This document shows, piece by piece, positions 1 through 64,000 of a stretch of DNA of 64,000 bases. The position numbers were made by a program, and so were the translations under genes. This stretch comes from Podarcis vaucheri (Eukaryota). The first letter of the stretch is position 1, and each line of letters opens with the position of its first letter. The DNA lies in assembly GCA_965113315.1 (NCBI GenBank), contig OZ220367.1, one strand, 5' to 3'. The notes beneath the pieces are model-generated. The model worked only from the letters and a program-made list of their open reading frames with translations, was not told the origin of the DNA and ran no database searches.

Positions 1-3000
1 CAAGATAATTTTTCTTACCAGTCCTGGTCAGCTAAAAAAATTTCAATTTCAACCAGTTTGCTTTTGTAAAATGTACTAATGTAAATAGGAAGGAATTCAA
101 CTACATGTTAGATATGGTAAAGGCAAACAAGCCATTTGAAAATATTTTACTTGGCTTGGTTTCCTCGCAGCATAGATTATGAACAAAGTGTGGTAGGAGT
201 TGTCATGATGGAAGAGTTCCAAAAATGAGTACTGAATTAGAAAATGATCAAGTACAAAGACATTAATTAGTATTTTGGCATAATCTCCTATCATATCCTT
301 ATTGCTTCCTAAATTGCATTTAGAAGACAGTAAATTAAGAAAGCAGATGCAGTGTTTCATTGCAGCGAGTGACTCCTGAATTCCTTGCCTATGACTTTTA
401 AGTTTTTATAAAAGTTCCTAAGTCAATTCCGTGGGGAGATAGGGCTAGTCTTGGAACCCATTTGTGTACCAAAATTATTATGAGATTTTATTTTTAGTTT
501 AGTTTCAGTGCTAAATGCAATCAAGGGCTTTCTTTAAATTGGCACCATTTAGGTAAACAGTAACAGGACATTATTTTCCCAGTATTTCCAGCGTACAACA
601 AATTGTGCTGTAAGTGGTTATAAAATGTTCCGTTAAAAGTTGGTATTTGTATGTTAGGTTATAGTGTTGGTAGACTACTCAAAAAGCTTCTCTTTTTTTA
701 ATTGTGAGATTGAGTATCCCTGTACTTTATTTTGGGATGATCAGTTTTTAAATCGCATTTGGCAGCTACTTCTGTGTAGTATGCATGCTGATTTTAATGC
801 TGCCGTCCTATATTTTCCTGGGGCAGGAGGGTTCCACATCTCCTTGTAGAGGTGAGGGCCTTGATAACTTTGTTTTATAATAGACACTCTTCATGTTTTT
901 GTTTTAGCGTAAGGTTTTATAAAGTTTATTTTCCAAGGAGCACATTGTAGATGGCCCCCTTGATCCAAATGCCTTTAGCACAACAAAAAATTAAGATATT
1001 TAAATTTTAATCTGGAGCACTTGTTGCAGTTTAGAAAGTCCCATATGCAGAGAACAACAACAGCAGAATCCTACCCCTACCATTTGGAGTCTGTACTGCT
1101 TTGGACGAGTCTGCTTAGCTATACCATTTGTGAAATTGATCTGTAATTCTTATTTTCAAAGTGCTCCACAGACCTAGTGATCATCCAGTGCGGGCAAATG
1201 TCCATTTTAGCAAGTTTAGAATAAAACATTTCTTGCCACAGATATGAGCATTGAAAATACGGCTTTGTTGGGGACATGTTGAAAACAAATGGAGGCACTG
1301 CTGCCTTCAGTCTCTTAAATGCTCTGAACTCTCTTCAGCTAATGCAGCACTTTGTGAATGGTAAGGACAAGTTATAATTTATTCTCCTCAAGCTTCAGAT
1401 TTCCGAATGCTTCCTCTTGCTTTTTTTGGACACAGTAGTAGTAACAGCTTTCTAGGTGATCTCACTTGAGCACTTTTTTCTAAGTTGTGTTTAGGGATTC
1501 ATCTGCAAGGGGGGGGAAATAGTACTTTTTGCAAAAGATACTGCACCTTCCAGAAATTCTAATCTGTGGGTGGGAGGGAGGGAGAGGGCATTTTTTTGGG
1601 AGGTAGTTCCATGCCTCCATTACAGTCAATAGGGAAGTAACCAAAAGCACAGTGATGAGGGGGTGTATATAGCTTGGTATATTGTTGCAAATAATAAAAA
1701 GCATGAATATGAAACTGAAAGTTTGTACTTCAAGTGGGTTATAGGCAGCAGGAGGTGTTGTGGAATTCTTTCTTCTGCTGTTTGTTCCATTCCCTGTTTT
1801 AGAATTCCTGGGCGGGGGGGGGGGAGTGCGCATGGGTGGGTGGGGTAAAACCTCGAAATTTTTAGTACGTGGCTGCATTGGAGCTCCCCAGAAAGTTATA
1901 AAGGGAGCTAATGCAGTGTAGACAAGGCTCAAATCAAGCTGCTTTTTCAAATGAACGCAGCCTTAAATGTAATCAAAAATTACAGCAATAACAGAAAACA
2001 AAAGGATCTGGGCTTTTAAACTTCAAAAGTTATGTTTTTGAATAATGTTCAAAGTATCATTTAGGAGACGTTCCCAAGGTAGATAACACAGTGTTCTAAG
2101 TATCTCTTTTTAAAAGAAGAACAAAATAGCAAAATAGTCACATTCTATGGAAACATCATTTGCCTAAGAATTGGTAGATTTAGTCAGTGGTGTTTAGCAC
2201 TAACCTACTGACAGGAAACTAAACCTCAATTATTAATCCTGATTATAAATGTGTAACTAAAATATTGTTGAAGGCTACAGAAGTTCAAGTACTCTGACAA
2301 GCTCATAAAGTAACCATGAAAGGTAGCATGATGCTATAATGGAAATATTGTTTGGTGGGATTCACTTCAGCTGAATTCCTGTAAATGAAAAGCCACTTAG
2401 AATGCAACACTTGTAATCTGGTTAAATTTTATGGAACGGTATTTGCATAGGGATATTCCATGTCAGCTGATCTTCACAGATCTTAATTTCTGTATAGAAT
2501 TTTGAATTGATTAGGCAAATCTTTCTCCTATGTGTATCAAATGAGCAGTGTTCCTCTTGGTTGAGCACAGTATTGTAAAGCTAGCTTAATTTGTTTTATT
2601 AAAATGCAGAGAGATTGGATGACACTGTTCTACGCAAAGCAGAATATCTAAATTGCTTATATGAAAATGGTGAGTTGGCACTGTTAGGTAAATACACGGT
2701 ATTTAGCGGCTGCTTCTGAAAGAAGTCGGCATCCATATAGAGGTTTTAACTAATTTCCTGATAGTTATGAAGGCTCACCATAGCATTTTCTATTGGGTAA
2801 CTCTGCTAGAATACATCAAATAGTACAAATGCCATTTCTGTCCGTGCATGTAAAATACTAAGCCCCAGATCCAGAGTTTGGTTGTGGGGGTTTTCTCCAG
2901 GGGTGTGGGCACATGGAGCTTTTTCCAAGCCCCTTGCTTACTGACTTGAGTGGTGCTGTATAGATACTACTTTTTCAGCCTGTATAACCCCCTTCATTCT

Positions 3001-3850
3001 GAAGTGGAGAAGGAAGGTTGTGCAGGCAAAGAAGCTGCATGTGTGTCTTGAGTCATCTGTGAAGGATCTCTTTAGTCAGGCTGTAAGTCTTCAATAGAAA
3101 TGGAAGGGAGAAAAGCTACATAAGCATGTTTTTGCATTAATATCTCAAGCCATCAAGATTCTTGAACTTCCTTTTCAGGCTAGTGAAGGCAGGGGGGGCA
3201 TCTGACCCTTTCTAATGTGACTTGGAATACATTTTGAGTATCGCAGTGTCAGGAGCCAACTTAGTGTATCAAAATATTCTAAATAGTTTGACCTCTAATT
3301 ACCCAACATGATCTGTGTGGTTTTTTCCAATCTGATGTGACTTTTGAGCACTTAGCAAGCAAACCGGGGAAGTTTCATTTAGCTTGCTGCTGTACAGACT
3401 TGTTTTTAGTAGAATGGATTTGTTAGTGGGATTTTATTGTAGTGCTATTATTGGCTGCCCTTGTGGGGTGAAAAGGGGGAGTGCATGCAACAGGTGCAAG
3501 AGGCCCCAGTAATAGTGTTTGTTATGAAATAGACACAGGTTTCCTTTTTTTATAACTTTTTTTTTTTAAAGAAGACTGTCTTAAAGCAGTTGTATTGGTA
3601 CTTTTCCAAGTTTAGGTCAATGTTGTCTTCCAGAACCAGTTTAAAGCATCATATCTGCATTGAACTATTGCATCAACACATAGGAGTGGCAATTTCATTC
3701 TGAGCCAACTGTGTAAAATTCATTTTTATTTTTATGCAATCCAATGAGTAGATGAGCTCAGAGTTAAATTCTTAAAAGCACGTTTATGTAACAGGAATTG
3801 TTATGTATTAATACTTCAGTTTTCAATAAAGATTGACTGTGTTGCTTATC
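1..3850 (+). other. Probable long 3' UTR / terminal exon of the convergent neighbouring gene (FAM168B inferred from synteny only)
   Basis: U-rich, repeat-poor, no credible ORF. Ends in TGTA motifs, AATAAA at 3825-3830 and a GU/U-rich downstream element. In human, FAM168B lies tail-to-tail with ARHGEF4 (recalled). No coding sequence is visible to confirm the gene. Confidence 0.55.
3825..3830 (+). terminator. Polyadenylation signal AATAAA of the + strand neighbour
   Basis: ttcAATAAAgattgactgtgttg..., upstream tatgta motifs, downstream GT-rich tract and T-run near 3865-3876. Confidence 0.65.
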
Positions 3851-6199
3851 GTGGTCCTTTAGTCTTGTTTTTTTTTCCCTTGGAACAACTACAGGTCTCA
3901 AAGTTCACATCTTACCTTCCAGTTGCCTATGCTAGCTGGAGATGATGGAGCATCTGCACATGCAGAGAGCCCCAGGTTCCCTGCCCTTGCTCTGTAATGT
4001 AACTTCGTATGCTTAGCTTGCTGCTTCAAATCAACCACAGTATATCAAATCAGCTGCTTACTTTACTCAAAAGGAAAAAGTGTTAAATTGGCATCAGTCC
4101 TTCTGTTGGTTGTATAGCACTCTTTCCCCTTTTGCTGGTGGTATCAAAGATCCTATATTACTGCATGCTTTCACAGAGAATTATTATAAGAAGCTTTCCC
4201 TGTGCTGACATTCTTCTATGGAAGTTAGATTTCCTATACTGTATATATACAAACCCAAAAATGAGAATTCTGTTTATTCTATGAAGCTTCTGAAAGCAGC
4301 AATATGGCAATCTTGTCTGTTTATATGGGATATGAGGAGGACTCTGAAGTATGTCAGGCACTAAGCTAAGTGTGAGGCGGATTTTTTTGGATGGAGGGCG
4401 CTGTTTGGACCAGTATTCCAGTAGTGGGTGGTGGCAGATCCACACAAAGCTATTTCACATGGCATGTTTAATTCTTGGTATTAAATTCTTAGTAACTCCA
4501 CAAGTTTCACCTGTTTTCTTTAAACTTTTAATCCATTTTATGCATCCTTTATAGACTTTAATCAACTCTTGGGGTTTCATGTTCCACATCCCTGGAACAA
4601 TGGAAGCTATGTTGCATTCCTTTTCTGGGCTCTGCAGGCTACTAACTTCACACCCATCTACCATTGTTAAAAGCAGCAGGATGTTCTTGCCCCCTAGTTG
4701 TGGGGTGTTCTGGCTTGGTTCAGTACTAATCCCTTGCTCCTTGTTTCAGTACCTGATCTGTACTGCTGTATACTACAGTATACGATTTATCCCATGGGAC
4801 TGATAATTCCTGGGATATGTTTACTCAACAAGTAAAAAGTGCTTTCATTTGCAGCACTGGCCACCTGACTGCATAGTTCGCATTGGTCGAGCAAAGGCAA
4901 CTCTGGCACATTACTTCCAGACTGGTCTTTCTCTTTTGCTATTGGACTTCCTCTCTCTGACAACTACTACACTTTTCTTCAAATACTTCTGTGCTTAGTA
5001 GCTGGCTAGGTTGAACTGTGTCGTTAATACGATTGGTATTTTCAGGTCTACACATCTGACAGAAGCGTTCTTAGCTCTTGATCATGTTGCGGCACACCAC
5101 TTTTGAGTCTCATTGTAAAACCTGGTGGCTTTTGTTAATCTAGCCTTACTCATGTGGATTGAATGGCTTGGAACTCATGCTACCTCCCCACAACATTAAA
5201 CAGTTCAAGAGATGAAAAGTACTAACAAATTAGGAGTCATCTTGTACATGATGGCTATATCTAGACTGGCATCTAGCCTCTCCAAATCCCATGCTACAGC
5301 CCAGAGTGCTGGAGCTATCAAAGTGTAATTGCACTAAAGAAAGCTTCTAACAGGGATGCATGCATATCATTTCTCATCAGTTGGAGACTTCCAGCCAGTT
5401 ATGTAAACTGAAAAATAAAGGGTTTAGTCTTAATGGTTGCTTGTGTGAGCAGAAGGCAATGAGTTAGCTTAGCTTAGTTCCCCTGCCCTGCTGCATCCCA
5501 TTCAATTCACAGGGCCTGCTTTAAGGGATGCAACAGCAAGGAGATGTGAAAGCCCCATTGCATCAGCAAAAGCTCTGAAATCTTGGGGTCCAGCTTGGTA
5601 TGTTTGAAATTATGTAAAAAGTTAAATTATGTCCACATACAAGTCATCACTTGACACTGCAGTCTCACATGCATCTTTTACAAAAGTAATGTGAATCAGC
5701 TTTTAGACCAGGTGGGGAAACTGAGTTCCTCTAGCTGTTGCTGGATTCCTTGGGCTACAGCCACACCATACATGTAAAGTGTTCTCACATCATTTTAAGT
5801 CAAGGATTACTGTGCAAAATCCTGGGATCTGTAGTTTGTTAAGGGTGCCGAGTGTTAGGAGATGCCTCACAGAGCTACAGTTCTCATCAGCCTTAAACAG
5901 TAGTTCCCAGGATTTGCACTGGGGGGGGGATGACTTACAATGGTGTGAGAGTGCTTTACGTGTATGGTGTGGATGTGGTAGTCCTCTCTTATAAACTTCT
6001 ATCAAGGATGAGGGGAGTTGAAAAATTCAGCAAGAGCTTGAGGACCACAGATTCAACATCCTTGCTGTCGACATGGCTGGAGCTGGAGAGAAACAAAGGC
6101 AATAGAGCCCAGCCTGCTAGGCAGCTTGCTCCTCACTTAAGAATAACCAGGCACAAAGGACGAGACTGTTGGACCAAGAATTCTATAACAGACACACAC

Positions 6200-7682
6200 A
6201 GAGTGGAAATCACTTTTACAAGTTTCTTTATGAAATTAAATGTAGCCCCTCCCACGAGGGGAAAGATATAGTGCAAGAATGAATTTGTACATGCTTCTGG
6301 ATTTGCGTAACTATCGGCTGGTTAGCCGTAGTTGGACACTGCATCTCTGTGGCAGACTTCTGAGTGCTCACCCCCTCACAGTAGTCTCATACCAGAGTAC
6401 ATGGTTTTCTTTTTAAGTTCACAGTACCAGGTAATCCCTAAAGGATGGGATTCAGTCAGTTATGGCTTCTAGCTATCTTGCTATAGTAAGGCAAATCTTT
6501 CTCTTTTTCTAGTCAAGGATTACATGGGTATTTTTGCCCACCATTTTCAAGTGTCAGTGTGTCTATATATACACCCTTCTGTATAAATCTGGAACTCTGT
6601 GGCCCAGGCTTCCTATCCCCGCACCGCCTCTGCAGACTATTGCGTGGGTGGCACAGTTCCCAAGGATAATACTGATTTGCTTGTAAGTGGTACTGGTACA
6701 TCTGAAATTCACCTTCAGACATGTCTCATCTTTTTTTTAGGAATATAGGCTTACAAATGTTGGCCTTTGTCTTTAGTGGGGGGGAAAAATAGACAAAACA
6801 GGCATCAAGTTAACATCTGACAAGACAGATTACAAACTCTTACAAAATACAGTTATCTGCACTTTTACCATAAATAAACATTTAAAAACACTGACAGAAA
6901 AAAAAATTCATTGGCCAAGAACTATGGCAAAGTGTTGGTAGAGAATAAAAGTAATTTAAAGTTAATTTAGGCACATTTCCCCCTCCCCCACAATGGACAT
7001 TAACTCAACTAGGTCTCGGCTGTTAGTCATGCTTCAGGTTGGCCAGTCAGGTTCTGGTTCGTGGTCAGTAGTTCTGCTTTCAGCAAAGGAAGGTCGAAGG
7101 TGGCTCACTGGCCATTCTTCAGGATTTATGTGAAAATGGGTGAGGATGGTGATGGGAAAGGAGTCCGTCGTCCCAGGAGAAAACTGTGTAACAGCAGCAA
7201 CAACACTCGGAACAGCTTTTTGGAGCAAATGCAAAGCTGGCAGTGGGACTGCTCATCCCCTTGCCCCTATTTTGTCTGGCAGCCTTGTTGAAACTGCAAG
7301 CAAATCATGGTCCCAAGGGAAGGAATGGTCCAAAAGGAAAACGACAAAATAAGGGTGGTTTTTGTGTTTTTAAGGAAAGAAACAGGAAAGGTTCCAACTA
7401 TGTTCTAACTCAAGCCTCTTGCTTTCTCTTCCTGGGTATTCAAAAGAGATGGGCAGGCTCAGCTCACTTTCACAGACACACGCGTACGTACACACAACAA
7501 CAAAAATGGTCCATGTTGTAACACTTTTGAGCTCATTCAGTCTGGCAAAAGAAATAAGGGAGTAAAGGGAAGATGCTATCCCTCTGAAAGCCAGGAGGGG
7601 GAGCTAGTGCTTTGTTTTGCAGGACTGATGCATAAAGTGCTTTCTCAGAAGGTATTCAGGCACAAGATCAGGCTGCTTCCCC
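6200..7682 (-). other. ARHGEF4: ARHGEF4 3' UTR (distal end uncertain)
   Basis: Follows the stop codon. Candidate signal CATAAA (6227-6232, minus) is followed by a ctctgtgtgtgtctgtt GU-rich element. An alternative AATAAA lies at 4273-4278 (minus). Confidence 0.45.
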
Positions 7683-7840
7683 TCATTTTCGAAACGGTGC
7701 CAGCCTGCTGATGTTCTGCCAGAAATTCGAAGGCTTGCGCTTGGGCTCCGCCAGCATGAAAACTTGCTGCTGGGGGAGGTTCGTCGGCAATGTGGGGTGC
7801 TTCTGGCGCATCAAGAAATCGTAATATGTCCGGGTGACCA
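7683..7840 (-). CDS. ARHGEF4: ARHGEF4 last coding exon: (V)[51 protein letters not shown]
   Basis: AG acceptor at 7842-7841, phase 1, TGA at 7685-7683. The C-terminus ...ISRLAPFRK is diagnostic of ARHGEF4 rather than SPATA13 or ARHGEF9. Confidence 0.95.
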
Positions 7841-8551
7841 CTGTTAACAACATGAGCAAGAGGATAAAAGGTTACATTGACGCAGATTCAACGCATTCTT
7901 GCTCGTGATGCCCAGCATGATCTAAATTTAATAGAATAATTCTTCAAAACAACTCAATGCTGCCTTTTAGCAGAAGCATCCAATAGGACCTTCTTATCTC
8001 TTATGTCCATCTTCTGCCTGATCTCATGACACTTTGTGGGGGAGGAGAAAAAGCTGATAAAAGGGTCCTCATGCTCAAGCCATCTGCAGCACAACTACCA
8101 TTTCTGAACACATGAGCCACTAGTAATATTTTTATCTTGAAATGTGGCTAGGCATCACATTAAATTTTGCATTTAACATGCAGGTTTCTTTAAACAGCAA
8201 ACCCAGGAGGCCTGATTATTATGGAATTGCAGCAAGTGGGGGTCTTTTTTGAGGGGGAGCGGGATCCTGCCTTCCCCTGCTGTTCTGAGGACAATTCTAC
8301 CCCTGATGTAGGTACTTTGCTTTTGGGTAGATGCTTCCAACTGAATAAAACTAGCTTCCAAGAGCAGGTTCTTGTATATTGCCCTGTATCCTGGATCTCC
8401 CTGGCAGGGCTGAAGGCAGCTCAGTGTGTTCAGGGTGCTCTGAAATGCATGGTGTGAAAAGAGAAAAAGTGTCTCCCCTCCTAATACTAGAACTTGGGAT
8501 AATTCCCCTGTTGGAGGGAGAGATAAGAGAAGGATAACTATCCTGACTTGC

Positions 8552-8629
8552 CTTTCGGTTTTCCACTCTGGTTCAGTTTGCTGGCATTAAGCATGGCTTG
8601 TTTCTTCTGCACCTCAGTAATGGAAAAAC
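8552..8629 (-). CDS. ARHGEF4: ARHGEF4 exon: (G)FSITEVQKKQAMLNASKLNQSGKPK, GC-type donor
   Basis: 78 nt, phase 1/1. Acceptor tcttctag; donor AAG|GCAAGT. Homologous to GFSITELQRKQAMLNASK of mammalian Asef. Confidence 0.9.
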
Positions 8630-8850
8630 CTAGAAGATGAAACAAAACTCATTAGCTCAGCAGTGCCTTTGAAAGGTGCATCGTAGAAACACACGCACAG
8701 CAATCAAGGGGGGCGGGTCAAGTGCAAAATCCCAAGAAGCAAAAATATCACTTAGCAGCTTGATTCTGCGCACAATGACTTGGAAATCAGCCCCGCTGCT
8801 CTGGCCACTTTTCCCTTTCGCCCCACCCACCACTGGAAGTTTCTCTAAGG

Positions 8851-9052
8851 CAGGGGTCAGCAACCCGCGGCTCCGGAGCCGCATGTGGCTCTTTTACACC
8901 TTTGCCACGGCTCCGGGCAAAGTGAGGGGAGGAGGCGCATTGTGTGCCCCAACACTCCCCACTGTTTTAAATGTCGCAATGGTTTTGCGGCTCCCAGTTT
9001 TTTTTTCTTCGGTCCAAGTGGCTCTTTTTGTCTTAAAGGTTGCAGACCCCTG
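8851..9052. mobile_element. hAT (Charlie-like) MITE, 202 bp
   Basis: TIRs CAGGGGTCAGCAACC / GGTTGCAGACCCCTG; perfect 8-bp target duplication CTCTAAGG (8843-8850 and 9053-9060). Confidence 0.9.
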
Positions 9053-9344
9053 CTCTAAGGGGGAAGGAAGCCCTTGGGCTGAAAAGGGCTCCCCACCCCT
9101 GACTCAGGAGATGCTTTGGCACAGCTAGTGGACCAGTGCATCCACCAGACAGAAAAATTACATAGGAGGGCCCTCTAAGACCCTAGGCAATGTTTTGTTT
9201 GTTACATCCGTAGGGAAATTAGAGTATTTCAAAAGTTTGACATGCAGCTCAGGTGGGGCAGGTGAGAATCTTCTGGGGAAAGGGTTTTCTCTGCTTAATG
9301 GCTGCACAATGCCTTAAGCAGCAACCCCAGCAACTGTTGCATAC

Positions 9345-9588
9345 CGGTTTCCTGGTCAAGCTGAACCTGCTTCCTTTCGTTCTCAAAGGCCTTGAGCCAG
9401 CGCTGCTTCTGCTCTGGCTTTTTTGCACAGAATAAGTGGACTTCTTCAGTGTCCCTGCAGTGCAACTTGAATGCGTTTTTAATGGTGATGTTGAAGTCCT
9501 TGTCTTTCCCATCTTCCACATCCAGAATCTCCATGTTATCCATGCCAATTCGACTCTTATAGTACAGGATGTCACGTCGCAAGAGATC
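9345..9588 (-). CDS. ARHGEF4: ARHGEF4 PH-domain exon 2: [15 protein letters not shown]...[21 protein letters not shown](G)
   Basis: 244 nt, acceptor ctcttag, donor G|GTATGC, phase 0/1; PH C-terminal helix WLKAF. Confidence 0.95.
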
Positions 9589-10688
9589 CTAAGAGGCAAA
9601 ATATAGTCCTGTTCCACTTGGCTTCTCAGAGTCTCCTGGTGCACAAATACTCAAGACAGAAATATACATGGGCTACCATGTGCAAAATAATATATATGTC
9701 AGAACATCAGAAAAGCCAGTCAGGCCAATGGCCCAGCTAGCCTAACAACTGGTTTCTCACAGTGGCCAACCAGTTGCCCATTAGAAGCCATAAGGCAGGA
9801 TATGAGCCCAACAGCCCTCTCCTCAGATACGATTCCAGCAACTAGCATTGAGAGAGGCATATTCTGCTTCAGAAAGTGGAGGTACAATGTAGCCATTGTG
9901 GGTATTTTTCCAGCATGGAGGTTCATCTACAGTTATATATTTTCAGGATTTATATTAAGTTTCCCTCCCTTTGTTTGTGGGAACAGCAATTCAAAGAGGT
10001 GTATTCCAACACAGGGTCGGGGAACTCACAAAAGTCACCAAACGCAACCCAAAAGAAAACCTACACCTGAATCTTCCCTGGCACATTACGAAATAAGATA
10101 GAGGAGTGTAAAAATCAGCTGCTACTGTCCAGGCTCTTGTAACGTAAGAGAGTAAGGGTTTCTAATGTCACTACTAATACAACAAGGAAAGTTGTGATAC
10201 TGCCCTAGGAAGTCTTGGTAGTTTTTAATTGCTTGGAGAATGTATGCACTCATTAAATGGAATATAATAGTTGTGCAAGAATTTCTTCTGGTTGTACAAA
10301 CAATATTATACACATGATTTTTTAGGTTACTAACTTACTGAGTGATTGTACTTAAGATCAAAAGCCCACTGTGTATTTCCATTCTCCCAAGCATGGCAAG
10401 AGGTGAGTTTTTGTACATATACTCAAGAAATTTAAGTCTTATTGAACAGCCTAGGGACCTTTAGGCTGTAGGGCATCATCCTTCAAGAAACTCAAAGTGC
10501 CTCTTGATTACATTATAACACACATGGTTGGAAATGGTCCTGTGCCATTTTGTGCAGAAATGTGTTCTGACAGCTAAAACATAAAACCTGGCACAATTTT
10601 AGTGTGGCTTACCCAAATCAGACACCCCAAAGTGCCCTATTTCAGACACCTTTCATTTAAATCATAAGATGCATAACTGAAACCAATA

Positions 10689-10905
10689 TAGTGGTATCTC
10701 GGGTTACATACGCTTCAGGTTACAGACTCCGCTAACCCAGAAATAGTACCTCGGGTTAAGAACTTTGCTTCAGGATGAGAACAGAAGTCGTGCTCTGGTG
10801 GCGCGGGAGGCCCCATTAACTAAATTGGTGCTTCAGGTTAAGAACAGTTTCAGGTTAAGAACGGACCTCCAGAACGAATTAAGTACTTAACCCGAGGTAC
10901 CACTA
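10689..10905. mobile_element. Tc1/mariner-pogo (Tigger-like) MITE family A, copy 1
   Basis: TIRs TAGTGGTATCTCGGGTTA / TAACCCGAGGTACCACTA, flanked by TA; near-identical to the copies at 47181 and 59836. Confidence 0.9.
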
Positions 10906-12433
10906 TACTAATTTACATGGAAACTAGGGTTAAAGTTTTGGGGGGGGGTCTTCTCCCCAATCAGAACCCTTTTTAAATAAAGCCTTTTGTTCACCTCCCA
11001 AGGTACATAATTTTATGTGAAAATGATTATTCAAACCTAACTCCTGAGATGATTTCTGGAGCCCTTACCCAAACCAGATGCTCATAAATGTCACTCCACA
11101 ACCTACCTACAATATCATCAGTTTACATCATAAGGTTTATATACGAAGTCATTATCATTTTGTGTGGCAGCATGGCAGATAAAACAGACAATCTGAAAAG
11201 TTAGGGGGCTGCTCTCCCATTACATGTCCTTTTTACAGAGATAGACTGATGTTAGGTACTTTGCTACAGCCACACAAACAAATTCAGTTGTGCTGCAGAA
11301 TGTTTCATACCCCGCAAGAATATTGTGCAGTTCTGAAAAATGTTTATTCGGTTCAATGAATCCATGTGGAATGTATCAAGAGAAGCTGCCAGCTCTCTCA
11401 AGGCCACATACGGTACGGGCTCTTTGCTCTTTAAGTATTTTTTCAGCATTCAAAATTTCCATGGCAACTGGTAAGATGTGGTGCATACACTTGCATCTGT
11501 TGAAATATTCCCCTTAAGATATATACCCTTTTGGTGATCTTGTAGCCAGAGTGCATGTTCTATGAACAAATGGGCAGATTCTTCAACATATTTTCCCCTA
11601 ACCAGGAGACTGTATCTTATGTGATGCACAGACACCAACGTGAATATTGTAACTGCACCATCCTATTAATTGTAGTCATATCAAAGACTTAGTATAATCA
11701 TAATAATAGAAGACACAGATAGGATAAAACCCATCACTTCTGTTGCAAGGATTATGATGCCTCCTATTACTGAAGGAAACGAGAATGTAAGAGTCCTGCT
11801 GAGTCAGACCAAAGGCCTATCTAGTCCAATATTCTGTTTTCACAGTGGCCAGTCAAATACCCATGGGAAGCCTCCAAGCAGGATGTGACCTTTTCCTCAT
11901 CCCACCTCCTGGGCTTGGCTTTGTAAGATTTCTACTCAGGCATGCATCTTAATGAATGACACGAGCGTTTATATACGCAGGTGGAAACATTGTTAGACTC
12001 TTATCTATTCAATACAACCATAGAAATTGCCCTGATGCTTAGAAAGAACGTGGGTGGCACTTTCTGATGGATTTAATTTGATAGCATTTTCAGCTGCCGT
12101 ATTTTAATCTTGCAAAAGCTAAATGCCTCACTCTCCTCCAGCGCCGCAGGAGAGCAGTCCACAGCAAGACTCTTTCATTAACTGTTGGTAGAGAAATTCA
12201 CAGCAGACTAGCATGGAAGAAATGATGGCAGGGAAGGCAGGTCTGCAGTAGGAAACCCTTTCCTTGATTTATATGAATAGTGACGTTTAGATTAATGCCA
12301 TCACCCTGACACACTGGGATGTTCTTTAATGCAATGCTTGAATGCAAAACAATGAAAAGCAGTGGGGAATTCCACTATCGGTGGAGAGTGTTAACTGGCA
12401 GAGGCAGAAGTGGACACAGCTTGCTTAGCTTAC

Positions 12434-12565
12434 CTTCTTGCAGCAGACAAGCTGATGATCAAAGAGGAAGAACATTCTTTGATGGCTCTTTGCTTGAGGC
12501 TGGGAAATTTTGGTTAATTCCCCAGAGTAGATAAGTTCAGAACTCTTCACAAGGACATCTTCACC
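12434..12565 (-). CDS. ARHGEF4: ARHGEF4 PH-domain exon 1: [44 protein letters not shown]
   Basis: 132 nt, phase 0/0, gacag acceptor and AAG|GTAAGC donor. Absent from the ORF track; found by reading the minus strand. Confidence 0.95.
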
Positions 12566-13137
12566 CTGTCACTCACAACACAAGAGACATGTCATTTTCT
12601 TTCTCAAAAGAAGCTGACAAGTAAGATATAGCAGCCTATTGTGGAGATACTCTGGGGCCACACAGGACGGTGTTGGTTTTTTTAAAAAAATTAACCAGCT
12701 TCCTAGCCTTGCACTCCCAGATATTTCCCTATTAAAGCTCAAAACACACACCAAAAGTGGTTATTGCCAGTAGGTCAAACGCAAGAAAGTTAGGTATTGT
12801 TGTTTTTTTACTTTTTCAAATTATTTTTATTAATTTCCCAAATTATTACAAATCAAACCAAATTCATTTAATTCAATACAAAAATATGATCACCAGTATT
12901 TCCTCACATAGCTACACCATCATTTAGCTACATCTTATTTAGAGTCCAGTTGACACCCTTCACTTGCTGTTAAACCGTTCTTCCAGCTTGCCTTTTTTTT
13001 TCATCTTACAAGCAGCACCTCCGTTACATCTTGTAAATAAACAATCCATTTCATGGTGTGGTCCTTCAAATACATTGTTGTTGGCAGACACGGCTTGTGC
13101 AGTGAGCTCCCCAGAACCCACTGGGGAACGTTGCCAG

Positions 13138-13300
13138 GATTTTTGCCTCATAAATCTTGATTTTCCCCCGCCTAAACATCACGCTTAACTTTGGAGGTTT
13201 CCAGTCACATCACGAGCCAATGGTGCTTGCTCCTCGCTACCCTCCATGGGCAGCGAGGAGGTTCGGGCAGGGGAAAACCAAGATTTATGAGGCAAAAATC
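13138..13300. repeat. Long inverted repeat / foldback element
   Basis: GATTTTTGCCTCATAAATCTTG (13138-13159) exactly pairs with 13279-13300; the arms extend to about 40 bp with few mismatches. Confidence 0.8.
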
Positions 13301-14352
13301 TTAAGCCTATTGGTATTTGTGCTTTAAAATGCATTTCAATCTGTGTTGGATTGTGGTTGAAGTGTGGCTGACCTAAGAGAAGATGGCCTCTTTGACATCC
13401 ACCATTTGCTTGTGGATCTAAGTAAGAGGTAGGAAAACATATTTATCCACAGGGCCACATTCATTCATTCATGAAAAACATCCTGAGGGCCACATGCAAG
13501 TGGTAGGTGGGGCCGGAGGCAAGAGTGAGCAGAGCAATAAAGTCACTCTTCTTCAAAGTTTTCTACATTCCAGGCATGCGGAAGTCAAAGGTTTCTATCC
13601 ATCCTTCATCAAGGAATCAAGTGGCCTTTATCACAGTTTGAGGACACATTTCACCCAAGCAAAAGTCCTCCAGAAAGGCATGGACCAGGACTAGTCAGGG
13701 TGTGTGGCCTAGGGTCAGAGAAAGAGAGAACCAAAGGGCCACATTCGGCCACTGAGGTTCTCCACTCCTGATCTGTAGAACAGTATTAACAGGAACAAAG
13801 ACTATTTTCACCAAGTACATTTCAAAATAAATCTGCATAGGCTCTTTACTCTCAACACATTTTGAAGTATGCACCATTTCACAAGAAAGTTTTTGCACTG
13901 TGACCTTAATTGACTATAATGGAACTTATTCCTGGTATGAAAGCCCAAGTTTGCAACTTAAGAGTTTTGTCGGCAGTGAATATCAAGTCCCACCAGTCTA
14001 AGAATGCTTGCAATCAGTTTGGCTAATAAAAATGTTTATTCTAACTTCCATAATTAGCAAGTGTGAGAAATTAAATCTAGGAAGATATTAAAATTCATCT
14101 GGCTAGCTTATGACTTGATCTGATAATCCACTGCTCTGGAACAAGAGCTAATGGGATCAATAAAAGGGACAGGTTGATGTGTTGCATGAGGACGCCTTCA
14201 TGGTACATGGGGATCTGAAGCCTTGACCAAGTCAAGGTAAATGGGCAAGATACTCAGGAGGCAGATTCTCAGTGCAGCCTTGTGGTTTTTGTGCATGTTT
14301 GTAATAAAGAATAATCTTCCCCAATGGAGAAGCCGTAAGAACATTTCTTTAC

Positions 14353-14482
14353 CTCCCAGTCCTCTATTGAACTTTGCCACTGAGCAATTTTGTCTATGTT
14401 TTCCAAACGCCTTTTCCTCTCGTTGATGAGTCGTGCTACGTTCTTCATGGCATTCAAAGCGGCTTCGACGTCCTTAAAATCC
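14353..14482 (-). CDS. ARHGEF4: ARHGEF4 DH end/linker exon: (R)[43 protein letters not shown]
   Basis: 130 nt, phase 2/0, donor GAG|GTAAAG; DH C-terminal motif [10 protein letters not shown]. Confidence 0.95.
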
Positions 14483-15250
14483 CTAGGTTTTAAATGGATT
14501 CCATTAGAGATGTCAACACGAAGCAGCCACAATGCAAAGGGAATGGCCCTCTCCCCCAAAGCGTAAGAAACTAGCAAGCAAATTGTGGGGTTAAAAAAAA
14601 GAAAAAAGAAGCCAGGAGCTCTACCCCTGACTTGAAGTACATCTGATGTAATTGCTCGAGCTTTAATAGTTTCCCTGTCTGTGGTGCGGAGATAATATAG
14701 AAGAGTTACAACTTGTGACTTGGTTTGCTGATGCCTGCGAAACACTTCAGCAGTATAAATAACTGTGAAGCTAGCAACTGCTGTGATTGCACTCCCGTGC
14801 TTCTCTGTACAAGACCTGGGGTGGTGTCCACTTGGAATTCTCCCCCATCACATTATACACCACACAACATACATTGATGCCCGTTCTTGTACTTTACTTG
14901 CTGTTCAGGGCACCAGGAGTAGGAATTAACGGCACATCCTCAGTATCTGGAAGAAGCAGCTTCCATAACCAGCATCAGACCTGCGCAAGCTTTGCTGTAT
15001 CAGCAAAACCGCCATCCCCTGGATGGGCAAAGCTGCAGAAACTTTGACCGTTTGCACATTCCCGAGAAAAAGCCTATTTGATCAATGGCAGGTCACAAAA
15101 ACAAAATGGGACCTAGACACAACCATAAAGAAAGGCCTGCTCAAGTTACTACCGACTAATTTTTACAAGTATCAAAAGAAGGAACAAACTAAGATGGCTG
15201 CATTTGAGACAGGATATGTATCCTCCCTGCCCCTTTTCAATCCTCCGTAC

Positions 15251-15483
15251 CTGTGTTGTGGGTTGGTATATTTCAGCAGTTCTGCAAGCTGCAGGGGGTA
15301 CTTGCAAATTTTCTGCACTGGAGTCAGGAGGAAGCCATCCAGAGAGATGTCGATCATCTTCTGAAGCAGGCGACATGCTTCGAAGAAATAAACATACTTG
15401 CTCACTTTGGTGAGTCGGGAAAGCTCCATGCAGGCATTGGGGTGGTTATTGCAGTACTCAGAATAGATCTGGAACTCGTTTTG
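15251..15483 (-). CDS. ARHGEF4: ARHGEF4 DH exon: [18 protein letters not shown]...[30 protein letters not shown](R)
   Basis: 233 nt, phase 0/2; DH CR3 motif [15 protein letters not shown]. Confidence 0.96.
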
Positions 15484-15631
15484 CTAAATTGGAAGCAAAA
15501 ATATATATTATTACTACTACTAATACTACCAGTGGTAGTACATTTATTATTTTAACTGTTTATTTATCTTTCATGGGTGTTATACAGAACAATAAAATTC
15601 AATAAATTCTCCCCCCATCCTCCCATCCTCC

Positions 15632-16147
15632 TATGGAAGAACAGATTCATACAAGAGAAACAGGAAAAAAACTGTTTGAAAGAGCAGGTGGGGCTCGCTG
15701 ACCTGGGAAGGTGGCCATTTTAGGAGAAGAAAAACTCTGATCCTAAACCTCTGCTGCCTTGTGGGATATGGGATAGGGGGTTGGACTCGATGGCCCTTGT
15801 GGTCTCTTCCAACTCTACAATTCTATGATCTTCAGGAGAAGAAAAGGCTAAGGCTTAAGCCCTACACAAATCCAGAAAGGAGTCCCCAAGACAGTTGGGT
15901 GGTGCCTTGTACCCCTCCTTCTGGCAACTCCTGCAGCCCATCTGGGGCCAAATGGATTGCTCTGCTTTGCTTTGGACAACATTAGCGAGGCCAAGAAGGG
16001 GTCTTTGTCATCTGGGTAGCCCAGGTCCTCCATACATGCTGACAAAGCTTGTACCCCGGGGAGGTCACTTTGGTGCTGCAAACACTGCAGTTTGACTTCA
16101 CCCCCAGAGGCACACTCCATTGTCTCTCAAGACAAATGGATGCCAAC
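15632..16147 (+). mobile_element. Interspersed retroposon (possibly RTE-derived) with a nested CR1-type 3' tail at ~15772-15828
   Basis: 3' end ...gtctctcaagacaaatggatgccaac recurs at ~45520-45568 (+) and ~59595-59720 (-). It is interrupted by ggttggactcgatggcccttgtggtctcttccaactctacaattctatga. Confidence 0.5.
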
Positions 16148-16948
16148 AAATAGTTTGAAAGTCAGCCTACTGAGAGACGGTAGAGAGAAGCGCATGATTT
16201 GCTGTGAATTGCTGGTGGTCGACAGGCATGCTCTTTTGTATATGCGTATGCAATAAGGTCAAAGAGACACTTATTGGAAAGTGTCTCTGTCTTCATTCTT
16301 TGTTCACCTAGTTTTTCAGTGATTTCATCCATTAGTGGCACATCCCAGATTTGATTCAGCCACATTTGATTCAGTCAACATTTATACTATTACATTTCTG
16401 ATCTATAAAAATATAGCTTTTTACTTGAAAAAACAATGATAGAAAGGATCCCTGCTTCAAAGATCACAAACAGAACAGGTGAAGGAAGGAAGAACACGGG
16501 GAACAAGATGTTCTTTCAAAAGCACACAAAAAAAAGAGAAGGGTGGGAAGCAATAACTAAATGGAAGTGAAATATCCAGAGGCTGGCTATAGGCAGAAGA
16601 GGCACATGAAACAGAACAAGAGAAGCCCTGTAGTGAGATTAAATTGTGGGAAAAGGGATCAGTTTAAAAAGAGAGAGATAAGAGATAAAAGTCAAAATTA
16701 GATCTGCCAGGGACAACTAAGCACTGATCCGGCTTGTCCAACTAAGGTAGTAACAACTATTGTTCTAAGGGTGGCGCAACAATTTTATAAACAAAACATG
16801 TCCAGGTAAACTCTAATCCTAGACCCTCTTACCTCCCTCAACTCCCTCCCTTTCCCAAGCCTAATGTTCAAATGTAATCACCATCTCTCTAGTCACAATA
16901 ACAGGAATAATGTCAATACTTTCCCACATAATTCAGCTGTCAACTTAC

Positions 16949-17128
16949 ATATTCTAAGAAGCAGCAGCCCACCTCACTGAGGTGTGGGTAATCTTTGTTG
17001 AATTTCTTCTCCAATGCTTTAACAAATTTTTTCTGGCACTTGTAGATGTCTTCAATATTCCCAAAGATTGTCTTCAGCTGCTCCTCTGTGAACATGTCTG
17101 CTCTTTTACGGCATTGTTTTATATAGCC
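16949..17128 (-). CDS. ARHGEF4: ARHGEF4 DH exon: [60 protein letters not shown]
   Basis: 180 nt, phase 0/0, tttacag acceptor, TAT|GTAAGT donor; DH motif IFGNIEDIY; not in the ORF track. Confidence 0.96.
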
Positions 17129-17988
17129 CTGTAAACAAGTACTGTTTTATGATTCAGGTTTCTTGGGAAACAAAACCAAAGAGAACTGCAGCCCAACTCA
17201 CCCTGGGCAATACGTTTAACAGCTTGATAGAGCAATCTGATGGTGCTAAAGCACCTCAGAGATTATTGACCTGCTATGAAAATGATGATTACTGCAGAAA
17301 CAAAAATATTTCTGATGTCTGCATGCAATATTCAGGCAACCGGTGCAAAGGATAATGCCTCTACTTTGAAATACAGCACTAGATGCAGACATTGCAGGAT
17401 TCTCCAGTGAAGTAAAGCTAAGCTGCTTCTGGGGTGACATGCAGAAGAAACACTCTACAATTTTAAGGAACTCAGAAAGATGTACAAAAATGTTCCATGA
17501 TTTTCCTAGAAGCTGCTAAAATTTAATATCTTGTGACACCCAAGTCAAAAGGCAAATGTGTGCATTTTAGTGACATTTTACTTTCTCCTCTGTGACCAAA
17601 GGTTATGCTGGACAATGTGTTCTAATGTGGTAAGTGGAAAAATATATGATTCAATAGTAGAATAAAAGACTACAGTTGATAGGAATTCTATATGGACCTT
17701 TTGAATGAACTTGCTGCTCGAGTCTGACCAAAACCATTTCCACTGAAGTAGACCACCTTCCTAAGACTGGTGCTATCCAGATGTTGGACTCAACTCTCAT
17801 CACCACATCCAATGTCTAGGGATGGAGTTGTCATCCAACAACATCTAGAGGACACCACGTTTAGAGCAACCATGTCGTGTTTAACTCGATGAAATCAAGG
17901 TTTTCAAGGAACTCCTATAGAGTTCCATATTTCAAACATATTTCTAAAATTTAGCTTCTGAACTTCTTTTATCTGTGTGACTTGTTAC

Positions 17989-18183
17989 CTCACATATGTC
18001 CTTCAGGTGCTTGATGTAATCTCTTTCCGTGCTTAGGATTTCATTGATAACATTGGTTCTCATTTGGTCCTTAGTTGTTTGCCCCACTCCATAACGGTGG
18101 GCAGCATTTCTTGAGTCGTCCTCCCTGCCATCTTCTAACTTCAAAGGATAGTCTTCCATCGGTTCATCCTGGTTCACTCGGAG
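17989..18183 (-). CDS. ARHGEF4: ARHGEF4 SH3-DH linker / DH start exon: LRVNQDEP...[28 protein letters not shown]
   Basis: 195 nt, phase 0/0, donor GAG|GTAACA; DH CR1 motif EILSTERDY. Confidence 0.96.
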
Positions 18184-18794
18184 CTGTTTCAAAACAGGAA
18201 TATTCCCATCATATAGAAGCAAAGGCAGGACAACAACTTATTGCTTAGGACAAAATATGGGAGAAGAACATTCTGGAAGGCGGAGCTTACTGCAAGTGTT
18301 CCAACTAGTTTGTGACTCCTAGACTTGGAATATGAATCTGGCCTTAAATTCTGTTCCATCTCCCAAGGCTACTTACAGAACAACTATTTAAGATACAGAT
18401 TCAATAATAATAAAACATAAAAATACAATTCCCACAAAAAAATCCACAACCAAGCACCCAAAAGCCAATTCAGCAGCAAAAAGTGGGTTTTCCTGGAGAA
18501 AGCAGTGGGACAAAAGAAAAACCTCTTGGACCTGGGCCTAGAAAGTATAGGACAAGCAGGAAAAAACATGGGACAAATGGAAGGGTGGAGGAGCCCAAAT
18601 TTAAGGTAGCAAAAAACTCCCATCTGTCCACATACCCAGTGGCTGCTACTGATCACTAAATCATATTAAAAATGTGTCAACTGCTAGAAGTTACTGAAGC
18701 TATAGGAAAAGTGCTTCTCTTCTCAAAATGCCCCCTTTCTTGAAAGAGTTTGCTGTTAATGAATGAATTTTTAAAAACAGTGAATAGTTCTTAC

Positions 18795-18974
18795 CCGTAC
18801 GAAGCTGGCTGGGAACCAGCCCTCACTGTCCATTATTCTGCCCCACCACCATTCTTTGTTAGTTGCATCCATTACTTCAATGACATCACCAGCCTTGAAG
18901 CCCAGCTCTTGGTCATCCATGGTGACATGATCCCAGAGTGCTTCGGCGTAGACAACACCACCATCACTGATGAG
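18795..18974 (-). CDS. ARHGEF4: ARHGEF4 SH3 exon: [60 protein letters not shown]
   Basis: 180 nt, phase 0/0, ctttctctgttccag acceptor, CGG|GTAAGA donor; SH3 motifs [16 protein letters not shown]. Confidence 0.97.
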
Positions 18975-19086
18975 CTGGAACAGAGAAAGTAAGTATTTTC
19001 ACAAACTGATCTTTGGTAGGAGATGCTCAGCTCTTGTCATCCAAGAGGAAAAGGGTGTTGGTTCAGTGCAGTTGAAAGTCCAAGAC

Positions 19087-19235
19087 TCTGGGGTAGCTCA
19101 GTTGGTAAAGCATGAGGCTCTTAATCTCAGAGTTGTGGGTTCAAACACCATTTTGGGGGGAAAGTCCTGCATTGCAGGGGGTTGGACTAAATGACCCTCA
19201 TGGTCCCTTCCAACTCTATGTCTATAATTCTATGA
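19087..19235 (+). mobile_element. tRNA-Lys(CTT)-derived SINE with CR1-type 3' tail
   Basis: Head TAGCTCAGTTGGTAAAGCATGAGGCTCTTAATCTCAGAGTTGTGGGTTCAAAC (A and B boxes, CTT anticodon) fused to ggttggactaaatgaccctcatggtcccttccaactct...attctatga. Confidence 0.85.
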
Positions 19236-19775
19236 CTGTGGATATTCTGAGATTTGAGCTGGGAATCTGGGTATGTAGTGTATAGCTACAGTCACAGACT
19301 ATGCTCTTAGTGCCCTAGGATCTGCATAAATAGGTGAAGCATATGGCCTAGAATCAATCCAGGTGTTTTAGCATATAATTGATAAGATGGAGGGGTTATG
19401 CTCATAAGTGTGTGCACATGCATGCGCGCACACACACTACATCAAACACAACTACGTTAACCTGGCAGCCTCATTTATTTCTACTACTGAGCTTGTGCTA
19501 CAGAAGGACATGGTGTGCCATAGCTTTATGTAAAAATCTGGGCAATATATTATTACTTTAAGTTTGCATTCCTTCTCTCCTGCATCAGGAGTCATCTGGA
19601 GAGAGTCTGCATTGGCTTTCAAAGTTATTCTGTGTGACAAGGTGCCCATCAGTAAGGGCCAAGCCCTCCTTTCATGTTCCATTTATCTTTACAAATAACT
19701 ATTTAGCTTAATCTGTCTGGTTGATTATTCTTCCCTAAATTTACTTATTAACTAATATAACACCACAGATTTAAC

Positions 19776-19778
<3 letters not shown>

Positions 19779-19822
<44 letters not shown>
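19779..19822. repeat. (TC)22 microsatellite
   Basis: Perfect dinucleotide run. Confidence 0.95.
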
Positions 19823-19826
<4 letters not shown>

Positions 19827-19921
19827 TTCCCATCTGTTGGACTCAAAGGCTACCAGTAGTTGCAGTTAAATGCCTCTTTTCCATGACAGAGCTTTTTCAC
19901 TTGTTGCAGAGCAAATCCTAT

Positions 19922-20193
19922 CAGGGCCCACCTGCCCAAGAGGTGAGATGAGACAGTGGCCTCAAGGTGGCAGGCTCTGGACAGCTGCAAGGGGTGGCAG
20001 ATCTGCCTCCTGTACTTGTGGGCCACCTCTTATTCCACCATGCACCCACTGCTGCATGCCCGTCTGCCATGTGCCCACCACCAGGTGGCAGCAGGATATC
20101 AGTGGGTATGTGGCTGCTAGCAGGCAGAGGAGGAGGAGGCAGGGGTGGCCTTTTCTGTTTTACCCCACCCAAAAGCTTCCTGGGCTGGCCCTA
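19922..20193. mobile_element. GC-rich hAT-type MITE
   Basis: Ends CAGGGCCCACC / GGCTGGCCCTA; perfect 8-bp duplication AATCCTAT (19914-19921 and 20194-20201). Confidence 0.8.
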
Positions 20194-20894
20194 AATCCTA
20201 TGCATGATTACTCAGAAATAAGTGCTACTGTGTCCTAAGACTGCAGGTTTAAGCATACCTCTCTGGGAATTAGGATGCTGGAACAGCAATGGATTTACTT
20301 CTGAGTAAACTAAACACACATGGGAGTTAAGGCTATTAATTTTGTTCCATAATACAATATTGCGATACGGTTAAATATTATGGCAAAGAACACCACAGAA
20401 AGTTATGACCAGCATGATGAGGAGCATTCATCCACACAATCAGGCAGGTAATTTCATTCTGCATGGGAGTCATGTTAACTTTTAAATGTGGATAAGCTTT
20501 TTGCCAAGCATGAGGTTGGGGTTCGCAATTATCTAGTGAAGCTGATGGTGTCATTTGCTCTGCTTCATTCTCATGCTTCACTTAGCAAGGGTAATAGGAA
20601 TGTGCTGCAGAAAGACTGCTTTGCGTTGCAATCATATTGCTATGCAGTGAGCTAATTATATCTTTGCAAACCAAACTTGAGCTTCATCAAACACAGATGA
20701 AGCTAAGAAAGCACACACAAACACATATTTTAAAGCAGAGGCAACAGATGGAGATAAACTATATATAAGGTTACACTCATTTCACTGCCTCCTATGAATA
20801 CTTCATAAAACATACTTTACAAACTGTGAGCCACTCAGAGGACTTTCGTTGAATGGGGAATATATAAAGGTATAAAATAAAGCAAAGCAATTCA

Positions 20895-21140
20895 GCATGA
20901 TGGGAGACACCTAGCATACTAGCAGTACATGTGAAAAGGATCCAGGGGTCTTGGTGGACCACAAGCTTAACACGAGCCAACAGTGTGATGCAGCAGCAGC
21001 AAAAAAGGCCAATGCTATTCTAGGCTGCATCAACAGAAGTATAATTGTTCAGATCAAGGGAAGTAATAGTACCATTCTTTTCCGCCTTGGTCAGACCAAA
21101 CCTGGAATACTGTGTCCAGTTGTGGGCACCACAATTTAAG
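20895..21140 (+). mobile_element. CR1 LINE ORF2 fragment (degenerate)
   Basis: Translates to EKDPGVLVDHKLNTSQQCDAAAAKKANAILGCINRSI and, after a frameshift, [18 protein letters not shown]; typical CR1 ORF2 post-RT region. Confidence 0.9.
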
Positions 21141-24100
21141 ATGAACTTTCCAAGCAATTTATTGTGCAAGGAAAGTGCAGTTGCTACCCATTTGTTACAG
21201 AGAATCTAAATATGTTTTCCCCAAAGTTTCTGTTTCAAGAAGAATCCAAAGCACATTACAACTTCCTGCACACAAGCCACAATTTGCTCTTGCTGGAATT
21301 GTGAGTATCATAGAGGCAGAGGTCATGAGAATGTCATGGTACCAGTCATCAGCAGTGAACAATGGCATACTCATGCCCACAATGCAGGCACTATTCAAAA
21401 GTCTTCTTACTATTTGTTTAAAAGAAGAATAAATGCTATGCTGTTATGGTCCAATAGAAGCACTCATCTAGTCTACAACTCCAAAGCCACTCCAGCATTG
21501 TGCATCAGTGACCTATGGTCCCATCTTGGATACTTCCTTTTTTGAGGTCTTAGAATGGTAGGCCCCTCCTTGTCTTCATACAGTCCCATAACCTAGAACA
21601 GCTGCTCACCACAACAGGACACCTAACAGCCACACAAACACAAGCACCAAACTCTGCAACAAACCCAGAAACCAACTCTACATAAGCCAGTTTATATGTA
21701 AAATAACACATTTGGACACACCATGGTGTAGGTGAGGCAGAGAGCTGGTGACTGACTCACTCACTCAGCTTCATGACCAAGTAGGAATTTGAACCCAGGT
21801 CTCCCTTACTTAAATCAAGCTCTCTAGCTACTGTATCCTCTTGGTTCTCATTAGCACATCAAACAGAAGGGTTCTAGTTTAGCCTTTTCATTGATGTCTA
21901 GTTTCCATGTGCAGATTTTACTCTTATTTCCAGTGAGGGGAGCATATGGAGGAGCATTGAGATTTATTCAGGAAAAATTATATGCTGCTTGATTAACAGA
22001 ACCTCTAAGCAATTTACAAAGCTGTGCAAACCCCAATCTGCAGCCTGAAGTGCTATGGTCAAGCCACAGATTTACTGTTTTAATGATAGCTAGGCCTAAA
22101 TATTATTTATCATTCCTGGTGCCCAAAGCTGGAAGGTACTAAAAAGGTCCCTGCCCCAATCTCACCACAGTTTGCTGTGGTATAAAATTGAAAAGGCTTC
22201 TTTACACCAGGCTTTTTGGCTTGCTAGAAACGTGCTTGCTGCAAGACCTATAGCTGAAGCTAGATATATTGACTGTACCACAGGTGCTGCTAGAGCTCAT
22301 TAGCATTTTTACACATCAGCAGCTGTTGTTAAGTATCTGCAGCAGAGCCCTGCTGCAATCTGTTTGCTTCTCCTTAAAAAATACAGATGAAACCCTACAG
22401 AGTCTTCTAGTCTTGTGTTTATTGTTTGATGTCAGAAAGTGTATACTGTACAAAAAAAAGATATAGTGGAATTTGTTGCACTAGATTTATACGATCTGAA
22501 GAGAAACCAGAGTATGGAATTTGTTGCACTAGAGCCTCTGAGTCGGGAGCAGAACAAATATTGCCAAGAGGGAGGCAAAACAGCCGCAGCCAATCCAGGT
22601 TAAAGTAATTACCACTGAAAGGAAGCAATTTATCCCTATGCATAGTAATACACATTGCCAAACTATACATCTCTGTGCACATCCTCATCATAACCATTCA
22701 GCTCCTATTTGTCTAAAGTGGTTCACCTCTGCATAATTGCCTTATAAGTTGGCATGCAGCAGCGGAAGCACTAGGCAACAGATATATGTACATTTGGTGG
22801 GTGCAGATCTTTCATCTGCAGTTTATAAATTGTGGATTAAGACTATTTTAGGAAATAGTCATTGTGCTAATCTTTTAGCTCTTTGGTTGTGTTAAAATAC
22901 TTCTGTAATAACCCAGCACCTATAATGCTGAACATATTTTATAACAAGATCTGAAAAACCCCCACACTTATTTCTATCAGGTGCATAAAACGCTATGTAT
23001 ACAGCAGTTGTTCAGCAAAGATATACTGTTTGTGAGCCCATGTACAGCTAAGGCATAGGGTCCTAGAGCAATAAACTGCTCAGAAATTTGGGTGGGTTTA
23101 ACAAAGGCCACAGCTTTGGTTAGAGAGCCCTCCATTTGGCATGGCATAGGGCAAGGGTATTGTCATCGAATAGTACACCTGCTGGCTGATGTCTCCAACC
23201 TAGCCCAATTACTTGGCCTTCCAATGGGAAGTTGGTCCGATGTTTTGGGCTTGCCACATTGTGAACCCATATGCTGAGAGCTCCCTCAGACAACTTGGGG
23301 GCACTGGGGCCCTACAGCCCCCTGAGCTTTGGCTACAGCTGATAAGCAGCACCCCAAGCCACTTTGGAATCCCCAGTCCAGCAAGAAGCAGGGTGCCCAT
23401 CCCCTGCTTAACCCAGCTATGGACCCTGCCCAATGCCTCCCCAAACAGAGCAAAGTTGTAACAAAAGAAGCCATATAATGGGGAAGGCAAAACCCTCACA
23501 GGTCACTGTTAACCAGAGACTGTCCCGTATGCACAGCCATATTCTGCACAAGTCATCCCAAGAACTCCTCCCAAAAATTATGAATAATCAACTACAAAAG
23601 GAGGTGGGATGGGTGGGGATGCTGGCAATGAGGCTGAGGATATTCCTGAGCATACCTTTGTTTATTTCCTGTGCTCGGACCAGACAAAGCAGAGTCTTCA
23701 CTCTGGTCCAAACCAGGCCCCCAGCCACAGCCTCTCATTGGCTTCTAGGGGTAATGCCACCCAGGTTCCAGCTGGGAGCAGCAAGGCAAGACAAATCCCA
23801 GGCACACTGCAATGGAACCCATCTCCCTCTTCCCTGGGGCATGCTGGGGTCCACAGTAATTCAGGGGACCTGGGACATACCAGAATGCTTCCTCACAAAT
23901 GGATTTGCAGGTCAGTCAACCACAACTAGGGTGGCCAGATGCTAAAGAGGGCGGAGCTCCTGCACCTCTAACAGTTATGTTAAAATAGAGTTTCAGCAGA
24001 AATTTCCTCCACCCAGCAATTAAAGTTGCAGGATCCCTGTCCTCCTTTGCATCTGCATACATTATCCACACCATCTATAAATTCGGGGAGGGCATGTGCG

Positions 24101-27100
24101 CCCCAAAAACAAAAGTGGCCATTGCCCCCAAAGCTACCATTGCACCTTGCAAAATAAATGTATTTCAAATAAGTGCATGCCTGAATACTCAAATAGTTGA
24201 ACTTCCACCTTTTTTTCTGATGGAGCAAGACTTGGATAGATTTTGAACTCCAGTTATGGTAGATTCTCAGTAGGGATTCACTTACCACACCTAAGAGTTG
24301 CCGAGCCAAGACATAGACTGGAGTGTGCCAACAGCTATGACAGCTGGGTCAGTGTAACATTGCAAAAGCAGGTGGCATGCCAAGCACAGCTGCAAGGTTA
24401 TAGCACCTTTCCGGACAGACTTGACAGCTCAAATGTTGACGTTAAAGAGTTGGCTGGAAAGCTAAACTCAACAAGGAACACCTAATCAATCTCAAAATGG
24501 GAGGAAATACCAAGTTGACCTTTTGCACTGATGTAACCTTGATACAGATACAGGACTGTCCAGCACATTCATATAACTGTCAAGAAGGGGAAGAAAGATA
24601 ATCATGTTTGAAGATGACACATAACAGGAATACATTGCTAGCAACTTGGTTCTAGCAAGAAGAGCTGACTGAGCTACTTGAATTCCTGCACCAGAGTAAT
24701 ATTCCTTCAGTGGTACTGCATCAGTGCTTGGGACACCTGGAATAATCTACAACTTTTTCAAAGGCAGGGAAGAGGCAGTGTTTCTTCCTTGTGCCCCTGA
24801 TCTTCTATGGAAATGTTTGTCCAGTGATGACATATGTCCATATGTAAGCTTCCGTGGGGGGAGGTAGTGTGGGGCTCAAGCAGACCCACCAGCCTACCAC
24901 CTAGTTATCATTATTACTTGGCATCTCAATATTTAAAGTTTTGCTTGTGGTCTTTTCCTCAGTATTTAACTTTTTGCGTGTGTTGGGGTAATAAAATTGC
25001 AATATATGGCACAGGACTCATTTAACCAGTCCTGTCAGTGGAAATTCTGCATAGCATAGGCAGTTCTTAAGCCTGAGCCTCCTTATTCCATTCCGCAGCC
25101 TTTCCATCACCATTCTGAACAGAAGCATCCTGTACACCAGGGAATGTTAATCTGTGGCCCTCTAGATGTTGTTAGACAGCAGATCCCCTTCACTCTGACC
25201 GTTGGGTCATGCTGGCTGGGGCTAATAAGAGCTAGAGTCCAACAACTGGAGAACCAGAGGTTAGCCACCCTGTTTTACATTCTGTGCCCCACTGGGGTCC
25301 CAGACAGTAACAGCATGTCAGATGGTGTTCTTGAAGGCTACTCTGCAACTGTGGAACTTTCTTTTCCTGGATACATGCTGGATGTGAACCGAATTTTTTT
25401 TCCCCAATTCTTTTTTTTTTTTTAGCACCAACTTTTGGCAGGCAGGTTGAAGTTGAGCTTTCTACCACAAATGCTTTGCTTTCATCTGATTATCAGTAGA
25501 TACTTTTTGCAACTGTTGAAAATTAATTAAAATTTGCCTCCAAATTAAAGTAACAGATTAATATTTTATAAGCAGTGATTATGAAAATTAAAATAATATC
25601 CCTGACAGTGAAACAATGTTCCCTGGGCACAAGGGAGCTCCCACATATGCCTCAGAGGGTCGCTGGAAAGGAGTGACGGTTTTAACAATTATCTCACAAA
25701 CAATACATTACATGCTTTGCATTGTTTCTTAGACTGCTACCTTACTTTATTTAATATGACATGTATTGAGATATCGTAATTGTAATAAAAATGCTTTAAT
25801 TGATTTGCAATGCTACAAAATAAACATTCTTGCTTCCAAAACAATATAAAAAGACTTTGATTGATAAATTCTTAAACCCTAAGACACAGAGAACTTAAAC
25901 TGATCTAAAGCTTTAAATCAGCTTAAACAGTTTGAGCCCATCTAAAAGCCATAAAGTGCCCTAAGCAGCTTCATGCAACCTTTAGCCCTAAAGTGGCTCC
26001 AGTAGCTTAACAGTTCCTGTTTCCCTTAACCCTGCTGGCCAATTCCTTTTTCTCCATTCAGCATTTGGGATTTGAGCTTTGATGGAGATCTCTGTGAGTT
26101 ACTGACAGAACCCAACAGTTGGTGGTCTGACTTCACCCCAAATCCTGTTTGCTGTTTCTCTGGGGCTGCAATGAAGAATGAACAGAAGGCCAAGCGCAAT
26201 GCACTGGGCCTAGGACCATCAGCTGCTGGGAATTTGTGCTCTCTCCCTCCAGCACAAACTCCATACATAATGCCAGATGTTTCCAATGTAGCTGCAAAAG
26301 GCTCTGGCTATTCTGGGAATAGAATTAGTAGAGAGTAACAACAACTTCTTCATTTCCTTTTTGAAGTGTAAAATTGTAATGTATGAGTGCTATGAGTATA
26401 GGTGCATTCACATACACCCATACAGTAGAGAAGATGGAAAACCTATTGTAAGTATGGACTAGGCCAGAGAGAGCCAACATGGTACTCTCTAGATGTTGTT
26501 GGACTCCAGTTTTCATCAATCCCACCCAATGGCCATTTTTTCACAAGACCATCAACCCATTAGCCTCTATGACCTAGATTGACTTTTGCCAGCTTAAACT
26601 AGAACATCACCTAGGAGCCCACCTGGACAGAGCTGGCCTTGCTTCATTTAGTCATGCCCTGGTAACTTCCTGTTCAAAGTGCTGCAATGTTTTATATGTG
26701 AGTCTGCCTGTGAAGGTGGACTGGAAATGTCAGTTAACAGAGCATATGGCGGAGAAACTGTTAAACAGGACTGGGTGATATGGACACAACATGCCATTGC
26801 TTTGCCATCTTCATAGAATCCTAGAATTGTAGAGCTGAGAGGGATCCCTAGCTCATTTCTAGGCCCAATTCATGGTGCTAATTTTGACCTTTAGCACTCT
26901 TCATAGCTTGGGACCAGAGCGCTCAAAAGTCCACGTGTCTCCAAACATCCCTAACCAGTCCATGAAATCTTATTTCAGGATCCTGCACTGAATGGCCCCA
27001 CCAAGTAAGGTACAACAGGAGGCTTGTGGGGAAAGGTGTGTTTTTGTTTTTTTCCATTTTTTGTTATGGCTCCCTGCTGTGGAAGGTAGTGTTCTAAGAG

Positions 27101-28551
27101 AGACTTTCCTGGCATCTAACTTTGTGTACCCTTGGCACACAACCTTTCTATTTTTTCAGACCTTAAAAAATAGAATGGCACAATTTCTGCCCTGTGTAAC
27201 ATTCTCAAAAAAAGAAAAGAAAGAAAGAATAATAGTAAGAGTATTATTCTACATATTACAAAAACCTCATACCAGGTAGCATCATTTCAAGAGAGAATGG
27301 GAGACAATGAGCATTCCCATGCTATTTGAGTTGATCTTTAATTCAACCAAGGTTGTGAAGATCCAGGCTTGTGCTATTTTTTACAAGATGGCATATGTGC
27401 AGAAAATGTTGAGCATTTGGGAATGTTGGAAACATCTCAAGACTTCAGGGGTCAGAGAAGGAGGCCAAGAGAGTTTAAAAGATAACAGCAATTAATTCCA
27501 TTGTATGTAGTTTATTCAAGGCTTAACATGCTCATGAGCACATCACAAATATGTATGCTTCTCATTGTGTATGTTATCTCAGACATGTCATGAATGCTTA
27601 TGCTCAAAATAACAGCAAATTCAAAGAATAGCTGATAGCATCACTTATTCATTTGAAAACAAGCTTCCCATGCATTCAGACTGCTGCCTTGGGATGGGAA
27701 ATAAATCAGAAAGGCAGCAGATAATATCAGAGACCCCCTTTTATAGAACATTGCCTGGGAGCATGGGGTAAAATAAGCAAATAGCTGCCTTAGCATTCTT
27801 TCACACATGCCAGAAGTAGACCTGGGATGGTCTAAATAAAAGGTTCCTGGGGCCAACTTAATCATGGGTAAAGTGGGGTATACAGCCTTTCTCGCTCTCT
27901 GAGCATCAGCTATCTAGATAGATGCAGTAACTCATCCTAACTTTCATTTGTCCTTTGAACTTAGCACAGAAGTTCTAGTTAGTGCACAGAACCTTACATG
28001 CATATATATTGCACATATGTAAGATGTGTGCACAAAGAAACAATCAATTAATGGAGGAGGCAGCAGCTGCAAACTTTATCAATCTTCTGCATGTTCATTG
28101 TACCCATTTTATTACTCTAGGTGTTTGTTTTTCCAAAAAAAAATCTAGGTATAGGTGTGGGGCATTATCATTGACAATGCACAGAGATGTTTAAGACCTT
28201 CCTCCCTTCCATCTCAGTAAAAAAAAAAATCACACCATGGTCAGACTCCCACCTGACTCAGACCCTGGGAGAAACCTTATCCAAGAAGGTGATTTAGGAT
28301 CCCACAGCAATCCCCAGTACAACTGAGGACTACCTTGGACCTGATCCCAAGGTAGCCTGAAGTACCCCATATCAAGGATGTTTTGGCTGGGTCCTTTTAT
28401 ACACTCTATGGCTGCAGCCAAGCCCTGTGTCAGTGCCCAGTTCTCACTCTTTGCTCCCAAGGGTTTTGAGAGTAAATGCAGGAGTTAAATGAGTGGCAAA
28501 CTGCAAGCTGGCATAAGGGTACCTGTGTAGGTGCCAAAAGACATAATTACC

Positions 28552-28737
28552 ATGGTTCTACCCAAGGAAGAGTCTACTCAGGAGAAGGTTGCAAACAATG
28601 ACCCAGCAGATGTTCAGGGCAAGAAGGCTGGCAGCGAGGATATAAAACTCAGCCTCCTCTCGATTCTTGCTGGCTTAATCGCTCTCCTGTTCCTACTCTT
28701 CAGCACATGGGAGCCTGTGTACACATTACTGCCTTAA
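28552..28737 (+). CDS. Candidate 61-aa tail-anchored-type microprotein, antisense to ARHGEF4 (hypothetical)
   Basis: ACCATGG Kozak; MVLPKEESTQEKVANNDPADVQGKKAGSEDIK-LSLLSILAGLIALLFLLFS-TWEPVYTLLP*. No homolog recognised and no expression evidence. Confidence 0.25.
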   Translation: MVLPKEESTQEKVANNDPADVQGKKAGSEDIKLSLLSILAGLIALLFLLFSTWEPVYTLLP

Positions 28738-29431
28738 AACACAGCAGGGTCAGGTTTCTCTTTTGCATTTTCAACTTGCATTGTCACATTGTTGTAGACC
28801 TCAGTACAGCTTGGTGTTTTCCCAAATTCTCAATTTCTGTCCACACCAGCAGGTGTAGAGGGGGCATTGCTGTGTTCATATGGCTTACATTTTCAATTCA
28901 GTTTGAAGCTAGGGCGGGGGGAGCATCAAAATGCAGTATTTCTCAGGAAACCACAGGATAGGTGTGGATTGTGTATATACAGAGCTTCACAAATCAGCAG
29001 TGGGGAAACACTGGATGCAGAGGTAATGGGACTGAGCATTTAGAAGGAACTTGTGGTATTGGTGTTAACTGCTAATCATGTTGGTAACATATGTGTAGTT
29101 AGGCCCTTAATAAGAACCTTACTGCATCAGAGCAAAGGTCCATCTCATCCAACTTCCTGTTTATAACAGTGGCTAAGAAAATTCTTCTGTAAAGTCCCAA
29201 CTCCAGGGATGAGTGAAATAGCCTTTCTCTCCCTGCCCCTTGAATCTTGTATTTAGTTGTATGCTGCCCAAAACCAACCCATTTTACAGTCCGGAGCAAA
29301 AAGATAAGATTTTCCCCACCTGAAGCCATTCCATCTGCATTAGCTGAATCTTTTTAACTCTGGTGAAGGGCTCCTATATCAGTATCTACAGACACTCTCC
29401 AACGGGTTGACTTTCATTGTCTGCCAAGATC

Positions 29432-29557
29432 AAGGTTACCAGATGTCCCCATTTCCCAGGGACAGTCCCCGGATTTACAAATCAGTCCCCATACAAAATC
29501 CATCTATTTAGTAGTTGAAAAGTGTCTCTGGATTCCTTAAAAAAATCTGGTAACCTT
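29432..29557. mobile_element. Short hAT-like MITE
   Basis: Perfect TIRs AAGGTTACCAGAT / ATCTGGTAACCTT with a flanking direct repeat AAGATC. Confidence 0.75.
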
Positions 29558-29654
29558 AAGATCAATGCCAACACATAAGAAGGGCACAATCTCCTGAGGG
29601 CAGCAGAGTACTTTAAGGGAGGGTACCTCTAACAGATGGGAAAGCCTGGTGGGT

Positions 29655-30118
29655 TGCAGGGGCGGAAGAAGGGGGTTGCTGTGGGGGCAGTCTACCCCAA
29701 GTGTCATCACTTGGGGGGTGACAAAATGGTGGACAGCATTTACCACAGGGCCTGCAGTGTGCCCAAGCCACGCGTCTCTCCTGGGAGTGATGCAGTGGCT
29801 TCGGCACCCGCAGGCTCCACGCTGCCCCAAATGGTCTGCCCACCACCTACCCCTTAGCTGTAAGGTGGCTGAGTGGGAGGAAGCAGGCAGATTCCTCAGA
29901 GGCCCCGTGGAGCATCCTGCCCTGGCTGGCCCCACCCCTACAGGCGGCTGGCCCCACCCCCAGGTGCAGGGCACGTGCACCGCCCCAGGCGCCTGATCGG
30001 CTTGCTCTGCAGCTAGTGGGTTGAGTAGCAAAAACCAGGGGTGAAGCCAGTACTGCCACCCTTCCACCCAGTACCTGAAGGGCTCTCTCTCTCCCCCTTA
30101 TGATAGGGCTGGCCCTGA
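29655..30118. mobile_element. GC-rich degenerate hAT-like element(s)
   Basis: GC-rich island whose right end GGGCTGGCCCTG matches the TIR type of the 19922 element; boundaries uncertain. Confidence 0.4.
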
Positions 30119-31158
30119 TACTTGCTCTGACAATTTAGTTATCATGGTTAATAGTCACTGATAGATGATGAATTTGTTTAATCCCTCCTTAAAGCCACAT
30201 TGTGTTTTGAGGCTGTCTGAGGGAACAGGCCTCTATTTTGAAAGAAAAGATGATGAGAGGCTCCCCTGCTGTTTCTTCCCCTGAGGTGAGTATTAAATGT
30301 AATTAGAAGTAATGCTAGGATTGCAGACAAAACTAACTTCCCTCTTCCTCCCAGCGTTTTTTTTTTTCCTTTTTTCCACCAGGGCCACATCCTACACAAG
30401 CTACAGGGCCAGTAGACTTGAAAGTGCTTTTTGTTCTTTTTCTTTTATCTACAATGATTAGGGAGGGGTGTTTCCACTCTCAGCTCTGAGAGCACTTTGA
30501 ATGAGTCACAGTCTCTAAGTAGTGACCAATTAGTTCTTTTTGAAGAGATATAAAGGTTTTAAGGCAAAGAAGCATTCTTGCATGGGCAGATACAGGCACC
30601 GTAAGCAGCTGAAGAAGGCAAGCAAAGGTTAACTTAAAAGGTTTGGCCATTCACCAGAATGATGGATTTGACAACTTTCCCCAAACATTGGATGAGGCCA
30701 GAGTGCATTCAGGTTTAACAATGAGGTACAGGGGAGTCTTCATGAGCCCCTGGATAGCAACACGATTAGTCAAAATACTAAGACACCCAGGGCACTGGGT
30801 GAACCAGCATAGGAACCAATGGTCCACTAAGCTCAGTACTGTCCATACTGAAGGGCATTGGCTCTTCAGGGCTTCAGGCAGGGGTCTCTTCCAGCTGCAC
30901 CTGGAGAGATCAGCTATGAAGAATGAGAGTTATGAGTCAGGAAATCCCATGTTCAAATGTCACCCCAACCATGAATTCACCAGGTCACCTTAAGCACGTC
31001 ACAATCTCTCAGTCTCAGCCTTCCATCTGCAGTATGGGAATGGTGGTAATAATATTAAGCCCTTTTATAGCTTAGTTGTTGTAAGAGTTATTGAAATCTA
31101 GCTGCTAACGATAGAGCTGGAAACCTTCAGTTTGCTACTGTGTGCAGCTGAGGCATGT

Positions 31159-31573
31159 TGTCAGAAAGTTATCATGACTGCAGCATGGAGCACGTTTCTG
31201 TTGGGATATTTCCGTTCCACCTTAAAAGGGAGCAGGCTTTGGGAGTCACAGAGTCTGCGCATGTCCTGTTAACAGGATGTTTATGTTCTGATATTCCTTT
31301 TGATTTCAGTTAGTCAGAGACGCTGACTGAGAATGGACATGTTTTCTTTTGTTCTATTCTACGCTAAATAAAGTCTGTAAATTATGCTCTTCTGCGGTGC
31401 AACTTTTGGCTGTGCTTTTATCTGCTGATAAACACTGTGCACAAGCTCTGGAATGTGGCTAGGAATTTCCAGAGGCTTCGTGTCGCTAACTGCTGGATCT
31501 GCCTGACTACGGGAGGCCGATGGATCGTTCGACACCCGGCTTGGGGGCCGTGATGGACGTTATCTCCCTGGCA
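31159..31573 (+). mobile_element. Probable solo LTR
   Basis: TGTCAG...CTGGCA ends, internal AATAAA (31367-31372), CpG-rich U5-like end; target duplication not clean. Confidence 0.5.
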
Positions 31574-33289
31574 GTATCCCAACAGTTTCCAGCCCTCAAG
31601 TATTCCCAAGTCTGTTCTGTCCTATTTCCGCAATAATTTTCCCATAGTGGTTTTTAATTTGCATGAACATCACACTTTGACATGTATTTTTAAATGTAAG
31701 TTTCTGTTTAAATGCCGTTTTATGTGTTTTCTCTCAACATACACTTTTAAAAAATGAGTCAAGAACTACATCGAAAAATTCGAGAGGTGGGAAGTTTGGT
31801 TCACGCATTAGTCCATGAAATGCAGATCACATCAGTTTGTATTGGAGTTTGCAAAACATCAATTTCCCCCAGCATCACTATTCCTTTCTGATCTGAGATC
31901 TTGCCTGAGCAACAAGGTCTTCCTGGCTCTGGTGTGTTACTTTCTAGGTGTCCCTTAACTCTTACTCTCTTACTGAACATCTGTCTAAAGCTTGACAGTG
32001 AAACACTTTGAACACTCTCAAGCACCTTGTAAATGGAAAGTATTTTATATGATGTTGTGTCATCCAGTTAACAAGGTCTAGTGATTGTATGAGTTTTGAT
32101 TGGTTGATGAATCAAATCGGAATGAAGCACAATTTCATTGTATTCAGATGCTGTCTATACAATCATTTACCACATTAGAAGAGGCATTTCCTCCTGTGTG
32201 AAAGAGGGAGAATGCCTCTTCTCAAATAATGACTGTCATTTGCAATTTTTGATACATACTTATATTTTAAAAATTAACATCCAGGTGGGAGGCAGCAGGT
32301 ACAATCCTGATCATCTCATTGGGCCCTGTTTGAACCAGATGTACATATTCAGTTGATCAAAAGGTTTTTGAGCGATCAGTCTAACTAAACTATCAGTACA
32401 GTCTTAGACAGAAGTAAGCCCTACTGAGTTCAATGAGACTTACTCCCAAACAGGTGTATAGGGTTGCAGCCTAAATATTGCATTTGCTGTTATGATGAAA
32501 ACATGGTTTTCTCTCATCTGTTCATTCTTCTTTTTAAAAAGGCCCATTTTAAACATACAGCGGGATCAAGTTGTGGTTTTTTTCCCATGAAGGAGAGCAC
32601 AGGAGAGGAGTTGCATGTTTAAATGCTCCCCACTTGCCCCAACAGCACTTTTTCTTGCGTGTAAAAAAGTAGTATCAGCCTAGTCTTCTTTTGGGTTTAT
32701 TTTTCTGTGTAGGAGTTAATTTCATCTTTGGATGAAGAGCAGTATACAAATAATTCAAAGCTGCAACCCCCCTTCCAGCAGTATGAAGTAGTTTACTCTA
32801 GGAAAAGCATTAGCACTTCTGCTGCATATACACAAATTGGGTCAGAGACAGTTTACTCATGAATCCCAGGAGCTTTCCTTGGTTAAGGGTCCTGTGTGTG
32901 CTATTGCTGCCATTCAAGAACAAAAGAGATATCCTGGCAGGCTGTGGTGAGAAGAGGATATCTGTGCCTTGGAGGGACCTTATCATACTGCTGCCCAAAC
33001 TCATGGGACTCTTCACAAGTGGATATTCCACCTAGCAATGGCAGCTGTCATCCTTGATCGCACATACCCTCCAGGAACTTCTCTACCAGCTGCTGTGTTC
33101 TTTCCTCAAAAATACTGCTAACATTAGTTTAAAAAGTTAGTAGGGTTCATCTACATCCCTGATAATCAGGTGCTATAACAGGGCTAAAAGGTATAGAAAA
33201 TCCGTGACCTAAACTAGCTCTGGTTGGGAGAGAGCCCATAATCTTGACGGATAAAGGCAGTGCACATCCTGCTATTTCCAGGGAGGAAG

Positions 33290-34050
33290 CGGAAGTTCTA
33301 AATCAGTGCCTGAGGTCAGCTCTGTTTGATCAGTCAACAAAGTGAAGCTTAATCCAGGTACTGTTGGCCAGTGATTCTAAAAACCTAGATACAATTGTGC
33401 AGCTATGGCTATACTCCTAAAAAAGCAACCACACAGCTTGGGGTACTCCTAGATCTAGTAGCCTTGCTCCTGAGTGGAATCTACACACATATAAAAAAAC
33501 ACCATGAAAATGCTTTTTTAAAAAACGTTTTGAAAAATACATTGAATTTGGCATAAAACATTTGTATATTGCACTTTACAACACATTTAAAACATTTTAT
33601 TTGCAGCTGTATAGCTGAGTCCCTGGATACAGAGGTAGTGGAACAAGCTAACAGTGCCTTTTACCAGCTGCCGTGCCCTTTCCTGAGCTTCAGTCACTCA
33701 TGTGATGGTCACTTCCAGGTTGTATTACTATAATGCAGTATTTATGAGGTTGCCCAGAGGGCAGCAACATGAGAATGGGCCTTTTCTGCAGTGGCTTCCC
33801 GTTTGTGGAATGCTCTCCCTAGGAAGGCTCACCCCGCACCTTCATCACATATCTTTAGGCACCAGGCAAAACATTTCTCTATAACCAAGAGACTTTGGCT
33901 GATTGAACATTCTATGGCCTTTTAAATGTTTTGTGAGAGGGGAGTTATTGGTTTTTGTTCTTGTTTTATTCTGTATTCTATGTTCTTATTTGTATTTTTA
34001 TGTTATGAACAGCCCTGTTATCTGAAGGAATAATAAATAATAAAAATAAT
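33290..34050 (+). mobile_element. Degenerate L2-type LINE 3' fragment
   Basis: Remnants of VTSRLYYYNAVFMRLP and GPFLQ / LWNALP-like coding, ending in a (TAA)-rich tail. Confidence 0.55.
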
Positions 34051-35686
34051 AATCTCAATAATTACCTCCATCCATATGAGATGTCCAGGCTCTGAGGTCA
34101 AGTGTAGAGGTCCTGTTCTGTTCCCTCACCTCCCATTTGCTAACATAAAGGGGGCAGCTGGGACTTTGATGTGTCCTGGAAAAAGAAGCTTGCCTGTCTC
34201 CTTAGCGAGCAATGAAGGCTTTTCTTTCCCAGCAGGCTTTTAGGAATGTGTTTTTCTGAAATTGCTTTTCACCTGCTATGGATCTTAGAAATGTATGCTT
34301 TTTTATCAGGCGGATACATTGCTAATGTTTTATTGTCTTAGATGTATTTCTTTGCCTAATTATTTAGAAAGACAAGGTACACCTTTTGGAAATGAAAGAT
34401 AAATAGAACAACCTCCTAAAAAGGATGGGATACTGGCAAAAAAGATCAGAGGGAGACAAATTTGATACCTTATCTGAGTAGCAAGCAACACTTTATACAA
34501 ATATATATATATGAACCTCACTAGAGAGTCATTACAGTCAAATATGATTTTGGAGTGCCTGTTAGAGAAGCAAGGAATGTTACTTACTTTCCTTTCGATG
34601 TCATAATGTACAATGTTATTACTGTTTATCACATTGCTGTCACAGAATTACTAATAAGATCTATTCCTGCCTGCTTTTCAAGGCTAGGCTCTAAGTTTTA
34701 GTGAGACACACACACTTTCTTAAGGCAAGGAAAGGTGATCATTATCGATTCCTCCCACCTCAAACTCTAGATCTTGAAGGTGTGCAAGTCCAGCAATTTA
34801 TTATCCAAAAGGTACACAAGACAGGTGAGTGCATGGACAGAAATTGTGTGGGAGCACCACACATGCTACTTCGAATTCCCTCATGGAAGAAAGGCAAGAT
34901 ATAAATGTAGTCATAAGTAGCTCACTTCTGACAATGTTCATGCTGCTACATACCTCTGTTGAAGTGTAAAGTCCCAGTAATTAGTAATTTGGTTATTGCC
35001 TACTGAGGGTTAATTGACACACATTTCCATCCATGTTTATTTGAATACAGTTTGGCTTTATTTTGAGGAACAGTTATAACAGTTCTTTTTATAAGAAGCC
35101 AGAATTTATTCGATTTTTAAATGTCAAGCACCAACATTAGAAATTTACAATATGCCATGAATAAATGCATGAGGAATCTTATTGACAAAACAGCCTCAGA
35201 ACTCTTTTTCTTATAGCTCTCCCAGGATACAGTGTATAGAAAGCATTGGGTATTTGTCAGGGCTGATTTGCATGGTCAAAAATTGGGCTCTCCCCAGCAC
35301 CAATGTTTTTCATTGTACGCTCGCCAGCCATCTGGGGTTGTAATGAATTCTTAGAGGCGCATCCTGATCCAGTTATGAAGGTCTGTGTATGTAAGCAGAG
35401 GCTCTTTTTACATACTACCTGCTGGATCAGGAACAATGGAGGTTAACTGGATTCACATCTGCATTCTACATTTGTGTGTGGACAACTAATGCCAGAACTA
35501 GTGGCACAACTTGAATTGATTTGGGGATGAATGACACACATTCAATCAAGGCAAAGAGCTTGATTATAAAATAAATAAATATGAAAATAAATAAATATGA
35601 ATTGGCCCTCAGTATTTTATTTCTGGCTATGGCAAAACAAAAGTTCTGTTTGTTTTTTTATTAACACTGCAGACTGCTGCAGCATA

Positions 35687-36040
35687 CAGTGGTGCCTCGC
35701 AAGACGAAATTAATTCGTTCCGCAAGTTTTTTCATCTAGCGAATTTTTCGTCTTGCGAAGCACAGTGTCGGAAAAGTTTTGGAAAAGCTTCAAAAATCAC
35801 CAAAAACCTCAAAAAAGGCTACCACACCGCGTTCTATGAGTTGCTCCTCGAAGTCAAGTCACAACTGTATTAACGGTGTTAAGAAAAAGGAAACAAACTT
35901 GCAAAAAACGCAAGACGTTTTCATCTTGCGAAGCAAGCCCATAGGGAAATTCATTTTGAGAAGCAGCTCAAAAACCGCAAAACCCTTTCGTCTAGCGAGT
36001 TTTTCGTCTTGTGAGGCATTCGTCTTGCGGGGCACCACTG
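35687..36040. mobile_element. Tc1/mariner-pogo (Tigger-like) MITE family B, 354 bp
   Basis: TIRs CAGTGGTGCCTCGCAAGACGAA / TTCGTCTTGCGGGGCACCACTG, TA on both sides, internal repeats of a CGTCTTGCGA-like motif. Confidence 0.9.
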
Positions 36041-37316
36041 TACAACATTTATTTATATTTAAAATGTATACACTGCCTTTCCAAATATGTTGCTCAAAGC
36101 AGTAAGCAAAGAAGAATGGAAATTGTAGCAGAAGCTGGAGCTAAGAAAACCAAGCTGAGGCCTTTCATTTTTTTTATTTCGTCATGAAAGCAAACTCCCC
36201 CCGCCCCACACAACTACTCTCTAAAGTTATACAATGTCCATATAGGAAATTAGGCTTTTACCCAGACAAGGAAAACAGATTTTTGGTTGGGTTTATTTTT
36301 CCCAACTTTACATTAAACTAAGAAAACAATACATTTAAGAAATGCTACATGCTCTTGTGTTGTTTGGTTTGCCTTAAGTGCAGAATGGGATTGCCTGTTC
36401 ACATGAATAGAGTCTATGCAAAAACCATTCTGAGAACTAACTAGCTGTCAGGCTTACATCTCTGAGTGTATCCCAGGCTTGCTTCCATGTGCCAAAAATC
36501 ACAAAGTATTTTCAAAATGAGCTTTCTTTAAAAAAGAAGGTGTCTAGCACAACAACAGAGTGACTCATGTAACTAGTAGGAATGGAGAACACTGCACAGA
36601 ACACGACACACACATAACTTAGAAAGAATGGCTCTTGATAATGAATTCAGTTCTTTTAGGGTGGAATTAGCATTAAACTCCAAGGAGAGCAGTTTCATTA
36701 TCAAATATTGGACCGCGTGAGATGAATACACCTGAAAGTTCTTGCTTTGCAACTTCAATGCCAGTAAGGGGTTTGTTGCGTTTCTGGAGGGCTGGATTTC
36801 TACTCAAGGCTTGGGAAGCAAGCCACACTTGTGAATTTTCCATTGGACAATGTCACAGGATTTATTTGAACTTCAGTGTTTCTTGAAGAATCAATTGCCT
36901 TTGACACTACCAGCCTGACTGCTTTTCCCTTGCCTCCCCTCACTCCCACTTTCAATCCATCAGTGTCTGAATTTCCAGATGGAACAAGACTGGTAAATAA
37001 AAATATATCATTTCCAAGTTGATTATCGAGTTAGCTTTTCTCCATTTTAAGAGGCCTGGATCAGCTCTCCCACAACATCTCGATATTTCAGCTAGAAACA
37101 GAAGGGACAAAGGCAGTTTCTTGTCCAAAGATCCCACCAACATATTTTTTTTTACACGTTTCTCTACACATAAGCACTCTGAAGTCATTAAGAAAATGGG
37201 AGAAAAGCCAGTGAAGACATAAATTCCACAGGGCGGTCGCTGAACATAAACATAGATTCCTGATGTACTCTAATGATCCACCATTAATCAATTACAGCTA
37301 ATTGGGCATTACTCAC

Positions 37317-38450
37317 AACCCAGCGCACATATTCTCGAAGCCCCGATGGTCTCAATTAGAGAGCAATACTTGCTCTAATGGATTGGGCTTTTCTCACAGC
37401 AGCTGCAGACATGTAGCCGTTTTCTTGTATAATAGTTCATCAAATAAGTGCCACTTAACAAGCCAATGGAGTGCATAGATAGAGTCTGCTGAGCACTTCC
37501 AAGTCCATTCAGCTAAGAGGCGGAGTGTGTCTGTATGCAGCATCATTGTGATTACGGCCAGAGGTGGCCGGCAGCGACTCAGTTAACCAAGCTGGCCGCA
37601 TTACTTCTTCCCTTTCCAAGATGTGATGCTGCTCTGGCTGGCAAGGCACAGGCAACGGGAACAGGGAGAGCCAGGGATACAGTGCGCCGATGAATAATCA
37701 CAGGAGACATGCTCAGACACATGGCTACGACAGAAGACAAGGCGAACCTGAATCAGACAATGACGAGCTGACCTGCTGGTCTGCAGCCCAGTCCTGGAAG
37801 CCCCCAGCCACTCTTTGCCACGCAACACAATCCTGCTTCTCAGTAAACTGCCAGGAGAAACATGAGCACAACATTAATGATGATGAGAAAGAGCAGAATG
37901 ACAAAGACCACCACGCGCTGCGTTTCCGGGTTCATGTTGCACCGGAGGAATGTGTGAAGCGCACTCCATTTGTGCCTGCTCTGGTTCGACCCCTTCGCCA
38001 TGTCTGGGATTGGCCTCAGCCCCTCGAAAAACAGCGTCTTAGCAGGTTAGCAGCAGCGCTGTTTCCGGAAGAAAGCATGAGGGGAGGCAGGGGAGGGGGC
38101 TACAAACAATAGAGGCATTTCTGCAGCTGTCAGGAAGCAAAACCTGATCAATTCGGTACAGCCATTATTATGATCGGCTTCCGAGCATAATACACGCACA
38201 TGCAAGTACATCCTCTTCCCCCAAGCAATCCTCCTTATCTGGTTTTTGTTTTTTGTTTTATCTCAGCAAAGCACCAGCTTCCCACTTCATCTTCAGCAAA
38301 GTAACTGCCTCCATAAGCATTAGCTGAGTGAAGCTCCTATAGGAAGAGGGCTGCGTGTGCTGGAGCCCAGAGATCTCAGCGGCGATACTGGCTTTCTAAA
38401 GAGCTAGTCAGCTATTTGCTAAGCGCTGTAGCTAGGATACATGCAAGCCC
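37317..38450 (-). promoter_or_regulatory. Putative internal promoter / alternative first exon of ARHGEF4 carrying SMIM39
   Basis: Locally CpG-enriched and repeat-free. Contains the SMIM39 ORF and short ORFs, and ends at a GTT|GTGAGT donor (37316). The transcription start is not determinable from sequence. Confidence 0.5.
37840..38001 (-). CDS. SMIM39: Small integral membrane protein 39-like, 53 aa: MAKGSNQSRHKWSALHTFLRCNMNPETQRVVVFVILLFLIIINVVLMFLLAVY*
   Basis: Strong Kozak gacATGG, basic N-terminus and a ~23-residue hydrophobic C-terminal helix. LRCN..P..QRVVV...INVVL.FLLA matches the recalled human SMIM39, which also lies inside ARHGEF4. Below the ORF-track size cut-off. Confidence 0.85.
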   Translation of the reverse strand: MAKGSNQSRHKWSALHTFLRCNMNPETQRVVVFVILLFLIIINVVLMFLLAVY

Positions 38451-40556
38451 TAGCAACGGGGGAGAGCGGGGAGGGCAGCGAGGAAAATGTGGGTCTTTCA
38501 AGGAGGGTTACAGAAGTGGAGGCAAAAAAACCAAAGGCAGCTGTGTTGGAACCCTCCAAAATGCACAGCTCTGAAGTATCTTTATTAAGATCAGCCAAAA
38601 TGTTGCCAAATAGGGCGAAGCTTTTGAGTTCTTCAGAATTCTTTATCAAGCTAGGCACTGCCCAAGCAGGGGTTGGGGAAGAGGAGGGGAAGGCATGGGT
38701 ACAAAAATCCGGTTAGCTGTTGAAGCCTGAAGGTCTGCATTCAGACTCAGTCTGCAGATGGAGACTTTAACTGAATTAGTCTCTACAAGATATCTAGGAT
38801 TGAAAGATGAAGAGGCAATAGCCCAATTTTGAAAACAATTTTGATGCTGTTAATCAAATGTGGCATTCGTTAAAAAAAATACAGCTATGAGCTGAGTAGG
38901 CAAAAATAAATTAACAAAATTAATAAGATTAATGCAGGTGCTTCTTCAGATATTGCGTAACGGCAATAGCAGTAGACAGAAAAGGAAATACAAATTGTAA
39001 GTGTAGATAACTTAATTCTTCAGCAATGGAAAAAAGGAAAAACTTGGCCAGCCTTGGGTAGTGAAAAAGCAAAGGCAGCCACTTGCATCCAGAAAAAAAG
39101 CCTCCATGATTGTTACAAAATAACAAGCAAGCTTTCCCGGGGTCCAGAACTCTTAATGAGGCTGGAAGCTATACAAAGGAGAGTTGCAGGGGAAGGGAAC
39201 AAAAAGAGAGCAAAAATAGGCTGGTATGTAGTCAAAAGATCTTCGTTTAGACCCAATTTCAAGATGGAATTTGCATATTGTCTCTTTAAATAGACACATC
39301 AGTTTCAGCAAACTATTCTAAAACTGATTTTCAATCATCATGTAAAATATACAAAAACATCTATGTTCTGTATACTCTGAATGAGAAGTTTCCTATGATC
39401 GGAAATAGGAATTGACCTCGTTCAGATCTATTTATTATTATTCTTTAATTAATTAATTTATATACTGCCCTCCATCCAAAGTTCTCAGGTGCTTTCAACA
39501 TTTTTGAAATCTAGAGATTCACTATGATTTTTAGCAAATAATTCACACAGCTACTCAGAAAAATGTGGGAGGACAGATGCACTCTTCCCACAAACACACC
39601 ATGCTAATAGCAACCAGGTCTACTTAATCATCTATCACAAGCATGTATGGCAGGAAGCAAAACCACAGTTTGTGCACGATTTAATTATGCAGATAACCCA
39701 TTGTCTTAAGTTATAATGTTATACACTAACTTGGTAACTTCTGATTCAATGGCAGTGTATATGCTTTAAATACAGTAAATAAAAAGAATAATACTGTAAT
39801 ACAGAAACAGGTGGGGGAGGCAGGTGGACACACAATGGTTCCTTAATCTACACTGGGATGTTTTTCAAATGTTAGTACTTGAGAGACCAGTTCTGTTCCT
39901 GAACAATTTGTCTGGCCTGATTGGCCTCTTCTCTCCCTTGCTAACATAATTTACTTTTTGCCCATAAATCTTTGAAAGTCCTCACCAAAGTTATCTATAT
40001 TTGTGAATTGACACAAAAGAGTGGATTTGGAAGACATAGAGTCAACACAAGCATCCTGTTTGACTTGAGTTCCTGGTCAGATTGTGGGAGAGAATGCATA
40101 TTCCACATTTTATTTTTAAGACTTTGTACGAAAGACTCCAAGCCACTCAGGAGACAGGCGCTGGACCATGGTCTGATTGAGGGAGATTTCCATTTGGTAT
40201 TAAACAAACAGACTACCATATCTGATTTAGGGACTTAGCACAAACATGTAGGCAGGCAGGCAGGCTTAGTATGCAAACTCCCACCACCGCCCCAGCTTAG
40301 ATTGTTATCTCCCTTGTGTCTAGGAAAGGCTAAATGTTATAAAAGCAAAAGTATTACCAGTTTTTCACAGAGAGATCAACATTTCAACAAAAGACTCATG
40401 CAACCATCTTAAGCTGGCAACAGTACATGCTCAGGATGTGAAGTTTGACTTTTTGCACTGTGCAGTCATATTCGTCGAAAACTTTATGGTAGTACGGCAA
40501 ACACAGAATCAATGGCACTGCCACTTTATCAGGAAAGAAAAAAGTCAAACCATACC

Positions 40557-40879
40557 CACTGGCGGAGGAACGGGGAGCAGGGGGGAGCGCACCGCCTCCG
40601 GCACCATCAGGGAGGTGGGCACCATCGCAGCCGCCCCCCGACACACACCTCGCACCCCCCCACTGTGCAGGGCGCCATGCCCCCTCAGGTAGCGCGCCAC
40701 ACCCCTCGGGAGCATGTCACGCCCCCATGGGTGGCATGCCACACCCCCGGGACGCACACCACGGCCCCACAGGTGGCATGCCATGCCCTGGGATGCACGC
40801 CACACCCCACAGGGCACGTGCCAGCCATGCCCCCGCCTGCTCTCTGCTCCCAGTGCCGGAGCATGCAGCTTCGCCACTG
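40557..40879. mobile_element. GC-rich hAT-type MITE with internal degenerate tandem repeats
   Basis: TIRs CACTGGCGGAG / CTTCGCCACTG; 8-bp duplication ACCATACC / AGCATACC; repeated GGTGGCATGCCACACCCC-like units. Confidence 0.8.
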
Positions 40880-41134
40880 AGCATACCAGTTCAACCAACA
40901 TTCCTGTAAGTTCATTAAGCTGTAGCCTTTTTCCATTGTTGTTCTGCACAAAAAGAAAGCATCTATTCAGAATGCAGCTTCGCAGCTGCAGGTTCTTCCC
41001 AAAATGATGTGTCTTTAATGCAACATCTAATTGAAATAAACATGTCAAAATGCCACCTTTCTGCATGTATTCTTTGTACATGGAACCGTGTCTGAAAGGA
41101 GCTTGTATAACACCTGTAGCCTTGTGAAACATTG

Positions 41135-41730
41135 CCCATAAGCCGGAATAGTAGAGTTTTCAGCAGGCATTTAAAGTATGAAACAGATGGTGCCTGCTGC
41201 ATTGCTATTGGCAGAGTATTCCACAGGATTGGGCTCATGATACTAAAGGCTCCATTTCTTGTTGATGTCAGATGAGCCTCGCCAGCTCAGCAGAGAACAA
41301 ACAACACTCTTGTAGAAGATCACAGTGATGAAGCTGGGATATAAGGGTTCAGGCTGTTCCTAAAGTAACCTGCACCAAAGTCGTTCATGATGCTGTAAAT
41401 TAACACAGTGATTAGAAACTGGCTCTGAGGTAGCTGAGCACCCTTTGCAATTGACTAGATAAAGAGTTTTTAACAGTAGTGTCACATGTTGTCAGCTATG
41501 TGTCCCCATCAGCAGTCTGGCTGCCGAATTCTGCACCAGCTGGAGATTCCAAACCAGGCCCAAGGGCAGACTCACATAAAGCGCATTGCAGCAATCCAGA
41601 CTTGAGGTTACCAAAGCAGCACTCAGGACATTCCTGTCCCAGAACGGTCAAATATAGCAAATCAGATAAAGCTGGTAAAAGGCACTCCTACCAAGCTGAA
41701 CTACAAGACATATGGCTAGTGGTCACATTT
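41135..41730 (-). mobile_element. L2 LINE ORF2 3' fragment (degenerate)
   Basis: PILWNTLPIAMQQAPSVSYFKCLLKTLLF is the typical L2 ORF2 C-terminal motif. Confidence 0.75.
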
Positions 41731-44371
41731 ACAAAGACCACCACACAGAAGGAAGTTGTTTGTTTGTTTGTTTTTTGCTTGATTCATCTACGAAAAGGCT
41801 GCTTGGTATCTCATCACTTGAACTTCACCTGAGTATGTGAAATGGTGTGAAGATGATATGGGGCAATATGAAAGCTCTGCCTGGGGTGTTGGGCTGGTGA
41901 CAGCCATTTCACACGTGCACATCATCAAGATTTTATTTCGTGCTAATTTTATGTTTGCATTTTTTTGTGAACTGAGTGTACTCCATGTTTAGCTCTCTCC
42001 TTTTTGTTGAAAATTGAATTAGAATACTTTCAATACATACACAAATGTTCAACATGCTCATGTGAATGCACACTTTTATTTGCAGGTATTTTAATTCCAG
42101 GAGGAAGTCCTCTGGAAATTGTCTCATTACATATGTAGGAAATGTATGTATATGTATATTGCGTGAATGTGGTACAGCAATTAAAGCATCAGACTTTAAC
42201 CAAGGAGAATGAGATTCAACTCCTTATTCAGCCATTAAGTTCACCAGGTGACCCTGGGTCAATCTCTCTCTCAGTATAAACATCCTTACAAGGTTGTTGT
42301 GACAATAAAATGGAGCAGAGTGAATAACCTTATATACCACACTGAGTCGCTTGGATGAAGGGTATGATGGAAATTTGAATCATGGTGAAGACTATGGGTC
42401 ATACTCCATGCAGCTCCATGAGCAGAAGACTTCCAAACACACAATGGAGTTTTCTCTCCCTCTCCTGCATGTTCCAGGCATCCCCACCCCAAATAAAAAC
42501 AGCTTCAGAGGTTTGGGGGATGTTCCAGAGCAGATGTGGGGAGCATGTGGGGGGGGGGAGAGATGGAAAGAGAAGTGCTGCTGCACCAGAAGAACTATGC
42601 ATGTGAAGCATTGGGAACAATTGCTGTCCCTAGCTGATTTTGATGCTGGTTTTATAGATTTAATATTTCTTACGTAACCTGTTTTAGACAATGAACTGAT
42701 ATCAAAAATCAAATGCAACAGCTACCCACCACCAAAAGTCTGACAGAACAATGGTGACAGGCCCTTGCTGGAGACAACACTCCATAATGACTGAAGCAAA
42801 TGCCTTGTCTCTCATGATCACCTGCCAAATTTGTGTTAGTGGGGCTGTTGTAGCCTTGGGGGGGTAGTCATTACCAGCTGATTATTTAGAGGAGATGCAT
42901 TGCTATTTATATTATAATATTTTTTTCTAAATTTGCATCCATATGTACAAATGAGAATATGCAAATTGGCACTCTGTTGTATCCTCATTTTCAGTGATGG
43001 CTTTCCTTTTTTTTGTGGTGATGGGAAGTGGCCATTCTCTTTGTCTCTAGTGGGCTTCAGCAGAAAGCTGGGTGGAGAAGGAGGTGAAAGAAAAGGGGGA
43101 GATTTAGGGAAGACTGAAAGGGAAAAAGAAACAGAAATAAACAAAAGTTGAATTAAAAAATAGATTGCTTGCATCCAGGCCTTGCCAGCTGTGTCCTTTT
43201 CAGGAACAAGATACAAAAAGGGCCTCACACAGGAAGAAACACATGGAACTTTAAGGCAATCTTGTCCCATAAAGTTTATAAGTAGCAGCACCTTAAACTG
43301 GCCCTGAATAGAATAGTACAGAATAACTGCAAATGTTATTGGGATTATGTGCTCTATCTCACCAGGACCTGGCTGCTACATTTTGGACTACAGTAATCTA
43401 AACACTTTGCAGTGTCAGGCTTACATAGAGAACATTTCAATATGAGCTGGAAATTCTCAAGGAATGAATTACTGTGCCCAGGTCAGTCGTATCCAGAAAA
43501 AATACAAGATTCATAAGGACATGTGTCTATGTTAAAGATCAAGGACGAGTAAGATTATCCACAGTGAGATCTTTAACAATACTGAATAATTTAAGCAGGC
43601 ATCTGAGCAAAAGGGGCCTTACCACAGACTTTACCAACCAGGTACCATCCAGATATTTTGGACTACTGGCTGGGCCAATAGCCCAAAACTTCTGTAGGGC
43701 ACAAGGTTGGCAAAGACTGCCTCCATGCATAATCAACTGTGTGCTGCTTTCATGAACTGAATTGTGCCCTAAATCACCACATGCTTTTGTGCCAGATTAT
43801 TTGCCATCTTTATTGCGGCGTTGCTCTATAGTGCGTGAGCCTGTAAAGATATGTGCAATCTATTAGCTGGGATAAGCAAAACAGCCTGCTCTCCAGTGAA
43901 TGCAGTTCAGTGTTATACTGGGTTATGCCAAGTGGCTTTATCTGGGTATGAAAAATTAATAACACTAATAAATCTGCTTGCACAGATCAAGGAGAGAGAG
44001 AAAAGATGAAAAGCCTAACAGTAACATTAGAATTTACTTCACTGTGAAAGCAAAGTGTGGGAGCTGGTTTGGCAGTGCCAGAAAACAAACACACAATAGC
44101 CTCCTCTTTTACCCTCACAATCCAGGATAAACCAAGATAACAAGATAACTAAACATAACAGACATACAATGCTTGGCCATCACATACATATTCATTTTTT
44201 GTGTTCTTCTGTGATCTCTGGTCTAATCAGGCATGCAGGTTTTCATAGTACTTCACCCTGTACTAGGGTAGCTATGTGAAAAATAGGACAAGGCTTCTGC
44301 ATCTTACATAGTTGTGAATGAAAGTCCCTCTACTACATAAAAGTGCCGAAACACTTTCCTCTTCTGCATCT

Positions 44372-44530
44372 AAATAAAAAGATTTTCCAGTGGCACCTTA
44401 GAGACCAACTAAGTTTGTTCTGGGTATACGTTTTTGTGTGCATGCACAAGTTGGTCTCTAAGGTGCTACTGGACAGTCTTTTTATTTATTTCAACTACGT
44501 CAGACCAACCCGGCTACCTACCTGAATCTG
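44372..44530. mobile_element. Penelope-like non-autonomous palindromic element
   Basis: 25-bp inverted repeat TCCAGTGGCACCTTAGAGACCAACT / AGTTGGTCTCTAAGGTGCTACTGGA; flanking 10-bp direct repeat TTCTGCATCT (44362-44371 and 44531-44540). Confidence 0.7.
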
Positions 44531-44717
44531 TTCTGCATCTGGTCACCTGCCACCTCAGCCCCAAGCCCAGGGTGCCAGCAAAATCCAACCAGACCCTTCC
44601 AACCAGAATCTGAAAATCAGTAGGTTGCCAGCACTCCTGACTGTCAGACCTTACTGGACATTCCTGCAGATTCAGCTAGACAAAAGCTAAAAGTCCAATT
44701 GAATTCAGTCAGACTTA

Positions 44718-45080
44718 AAGTAAAGGTAAAGGTACCCCTGCCCGAACGGGCCAGTCTTGACAGACTGTGGGGTTTGTGCGCCCATCTCACATTTATTGGC
44801 CGGGGGCCAGCGCTGTCCGGGGACACTTCCGGGTCACGTGGCCAGCGTGACATCGCTGCTCTGGCGAGCCAGAGCCGCACACGGAACGCCGTTTACCTTC
44901 CCGCTGGTAAGCGGTACCTATTTATCTACTTGCACCCGGGGGTGCTTTCGAACTGCTAGGTGGGCAGGCGCTGGGACCGAACAGCGGGAGCGCACCCCGC
45001 CGCGGAGATTCGAACCGCCGACCTTTCGATCGGCAAGCCCTAGGCGTTGAGGCTTTAGCCCACAGCGCCACCCGCGTCCC
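44718..45080 (-). mobile_element. Full-length Sauria SINE, young copy
   Basis: 5' GGGACGCGGGTGGCGCTGTGG (A box), GGTTCGAATC (B box), (ACCTTT)n tail, intact CpGs, duplication AGTCAGACTTA (44707-44717 and 45082-45092). Confidence 0.93.
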
Positions 45081-46959
45081 TAGTCAGACTTACTTCCCAG
45101 TCAGACTTACTTCCCAGTAAACAGGCTGCAAGGCTCATTTGCTTTTCAAACCTAGTTTGGATTCCCATCTTTCTGAGGTGGCAAAGTTCACACACAGTGA
45201 CTTGCCACCTCATTTTTCACATAGCAAGTCATTTGTGTGAAAACAGCCGGGGGGGGGGGGAGAAATGAAACGCTACCTTGTCCGAAAAAATGCTTAAAAA
45301 CATGACAGTGTGTTAGGAAAGCTACTGTGTATGAATCGGCAGCTAAACTTTTCCTTGTCACTGAAGTACTGAGTGAGGCACTCCCCCCCCCGCAAGAACA
45401 TGGTAACAAAATACTGTAAACTTTTATTATTTTTAATATGGCAGGCACAGTTAAATGTTCAACCTCACCTGCAATCTTAAGAACATAGGAAGAGTGTGCT
45501 GGATCAGGCCAATGGTTTGCCTTCACTCCCCGGAGGCGCCTTCTACTGTCTCTTGAGACAGACGCCAACCTCTACTGGGGAGGGTTATTGTGTTCAGGCC
45601 CTCTTTTCGGGTTGGCAATGTGACAAGCAAACACTGGACAAGATTGGTCTTTGAGCTGATCCAGCAGGCCTCTTTTTAAGCTGTTGTATGGCAAACTGGT
45701 GGCAGCTGGTGTGGAAACTGTTGAGCCCAGCCCACTTTGAAGCCCTTTCAAATATCACTCAGCCTTTGCCAGAGCAGGAGTGCAGCTATTTCACTCTGGG
45801 CAGCTGGATCCACCGCCCTGCGCCCCCCCCCCTCAAAAGCCCATGCTGTGAGGCATCTAGAGAGGAGAGCTGCAATTACATGCCATTTGAAGTGATTTTA
45901 GGGGGATTTGAAGTGAAGCCCACCTTTTCTGGATTGCCTTTATTGGGAGGCTGATCAGTGAAAACATTCACAGATTTAGTTTCGGGGGTGTGGGGTGGGG
46001 GTGGGGGCAAGAAACGGGAATGGAATGGCAAGAGACCTTTCAGGTGTATCTCAGCAGGAGCTGAGGTCTAAAATGCACCATGGGAGATTACGCAGCTCAT
46101 GTAGGAGTGAAATTGTATGGACTTTCAAGAGCCGAGAAAGAAATAAAAAAGAACTAACAACAAAGGTTTGGGAGAGAATTACTTGAACAAGTTCCGAAGG
46201 GAAGAAATGCATAATGTACTTAGGAGCTTTGGGTTTCCAGCACTGCCTGAGGAAACATATTAGTGATTTTTAAAAACTTAATTTTATTTGATGGGTTAAT
46301 AGAATGTATTCAATTTAAACTTATACCTCTGGGTACAGGGCAGTATATAAATTTGATAAATAAAATAAATAATAATAATCTTATTATTACCAAAGCAGAA
46401 GTAAAAATAATAATAACTGTAAGATGCTGCACAACAAATGTGCCCTAGTTCTCCAATCTCGCAATACAAATTATGTGGTGCAGTGTGCAGCTCATACAAC
46501 CTCCTTGTAATATACTTTCCATTACAGCTGCGAGAGGGTGGGCAGGATTTCCCTCATCAAGAGGGCAAATATATATTTTGAACCCTACAGCAAAATCTGA
46601 AAGGAAGGGAGAGGTATGGTGGGTGGGTAAGGGGAAAGGAATGGCAGATGAGGAAGAGTAAAGCACCACACCCCCTTTCCCACTGCTTCTCTGCTGTAAA
46701 TTCTACTTCCATCTGAAAAGGCTCCTCTTTTTTAAAAAACCAAACAAACACTGTGACAGGTCTCTCTTGCACATGCTAAACGTGTTGTTAGCACCGGACT
46801 GAGCAACAGAGACAGTATGAATAAAGTATAGAGTCACAAGGTCAGGGCTGTGGTTCACCAACCAGATGACCTGCCAGAGGTACTGGAAATGGTGTGTGTC
46901 TATTATTGTTGTTATTATTTTATGGTTTTAATACTGTGAACCATCTTGATCCTCTGAGA

Positions 46960-47004
<45 letters not shown>
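46960..47004. repeat. (AAT)15 microsatellite
   Basis: Perfect trinucleotide run, probably a LINE tail. Confidence 0.95.
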
Positions 47005-47005
<1 letters not shown>

Positions 47006-47180
47006 TACAGGGTATATGTATATTAATCTGAAAAAATGCCTGACAAGGAAAAATCAACATGTCCACATTAATTCATATTGTACTTAATCAAACACGGTTA
47101 AAACGCTTTGCCACAATGTCTCCTCATGTAAAACAACATATCTAATTCTATTCTTATCATATTCATGAAAGATTAGAGTA

Positions 47181-47422
47181 CAGTGGTACCTCGGGTTACA
47201 TACGCTTCAGGTTACATACGCTTCAGGTTACAGACTCCGCTAACCCAGAAATAGTACCTCAGGTTAAGAACTTTGCTTCAGGATGAGAACAGAAATTGTG
47301 CTCCGGCAGCGCGGCGGCAGCAGTAGGCCCCATTAGCTAAAGCGGTGCTTCAGGTTAAGAACAGTTTCAGGTTAAGAACGGACCTCCAGAACGAATTAAG
47401 TACTTAACCCGAGGTACCACTG
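47181..47422. mobile_element. MITE family A, copy 2
   Basis: Perfect TIRs CAGTGGTACCTCGGGTTA / TAACCCGAGGTACCACTG, TA both sides, internal duplication of GGTTACATACGCTTCA. Confidence 0.93.
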
Positions 47423-50400
47423 TAACAGGATTTTTATTTTTATTTTGCTATTTGCATTTTTTTTAAAAAAAGTACAAAATAAAAAAGTTGTCCAATGATT
47501 ACATAATCTACAGTTCCTTTCCAAATAAATAAATAAATAAGCAAGCAAGCAAGCAAGCTTACAAATTCACTAAGGCTGCAATTCTGAACCCTCAACTCCA
47601 GTGTTGATGGCTAGGTGGTTAGGGTGCTCCCCTCTCTGCTGATTTCTACCAGAAAAGTGATGGTTTAAATCTCCACTCAGCCATAACTCTGACTGGGTGA
47701 CATGGTCCTGTCTCTATCTCTAAACCTAACCTAGCTCATAGGGTGACTGAGAGGACAAAATGAGGATAATGAGTCAAAGGCATTTATTTGAGCTCTTTGA
47801 AAGAATAGCAAAATATAAACGAAATAAATCAACAAAGAGCAACAGTTAAATAACTGGGATGTATATTTATAATATCATTAGTATAAAATAGCCAGATGAA
47901 AACAGCCATATTGAGCTTATGATATCATGCCACTTAGCAAGAAGTGTCAATTCACACATCTAGTTTCAGACCTGTCACAAGTACATGTGAACCAGAAAGT
48001 GGTGGTGGAGGAAGAGAACTTTTATAAGGAATTACTTGCATCTTCATTTAAGCAGTGGCAGTCTAGCTAGCCAGTACTTAAGATGAAGTCCAAAGGCATA
48101 TCTAGCTCTGAATCCTGGAAGTCTGGGCAAAGAAGAACCCATGTTACATGCCAAATGATCAGAGGTGGCCAACTCAGTGCCTTTATCAGCCCCTGCCTGC
48201 ACAGCCAATTTGGGACAATGGGAGTTAGAATCCAACCTCATCATCAAAGTGGTTGATAAGAACCCATTGACTAACAACCACGGGAGCCTTCCCCCACCCC
48301 AAACCAGCAGCCATTCCTCTTGCTGCATTTCTCTAAAGTGTTCACTAAGGGAAGTGTCAGTTATAAGCCTGTCAGTTATCACCTCTGCAGAGGTTATTTG
48401 ATCAGTCATCGTTATAGAGTTAAGTGTTGATGCTAAGCATTCTGCAATATCTTTTGAATAACTCTGCAAGTGCCTGCTGGTGAACTGCCATATAAACAGC
48501 AGCTGCAGAATTATCTATCACCTTCCTTGCGGACACAAGCATCACAACTCTCTCTTTCCCTTTCCGTCTAATGTCATGCACTCTGAGCACAGTTGCCAAG
48601 ACAAAGTCAATATTATTTCTCAGCTGACCTTGCAAATTCAGGGCAGATGAATTATCCCCAAATGCACAAAGAATCAGAGAATCGCAGCTGTCACTCATAA
48701 GGTCCCTGGCCACCCCAACCATTTCTGGCACTTTGTTTTATTTGAGGCTAGAACATGGCAGATGAGCCCCCCGATGCTGATGCTGCCGCCGCCACAAAAA
48801 AAATATTGTGTACATAACTCAAGTTTTGAATACGCAGCTAGTTTGTGTCCATATGACAGGAATGGCCGCTGATATTCTTGGGCCTTTGTCAGATCAGACA
48901 AGACCTCACATTCAGTCTTCATACAGACCACAAAATTTTAACCACATATCTGAAGGCAGAGTTTGGTCTTGCTGTGGGTTTCTGATTACTGTGGTACCTT
49001 TAAGTCCATTAGTCTAGCATAAAAGGCACATCATTCTCAATTATTCTTGCAAAAAACGGAGGTCTGAAACCATGGGGATAACAACACCAACAACAACATT
49101 AGCAAATTATATAATGATGATGATTTATACCCTGCCTTTCCACTACAATTTGCAGAGCTTACAACAAACCATTCACTACAAAATCAAGTAAATAACAACA
49201 CACTATTTTGCCTGGGCTGAGGCTTAATTTTCATGTCCCTTACCAAATACTGACATTTAATTATTACCCAAGCCTTTGTGGTAGATTTTTGATAGCTATT
49301 GCAGCCTTGCACAGCAAAAGGGCTGAATCTAAGATTATAGGAGCGGATTATAGGAGCGACAATAAAACAGCCCATCAGGTTCATATCCCTTGCACCTTTC
49401 TTTGATACATGGCAACAGCATGTTACAAATTTATTTTTACTAGCCTCTCTGTGAAAACTCACTTGTGTTAGTTGCAAGTGTGCTAAAAGAAAAAAAGAAC
49501 TAACTTTTGGAAAGCCTTCCCATCTAAAAGAAAGGGCATAGTCACACCTCCTCTTCTGCTGCTGCTAAATATCTGCAAAATATCCCCTGTATAGAAACAA
49601 TACTTGTTTCAATTCTTTCATTAACCTGAATACATGTAAAAACACAGCAGTTAAATTTCTAATGTGAATTATCTGTGAGCTATATATTTTAGAAATGGAG
49701 TAGAAAAATGTGGTTACATACCACAGAGCTTTATTCATAATCTGGAATGTGCCAGTGTACAATTTGCTAATAAACATTTATAAGTCTTATGTAAAATACA
49801 AAACTATCTCTGCTTTCATTCCTACATGATATTCTAAGCTGGGGACAGGCTACTAAAGCAGAGCAGATTATGCTACAGTTCAAGCATTCATACCCTCCAA
49901 TGAAATTTTTCATTAATTTATAGAATGAATGTATTGCTATTTTCTAATGTAGGATATTCATGAGTGAGTGGGCTTAGAAACACAGTTGGATGGCAACATT
50001 CTGATCTTAATGCACCAGATAACAAAACCCCTTAAGGCAATCAACATCAGTATTTCAATACATACATAACCATCGTTCTTCCTTAAACATATTATTTCTT
50101 TCGTCATTAGTATTTTGAATGAGGAAGGGAAGGAAATACAAATGGAAAAACATATATTTTCAAAGTGTACAGAAACTACCTTCACTGAATAAAAAAGCAT
50201 ATTTAATCCTTGATCCTAGATGGTGACTTGAAAGCATTTTTAACAATGAACAGAACACTTTTCAGGAGGAAAAATCACCAAGCAAAGTCTGCAGTTCTAC
50301 AGGAAATCATCATCATCACTATGTCTCCAAGCCAAATATTTTCTGGAAGGTGCATTCAAAGTTGCTTCCGAAAGAAAGACAGAGAGGTCCTCAATAAATA

Positions 50401-51387
50401 TGAGAGGACCTCTCTTCCTGATCAAATAGTGGAAGCACAGCCAAGTCCCATGCCATCCAATGAGTGCAAAGGAAGTTGGTCTGAGTTGAACGACCTATCT
50501 GTGCACTTATAGATGCATGTAAACAAAGATCACAGCAGCACAACACTTCTGAAATTTTGTTTAATCATTCTGCTGGTTAGCCCACCTATAACATTAAGAT
50601 AATAAGAAGTCTTGTGCAGAACTTCAGTATATATGCTGCTTGTCCCAACAAAGTGAAACATAAGAGCTGAAGAATCAGTTTTGAACACACCAATAAAATC
50701 ACACACAACAATGGCCTTGCTAGATCAGCAGTGCATCAGGCAGAGCTCTGATTGAACAATATGGAACATACCAGCTGCTAGATTCAGATATATTAGTAGA
50801 CTGAAGAACTTTGTTGCCTACTTTTCTATTCAAAGTAATTGAAATTAATTAAAAAGTCACAGATCATACAAATTATTCTAAAATTCAATTATATGTATTA
50901 AAAATCAACCAAAATACCCAACATCAGCTTAATGTTTAGGATAATAAAATAATATCACAGAACTAACAAATGCTCACAATAAATTGGCAATTAACCTAAA
51001 GGCCTTCCCAAATATGAAAAATTAAAAGGAAACAACCTGGTGTGCTCTAATGGTGGGTTCTGGGACATAGTGATTCTGTCTTAAGGTAACTGGCCTGATT
51101 GAGCTTACTGATGCATCCTCCATCATTTTTTCTCCACCTTAAAATTTGCAAACATATTTTTAAGCATCATACGTCTCCCATATGCTCTTTCAAAGGAAGT
51201 TGCCTTTGCATGTCTGCCTACTAAAATTCATGCACATGAGGGAGTTAACAGATAAATGAACCACTAGAAAATGCATCTTCTGCAAAGAGAGTCCTGCCTG
51301 GTTAATCATAATAGTTTCACTGTTGCTGCTGTTGTTTAAAAATGATAGCTCTGTCTTATTTTCCATAGAAACCCATAGTTGCAGTAC

Positions 51388-51521
51388 CTCATTAATAGCA
51401 AGCTGTTCTCCTCCTCCACCTGGGTGGCCATAACGATGGCTAGAACTTCGGAAGTCTTCATACAAGTCTTCTTCACTTCCCACATCATCACTGGTTTTCT
51501 CCAGTGATCCATCAGCAATGA
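51388..51521 (-). CDS. ARHGEF4: ARHGEF4 APC-binding-region exon: IADGSLEKTSDDVGSEEDLYEDFRSSSHRYGHPGGGGEQLAINE
   Basis: 134 nt, phase 1/0, tcttattttag acceptor, GAG|GTACTG donor; GGGGEQLAINE is the Asef APC-binding motif and joins in frame to the SH3 exon. Confidence 0.95.
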
Positions 51522-54500
51522 CTAAAATAAGAAACAAACAAAAAAATCAGGAATTGGCCAGATACAGAATGGAAGGAAGCACAGTAGGTTAGTGTGTTCA
51601 AAACAAGGTTATTATAAATGTAAATTTTCAGGCTATAAACAGACCAGGTCTAACAGAAAAGAGAAATAGACAGGACTTGTTGGAAATTATGAAGCTCAGC
51701 AATAGCCCTGCTTTATCTTGGAATGATACAGCTCACCTGTGGCCATAATTTTCCCTGCTTTCTTTGGTTCTGGTCTCAGTGGTCCCTAGCAAAGCCTATG
51801 GTTTGCATACAGAATTTCTCAAATTCAGTTCCTGGCATCTCCAAGAATGGTTGGGAAAGACCCATTTGAAATCCTTAAGAATTACTGCTAGTAAGTCCAA
51901 ACAATACTGGGTTAGATGGACCAGCAATACTCACTTGGTATAGGACATCTTTCTATGTTCCCTTAAGTGCTTAAAGGAAACAGGCTGCTGAAAGGGTGCT
52001 CAACAGCTCCTGTTTACAAGCCTTCACCTAGGCCTGGAACATCTGTCTGTTTTGATTGCTCTGCTTCAGCTCTCACCAAATCCTGCCTGGTTCTCTTTGC
52101 CTGTTGCCTCCATATTTGCCCTTGGCTCCTACTCACTGCAATCTTGCTATGTGCTGGGTGTATATATATATATTCTTATTTTTTTAGCTATTTGATTTCT
52201 TACCCATGCTTCACCATGAGGTGAAATACAATATTAAAGTCAGTTAAAACAAATTACAGTCATTTATAGATGATATTGCTTGTAAGTGATTGCAATAGCT
52301 CTCCACTAATGAACAGAGCATTTTCTGGTGGCAGACTTTGTCTGTACCCCAAACCACCATTTTGTGACTTTGGCTGGTAGATTCCAGTGCTCCAAGGGAC
52401 AGAAGTAGATCCTCTAAGCATGAAGTCTGCCTACCCATGAACTAGGTCAAAATCTTAGGGGGGAAATGCAGCAAACAAACCATTTGACTTAAGCTTTTGA
52501 GAATATAAATGATGGGAACAGGGAGGGGCAGAATGCCTCTTTAGACTAAAGTATTTCCTTCTAGGCTGTTTGTTCCCTTTTCCTCAGCACGACACTTTAT
52601 TGTTTCATCAAATGTTTCACTATACTTTTCCTTTACATGCCGCCTCTGCCTGTTCCATTACTGAACTCTATAATTTTCAGCTTCAAGACAAATCTCTCCC
52701 ATCATCTTTAAAGCTTTCTGGGTTTTTGTTTTGTTTTGCTCCTTCTCCCTGTCCCCTCCCCCAACTGATACATGATTTGCACTTAGATGAAAAAGTTGTG
52801 GTCTGCGTTAAAATGTACTCTGCTAAGCCCCCTTGTAACCTATAATCTGTGTCCTTGCCAAGCACACATTTGTTTGCCTAGCTTAACTCATGTTCAGGGA
52901 TCAGCAGCATGAGTTTTTCAGGGCAGTCTTGCAAAATGTTATTTTACCCTGTAATAGCTGCTCAAGCTTAGCAAAAGAAAGCAGCAGTGGCAGGTTTCTG
53001 CCAACTGTTCCACTGCTTGCGGCAACACCAAAGATGCAGTTCAAATGCCACATTGAAAATAAGTAAAAGAGAAGGATTTTCATTGCATTTATACAAATTA
53101 GAGCATCCAAAATGTCAAAGGCCCGAGAGAGAAACATTTTTAAAATGTAAGAAGAAAAGCTGCTGACTTATTTTTGAATTCCCAGAAATACTACCCTTAT
53201 GCCCCTGATACTTAAGTCATGGATCTAGAGAGCTGAGGCTGGGAAGACTTTTAACCCATTACATTACAAGAACAATCCTAAAGTTAATGGCAAATCTTCC
53301 ATTTATTTCAGTAGATTGGGATCACAACTATTTGCAGTGGAAGAGTAGTACTTGTTTAAACACACACAAACACAGTGAAATGAAAAACCAACAATAGTTT
53401 CTCATCAGTTTTATCAAGCGTTAAGTTTAAAGATCTTAATGCTTTCAAGCTGAGAAAAGTTCCTTGCATCTCCTCCTATACTTCATCTCCCTGGCTATGT
53501 ATTTACAACTCAACATCCAGAGTTTGCTACCTCAGTGTTATGTTACTCCCGGAATAACTAATCCCAGTATACACACAAAGTATTCCAGTGTGTTCAGACC
53601 ACATCAATTTGCTGAATCTCTTCAGCCAATCATAGGTCACTATGTTTCCCTATGCTACTGGCTTTCATCCACTAATCTTGCTAATGTAAATAAGACTTCA
53701 CCTGCAATGAAAGGGAGGTGACTCAAGACAAGAGCTCTTGATCTTACCAGTTGACCTTTTTTAAACCCCTCTGATTCATCCTTTGAACATGTATATACAT
53801 GAGGGGAAGAGGCTGAGCTCAATCACTGATACCCAGGGATACCTGATTGCGTAAACAAACAGGTCCTGACACACATCATGCCAGACCCTCATTTCTGCCT
53901 TCAGTCAGAGGCAATCACATCAATGCACATAGATCTATTAAAGCAGGCATGCTTTCTCTAAAATAGTTCCAGGGCTTGATGAATGTCAGAGGCTAAAGGG
54001 AACTATAGAAGCCAGGTATTGTGGTAGACATAGCAGTCCCCACCCTGCCACTAGCTTCCTAGCTGAGTGTGGAGTTCCTTGCATAGCTTCTGTTCTCCTC
54101 TTTGTGGTTAAAAATAAATAAAAAGAATCTACTTTTCTTTTACACCAATTAGATAGAATACACTTATAAGCTGCAGCCACACTCCAAAATACAGAAAGTC
54201 TTCTTACTGGTGTAGGGTCCAGGTTTTGAGGGGTCCCTAAGAAAGATTATCTTAGTGTCCCCGCTCTGAGGACCATCCCCTTCACATTGCTGCATGCTAC
54301 TTCTGCTCATTCACTTGCCCTCTTTCTCTGGGCCCTGAAGGCAACCCTGTACAGGGAGGTTTTTTAAGGTTTAATGTTTTATTATGTTTTTATTCATGTT
54401 AGAAGCCACCCAGAGTGGCTGGGGCAACCCAGTCAGATAGGAAGGGCATAGAAGGAGGAGGAGGAGGGACTGAAACTTAATTATGCCGTTACAGCTATTA

Positions 54501-57500
54501 CTATAATGATTGTAAATAGTACTACTGTGATGCACTTATGGCCGGTCAAGCAATGAATCACTTGACTTGAGTTTTATGGCATCTGTGAGTGTTTCATCTC
54601 AAAGAGTAACTTCAATTGCTGACCACTGCTTCCAGAAACTCTTCTAAATGAATGAAAGCTTCTAATAAGGTGCCTACACACAAGTCTTCTCATGCAGCAA
54701 AAGTGTGATGGACTGTGACTACTACTACTACTACTTGTTATTATTTCCAGAGGAAAAGCGCAAGGGAAGTAGAAGATGCTGGTCTGTCTCCTTACTCTTT
54801 TCCCTGGTTGTGTGTTAGATTGGGCAAGTGAACAGGCAGTGGCAGGAGGAGGAGAAACAGAATAGTCAAGAGGCTCCAGAGACTGACAGTGGACACACAA
54901 CCGCTGGAGAGTTGGCCTTGGCAGGTGCCAACAATGCCACCCCTAGCCCAGGGCCAACTTTGCTTCCTTATGTAGCTGACTTTTTTGTGAGCCTGACCAA
55001 CATACTGTGAAGAGGATCTCACCTTTGCCCCATAAAATATTCACATTACCCAAATATGCCTATTCACCATACCTCAAGTTCTTAGAGCATTGAAGGATCA
55101 AAACTGGATAGAGAACACAAAATGCAATACACAACACTTTTGCTCAGATATGTAGAGCTACACAGAATTTCAAAATGTGTAAACATTTCTTCCTACACAC
55201 ACACATAGCAATGTATTCAATGTTACCCCTACTACTCAGAGAAGACACACTGAAATTGATGGCCATGACTAAGTTAGGTCCATTATTTCAATGGGCCTAC
55301 TCTGAACAAAATTTAGTTGCATACAACCCATAGAGTCAGCCCAGTGAAACATGTCACTTTCAATTATTCTTGGTTTGAGAGCCAGGTAAAAAAGGTAAAA
55401 GCCCTCTCCTAATGTTTTTATCATAGCTGACCAAAGATGTTCTAGTCTGGAACTGAAATCTTTTAAAAGCTCTCTTATAAGTTTCTGCTTTTTCTTTCCA
55501 GTTCTCTCCTACCTCTGCTGTTCTTTGGCAGTAGAGTATACCGCCACAGTCCATTAATGGGTAGGCTTAATTGTCATGATCAAGCTGTCTGGGTGGTAAC
55601 CATAACAGTCTGTTCCCAAATATCCACTCAGAGCCTAAATATAGGCATCTTTTATCTTTCTACTTCTATTTTGCATCACACCATGTAAGCTGTTACAAAC
55701 GGTATTGTTCTTGACAACTGTACAGCTGTAAAATTTCAGCTATATTAGGAATAGTCATGTTTCTGTGGGTCATTAGCTTGTAGGAGCCTCTGAAAACTGC
55801 TCTCATGAGATCTTATCTCAACAACAGCCCATAACACAAATATTTCATATTTCAAGCATTCCTAGTGTATAAGCATTTGCACAATCATATTTAAAATGTT
55901 TACAAAAAAATTAAGCCTCTATCATATTGAAGGGAAAGGAGGAGGAGCAAAACAAAAGCTGGACACAGGATGAACCCAGCCATTTGTCCCAATGGCCACA
56001 TACAAGAAGAATGGACATCATAGCCAAACTAGTGCCTGTTTTATGAGATTCTAACTTTTGTGCTCAGTAGCACAAAAGTGAAGTGCTAACCAGGCCAAGG
56101 GCCAGGATTTGGTACAGACTGCATTAAGTTACTAACAATATTTACCCTAATACATAACACAAAAATAAGACGTTACAAACATACAGGATGCCACTAATGA
56201 AAACAGACAGCAAACAAGTGTAGATTTTGAGATGTGGGATTTGTCTGTTTCCTGTGCCCAGCAGGTGCCCTAATGCTAGAAGCAGGAAATCTTGCTTTTG
56301 CTCAACTATTTTGGCAATGTCTGCTTCTCTTTCCTGTAGAAACTTTGATGGCATTCATCAAAGCTTAGCAGAATTAAAGCACAACTCCACGTCTGTGATA
56401 TCCCTTTGTAATAAACAAATTCAGAGCTTGTTAGAACGACAAATGTTGCTTGGGGCTGTAATCCTTATCCAATTGAATTTTGTCACTGATTGCATTCAGG
56501 GCTGCATGAATCCTCATTAATACATAGTAACTTATTTTTAAAAATGAGCTTCTTCTCCGAATGTCACCTTGCATAAGTTCCCAAATGCCAACCATACAAA
56601 TGGATCAATCCAAGGAAGCGCAGTTATGGATTCCCAAGGAATGTGACATTTCCAAAATGATAAAAGTGTAAAATAATTATAGCTAAAAGGTAAATGTGGG
56701 GTGCCTTTTATATATTTTTTATATTTTTTTAAAAAGGTGAAGAGTTAAAAACCAACAAAGGGAATAGGTTTTGCAATCGTATCTGCTAGACCAATTATTT
56801 TGCTTTCCTGTCCCATCCCCTGAAGTATCAAAGTGAGACCGTACGAAAATGAACTTTGAAAAAAGGTACAAGGAAATCTGCTTGTTCTACAGATCCTTTT
56901 ACACTGAAACACAGCTGCAAAAGTGTTTCATAATATGTATGTGGAACACATGATAATAGAATGCACATGAAAAACAGGGTGGTGTATAGTGAATAAAATG
57001 TTGCATTTGAATTGGGCTGTCCTGGGTAGGGATGGAAGGATTTGTCAATTTGTTCTTTTAGTTTCTAATTTTTCCAATCTTAATTTCACTTATCCACATT
57101 TCTGCAGCTCATCAGCATTTTGGTGTGAATTTATCCTAATAAATATACTTTTGTATGCAGTTTTGACTAATGTATATATCTTTGCTAGCAATGTGCCCAA
57201 ATATAATGGATTTTGGTACGTTCTTTGCACAAATATATTTTTATGCACATTTTGCCATAATATAAACATATTTTTTTTTAGAACTAAACCACAAAATTCA
57301 AGCAAGTAAGAATTCTGAAGCATAGCTATGTTTTGGTTTGTGTGTTGTTTGGTAAGGGCCAGTTTAGTAGATTCACCTTTAAACATTAACTGAATCAATT
57401 TTCTGCTCCATTCATAATCCTGAGTATTTATTCCTGCTCAGCCATGAAGCTACAAACTGGAACTGGGCATGAGACAGGGAGAAAAAAAGGACTTGCCACA

Positions 57501-59835
57501 CACATTTTTGCTCCCTTTCAAAACTGCACAAATATGAAGAGGGCCCAGGGAAGCAGCTGCTGCAGGACTGTGTCTGTGAGGAGGTGAGGGGTGGAGCTGT
57601 AACTCCCAGTGGAAAGGGATTACATGCTAACATTTCTGTAGGAGAAGAATTTCTACCTGCACACAATTTAGGCCATATTTTGCTCATCCGAGAAACTTCG
57701 CTTTCATATTTAAAAATCATGTCACATTCCCTCATAGCTGTGCATAAAAATGGTCCCCGTATCAAGAAGTATTTTTTAAATTCCCATTATTTAATCAACA
57801 GTCCATTTTACTGCATCTAATAATTTTTGTACTTTTTATTTATGATATTTTTCTATGTTTGGGTTGAGGTATAAAAACTCTCTAAGCAGCAGTATTCAAC
57901 CATTTCAGTTCCTGAACTGAAATATTATCCTTAGGCTACATATTGCTTTTTATCTACTTTTAAGCTTTATCTCTTATGTTTGAGATTCTCCACTTTCTCT
58001 CTCCTCTCTTCCTTCTTCTAAAACCAACATGTCAAAAATTGTGGTGATAATACTGGTGTGATGCAATTGTTGGTCATGACACATTCGTTCAAAGGCCAAT
58101 TTTCTGTAACTAGAGATATGAATGGGGGGGATGCTTTTCTCCCCTTCCCCAATTTTCCCTGGGGTTTTCCAGCCTTCTACATCTCTATCTATGATCCATC
58201 AGGTCAAAGACCAATTTCCTATACAGTCCTGCTTATTCTGGTATCCCAAAAAGCTATATCTCTAGCAGAAGACACTAACAGAGTACACCCCATATAGTTA
58301 AAGCACATGACAGTGGGATAGATCAGCCTCTTTGGGAGGGAGGATTACCATAGTCTTTATTCACCCTCTTCGACCATGTGATTTCAATCAGAAAGGACAT
58401 CTGAGTTGGATGCTCCAAACCTTGACCACATGGCTTTACCAAGCCATCTTCGTGTTTCTAGACAAATGATTTAGAAACTTTTACCTTCTTGAAACTATGT
58501 TAAACTGCCTGTCTTTTCTTGCTGCTGTATGGAAAAGCACATGAATCTGCCTTTGAAGAGTTTGTAAGCAAACCATTTTAAATTATCAAACATGTGGTCT
58601 CTTTTTCTAAGCTAAGGGAAGTAAGTGAAGAAACTTAAAAGGGGATAATTTAAAGGTCTAACAAGCTATATCTCTACTCTTAACTTGTCTGCATGTTTTG
58701 TGACTCTAAATCTTTGCTGGGGCTCTCCCCAAGAGAGTATTTGTCTCAAACCCATATCTAGGCATCTAGGGAACTCTTTTACTCTTTTAAACCAATTACA
58801 AACAAACCATTAAATACCAACAATGATATCTCCCAGAGATTCCTGTAAACTGTAGTTTGTAAAGGATTCTGGGAAATGTAGTTCTGTTGTGGGTAAACTA
58901 TAGTTCCCAAAACTCTTTTTTGGGGAAGCCTTTTCTCCATCTCACTGGGCCAGTCTTATCTGTGCTGTGTTTGTGGCTTGATTTTTTTGCACATACATTT
59001 CTATCAAGAGCTCTAGTGACCCAAGAAGTGTGTCATTTTCTCTTATTTGTTACAGACCCCGCCATCTCCTTGGGAAAGAGTGGCTGTCAGTTTTCATTGT
59101 GTTCAGGCCAGTGACACTCAGATGAAATGCTTGCTGCTGTTTTTGTTTATCACAACAGAGAAACTCCCAAGGGAAAATAAACTGCAATGTCCCTCTCCTC
59201 ATAGCATCACACTACTCTGCTTTAACCCCAAAGGGACACTCAGAGTATATTGCCCTCCTTCTACTACTCTTTTTACATTTGATGGAGGTATATATAGAAA
59301 TACCTTGGCAAATTCTACCCTAATTCAGGTGTTTTTTAAAAAATCTAATTCATTGTTATTACCAACCCAGAACACTTAAAAAATGTAGGAACAGTTATTG
59401 CACTGGCATACCGCCACCAGCTGTTGCCCAAAATGACTCATGTCTCTAGTGTATGTTGATTAAAGTTCACTTCCTAGTCAAAAATGACCACATTTGAATA
59501 CTGGCTGTCAAATATTATTCGTGACAATAACACACAAATTTAAAAGCTTATTATTTAAGTTCTCCTGCCCTGCTAGGGAAAGTTAAGATGAGATGGCATC
59601 CATCCATCTCAAGAGACAACAGAGAAGTGTGCCCTTGGGGGTAATGTCAAACAGTTGGAGAGTTACAGCGCCTGCTGTGGCTGTAGAAAGCGATGCAGGA
59701 GAGACATGTTTTGTTGCAGCAGATGAAGGCATCTAGTTGTGCTGCTGCAGATGCATTTTTTCTCTCTGTGCTCCTCCCAGCTTTATCATCAATTTCAGAT
59801 GTAGAACTGCCTTGGGAAAAGTGCAGATTCCAATA

Positions 59836-60061
59836 CAGTGGTACCTCAGGTTACATACGCTTCAGGTTACAGACTCCGCTAACCCAGAAATAGTACCTCA
59901 AGTTAAGAACTTTGATTCAGGATGAGAACAGAAATCGGGCTCTGGCGATGTGGCAGCAGCAGGAGGCCCCATTAGCTAAAGTGGTGCTTCAGGTTAAGAA
60001 CAGTTTCAGGTTAAGAACAGACCTCCGGAACGAATTAAGTACTTAACCCGAGGTACCACTG
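59836..60061. mobile_element. MITE family A, copy 3
   Basis: Same TIRs and body as the 10689 and 47181 copies; TA on the left, CA on the right. Confidence 0.92.
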
Positions 60062-60233
60062 CATGGTGGCCATGCAAGAACAGCAGCCCTTATTGTTTTA
60101 CTATTCATATTTAGACTTTCAATATCATTTTAAGAAGAGGTATGACATATCTTATTTTTAAAAGTTAAGGCACCTGTGAACATTAAACACACACATACAC
60201 AAATTAATATTTAAATTTTAAATAGCCCGAAAA

Positions 60234-60540
60234 TAAGAATATAAGGACCTACTGGATGAAGCCAATGCCCCATCTAGTCCAGCATCCCATTCTCACAGTG
60301 GCCAACCAATGCCTGTGGAAGCCTGCAAACAGGACATAAATGCAAGAGCACTCTGCCCACCTGCAATGCCCAACTGGAATTCAGAGGCATACTACCTCTG
60401 GCAGTGGAATTAGAACATAGGCACAGTGGCTAGTAGCTGCTGAGAGCCTTATCGTCCTCAAATTTTTCCAGTCCTCTTTTAAAGCCAAGTTGGTGGCCAT
60501 CACTTCCTCCTGTTAGAACAAGTTCCATAGTTTTACTGCA
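60234..60540 (-). mobile_element. CR1 LINE 3' end
   Basis: Minus strand reads VKLWNLF*QEEVMATNL-like ORF2 C-terminus followed by a CR1 3' UTR; related fragments near 9700-9900 and 11780-11885. Confidence 0.75.
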
Positions 60541-61787
60541 AAAATGCCTTGACTCCATACTGGAATCTGTGCACTTCCCAAAGGGGCACCACACCTGAAA
60601 TCAAACATATAACTGAAATCTACAGTCCTGCAAGAGCTGACCTTGTCACAATTTGCAGTAAAACAAATAACCACACGACAATAACAGCAAAACTAAAGAA
60701 TTAAAACTTCAGGAGGTCCTATTAGAGATCTCCCACGTCACATCTGTTTCCACCAAGAATAAAGGCTTTCTAAACAAGCAGAGGATAGAAGAATCCAGTT
60801 CTTGACACTTAACTCCAGTGCTCAGCAATCTTGTGCCCCAGCACTTGTGCTGTTTATATTATTCTCAGGGCAACTGGCTGTTTTGCCAAAACATTTCAAA
60901 CAGAGCTTCAAAACTCTCTGTGTTATTTACTTTGGGTTTGAAATGGGGAAATCAAAGCTCGGGGCGCTAGGAGATTAAGATCTTCCATTAAAAACTTGCT
61001 GAAGCAATCTATATCTTGGAAACAGTAGGGCACAAAGTGCCAGCAAATTCTGAAGTCTGATCAGTCTGCAGAATGATTTTCAGAGTCATTGGAGAAGACA
61101 GCTCTCTGCATGCTCTGATGATTTAGGCCACAACTAAGCAGCCTTGCGCTCCGCTACATACCTTCATGTGTATGAACATGACAAATGATCTGAGTTATAA
61201 GAACGCTGCCACTTCCTGGAATCCTCCCACTTTTAATACCAATGCATAAAACGCAGGGACAGCAGAGCTTTTTGTGATATAATCCCAAAGCTGCTTAGGG
61301 GGCAAGATAAAATCAAATTGTCCCTGTGCATGTTCATTTTTATGCACAATAACATCTGGCATGCTGATGCCACAGCATATTAAGGTGACCTTGAGCATTA
61401 AAAGGCACAATAATCTTTTTTTAAAATGGAAAAAAGATGCCTTGCTGATGGACAGTTTACTGTTCCTAAATAACCTTATGAAAGTAGGGTGGAGGCAGAC
61501 CTTGATCTCCTTTCCTTGGATGCTGTAATGACTCACTGTAATATTTCTCCCCAAAGACCTTGCCAATGCACGACTGGGGACTTTCCATGCAATGCCAAAA
61601 CCTATTTCTCTCATATAATATCATTGCAGTCATCATACTATATGTCACTGGAGGACTCAAACCTTGGCTCCCGGCAGCAGGCCCCACCTTGCACCACCGG
61701 TGCAGCTTGCATACAGAGAGAACTACTTGCCTGAACTCTGTGACACTAGAGAACCATCACTGTAGCAGACCAGAGAGTGTAGTGCAC

Positions 61788-61925
61788 TAGAAATGGGGGA
61801 CCTGCAGCCCTTCAAAAGCTGTTGAACACGAACTCCCATCAGCTTCAGTCAGCATGGCCAACAGTCAGCGATGCGAGAAGTTGTAGTCCAGCAAAATCTG
61901 GAAGGCCGCAGGTTCCTCATTCCTG
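61788..61925. mobile_element. Old palindromic hAT-derived MITE (representative of many copies)
   Basis: Internal dyad ...aactcccatcagc...gagaagttgtagtccagcaaaatctggaaggccgcaggttcc; similar copies near 3925, 5707, 17760, 25130, 26465, 62170 and 62490. Confidence 0.6.
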
Positions 61926-63948
61926 CATTAAAACTTTGCTAGGCTTAGATGGGGGAGGGGATAAGATGCACATATTCTAATCCCAATTTGTCCCCTCATA
62001 GGGAGCTGCATGCAACTAAATCCTACACAGAGTAGACCCAGTGAAATCCATGAACCTAAGTTAGCCATGTCCATTAGCCTCAGTAGATCTACTCTGAGGG
62101 GGACTAGCTTTGAATACCACTGAAAGGTCCTTTAAGCTGAAAAGAAGCCTACCCCTTCATAATTTAAAGCAGAGGTACCTAGCATGCCCTCCAGGTGTTG
62201 AACTGCAGCTCACATCATCTCTAACCTTGTTCATGCTGGCTGAGGCTGACGTTGGGAGTTCAGCTTCATAGAATCATAGAGTTGGAAGAGACCACAAGGG
62301 CCAAGTTGGAAGAGACCACAAGGAACAACAGATTGGTTGTTCTTGTTCTTGGAGGGGGACGATTCTCAGAGAACACACATTCGATGATGTGATTTCTCCA
62401 ACTCCAATATCCTCCACCCATAGGTTCATTAAAACCAAAGGTAGAAATCTATGACCCACCAGACGTTGTTAGACTCTAATTTCATCAGTCCCAAGCAGCA
62501 TATCAATTGTTAGGGATGATGAGAGTTCAGAAACATCTGGAGGGCAACAGGTTCCATACCCTGCTTTAAGCTGCAAGAAGGGCATAGCTGCAAGAATCTT
62601 GTTCAGTATTGTGTACACTGACTGGCAACAGTTTTCCAAGGTTTCAGACAGGACTCTTTCCCAGCTCAGACTGGAAATGCCACAAATTGATCCCGGGACC
62701 CTCAAAACATCAGTTCTGCCAATGAACTGCAGCCATTCCCTAAAGAAGGGAAGCAAAAAACCCCTCCACTGACCATGGTGGTGGAGCGGGGAATTGGCCT
62801 CTGAAAACATGTTTCCCCTGAAGCCAGCTCCCATCACCCATGAAATTTGTACACAGGTCTTTAGTTGTTAACTATTCTATTCTTGACATAAGTGCCTCAG
62901 GATGTAGAGAGAAGGGAAAAGGGCATCTCCAAGGCCTTTTCTACCTTCTTACTGATTTGTCAGCAAAGAAGTACATATGGTATAATGCTTCTGTTAGGCT
63001 GCCATGTATGAAATGCTGTATTGTAAACCAAATACCTTTTAAAATTCATACTGCATCTGAAGGTGTAGAAAGGCCAAATGGTATTATTATGACCTACAGT
63101 GTCCTAGCCACTGAGCCAAGACAACAGCATGTACTATGTTCTCAACCAGTCTGCTAATAACAGTGAAATATAGCTGACCATACCATATACTGCTTCATCT
63201 ATATTCAGAAGAAGAGGTAGCAGGGGAATCTATCCTGCATTATTGCCAGATGGAAATTGGAACCACATTTAAGACAAGTATGAAAAACACCTCGCAAAAT
63301 TGCATGTTTAAGTTTAAGAGGACACACGATTGGAAGTCACTGACAAAGACCACTTCCAGGCTGTCGTTATTTTATAGGTGAGATTCAATCCCCTACTGGC
63401 AAATTTGAAGGGTGGGCAATTAAAGACGAGTTCATGCTCTTGCACAACAAACTTTCTTCTGTGGGAAACTTTGGGATATCAATCACTTGAGGCAATGTCA
63501 TATAACCTCCACATAAAGAAATCAAAATGAATGGTTACCAAAGAGTAGCTGTCACACAACCTTCATGCAAACTTTCTGGGGCTTCAGTGGTTTACAAGGT
63601 GTTTCTTAAAAGAAGCATTAGATTATCATCATGATTCAGTCTGAACCAAACACAGACAAAATTAAAACATGATCAATAATACCCTCTTATTTTCCTGTAA
63701 AAATTAGTAAGATTCTTCAGATCAGCAAATTTTGAATCTGCCGTAGCTCAGAAGTATAACCCCTATCAGTACACAAGTAAACACTATGCAGTTGCTAACT
63801 GTATTGCAGAACCTTGCTTTGCAAGGTGTAAATGGCAATATCTTCCACATCAGAACCTTGTGCAACCTTCACAAATCCAGGGTTGGTGAATGAGGCATTG
63901 GGTCCTTATGCCATTAGCACTAATTATGCTAATGTAGAGAAGAATGTA

Positions 63949-64000
63949 GGGGCGCGGGTGGCGCTGTGGGCTAAAGCCTCAGCGCCTAGGGCTTGCCGAT
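63949..64000 (+). mobile_element. Sauria SINE 5' end (cut by window edge)
   Basis: GGGGCGCGGGTGGCGCTGTGGGCTAAAGCCTCAGCGCCTAGGGCTTGCCGAT differs from the 45080 copy at 2 of 52 positions. Confidence 0.9.

What the first reader, a model, noticed from the sequence alone, without database searches (positions are those of the whole stretch)
37840..38001. Reptile SMIM39-like microprotein missed by the ORF track
Seen: a 53-aa ORF with a C-terminal TM helix carrying one polar Asn (IIINVVL), ending at the C-terminus. A second in-frame ATG would give a 31-aa form MNPETQRVVV.... The similarity to human SMIM39 is from memory. Inference: retention of LRCN, QRVVV and INVVL from lizard to mammal implies purifying selection. 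A mid-membrane Asn is a known helix-association residue, and size and topology recall regulin-type micropeptides. I know of no established function.
Basis: partly seen in the sequence, partly recalled or inferred. Interest (0 to 1): 0.7.

Follow-up and report, generated by a model that had tools for sequence, protein, structure and literature searches.

The report
Lizard SMIM39, sister of collybistin's SPICA
This is the lizard copy of SMIM39, a known but unstudied 53-residue protein hidden inside the ARHGEF4 gene; it has a related twin, SPICA, at the matching spot in the sister gene ARHGEF9, so the two likely form an old family of small brain membrane proteins that are predicted to work by packing against another membrane helix.

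Summary
The ORF is real (minus strand, 38001-37840, 53 aa) and is the SMIM39 orthologue: 50-54% identical to named mammalian SMIM39, single copy, dN 0.19 vs dS 1.46 against a fish copy, and inside ARHGEF4 between the APC-binding exon and the SH3 exon. SMIM39 is a known gene (PMC6886504 supplement). The 31-aa form is not the conserved product (Met23 is Leu in 22 of 36 homologues). A regulin identity was not supported. The new point: this genome has a paralogue 60 kb upstream of the ARHGEF9 SH3 exon, same strand (profile match 98%, E 9e-14), whose N-terminus matches mouse SPICA, the Arhgef9 uORF protein whose loss alters anxiety and nursing (bioRxiv 325571). Each of the three Asef-family loci sits beside an AMER gene, so SMIM39 and SPICA are probably block-duplication sisters; the SPATA13-like locus has no copy. 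I found no paper linking the two. The likely mechanism, inferred only, is a tail-anchored helix binding a partner through a Gln/Asn face. The scan's own notes held nothing on this.

The parts
37840..38001 (-). SMIM39 coding sequence, 53 aa plus TGA, one exon
37843..37914 (-). C-terminal apolar helix, residues 30-53 (predicted tail anchor); Asn43 codon at 37875-37873
   Evidence: (helix 25-52, pLDDT 88-96 from residue 31)
37918..37947 (-). Conserved juxtamembrane segment Leu19-Gln28 with Cys21 (candidate palmitoylation site, inferred); contains the non-conserved second ATG at 37935
38002..38370 (-). Transcribed leader; 5' edge of RNA coverage at about 38360-38430; nine upstream ATGs whose frames all close before 38001; acceptor-like AG at 38024-38023
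36500..37839 (-). Sequence 3' of the stop, covered unspliced by contigs of two runs; candidate donors at 37772 and 37316 (use not shown)
51388..51521 (-). ARHGEF4 exon upstream of SMIM39; ends with the peptide seen as chain D of PDB 3nmx/3nmz (APC-binding region, recalled); phase-0 donor
18795..18974 (-). ARHGEF4 SH3 exon, the next coding exon downstream of SMIM39; phase-0 acceptor
17989..18183 (-). ARHGEF4 exon at the start of the DH domain (further DH and PH exons down to about 9,300)

Best explanation
This 53-codon ORF is the lizard orthologue of SMIM39, nested in ARHGEF4 and paralogous to SPICA in ARHGEF9, and it likely makes a tail-anchored membrane microprotein that is predicted to act as a protein in its own right by packing one conserved helix face against a partner membrane helix. 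Steps. Shown: ORF, orthology, purifying selection, position between the APC-binding and SH3 exons, RNA coverage starting about 370 nt upstream, paralogue upstream of the ARHGEF9 SH3 exon, AMER gene beside each of the three RhoGEF loci. From papers: human and mouse SMIM39 is brain-enriched, has a peptide hit and sits in an alternative first exon co-transcribed with ARHGEF4; SPICA protein is made in mouse brain and its loss changes behaviour without changing collybistin levels. Inferred: translation from the first ATG; basic N-terminus (5 K/R, 1 D/E in residues 1-29) in the cytosol with Cys21 lipidated; helix 30-53 in the membrane; Gln28, Val32, Leu39, Asn43, Leu46 and Leu50 form the binding face, Asn43 giving an interhelical hydrogen bond; the partner (itself, SPICA or a neuronal membrane protein) is not identified. 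Odds: orthology about 0.97, paralogy with SPICA about 0.95, acts mainly as a protein in trans about 0.7, through that helix face about 0.6.
For: Named SMIM39 proteins recovered by the profile search and aligned at 50-54% identity, E 5e-17 and 2e-18; by eye 23 of 40 residues (14-53) match the human sequence printed in PMC6886504 supplementary file 4. One match in the genome. Lizard vs fish locus L002, 35 codons: 19 third-position vs 2 second-position differences, dN 0.19, dS 1.46. Host gene ARHGEF4; the gar ARHGEF4 model P0027 carries the same peptide between the same two exons. RNA coverage 36500-38370 in two runs, 28 reads at 37172-38431 in a third, none above 38431 in any of 4. Paralogue at G000:C42:28,502,554-733, ARHGEF9 SH3 exon at C42:28,562,469, both +; 23 of 26 residues match, by eye, the SPICA peptide printed in bioRxiv 325571. 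Profile-profile 98.1%, E 8.7e-14 over 38 columns; reciprocal HMMs pick each other out of 160 kb and 64 kb at E 1e-11 and 1e-13 with the next hits at 0.3 and 0.02. Two clades, 21 and 27 rows, split at 100/100. 3 of 3 AMER genes lie 167-263 kb upstream, same strand, of the 3 SH3-exon paralogues. Q28, V32, N43, V44, L46 invariant in 40 of 40 rows of both families; conservation periodicity peaks at 95 degrees, permutation p 0.03. Asn-driven helix association: passage in PMC1190194.
Against: No direct evidence of translation, localisation, topology or any partner in this animal. Periodicity is weak: p 0.12 with best angle 60 for the 20 SMIM39 rows alone, 0.012 for SPICA, and rows were anchored on the Asn motif and are related by descent. 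Single-sequence BLAST between the two lizard paralogues is not significant (16/34, E 0.18); both proteins are mostly hydrophobic, which inflates profile scores, so the paralogy leans on gene position too. Nine upstream ATGs lie in the leader if it is unspliced. No splice joint to ARHGEF4 was seen; the contigs run unspliced through both candidate donors, so co-transcription with ARHGEF4 is unconfirmed here. The two contig runs are only guessed to be RNA, and one of the two raw-read runs gave 2 reads. dN/dS rests on one pair with dS near saturation. SPICA's function rests on one preprint. The mammalian SMIM39 branch is long (1.67), so function may have shifted there.
Confidence: 0.6

Rival explanations
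1. The ORF is mainly a conserved-peptide uORF acting in cis: it sets how much short, APC-independent Asef is translated from the internal ARHGEF4 transcript, and the peptide has no separate job.
For: [quoted passage not shown] Linkage to the SH3 exon is kept in both paralogues. Deleting the whole SPICA region raised reporter translation. Phase-0 donor frames with an ATG exist after the stop in lizard (37772) and fish L002 (392).
Against: ATG-to-TAG loss of SPICA left collybistin levels unchanged yet altered behaviour. A 24-residue apolar helix with invariant polar residues is more than a stalling peptide needs (inference). Lizard contigs are unspliced past 36500. The lizard phase-0 ATG at 37874 depends on an AAT codon that is AAC in the fish.
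Confidence: 0.15
2. It is a regulin-like regulator that docks in the membrane groove of SERCA or another P-type pump.
For: Same size class and predicted layout as phospholamban (amphipathic helix 7-20, kink, C-terminal helix). Phospholamban appears among the nearest named Atlas clusters (0.77).
Against: No Pfam family for the window protein at E<=10; none of 25 aligned members hits a regulin family at E<=1; no regulin chain in the PDB profile search at E<=10; Foldseek 0 matches. The Atlas marks such rows as often chance. The Asn lies 10 residues from the C-terminus, whereas the regulin Asn lies at the cytosolic start of the helix (recalled).
Confidence: 0.12
3. The ORF is a cassette or terminal coding exon of ARHGEF4 that adds a membrane anchor to an Asef isoform.
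For: The gar gene model P0027 reads APC-binding exon, this peptide and the SH3 exon as one frame. In the lizard an AG at 38024-38023 lies 21 nt before the ATG, in frame with the phase-0 upstream donor.
Against: P0027 is a prediction. The stop sits at the same place in nearly all homologues. RNA coverage begins about 370 nt upstream of the ATG, as for a first exon. The acceptor has a rare G at -3. No APC-binding exon was found in the 160 kb searched around ARHGEF9, which still keeps SPICA.
Confidence: 0.06
4. Chance hydrophobic ORF in an intron.
For: One other ORF of 192 in the window is as hydrophobic.
Against: Orthologues from fish to mammals, synonymous excess, same intron, annotated human gene.
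Confidence: 0.01

Closest known systems
SMIM39 (human ENSG00000284479, 56 aa; PMC6886504 supplementary file 4, row 113)
   Same: Single coding exon inside ARHGEF4, same core motifs and C-terminal helix, 50-54% identity to named mammalian proteins.
   Different: Three residues shorter, Met instead of Leu at 23, Phe instead of Ser/Pro at 33; RNA seen here is unspliced downstream, whereas curators describe co-transcription with ARHGEF4. No function is described for SMIM39 in the 4 papers that name it (3 seen as passages, 1 as listing).
SPICA, uORF protein of Arhgef9/collybistin (bioRxiv 10.1101/325571; RefSeq 'LOC128031833 homolog' proteins)
   Same: Homologous Cys...Gln-x-x-x-Val...Asn-Val-x-Leu helix, similar length (59 aa), same strand and position upstream of the SH3 exon of an Asef-family RhoGEF, brain expression reported for both.
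   Different: Separate clade; acidic/neutral rather than basic N-terminus; 47% identity over 34 residues. SPICA has protein-level and knockout data, SMIM39 has none. The preprint's main text has 0 occurrences of ARHGEF4, Asef, paralog or transmembrane.
Regulins (phospholamban PF04272, sarcolipin)
   Same: Size, single C-terminal helix, one intramembrane Asn.
   Different: No sequence, profile or fold match; Asn at another depth (recalled); no pump data.
Bicistronic uORF microproteins such as those of MKKS, MIEF1 and DIABLO (rows)
   Same: Conserved small protein sharing a transcript with a larger ORF.
   Different: Here the arrangement was kept in two duplicated host genes; no sequence relation tested or claimed.

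Membership tests
SMIM39 orthologues | Significant similarity to named SMIM39 proteins over the full length | tested here: met
   groups with them at 100/100 against SPICA-like rows
SMIM39 orthologues | Single coding exon nested in ARHGEF4 on the host strand | tested here: met
   same interval as in gar model P0027
SMIM39 orthologues | Single copy in the genome | tested here: met
   1 match at E<=0.001
SMIM39 orthologues | Alternative first exon spliced to downstream ARHGEF4 exons | tested here: inconclusive
   5' edge of coverage fits a first exon; no joint seen, and the SH3 exon was outside the stretch laid
SMIM39 orthologues | Brain-enriched expression and peptide detection | not testable with these tools
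   Tissue of the runs is not given; human and mouse data only from PMC6886504
SMIM39/SPICA family (proposed here) | Profile-level homology with shared invariant residues | tested here: met
   single-sequence BLAST alone not significant
SMIM39/SPICA family (proposed here) | Same position upstream of the SH3 exon in paralogous RhoGEF genes within an AMER-RhoGEF block | tested here: met
SMIM39/SPICA family (proposed here) | Shared molecular partner or redundancy | not testable with these tools
   no experiment or model available
SPICA orthologues | Located in ARHGEF9 and inside the SPICA clade | tested here: not met
   Window protein is in ARHGEF4 and the other clade; the genome's SPICA is on C42
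Regulins (phospholamban/sarcolipin type) | Match to the family profiles or solved chains | tested here: not met
Regulins (phospholamban/sarcolipin type) | Binds SERCA and shifts its calcium affinity | not testable with these tools
   needs assay
Tail-anchored proteins | One apolar helix at the extreme C-terminus, no N-terminal signal | tested here: met
   apolar run 30-53 with 0-1 residues after it; polar basic N-terminus
Tail-anchored proteins | Cytosolic N-terminus and post-translational insertion | not testable with these tools
   inferred from charge distribution only

The most novel reading that the evidence does not exclude
Before the vertebrate genome duplications one RhoGEF gene already had an internal promoter making a two-protein message: a membrane microprotein followed by an SH3-DH-PH exchange factor without the APC-binding region. 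ARHGEF9 kept only that unit (SPICA plus collybistin), ARHGEF4 kept it beside the long APC-regulated form (SMIM39 plus a collybistin-like short Asef), and SPATA13 lost it. SMIM39 and SPICA are then a two-member family of brain tail-anchored helices with a shared partner and partial redundancy, so SPICA's mild knockout understates the family's role.
Probability: 0.45. Interest if true: 0.7.

Novelty: new member of a known kind. Interest (0 to 1): 0.48.

Why it matters
As flagged, it is an unannotated orthologue of a known gene, which is ordinary. Its value is the link: SMIM39 has no functional study in the library searched, SPICA has an antibody and a knockout mouse but no stated relative or fold. 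Joining them gives both a residue-level hypothesis (Cys21, Gln28, Asn43 face), predicts redundancy testable by a double knockout, and suggests that collybistin descends from an internal bicistronic isoform still present in ARHGEF4. It also means that lesions of ARHGEF4 or ARHGEF9 can remove two proteins at once.

Tried and rejected
31-aa form as main product: rejected. Regulin membership: no match. A lay of reads spanning both this exon and the SH3 exon was not obtained, so the splice joint is open. No listed holder run is on record as RNA. Differences inside the ORF in two close relatives: none listed, but about one would be expected in 162 nt, so uninformative. Two loose-end read consensuses (at 37785 and 38329) match nothing in the window, and the first nothing in the genome; unexplained, possibly library artefacts. 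Contig lengths point to ends near 36,164 and 36,051, close to AATAAA signals, but also to an A-run and a transposon edge, so a stand-alone polyadenylated transcript is not claimed. DNA alignment of the two paralogous exons did not even register the ORFs and was discarded. No third paralogue in 120 kb at the SPATA13-like locus (best E 0.13; its APC-binding-to-SH3 intron is about 310 nt) nor among weaker genome hits; candidates further upstream or more diverged are not excluded. Cluster members P0013, P0014, P0023, P0106 are unrelated long proteins or were not examined, and were left out. In one search the gar slice was one residue out of register in the ungapped column table, and 5 SPICA-like rows are shifted or frameshifted there, so column counts are taken. 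Atlas search of the SPICA copy gave no usable hit. TOXGREEN supplement (1 file), brain microprotein atlas main text and PMC8009153 had nothing on SMIM39. The scan's earlier notes held nothing relevant.

Full report
Observation. Translating 37840-38001 on the minus strand gives a 53-residue ORF from ATG 38001 to TGA 37840. It has a basic N-terminus (5 K/R and 1 D/E in residues 1-29), a 24-residue apolar run from 30 to the C-terminus with Asn43 inside, and a second in-frame ATG at 37935. Hydropathy alone is weak evidence: 2 of 192 ATG-ORFs of 40-80 aa in the window reach its score. The first ATG has G at -3 and +4.

Identity. A single-sequence search returned 8 homologues, 7 unnamed and one uncharacterised carp protein. 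A profile of these against the 50%-clustered library returned 18 proteins at E<=0.001; one cluster has 7 of 7 members named small integral membrane protein 39 (or 39-like) from rodents, a pika and lemurs. BLASTP gives 27/54 and 29/54 identities to two of them. The human sequence printed in supplementary file 4 of PMC6886504 matches at 23 of 40 positions over residues 14-53, counted by eye. The genome has one match. Against fish locus L002, 35 core codons differ at 9, 2 and 19 first, second and third positions, dN 0.19 and dS 1.46 (one pair, dS near saturation). Residue 23 is Leu in 22 and Met in 14 of 36 homologues, and the residues before it are conserved, so the 53-aa form is the conserved one.

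Host gene. The window holds ARHGEF4 on the minus strand: an exon ending at 51388 that matches the Asef peptide of PDB 3nmx/3nmz chain D (that this is the APC-binding region is recalled, APC activation of Asef is from a passage in PMC4594598), the SH3 exon at 18974-18795, and DH and PH exons below. The ORF lies in the 32-kb intron between the first two. The gar ARHGEF4 model P0027 has the peptide between the same exons. PMC6886504 (passages and supplement rows seen; file 1 not searchable, file 8 cut) describes human SMIM39 as a 56-aa single-exon gene in an alternative first exon of ARHGEF4, conserved in vertebrates, brain-enriched, with low-confidence peptide support and no evidence of independent transcription. 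So the flagged gene is known.

Expression here. Of 4 runs laid on 36500-39000, two contig sets from two organisms (RNA is the tool's guess) cover 36500 to 38360 and 38370; one single-cell RNA run gave 28 reads between 37172 and 38431; one bulk run gave 2 reads at the edge; none covers 38432-39000. This fits a transcript starting near 38370. No joint was listed and the contigs cross the candidate donors at 37772 and 37316 unspliced; the SH3 exon was outside the stretch, so splicing to ARHGEF4 is neither shown nor excluded. Nine ATGs precede the ORF in the unspliced leader, so a leader intron, leaky scanning or reinitiation is needed (inference).

The paralogue. The two weakest profile hits, P0039 and P0040, differed systematically. 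Searching the genome with them found a 59-aa ORF at C42:28,502,554-733. The window's SH3 exon has two close paralogues, at C42:28,562,469 (+) and C18:26,798,703 (-). The C42 one matches ARHGEF9 best, and the small ORF lies 60 kb upstream on the same strand. Its first 26 residues match the SPICA peptide printed in bioRxiv 10.1101/325571 at 23 positions, by eye. That preprint (parts 1-3 of 4 read; supplements not seen) reports SPICA as a uORF protein of Arhgef9 detected in mouse brain, whose ATG-to-TAG loss leaves collybistin unchanged but impairs nursing and raises anxiety-like behaviour. In L003 the sequence after the SPICA stop has ATG ACG TTG followed by GT at 1967-1977, which would give the Met-Thr-Leu start recalled for collybistin; this donor scored low in my rough matrix and its use is not shown.

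Strength of the paralogy. Pairwise BLAST is not significant (16/34, E 0.18). Profile-profile comparison of 24 SMIM39 and 6 SPICA rows gives 98.1%, E 8.7e-14, and each family's HMM finds the other gene as the only clear hit in 160 kb and 64 kb (E 1.3e-11 and 1.1e-13; next 0.31 and 0.019). A tree of 48 trimmed rows splits 21 from 27 at 100/100 (few columns, midpoint root). Labelled SMIM39 rows include gar, carp, salmon and mammals; labelled SPICA rows are amphibians and squamates only. All 3 AMER genes of the genome lie upstream, same strand, of the 3 SH3 paralogues at 167, 263 and 198 kb, as expected for a duplicated block; dating it to the vertebrate genome duplications is inference. The C18 gene (taken as SPATA13 by elimination, not tested) has an intron of about 310 nt at this position and no hit in 120 kb. 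No APC-binding-type exon was found in the 160 kb at ARHGEF9, of which about 32 kb lie upstream of SPICA, while the same query finds the C18 exon at E 2e-5.

Mechanism. AlphaFold2 gives a helix at 7-20, a break, and a confident helix at 25-52 (mean pLDDT 76, pTM 0.46); Foldseek found no match. In 20 SMIM39 and 20 SPICA rows Q28, V32, N43, V44 and L46 never vary and L39 and L50 rarely do; apart from V44 these fall within a 60-degree arc. Conservation periodicity peaks at 95 degrees with p 0.03 for both families, 0.012 for SPICA, but 0.12 for SMIM39 alone, and the rows were anchored on the Asn motif. Polar residues such as Asn can drive helix association in membranes (passage in PMC1190194). I therefore favour a tail-anchored protein, possibly palmitoylated at Cys21, that binds another helix through this face and acts in trans, as SPICA appears to. 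The partner is unknown and was not modelled. A cis-acting uORF role, a regulin-like role and a fused ARHGEF4 exon are the rivals.

What is in print. SMIM39 appears in 4 papers of the library (passages read in 3, listing only for PMC12632508), none functional in what I saw. SPICA with ARHGEF9 gives 3 papers (two seen as listings only), ARHGEF9 with uORF 1, LOC128031833 0; searches listed nothing that links the two. The preprint's main text never mentions ARHGEF4, paralogy or a transmembrane segment, but its Table S1 and Figure S2, unseen, could bear on this, and subscription journals and patents are not covered. One snake SPICA protein is labelled small integral membrane protein 39 by NCBI (P0065), so automated annotation has already met the similarity.

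Verdict. Observation confirmed; interpretation partly supported. The gene is a new species member of a known, unstudied family. The SMIM39-SPICA sister relation and the shared gene layout are the contribution, well supported by sequence and position; the mechanism is inferred. Interest 0.48.

Noticed in passing
L003:1465-1644 (G000:C42:28,502,554-28,502,733, +): Lizard SPICA, 59 aa, upstream of ARHGEF9; this exact sequence is not in the 15-billion protein collection. A snake orthologue is labelled SMIM39 by NCBI (P0065).
   Followed up: yes
window 35685-36042: Small element of about 358 bp with 24-nt terminal inverted repeats beginning and ending in TA, like a non-autonomous Tc1/mariner element (class recalled); it lies just 3' of an AATAAA at 36053 downstream of SMIM39.
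   Followed up: partly
window 37785 and 38329: Loose read ends in a single-cell run: 4 reads leave the sequence near 37785-37797 into letters not found in the genome; 5 reads near 38329 carry a short tail that may be a template-switch adaptor (recalled), which would mark 5' ends.
   Followed up: partly
P0027 (gar ARHGEF4 model): The gene model fuses SMIM39 in frame into ARHGEF4, probably an annotation artefact that hides the small gene.
   Followed up: partly
P0011: A close relative's SMIM39 frame reads through the stop to 207 aa and has Trp for Arg20; could be a real stop loss or a contig error.
   Followed up: no
window about 44624-45050: Sequence resembling a Sauria SINE (recognised from memory in the frames).
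   Followed up: no
window 40396-41159: GC-rich stretch with long overlapping open frames on both strands and a repeated unit; probably a tandem repeat or mobile-element remnant.
   Followed up: no
G000:C18:26,996,448; C42:28,299,135; C19:43,214,027: Three AMER genes, each upstream of one Asef-family RhoGEF gene.
   Followed up: yes

What the first reader, a model, noticed from the sequence alone, without database searches (positions are those of the whole stretch)
37317..38001. Candidate bicistronic SMIM39-ARHGEF4 transcript with a uORF ladder gating a de-repressed GEF isoform
Seen on the minus strand, in order: the SMIM39 ORF (38001-37840), a 47-aa ORF (37722-37579, MCLSMSPVII...), a 21-aa ORF from 37440 (MNYYTRKRLHVCSCCEKSPIH) and a GTT|GTGAGT donor at 37316. 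No AATAAA was noticed in between. No ATG is open in frame to the donor, so splicing to the SH3 exon would rely on the Kozak ATG at 18920. A last ATG 14 nt before the donor would run out of frame across that start. Known: uORFs and overlapping ORFs throttle downstream translation; the ABR and SH3 mediate APC control of Asef. Inference: one mRNA makes a membrane microprotein plus a translationally limited, APC-independent Asef, and the microprotein might act with it. This is the best candidate for an undescribed system in the window.
Basis: partly seen in the sequence, partly recalled or inferred. Interest (0 to 1): 0.8.

Follow-up and report, generated by a model that had tools for sequence, protein, structure and literature searches.

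The report
SMIM39 microprotein gene inside ARHGEF4
This is the reptile copy of SMIM39, a known 53-residue membrane microprotein gene sitting in an intron of the Rho-GEF gene ARHGEF4. The available RNA-like data show it on its own unspliced transcript, not on the proposed two-protein SMIM39-ARHGEF4 message, so the finding is largely ordinary.

Summary
The SMIM39 ORF is real: nine aligned sequences, fish to reptile, share 22 invariant residues. It lies on the same strand inside the 32-kb ARHGEF4 intron between the APC-binding exon (ends 51388) and the SH3 exon (starts 18974).

The "uORF ladder" is at chance level: 10 ATGs against 12.1±2.3 in shuffles, longest ORF 50 aa against 55.6±21. A donor-like site as good as GTT|GTGAGT occurs about once per 415 nt on this strand.

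The SMIM39-ARHGEF4 link is already described. Mudge et al. 2019 place human SMIM39 in an alternative first exon of ARHGEF4, with no independent transcription seen in human, mouse or zebrafish.

Here, RNA-like contigs from two related species run colinearly through the proposed donor. One 1928-nt contig spans 36159-38076. Coverage ends at about 35130, just before three AATAAA signals, and is essentially zero upstream of 38400. That fits a single-exon SMIM39 mRNA with a long 3'UTR. No 37317>18974 junction was seen, but contigs cannot exclude a minor spliced form.

One hint remains unexplained: sequence divergence rises sharply about 75 nt past the donor-like site.

The scan had already noted this ORF (s1-856320).

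The parts
37840..38001 (-). SMIM39 coding sequence: 53 aa plus stop, with the hydrophobic helix at the extreme C-terminus
   Evidence: ORF. Eight homologues (E 2e-25 to 8e-9), including a Cyprinus carpio protein. The nine-sequence alignment has 22 invariant positions. No Pfam family. By eye, about 23/41 identical to the C-terminal part of the human SMIM39 sequence printed in the supplement of PMC6886504.
38002..38320 (-). 5' leader and likely transcription start zone of the SMIM39 RNA
   Evidence: Contigs reach 38076 and 38169-38320 (X1) and 38213 (X2). Depth is zero from 38400 to 40999, apart from 1.42 in one X1 bin at 38600-38799.
37317..37839 (-). Stretch between the stop and the donor-like site, holding the supposed uORF ladder (10 ATGs)
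   Evidence: ATG and ORF content at chance. No unusual RNA fold, z=+0.88. No Rfam match. Nearly invariant between the window and organisms A and B.
37311..37319 (-). Donor-like site GTT|GTGAGT (last exon base 37317)
   Evidence: Sequence. Rough matrix score 6.0 bits, within the top 4.5% of GT sites on the strand. The X1 contig crosses it unspliced, and no joint or loose end is listed there.
35131..37839 (-). Colinear continuation of the SMIM39 RNA, read as a long 3'UTR
   Evidence: X1 contigs cover 36159-38076 and 35131-35685 plus 36045-36099. X2 contigs cover 37287-38213, 36432-37310, 35311-35684 and 35129-35327.
35036..35110 (-). Cluster of three AATAAA signals (first bases 35110, 35062, 35041) just downstream of where the contigs end
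   Evidence: Contigs of both species end at 35129-35131.
35687..36040 (.). 354-bp miniature inverted-repeat transposon inside the 3'UTR, an insertion specific to the window genome
   Evidence: TA duplication at 35685-86 and 36041-42 and 21/22-nt terminal inverted repeats. Contigs of organisms A and B skip it. Very high depth in all four runs.
51388..51498 (-). End of the ARHGEF4 APC-binding-region exon (...GGGGEQLAINE, donor GAG|GTACTG)
   Evidence: Matches PDB 2DX1 ARHGEF4 residues 26-60, E 5.6e-14. Donor.
18795..18974 (-). ARHGEF4 SH3 exon (LISDGG...FVR), phase 0 at both ends, containing the ATG at 18920
   Evidence: Pfam SH3_1 8.6e-12. PDB ARHGEF4 3NMZ/2PZ1/2DX1 E about 1e-33, and in 2DX1 residues 61-120 directly follow the APC-binding match. 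Sequence.

Best explanation
The ORF at 38001-37840 is the orthologue of SMIM39, a vertebrate-wide microprotein. It has a short basic N-terminus and a transmembrane helix at the very C-terminus. From that layout I infer a tail-anchored topology, inserted into a membrane after translation. The gene lies on the same strand inside the ARHGEF4 (Asef) intron that separates the APC-binding exon from the SH3 exon. In this reptile lineage the main RNA appears to be a single-exon, colinear transcript. It starts at about 38.1-38.3 kb, reads straight through the GTGAGT at 37316, and ends near 35.1 kb at a cluster of three AATAAA signals (inferred from where the contigs stop). It is about 3.1 kb long here and about 2.75 kb in relatives that lack the transposon. 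On that RNA the ORFs after the stop are ordinary 3'UTR sequence. A spliced SMIM39-to-ARHGEF4 form, as annotated in human, mouse and zebrafish, may coexist. Because SMIM39's stop would lie 523 nt before the first of many exon junctions, I infer such a form would be a predicted target of nonsense-mediated decay and a very poor template for Asef.
For: SMIM39 identity: plus the human sequence and description in the PMC6886504 supplement. Position within ARHGEF4; in PDB 2DX1 the APC-binding and SH3 matches are contiguous at residues 60/61. Colinear RNA: X1 has a single 1928-nt contig spanning 36159-38076 across the donor. X2's downstream contig (depth 7.4) is at least as deep as its contig over the coding exon (4.9), which does not fit an intron. 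Both species have essentially no coverage from 38400 to 40999, which serves as the silent control that these runs are RNA. Both end at 35129-35131, about 20 nt before the AATAAA at 35110, which is followed by two more. Chance-level ORFs. Donor-like sites are common on this strand.
Against: The runs X1 and X2 are labelled RNA only as a guess, and contigs carry no strand, no poly(A) tails and no minor isoforms. The two raw RNA runs of organism B did not cover the exon at all, so there are no read-level junction or end data. The X2 contigs break at 37287-37310, close to the donor. Divergence steps up about 75 nt past the donor (1 vs 20 substitutions in X1, P=1.8e-4; 4 vs 21 in X2, P=3.8e-4), as an exon boundary might. 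In human, mouse and zebrafish, annotators found no independent transcription of SMIM39.
Confidence: 0.6

Rival explanations
1. As in mammals and zebrafish, the SMIM39 exon is mainly an alternative first exon of ARHGEF4 and is spliced at 37317 to the SH3 exon at 18974. The colinear contigs would then be unspliced or intron-retaining molecules. SMIM39 is the translated product, and Asef output from this mRNA is negligible.
For: The Mudge et al. [quoted passage not shown] SMIM39 is listed as an ARHGEF4 alias in PMC7281527. GTGAGT is present, and the acceptor at 18974 is a genuine phase-0 acceptor. Conservation falls sharply about 75 nt past the donor. The X2 contigs break near 37300.
Against: No joint or loose end at 37317 appears among the listed rows. 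An X1 contig crosses the site. Downstream depth is no lower than exon depth in X2. Coverage stops in both species at an AATAAA cluster rather than fading along an 18-kb intron.
Confidence: 0.25
2. One reading: one mRNA yields SMIM39 and, through a gating ladder of uORFs, a small amount of an Asef that starts at the ATG at 18920. That Asef lacks the APC-binding region and the first SH3 strand, is constitutively active, and works together with SMIM39.
For: The frame arithmetic is correct. The ATG at 18920 has A at -3 and G at +4. Asef is autoinhibited by its SH3 domain binding DH-PH, and the APC-binding peptide spans the ...LAINE|LISDG junction (review PMC8100458), so a product starting at 18920 would lack both controls.
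Against: ATG number and ORF lengths are at chance. The context of the ATG at 18920 is largely set by the conserved Thr-Met-Asp codons. From established knowledge, reinitiation after a 53-codon ORF followed by 10 further AUGs, the last overlapping the start, should be close to nil, and the mRNA would be a predicted target of nonsense-mediated decay. No junction evidence was found here. Only four papers in the library mention SMIM39, and none reports a function.
Confidence: 0.05
3. The X1 and X2 contigs are genomic DNA or nascent pre-mRNA, so the read-through says nothing about the mature RNA.
For: The tool marks their RNA status as a guess, and contigs cannot show strand or ends.
Against: Both runs cover the same 3.2-kb block and leave the adjacent 2.6 kb essentially empty. 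Their total contig size (72-85 Mb) is far below the 1.3-1.6 Gb of the DNA-like runs. Pre-mRNA from the upstream ARHGEF4 promoter would also cover 38400-41000.
Confidence: 0.1

Closest known systems
Human, mouse and zebrafish SMIM39 (GENCODE ENSG00000284479; Mudge et al. 2019, Genome Res 29:2073, supplementary data)
   Same: A microprotein of similar size (53 vs 56 aa) with the motif LRCN..P..Q.VVV and the helix ...INVVL.FLLA. It sits in the same position and on the same strand within ARHGEF4, upstream of the SH3 exon. It is conserved across vertebrates.
   Different: In those species the ORF is described as lying in an alternative first exon that is always co-transcribed with ARHGEF4 exons. 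Here the RNA-like contigs run colinearly to an AATAAA cluster, which suggests an independent 3' end.
Microprotein ORFs in 5' leaders or first exons of longer genes, such as the 50-aa CDS in the MKKS 5'UTR listed next to SMIM39 in the same supplement
   Same: A small conserved ORF upstream of a larger coding sequence in the same locus. Whether the two products cooperate is an open question.
   Different: For those cases the shared mRNA is documented. Here the shared mRNA is not shown, and the downstream start would lie inside a domain and behind 10 further ATGs.
Nested intronic genes with their own promoter and poly(A) site
   Same: Same-strand gene inside a long host intron, with coverage bounded on both sides and an AATAAA cluster at the end.
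   Different: No cap or poly(A) data were available to prove the ends.
N-terminally truncated, constitutively active Asef constructs (Kawasaki 2000; Mitin 2007; Murayama 2007, as cited in PMC8100458)
   Same: A product starting at 18920 would lack the APC-binding region and part of the autoinhibitory SH3 domain.
   Different: Those are laboratory constructs. There is no evidence here that such an isoform is made.

Membership tests
SMIM39 orthologue | ORF of about 53-56 aa with a conserved LRCN-P-Q-VVV motif and a C-terminal hydrophobic helix | tested here: met
   invariant L19 R20 C21 N22 P25 E26 Q28 V30-32 ... N43 V44 V45 L46 M47 F48 L49 L50 A51 across 9 sequences. Match by eye to the human sequence printed.
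SMIM39 orthologue | Located within the ARHGEF4 locus, same strand, upstream of the SH3 exon | tested here: met
   APC-binding exon ends at 51388, SMIM39 lies at 38001-37840 and the SH3 exon starts at 18974, all on the minus strand.
SMIM39 orthologue | Brain or CNS expression and peptide support | not testable with these tools
   The tissue of the runs is unknown. Two raw RNA runs showed no cover of the exon.
Bicistronic SMIM39-ARHGEF4 mRNA (alternative first exon) | Exon junction from the SMIM39 exon to an ARHGEF4 exon present in RNA | tested here: inconclusive
   No joint or loose end at 37317 among the listed rows, and an X1 contig crosses it unspliced. Contigs drop rare forms and 124 loose-end rows were not shown. 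A protein search with the SH3 exon returned only genomic-type ORFs.
Bicistronic SMIM39-ARHGEF4 mRNA (alternative first exon) | No independent 3' end for the SMIM39 RNA | tested here: inconclusive
   Leans towards not met. Colinear contigs in two species end at 35129-35131, next to three AATAAA signals, but no poly(A) tails were seen.
Regulatory uORF array | ATG or ORF content, or conservation of the ORFs, beyond what the sequence composition gives | tested here: not met
   10 ATGs vs 12.1±2.3, with 88% of shuffles having at least as many. Longest ORF 50 aa vs 55.6±21, reached by 55% of shuffles. Conservation of the individual ORFs in distant species could not be tested.
ARHGEF4 (Asef) | Order of APC-binding region, SH3, DH and PH, with the GGGGEQLAINE|LISDG junction | tested here: met
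   plus the junction peptide quoted in PMC8100458. The paralogue SPATA13 was not formally excluded.

The most novel reading that the evidence does not exclude
A minor SMIM39-led, 37317>18974-spliced mRNA exists in this lineage too. On this reading the roughly 600 nt after the SMIM39 stop are nearly invariant because they form a leader controlling how much APC-independent Asef, lacking an intact SH3 domain, is made alongside the membrane microprotein, and the two products act together at membranes.
Probability: 0.05. Interest if true: 0.6.

Novelty: already known. Interest (0 to 1): 0.2.

Why it matters
SMIM39 has no known function, and its relation to ARHGEF4 has only been noted in a supplementary annotation table. 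If reptiles really give SMIM39 its own poly(A) site while mammals and fish always co-transcribe it with ARHGEF4, the microprotein can be made without ARHGEF4 exons. That would argue against obligatory coupling of the two. As it stands, this is an orthologue of a described gene with ordinary 3'UTR sequence behind it.

Tried and rejected
2. I searched the protein collection with the SH3 exon, hoping for RNA-derived ORF fragments that carry the upstream junction. All 120 listed hits were genomic-type ORFs, preceded by translated intron ending in Q at the acceptor and running on into the translated intron after the exon, so this was uninformative.
3. The two raw RNA runs of organism B gave no cover of the exon and matched only the transposon.
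4. An RNA structure or known RNA family in the conserved block was rejected: z=+0.88, and the only Rfam hit was a sub-threshold chance match.
5. The 'Kozak ATG' as evidence of a start was rejected, because its context is largely set by the SH3 codons Thr-Met-Asp.
6. The contig break in X2 at 37287-37310 does not fit the pattern a k=31 branch exactly at 37317 would give, so I did not count it as splice evidence.
7. The spliced (joined) model was not built or sent to any search. Frames were worked out exon by exon by reference.
8. The human SMIM39 sequence printed in the paper was compared by eye only and was sent to no tool.

Full report
**Observation**

On the minus strand the window holds all the listed features:
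- a 53-aa ORF at 38001-37840, with an in-frame stop just upstream;
- ORFs starting at ATG 37722 (47 aa) and ATG 37440 (21 aa, nested in a 33-aa ORF from 37476);
- GTT|GTGAGT with last exon base 37317.

No AATAAA or common variant lies between the stop and 37317. The first AATAAA is at 36866, and there is a cluster at 35110, 35062 and 35041.

The frame that is phase 0 at 37317 is open only from 37355 and has no ATG. The ATG at 37330 is phase 2. Read on by reference in the SH3 exon, it runs 33 codons out of frame across the ATG at 18920 to a stop at 18874-18872. I did not build or search the joined sequence.

**Is it more than chance?**

No.
Dinucleotide shuffles give 12.1±2.3 ATGs and a longest ORF of 55.6±21 aa against 50 observed.
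- On a rough donor matrix built from remembered frequencies, 154 of 3401 GT sites on this strand score at least as well as 37317. That is about one per 415 nt. A better site lies at 37773, and the genuine donor of the APC-binding exon scores lower.
- The stretch has no unusual fold (z=+0.88) and no Rfam family.

**What the genes are**

The 53-aa ORF has no Pfam family. It does have eight homologues, down to a carp protein. The nine-sequence alignment has 22 invariant positions, covering LRCN-PE-Q-VVVF and the C-terminal helix NVVLMFLLA. By eye it matches the human SMIM39 sequence printed in the supplement of Mudge et al. 2019. Because the hydrophobic helix ends two residues before the stop, I infer a tail-anchored topology.

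Around it, on the same strand, lie ARHGEF4 (Asef) exons:
- The APC-binding exon ends at 51388 (PDB 2DX1 residues 26-60, E 5.6e-14).
- The SH3 exon is 18974-18795 (2DX1 residues 61-120, E about 1e-33; Pfam SH3_1).
- DH and PH exons follow further down.

SMIM39 therefore sits in the 32-kb intron that the canonical mRNA removes between ...LAINE and LISDG.... That peptide is the core of the APC-binding site (PMC8100458).

**What is already known**

The supplementary table of Mudge et al. [quoted passage not shown] It reports brain expression and weak mass-spectrometry support. A 2020 review lists SMIM39 as an alias of ARHGEF4. The co-transcription idea is therefore described, though only as an annotation note. 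Only four papers in the library mention SMIM39, and none reports a function.

**RNA evidence for this lineage**

No listed run holding the exon is on record as RNA. Fourteen small contig sets are guessed to be RNA, and four raw RNA runs of a close relative were offered. I laid two contig sets (X1, organism A; X2, organism B) and two raw RNA runs on 35000-40999.

- The raw runs covered only a transposon and gave no information on SMIM39.
- X1 has one 1928-nt contig that is colinear from 36159 to 38076, so it passes straight through 37317. It also has a contig covering 35131-35685 plus 36045-36099.
- X2 has contigs at 37287-38213 (depth 4.9), 36432-37310 (7.4), 35311-35684 and 35129-35327.
- Both sets have essentially zero depth from 38400 to 40999. 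This serves as the silent control: these are transcripts starting at about 38.1-38.3 kb, not DNA and not pre-mRNA from the upstream ARHGEF4 promoter.
- Both end within 2 nt of 35130, about 20 nt before the first of three AATAAA signals.
- In X2, depth downstream of the donor is no lower than over the coding exon, which does not fit an intron.
- No joint or loose end at 37317 is among the rows shown.

The simplest reading is a single-exon SMIM39 mRNA of about 2.75 kb (3.1 kb here, with the transposon) that has its own poly(A) site.

Limits: RNA status is a guess. Contigs carry no strand, no tails and no rare isoforms. The loose-end table was truncated.

**What speaks for a real exon end**

Substitutions between the window and X1 number 20 in 36159-37239 but only 1 in 37240-38076 (P=1.8e-4). 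For X2 the counts are 21 in 36432-37310 and 4 in 37287-38213 (P=3.8e-4). So about 600 nt after the stop are as invariant as the coding sequence, and the step lies about 75 nt beyond GTGAGT. This may mark a used exon boundary, a constrained proximal 3'UTR or an enhancer. A protein search with the SH3 exon returned only genomic-type ORFs.

**Mechanism**

Shown:
- a conserved microprotein ORF;
- its nesting in ARHGEF4;
- colinear RNA-like contigs that cross the donor.

Inferred:
- own promoter and own poly(A) site;
- tail-anchored insertion of the protein.

If a spliced SMIM39-ARHGEF4 mRNA exists, established rules argue against it being a useful Asef template. SMIM39 has a good start context (G at -3, G at +4) and 53 codons, so reinitiation after it should be poor. 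Ten further AUGs follow, and the last overlaps the ATG at 18920. The SMIM39 stop would also lie 523 nt before the first of many exon junctions, the classical trigger for nonsense-mediated decay. The strong context of the ATG at 18920 is largely set by the conserved Thr-Met-Asp codons of the SH3 domain and is not evidence of a start.

**Verdict**

For this genome the data favour an independent, unspliced SMIM39 mRNA (confidence 0.6). Novelty: already known. Interest 0.2. The earlier scan note s1-856320 flagged the same ORF as a reptile SMIM39-like microprotein, and my homologue search agrees with it.

Noticed in passing
window 35685-36042: A 354-bp miniature inverted-repeat transposon (35687-36040) with a TA target duplication and 21/22-nt terminal inverted repeats (CAGTGGTGCC[T/C]CGCAAGACGA), which looks Tc1/mariner-like. 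Contigs of organisms A and B show the empty site, so it is a recent insertion in the window genome. The family is very abundant in all four runs, with depth in the thousands.
   Followed up: partly
window 37240-38320: A block of about 1.1 kb (promoter zone, SMIM39 coding sequence and 600 nt after the stop) is almost invariant between the window and two related species, while the next 1 kb differs by about 2%. The step lies about 75 nt past the donor-like GTGAGT.
   Followed up: partly
window 38016-38078 and 38047-38211: ATGs upstream of the SMIM39 start (20-aa and 54-aa ORFs) lie within the X2 contig but mostly outside the main X1 contig. This suggests the main transcription start lies around 38.08-38.17 kb.
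   Followed up: no
window 40500-41000 and 44500-45000: Two G+C-rich stretches (0.57-0.61, CpG observed/expected 0.5-0.6) lie in the same ARHGEF4 intron. The first had no cover in X1 or X2. Their nature is unknown; they could be further promoters or repeats.
   Followed up: no
protein P0003: One SMIM39 homologue has its last residues replaced by a 17-residue extension (...FLLAYGSILKWQSGIKVTLFI). It could be a frameshift, a lost stop or a splice variant at the end of the coding sequence in another species.
   Followed up: no
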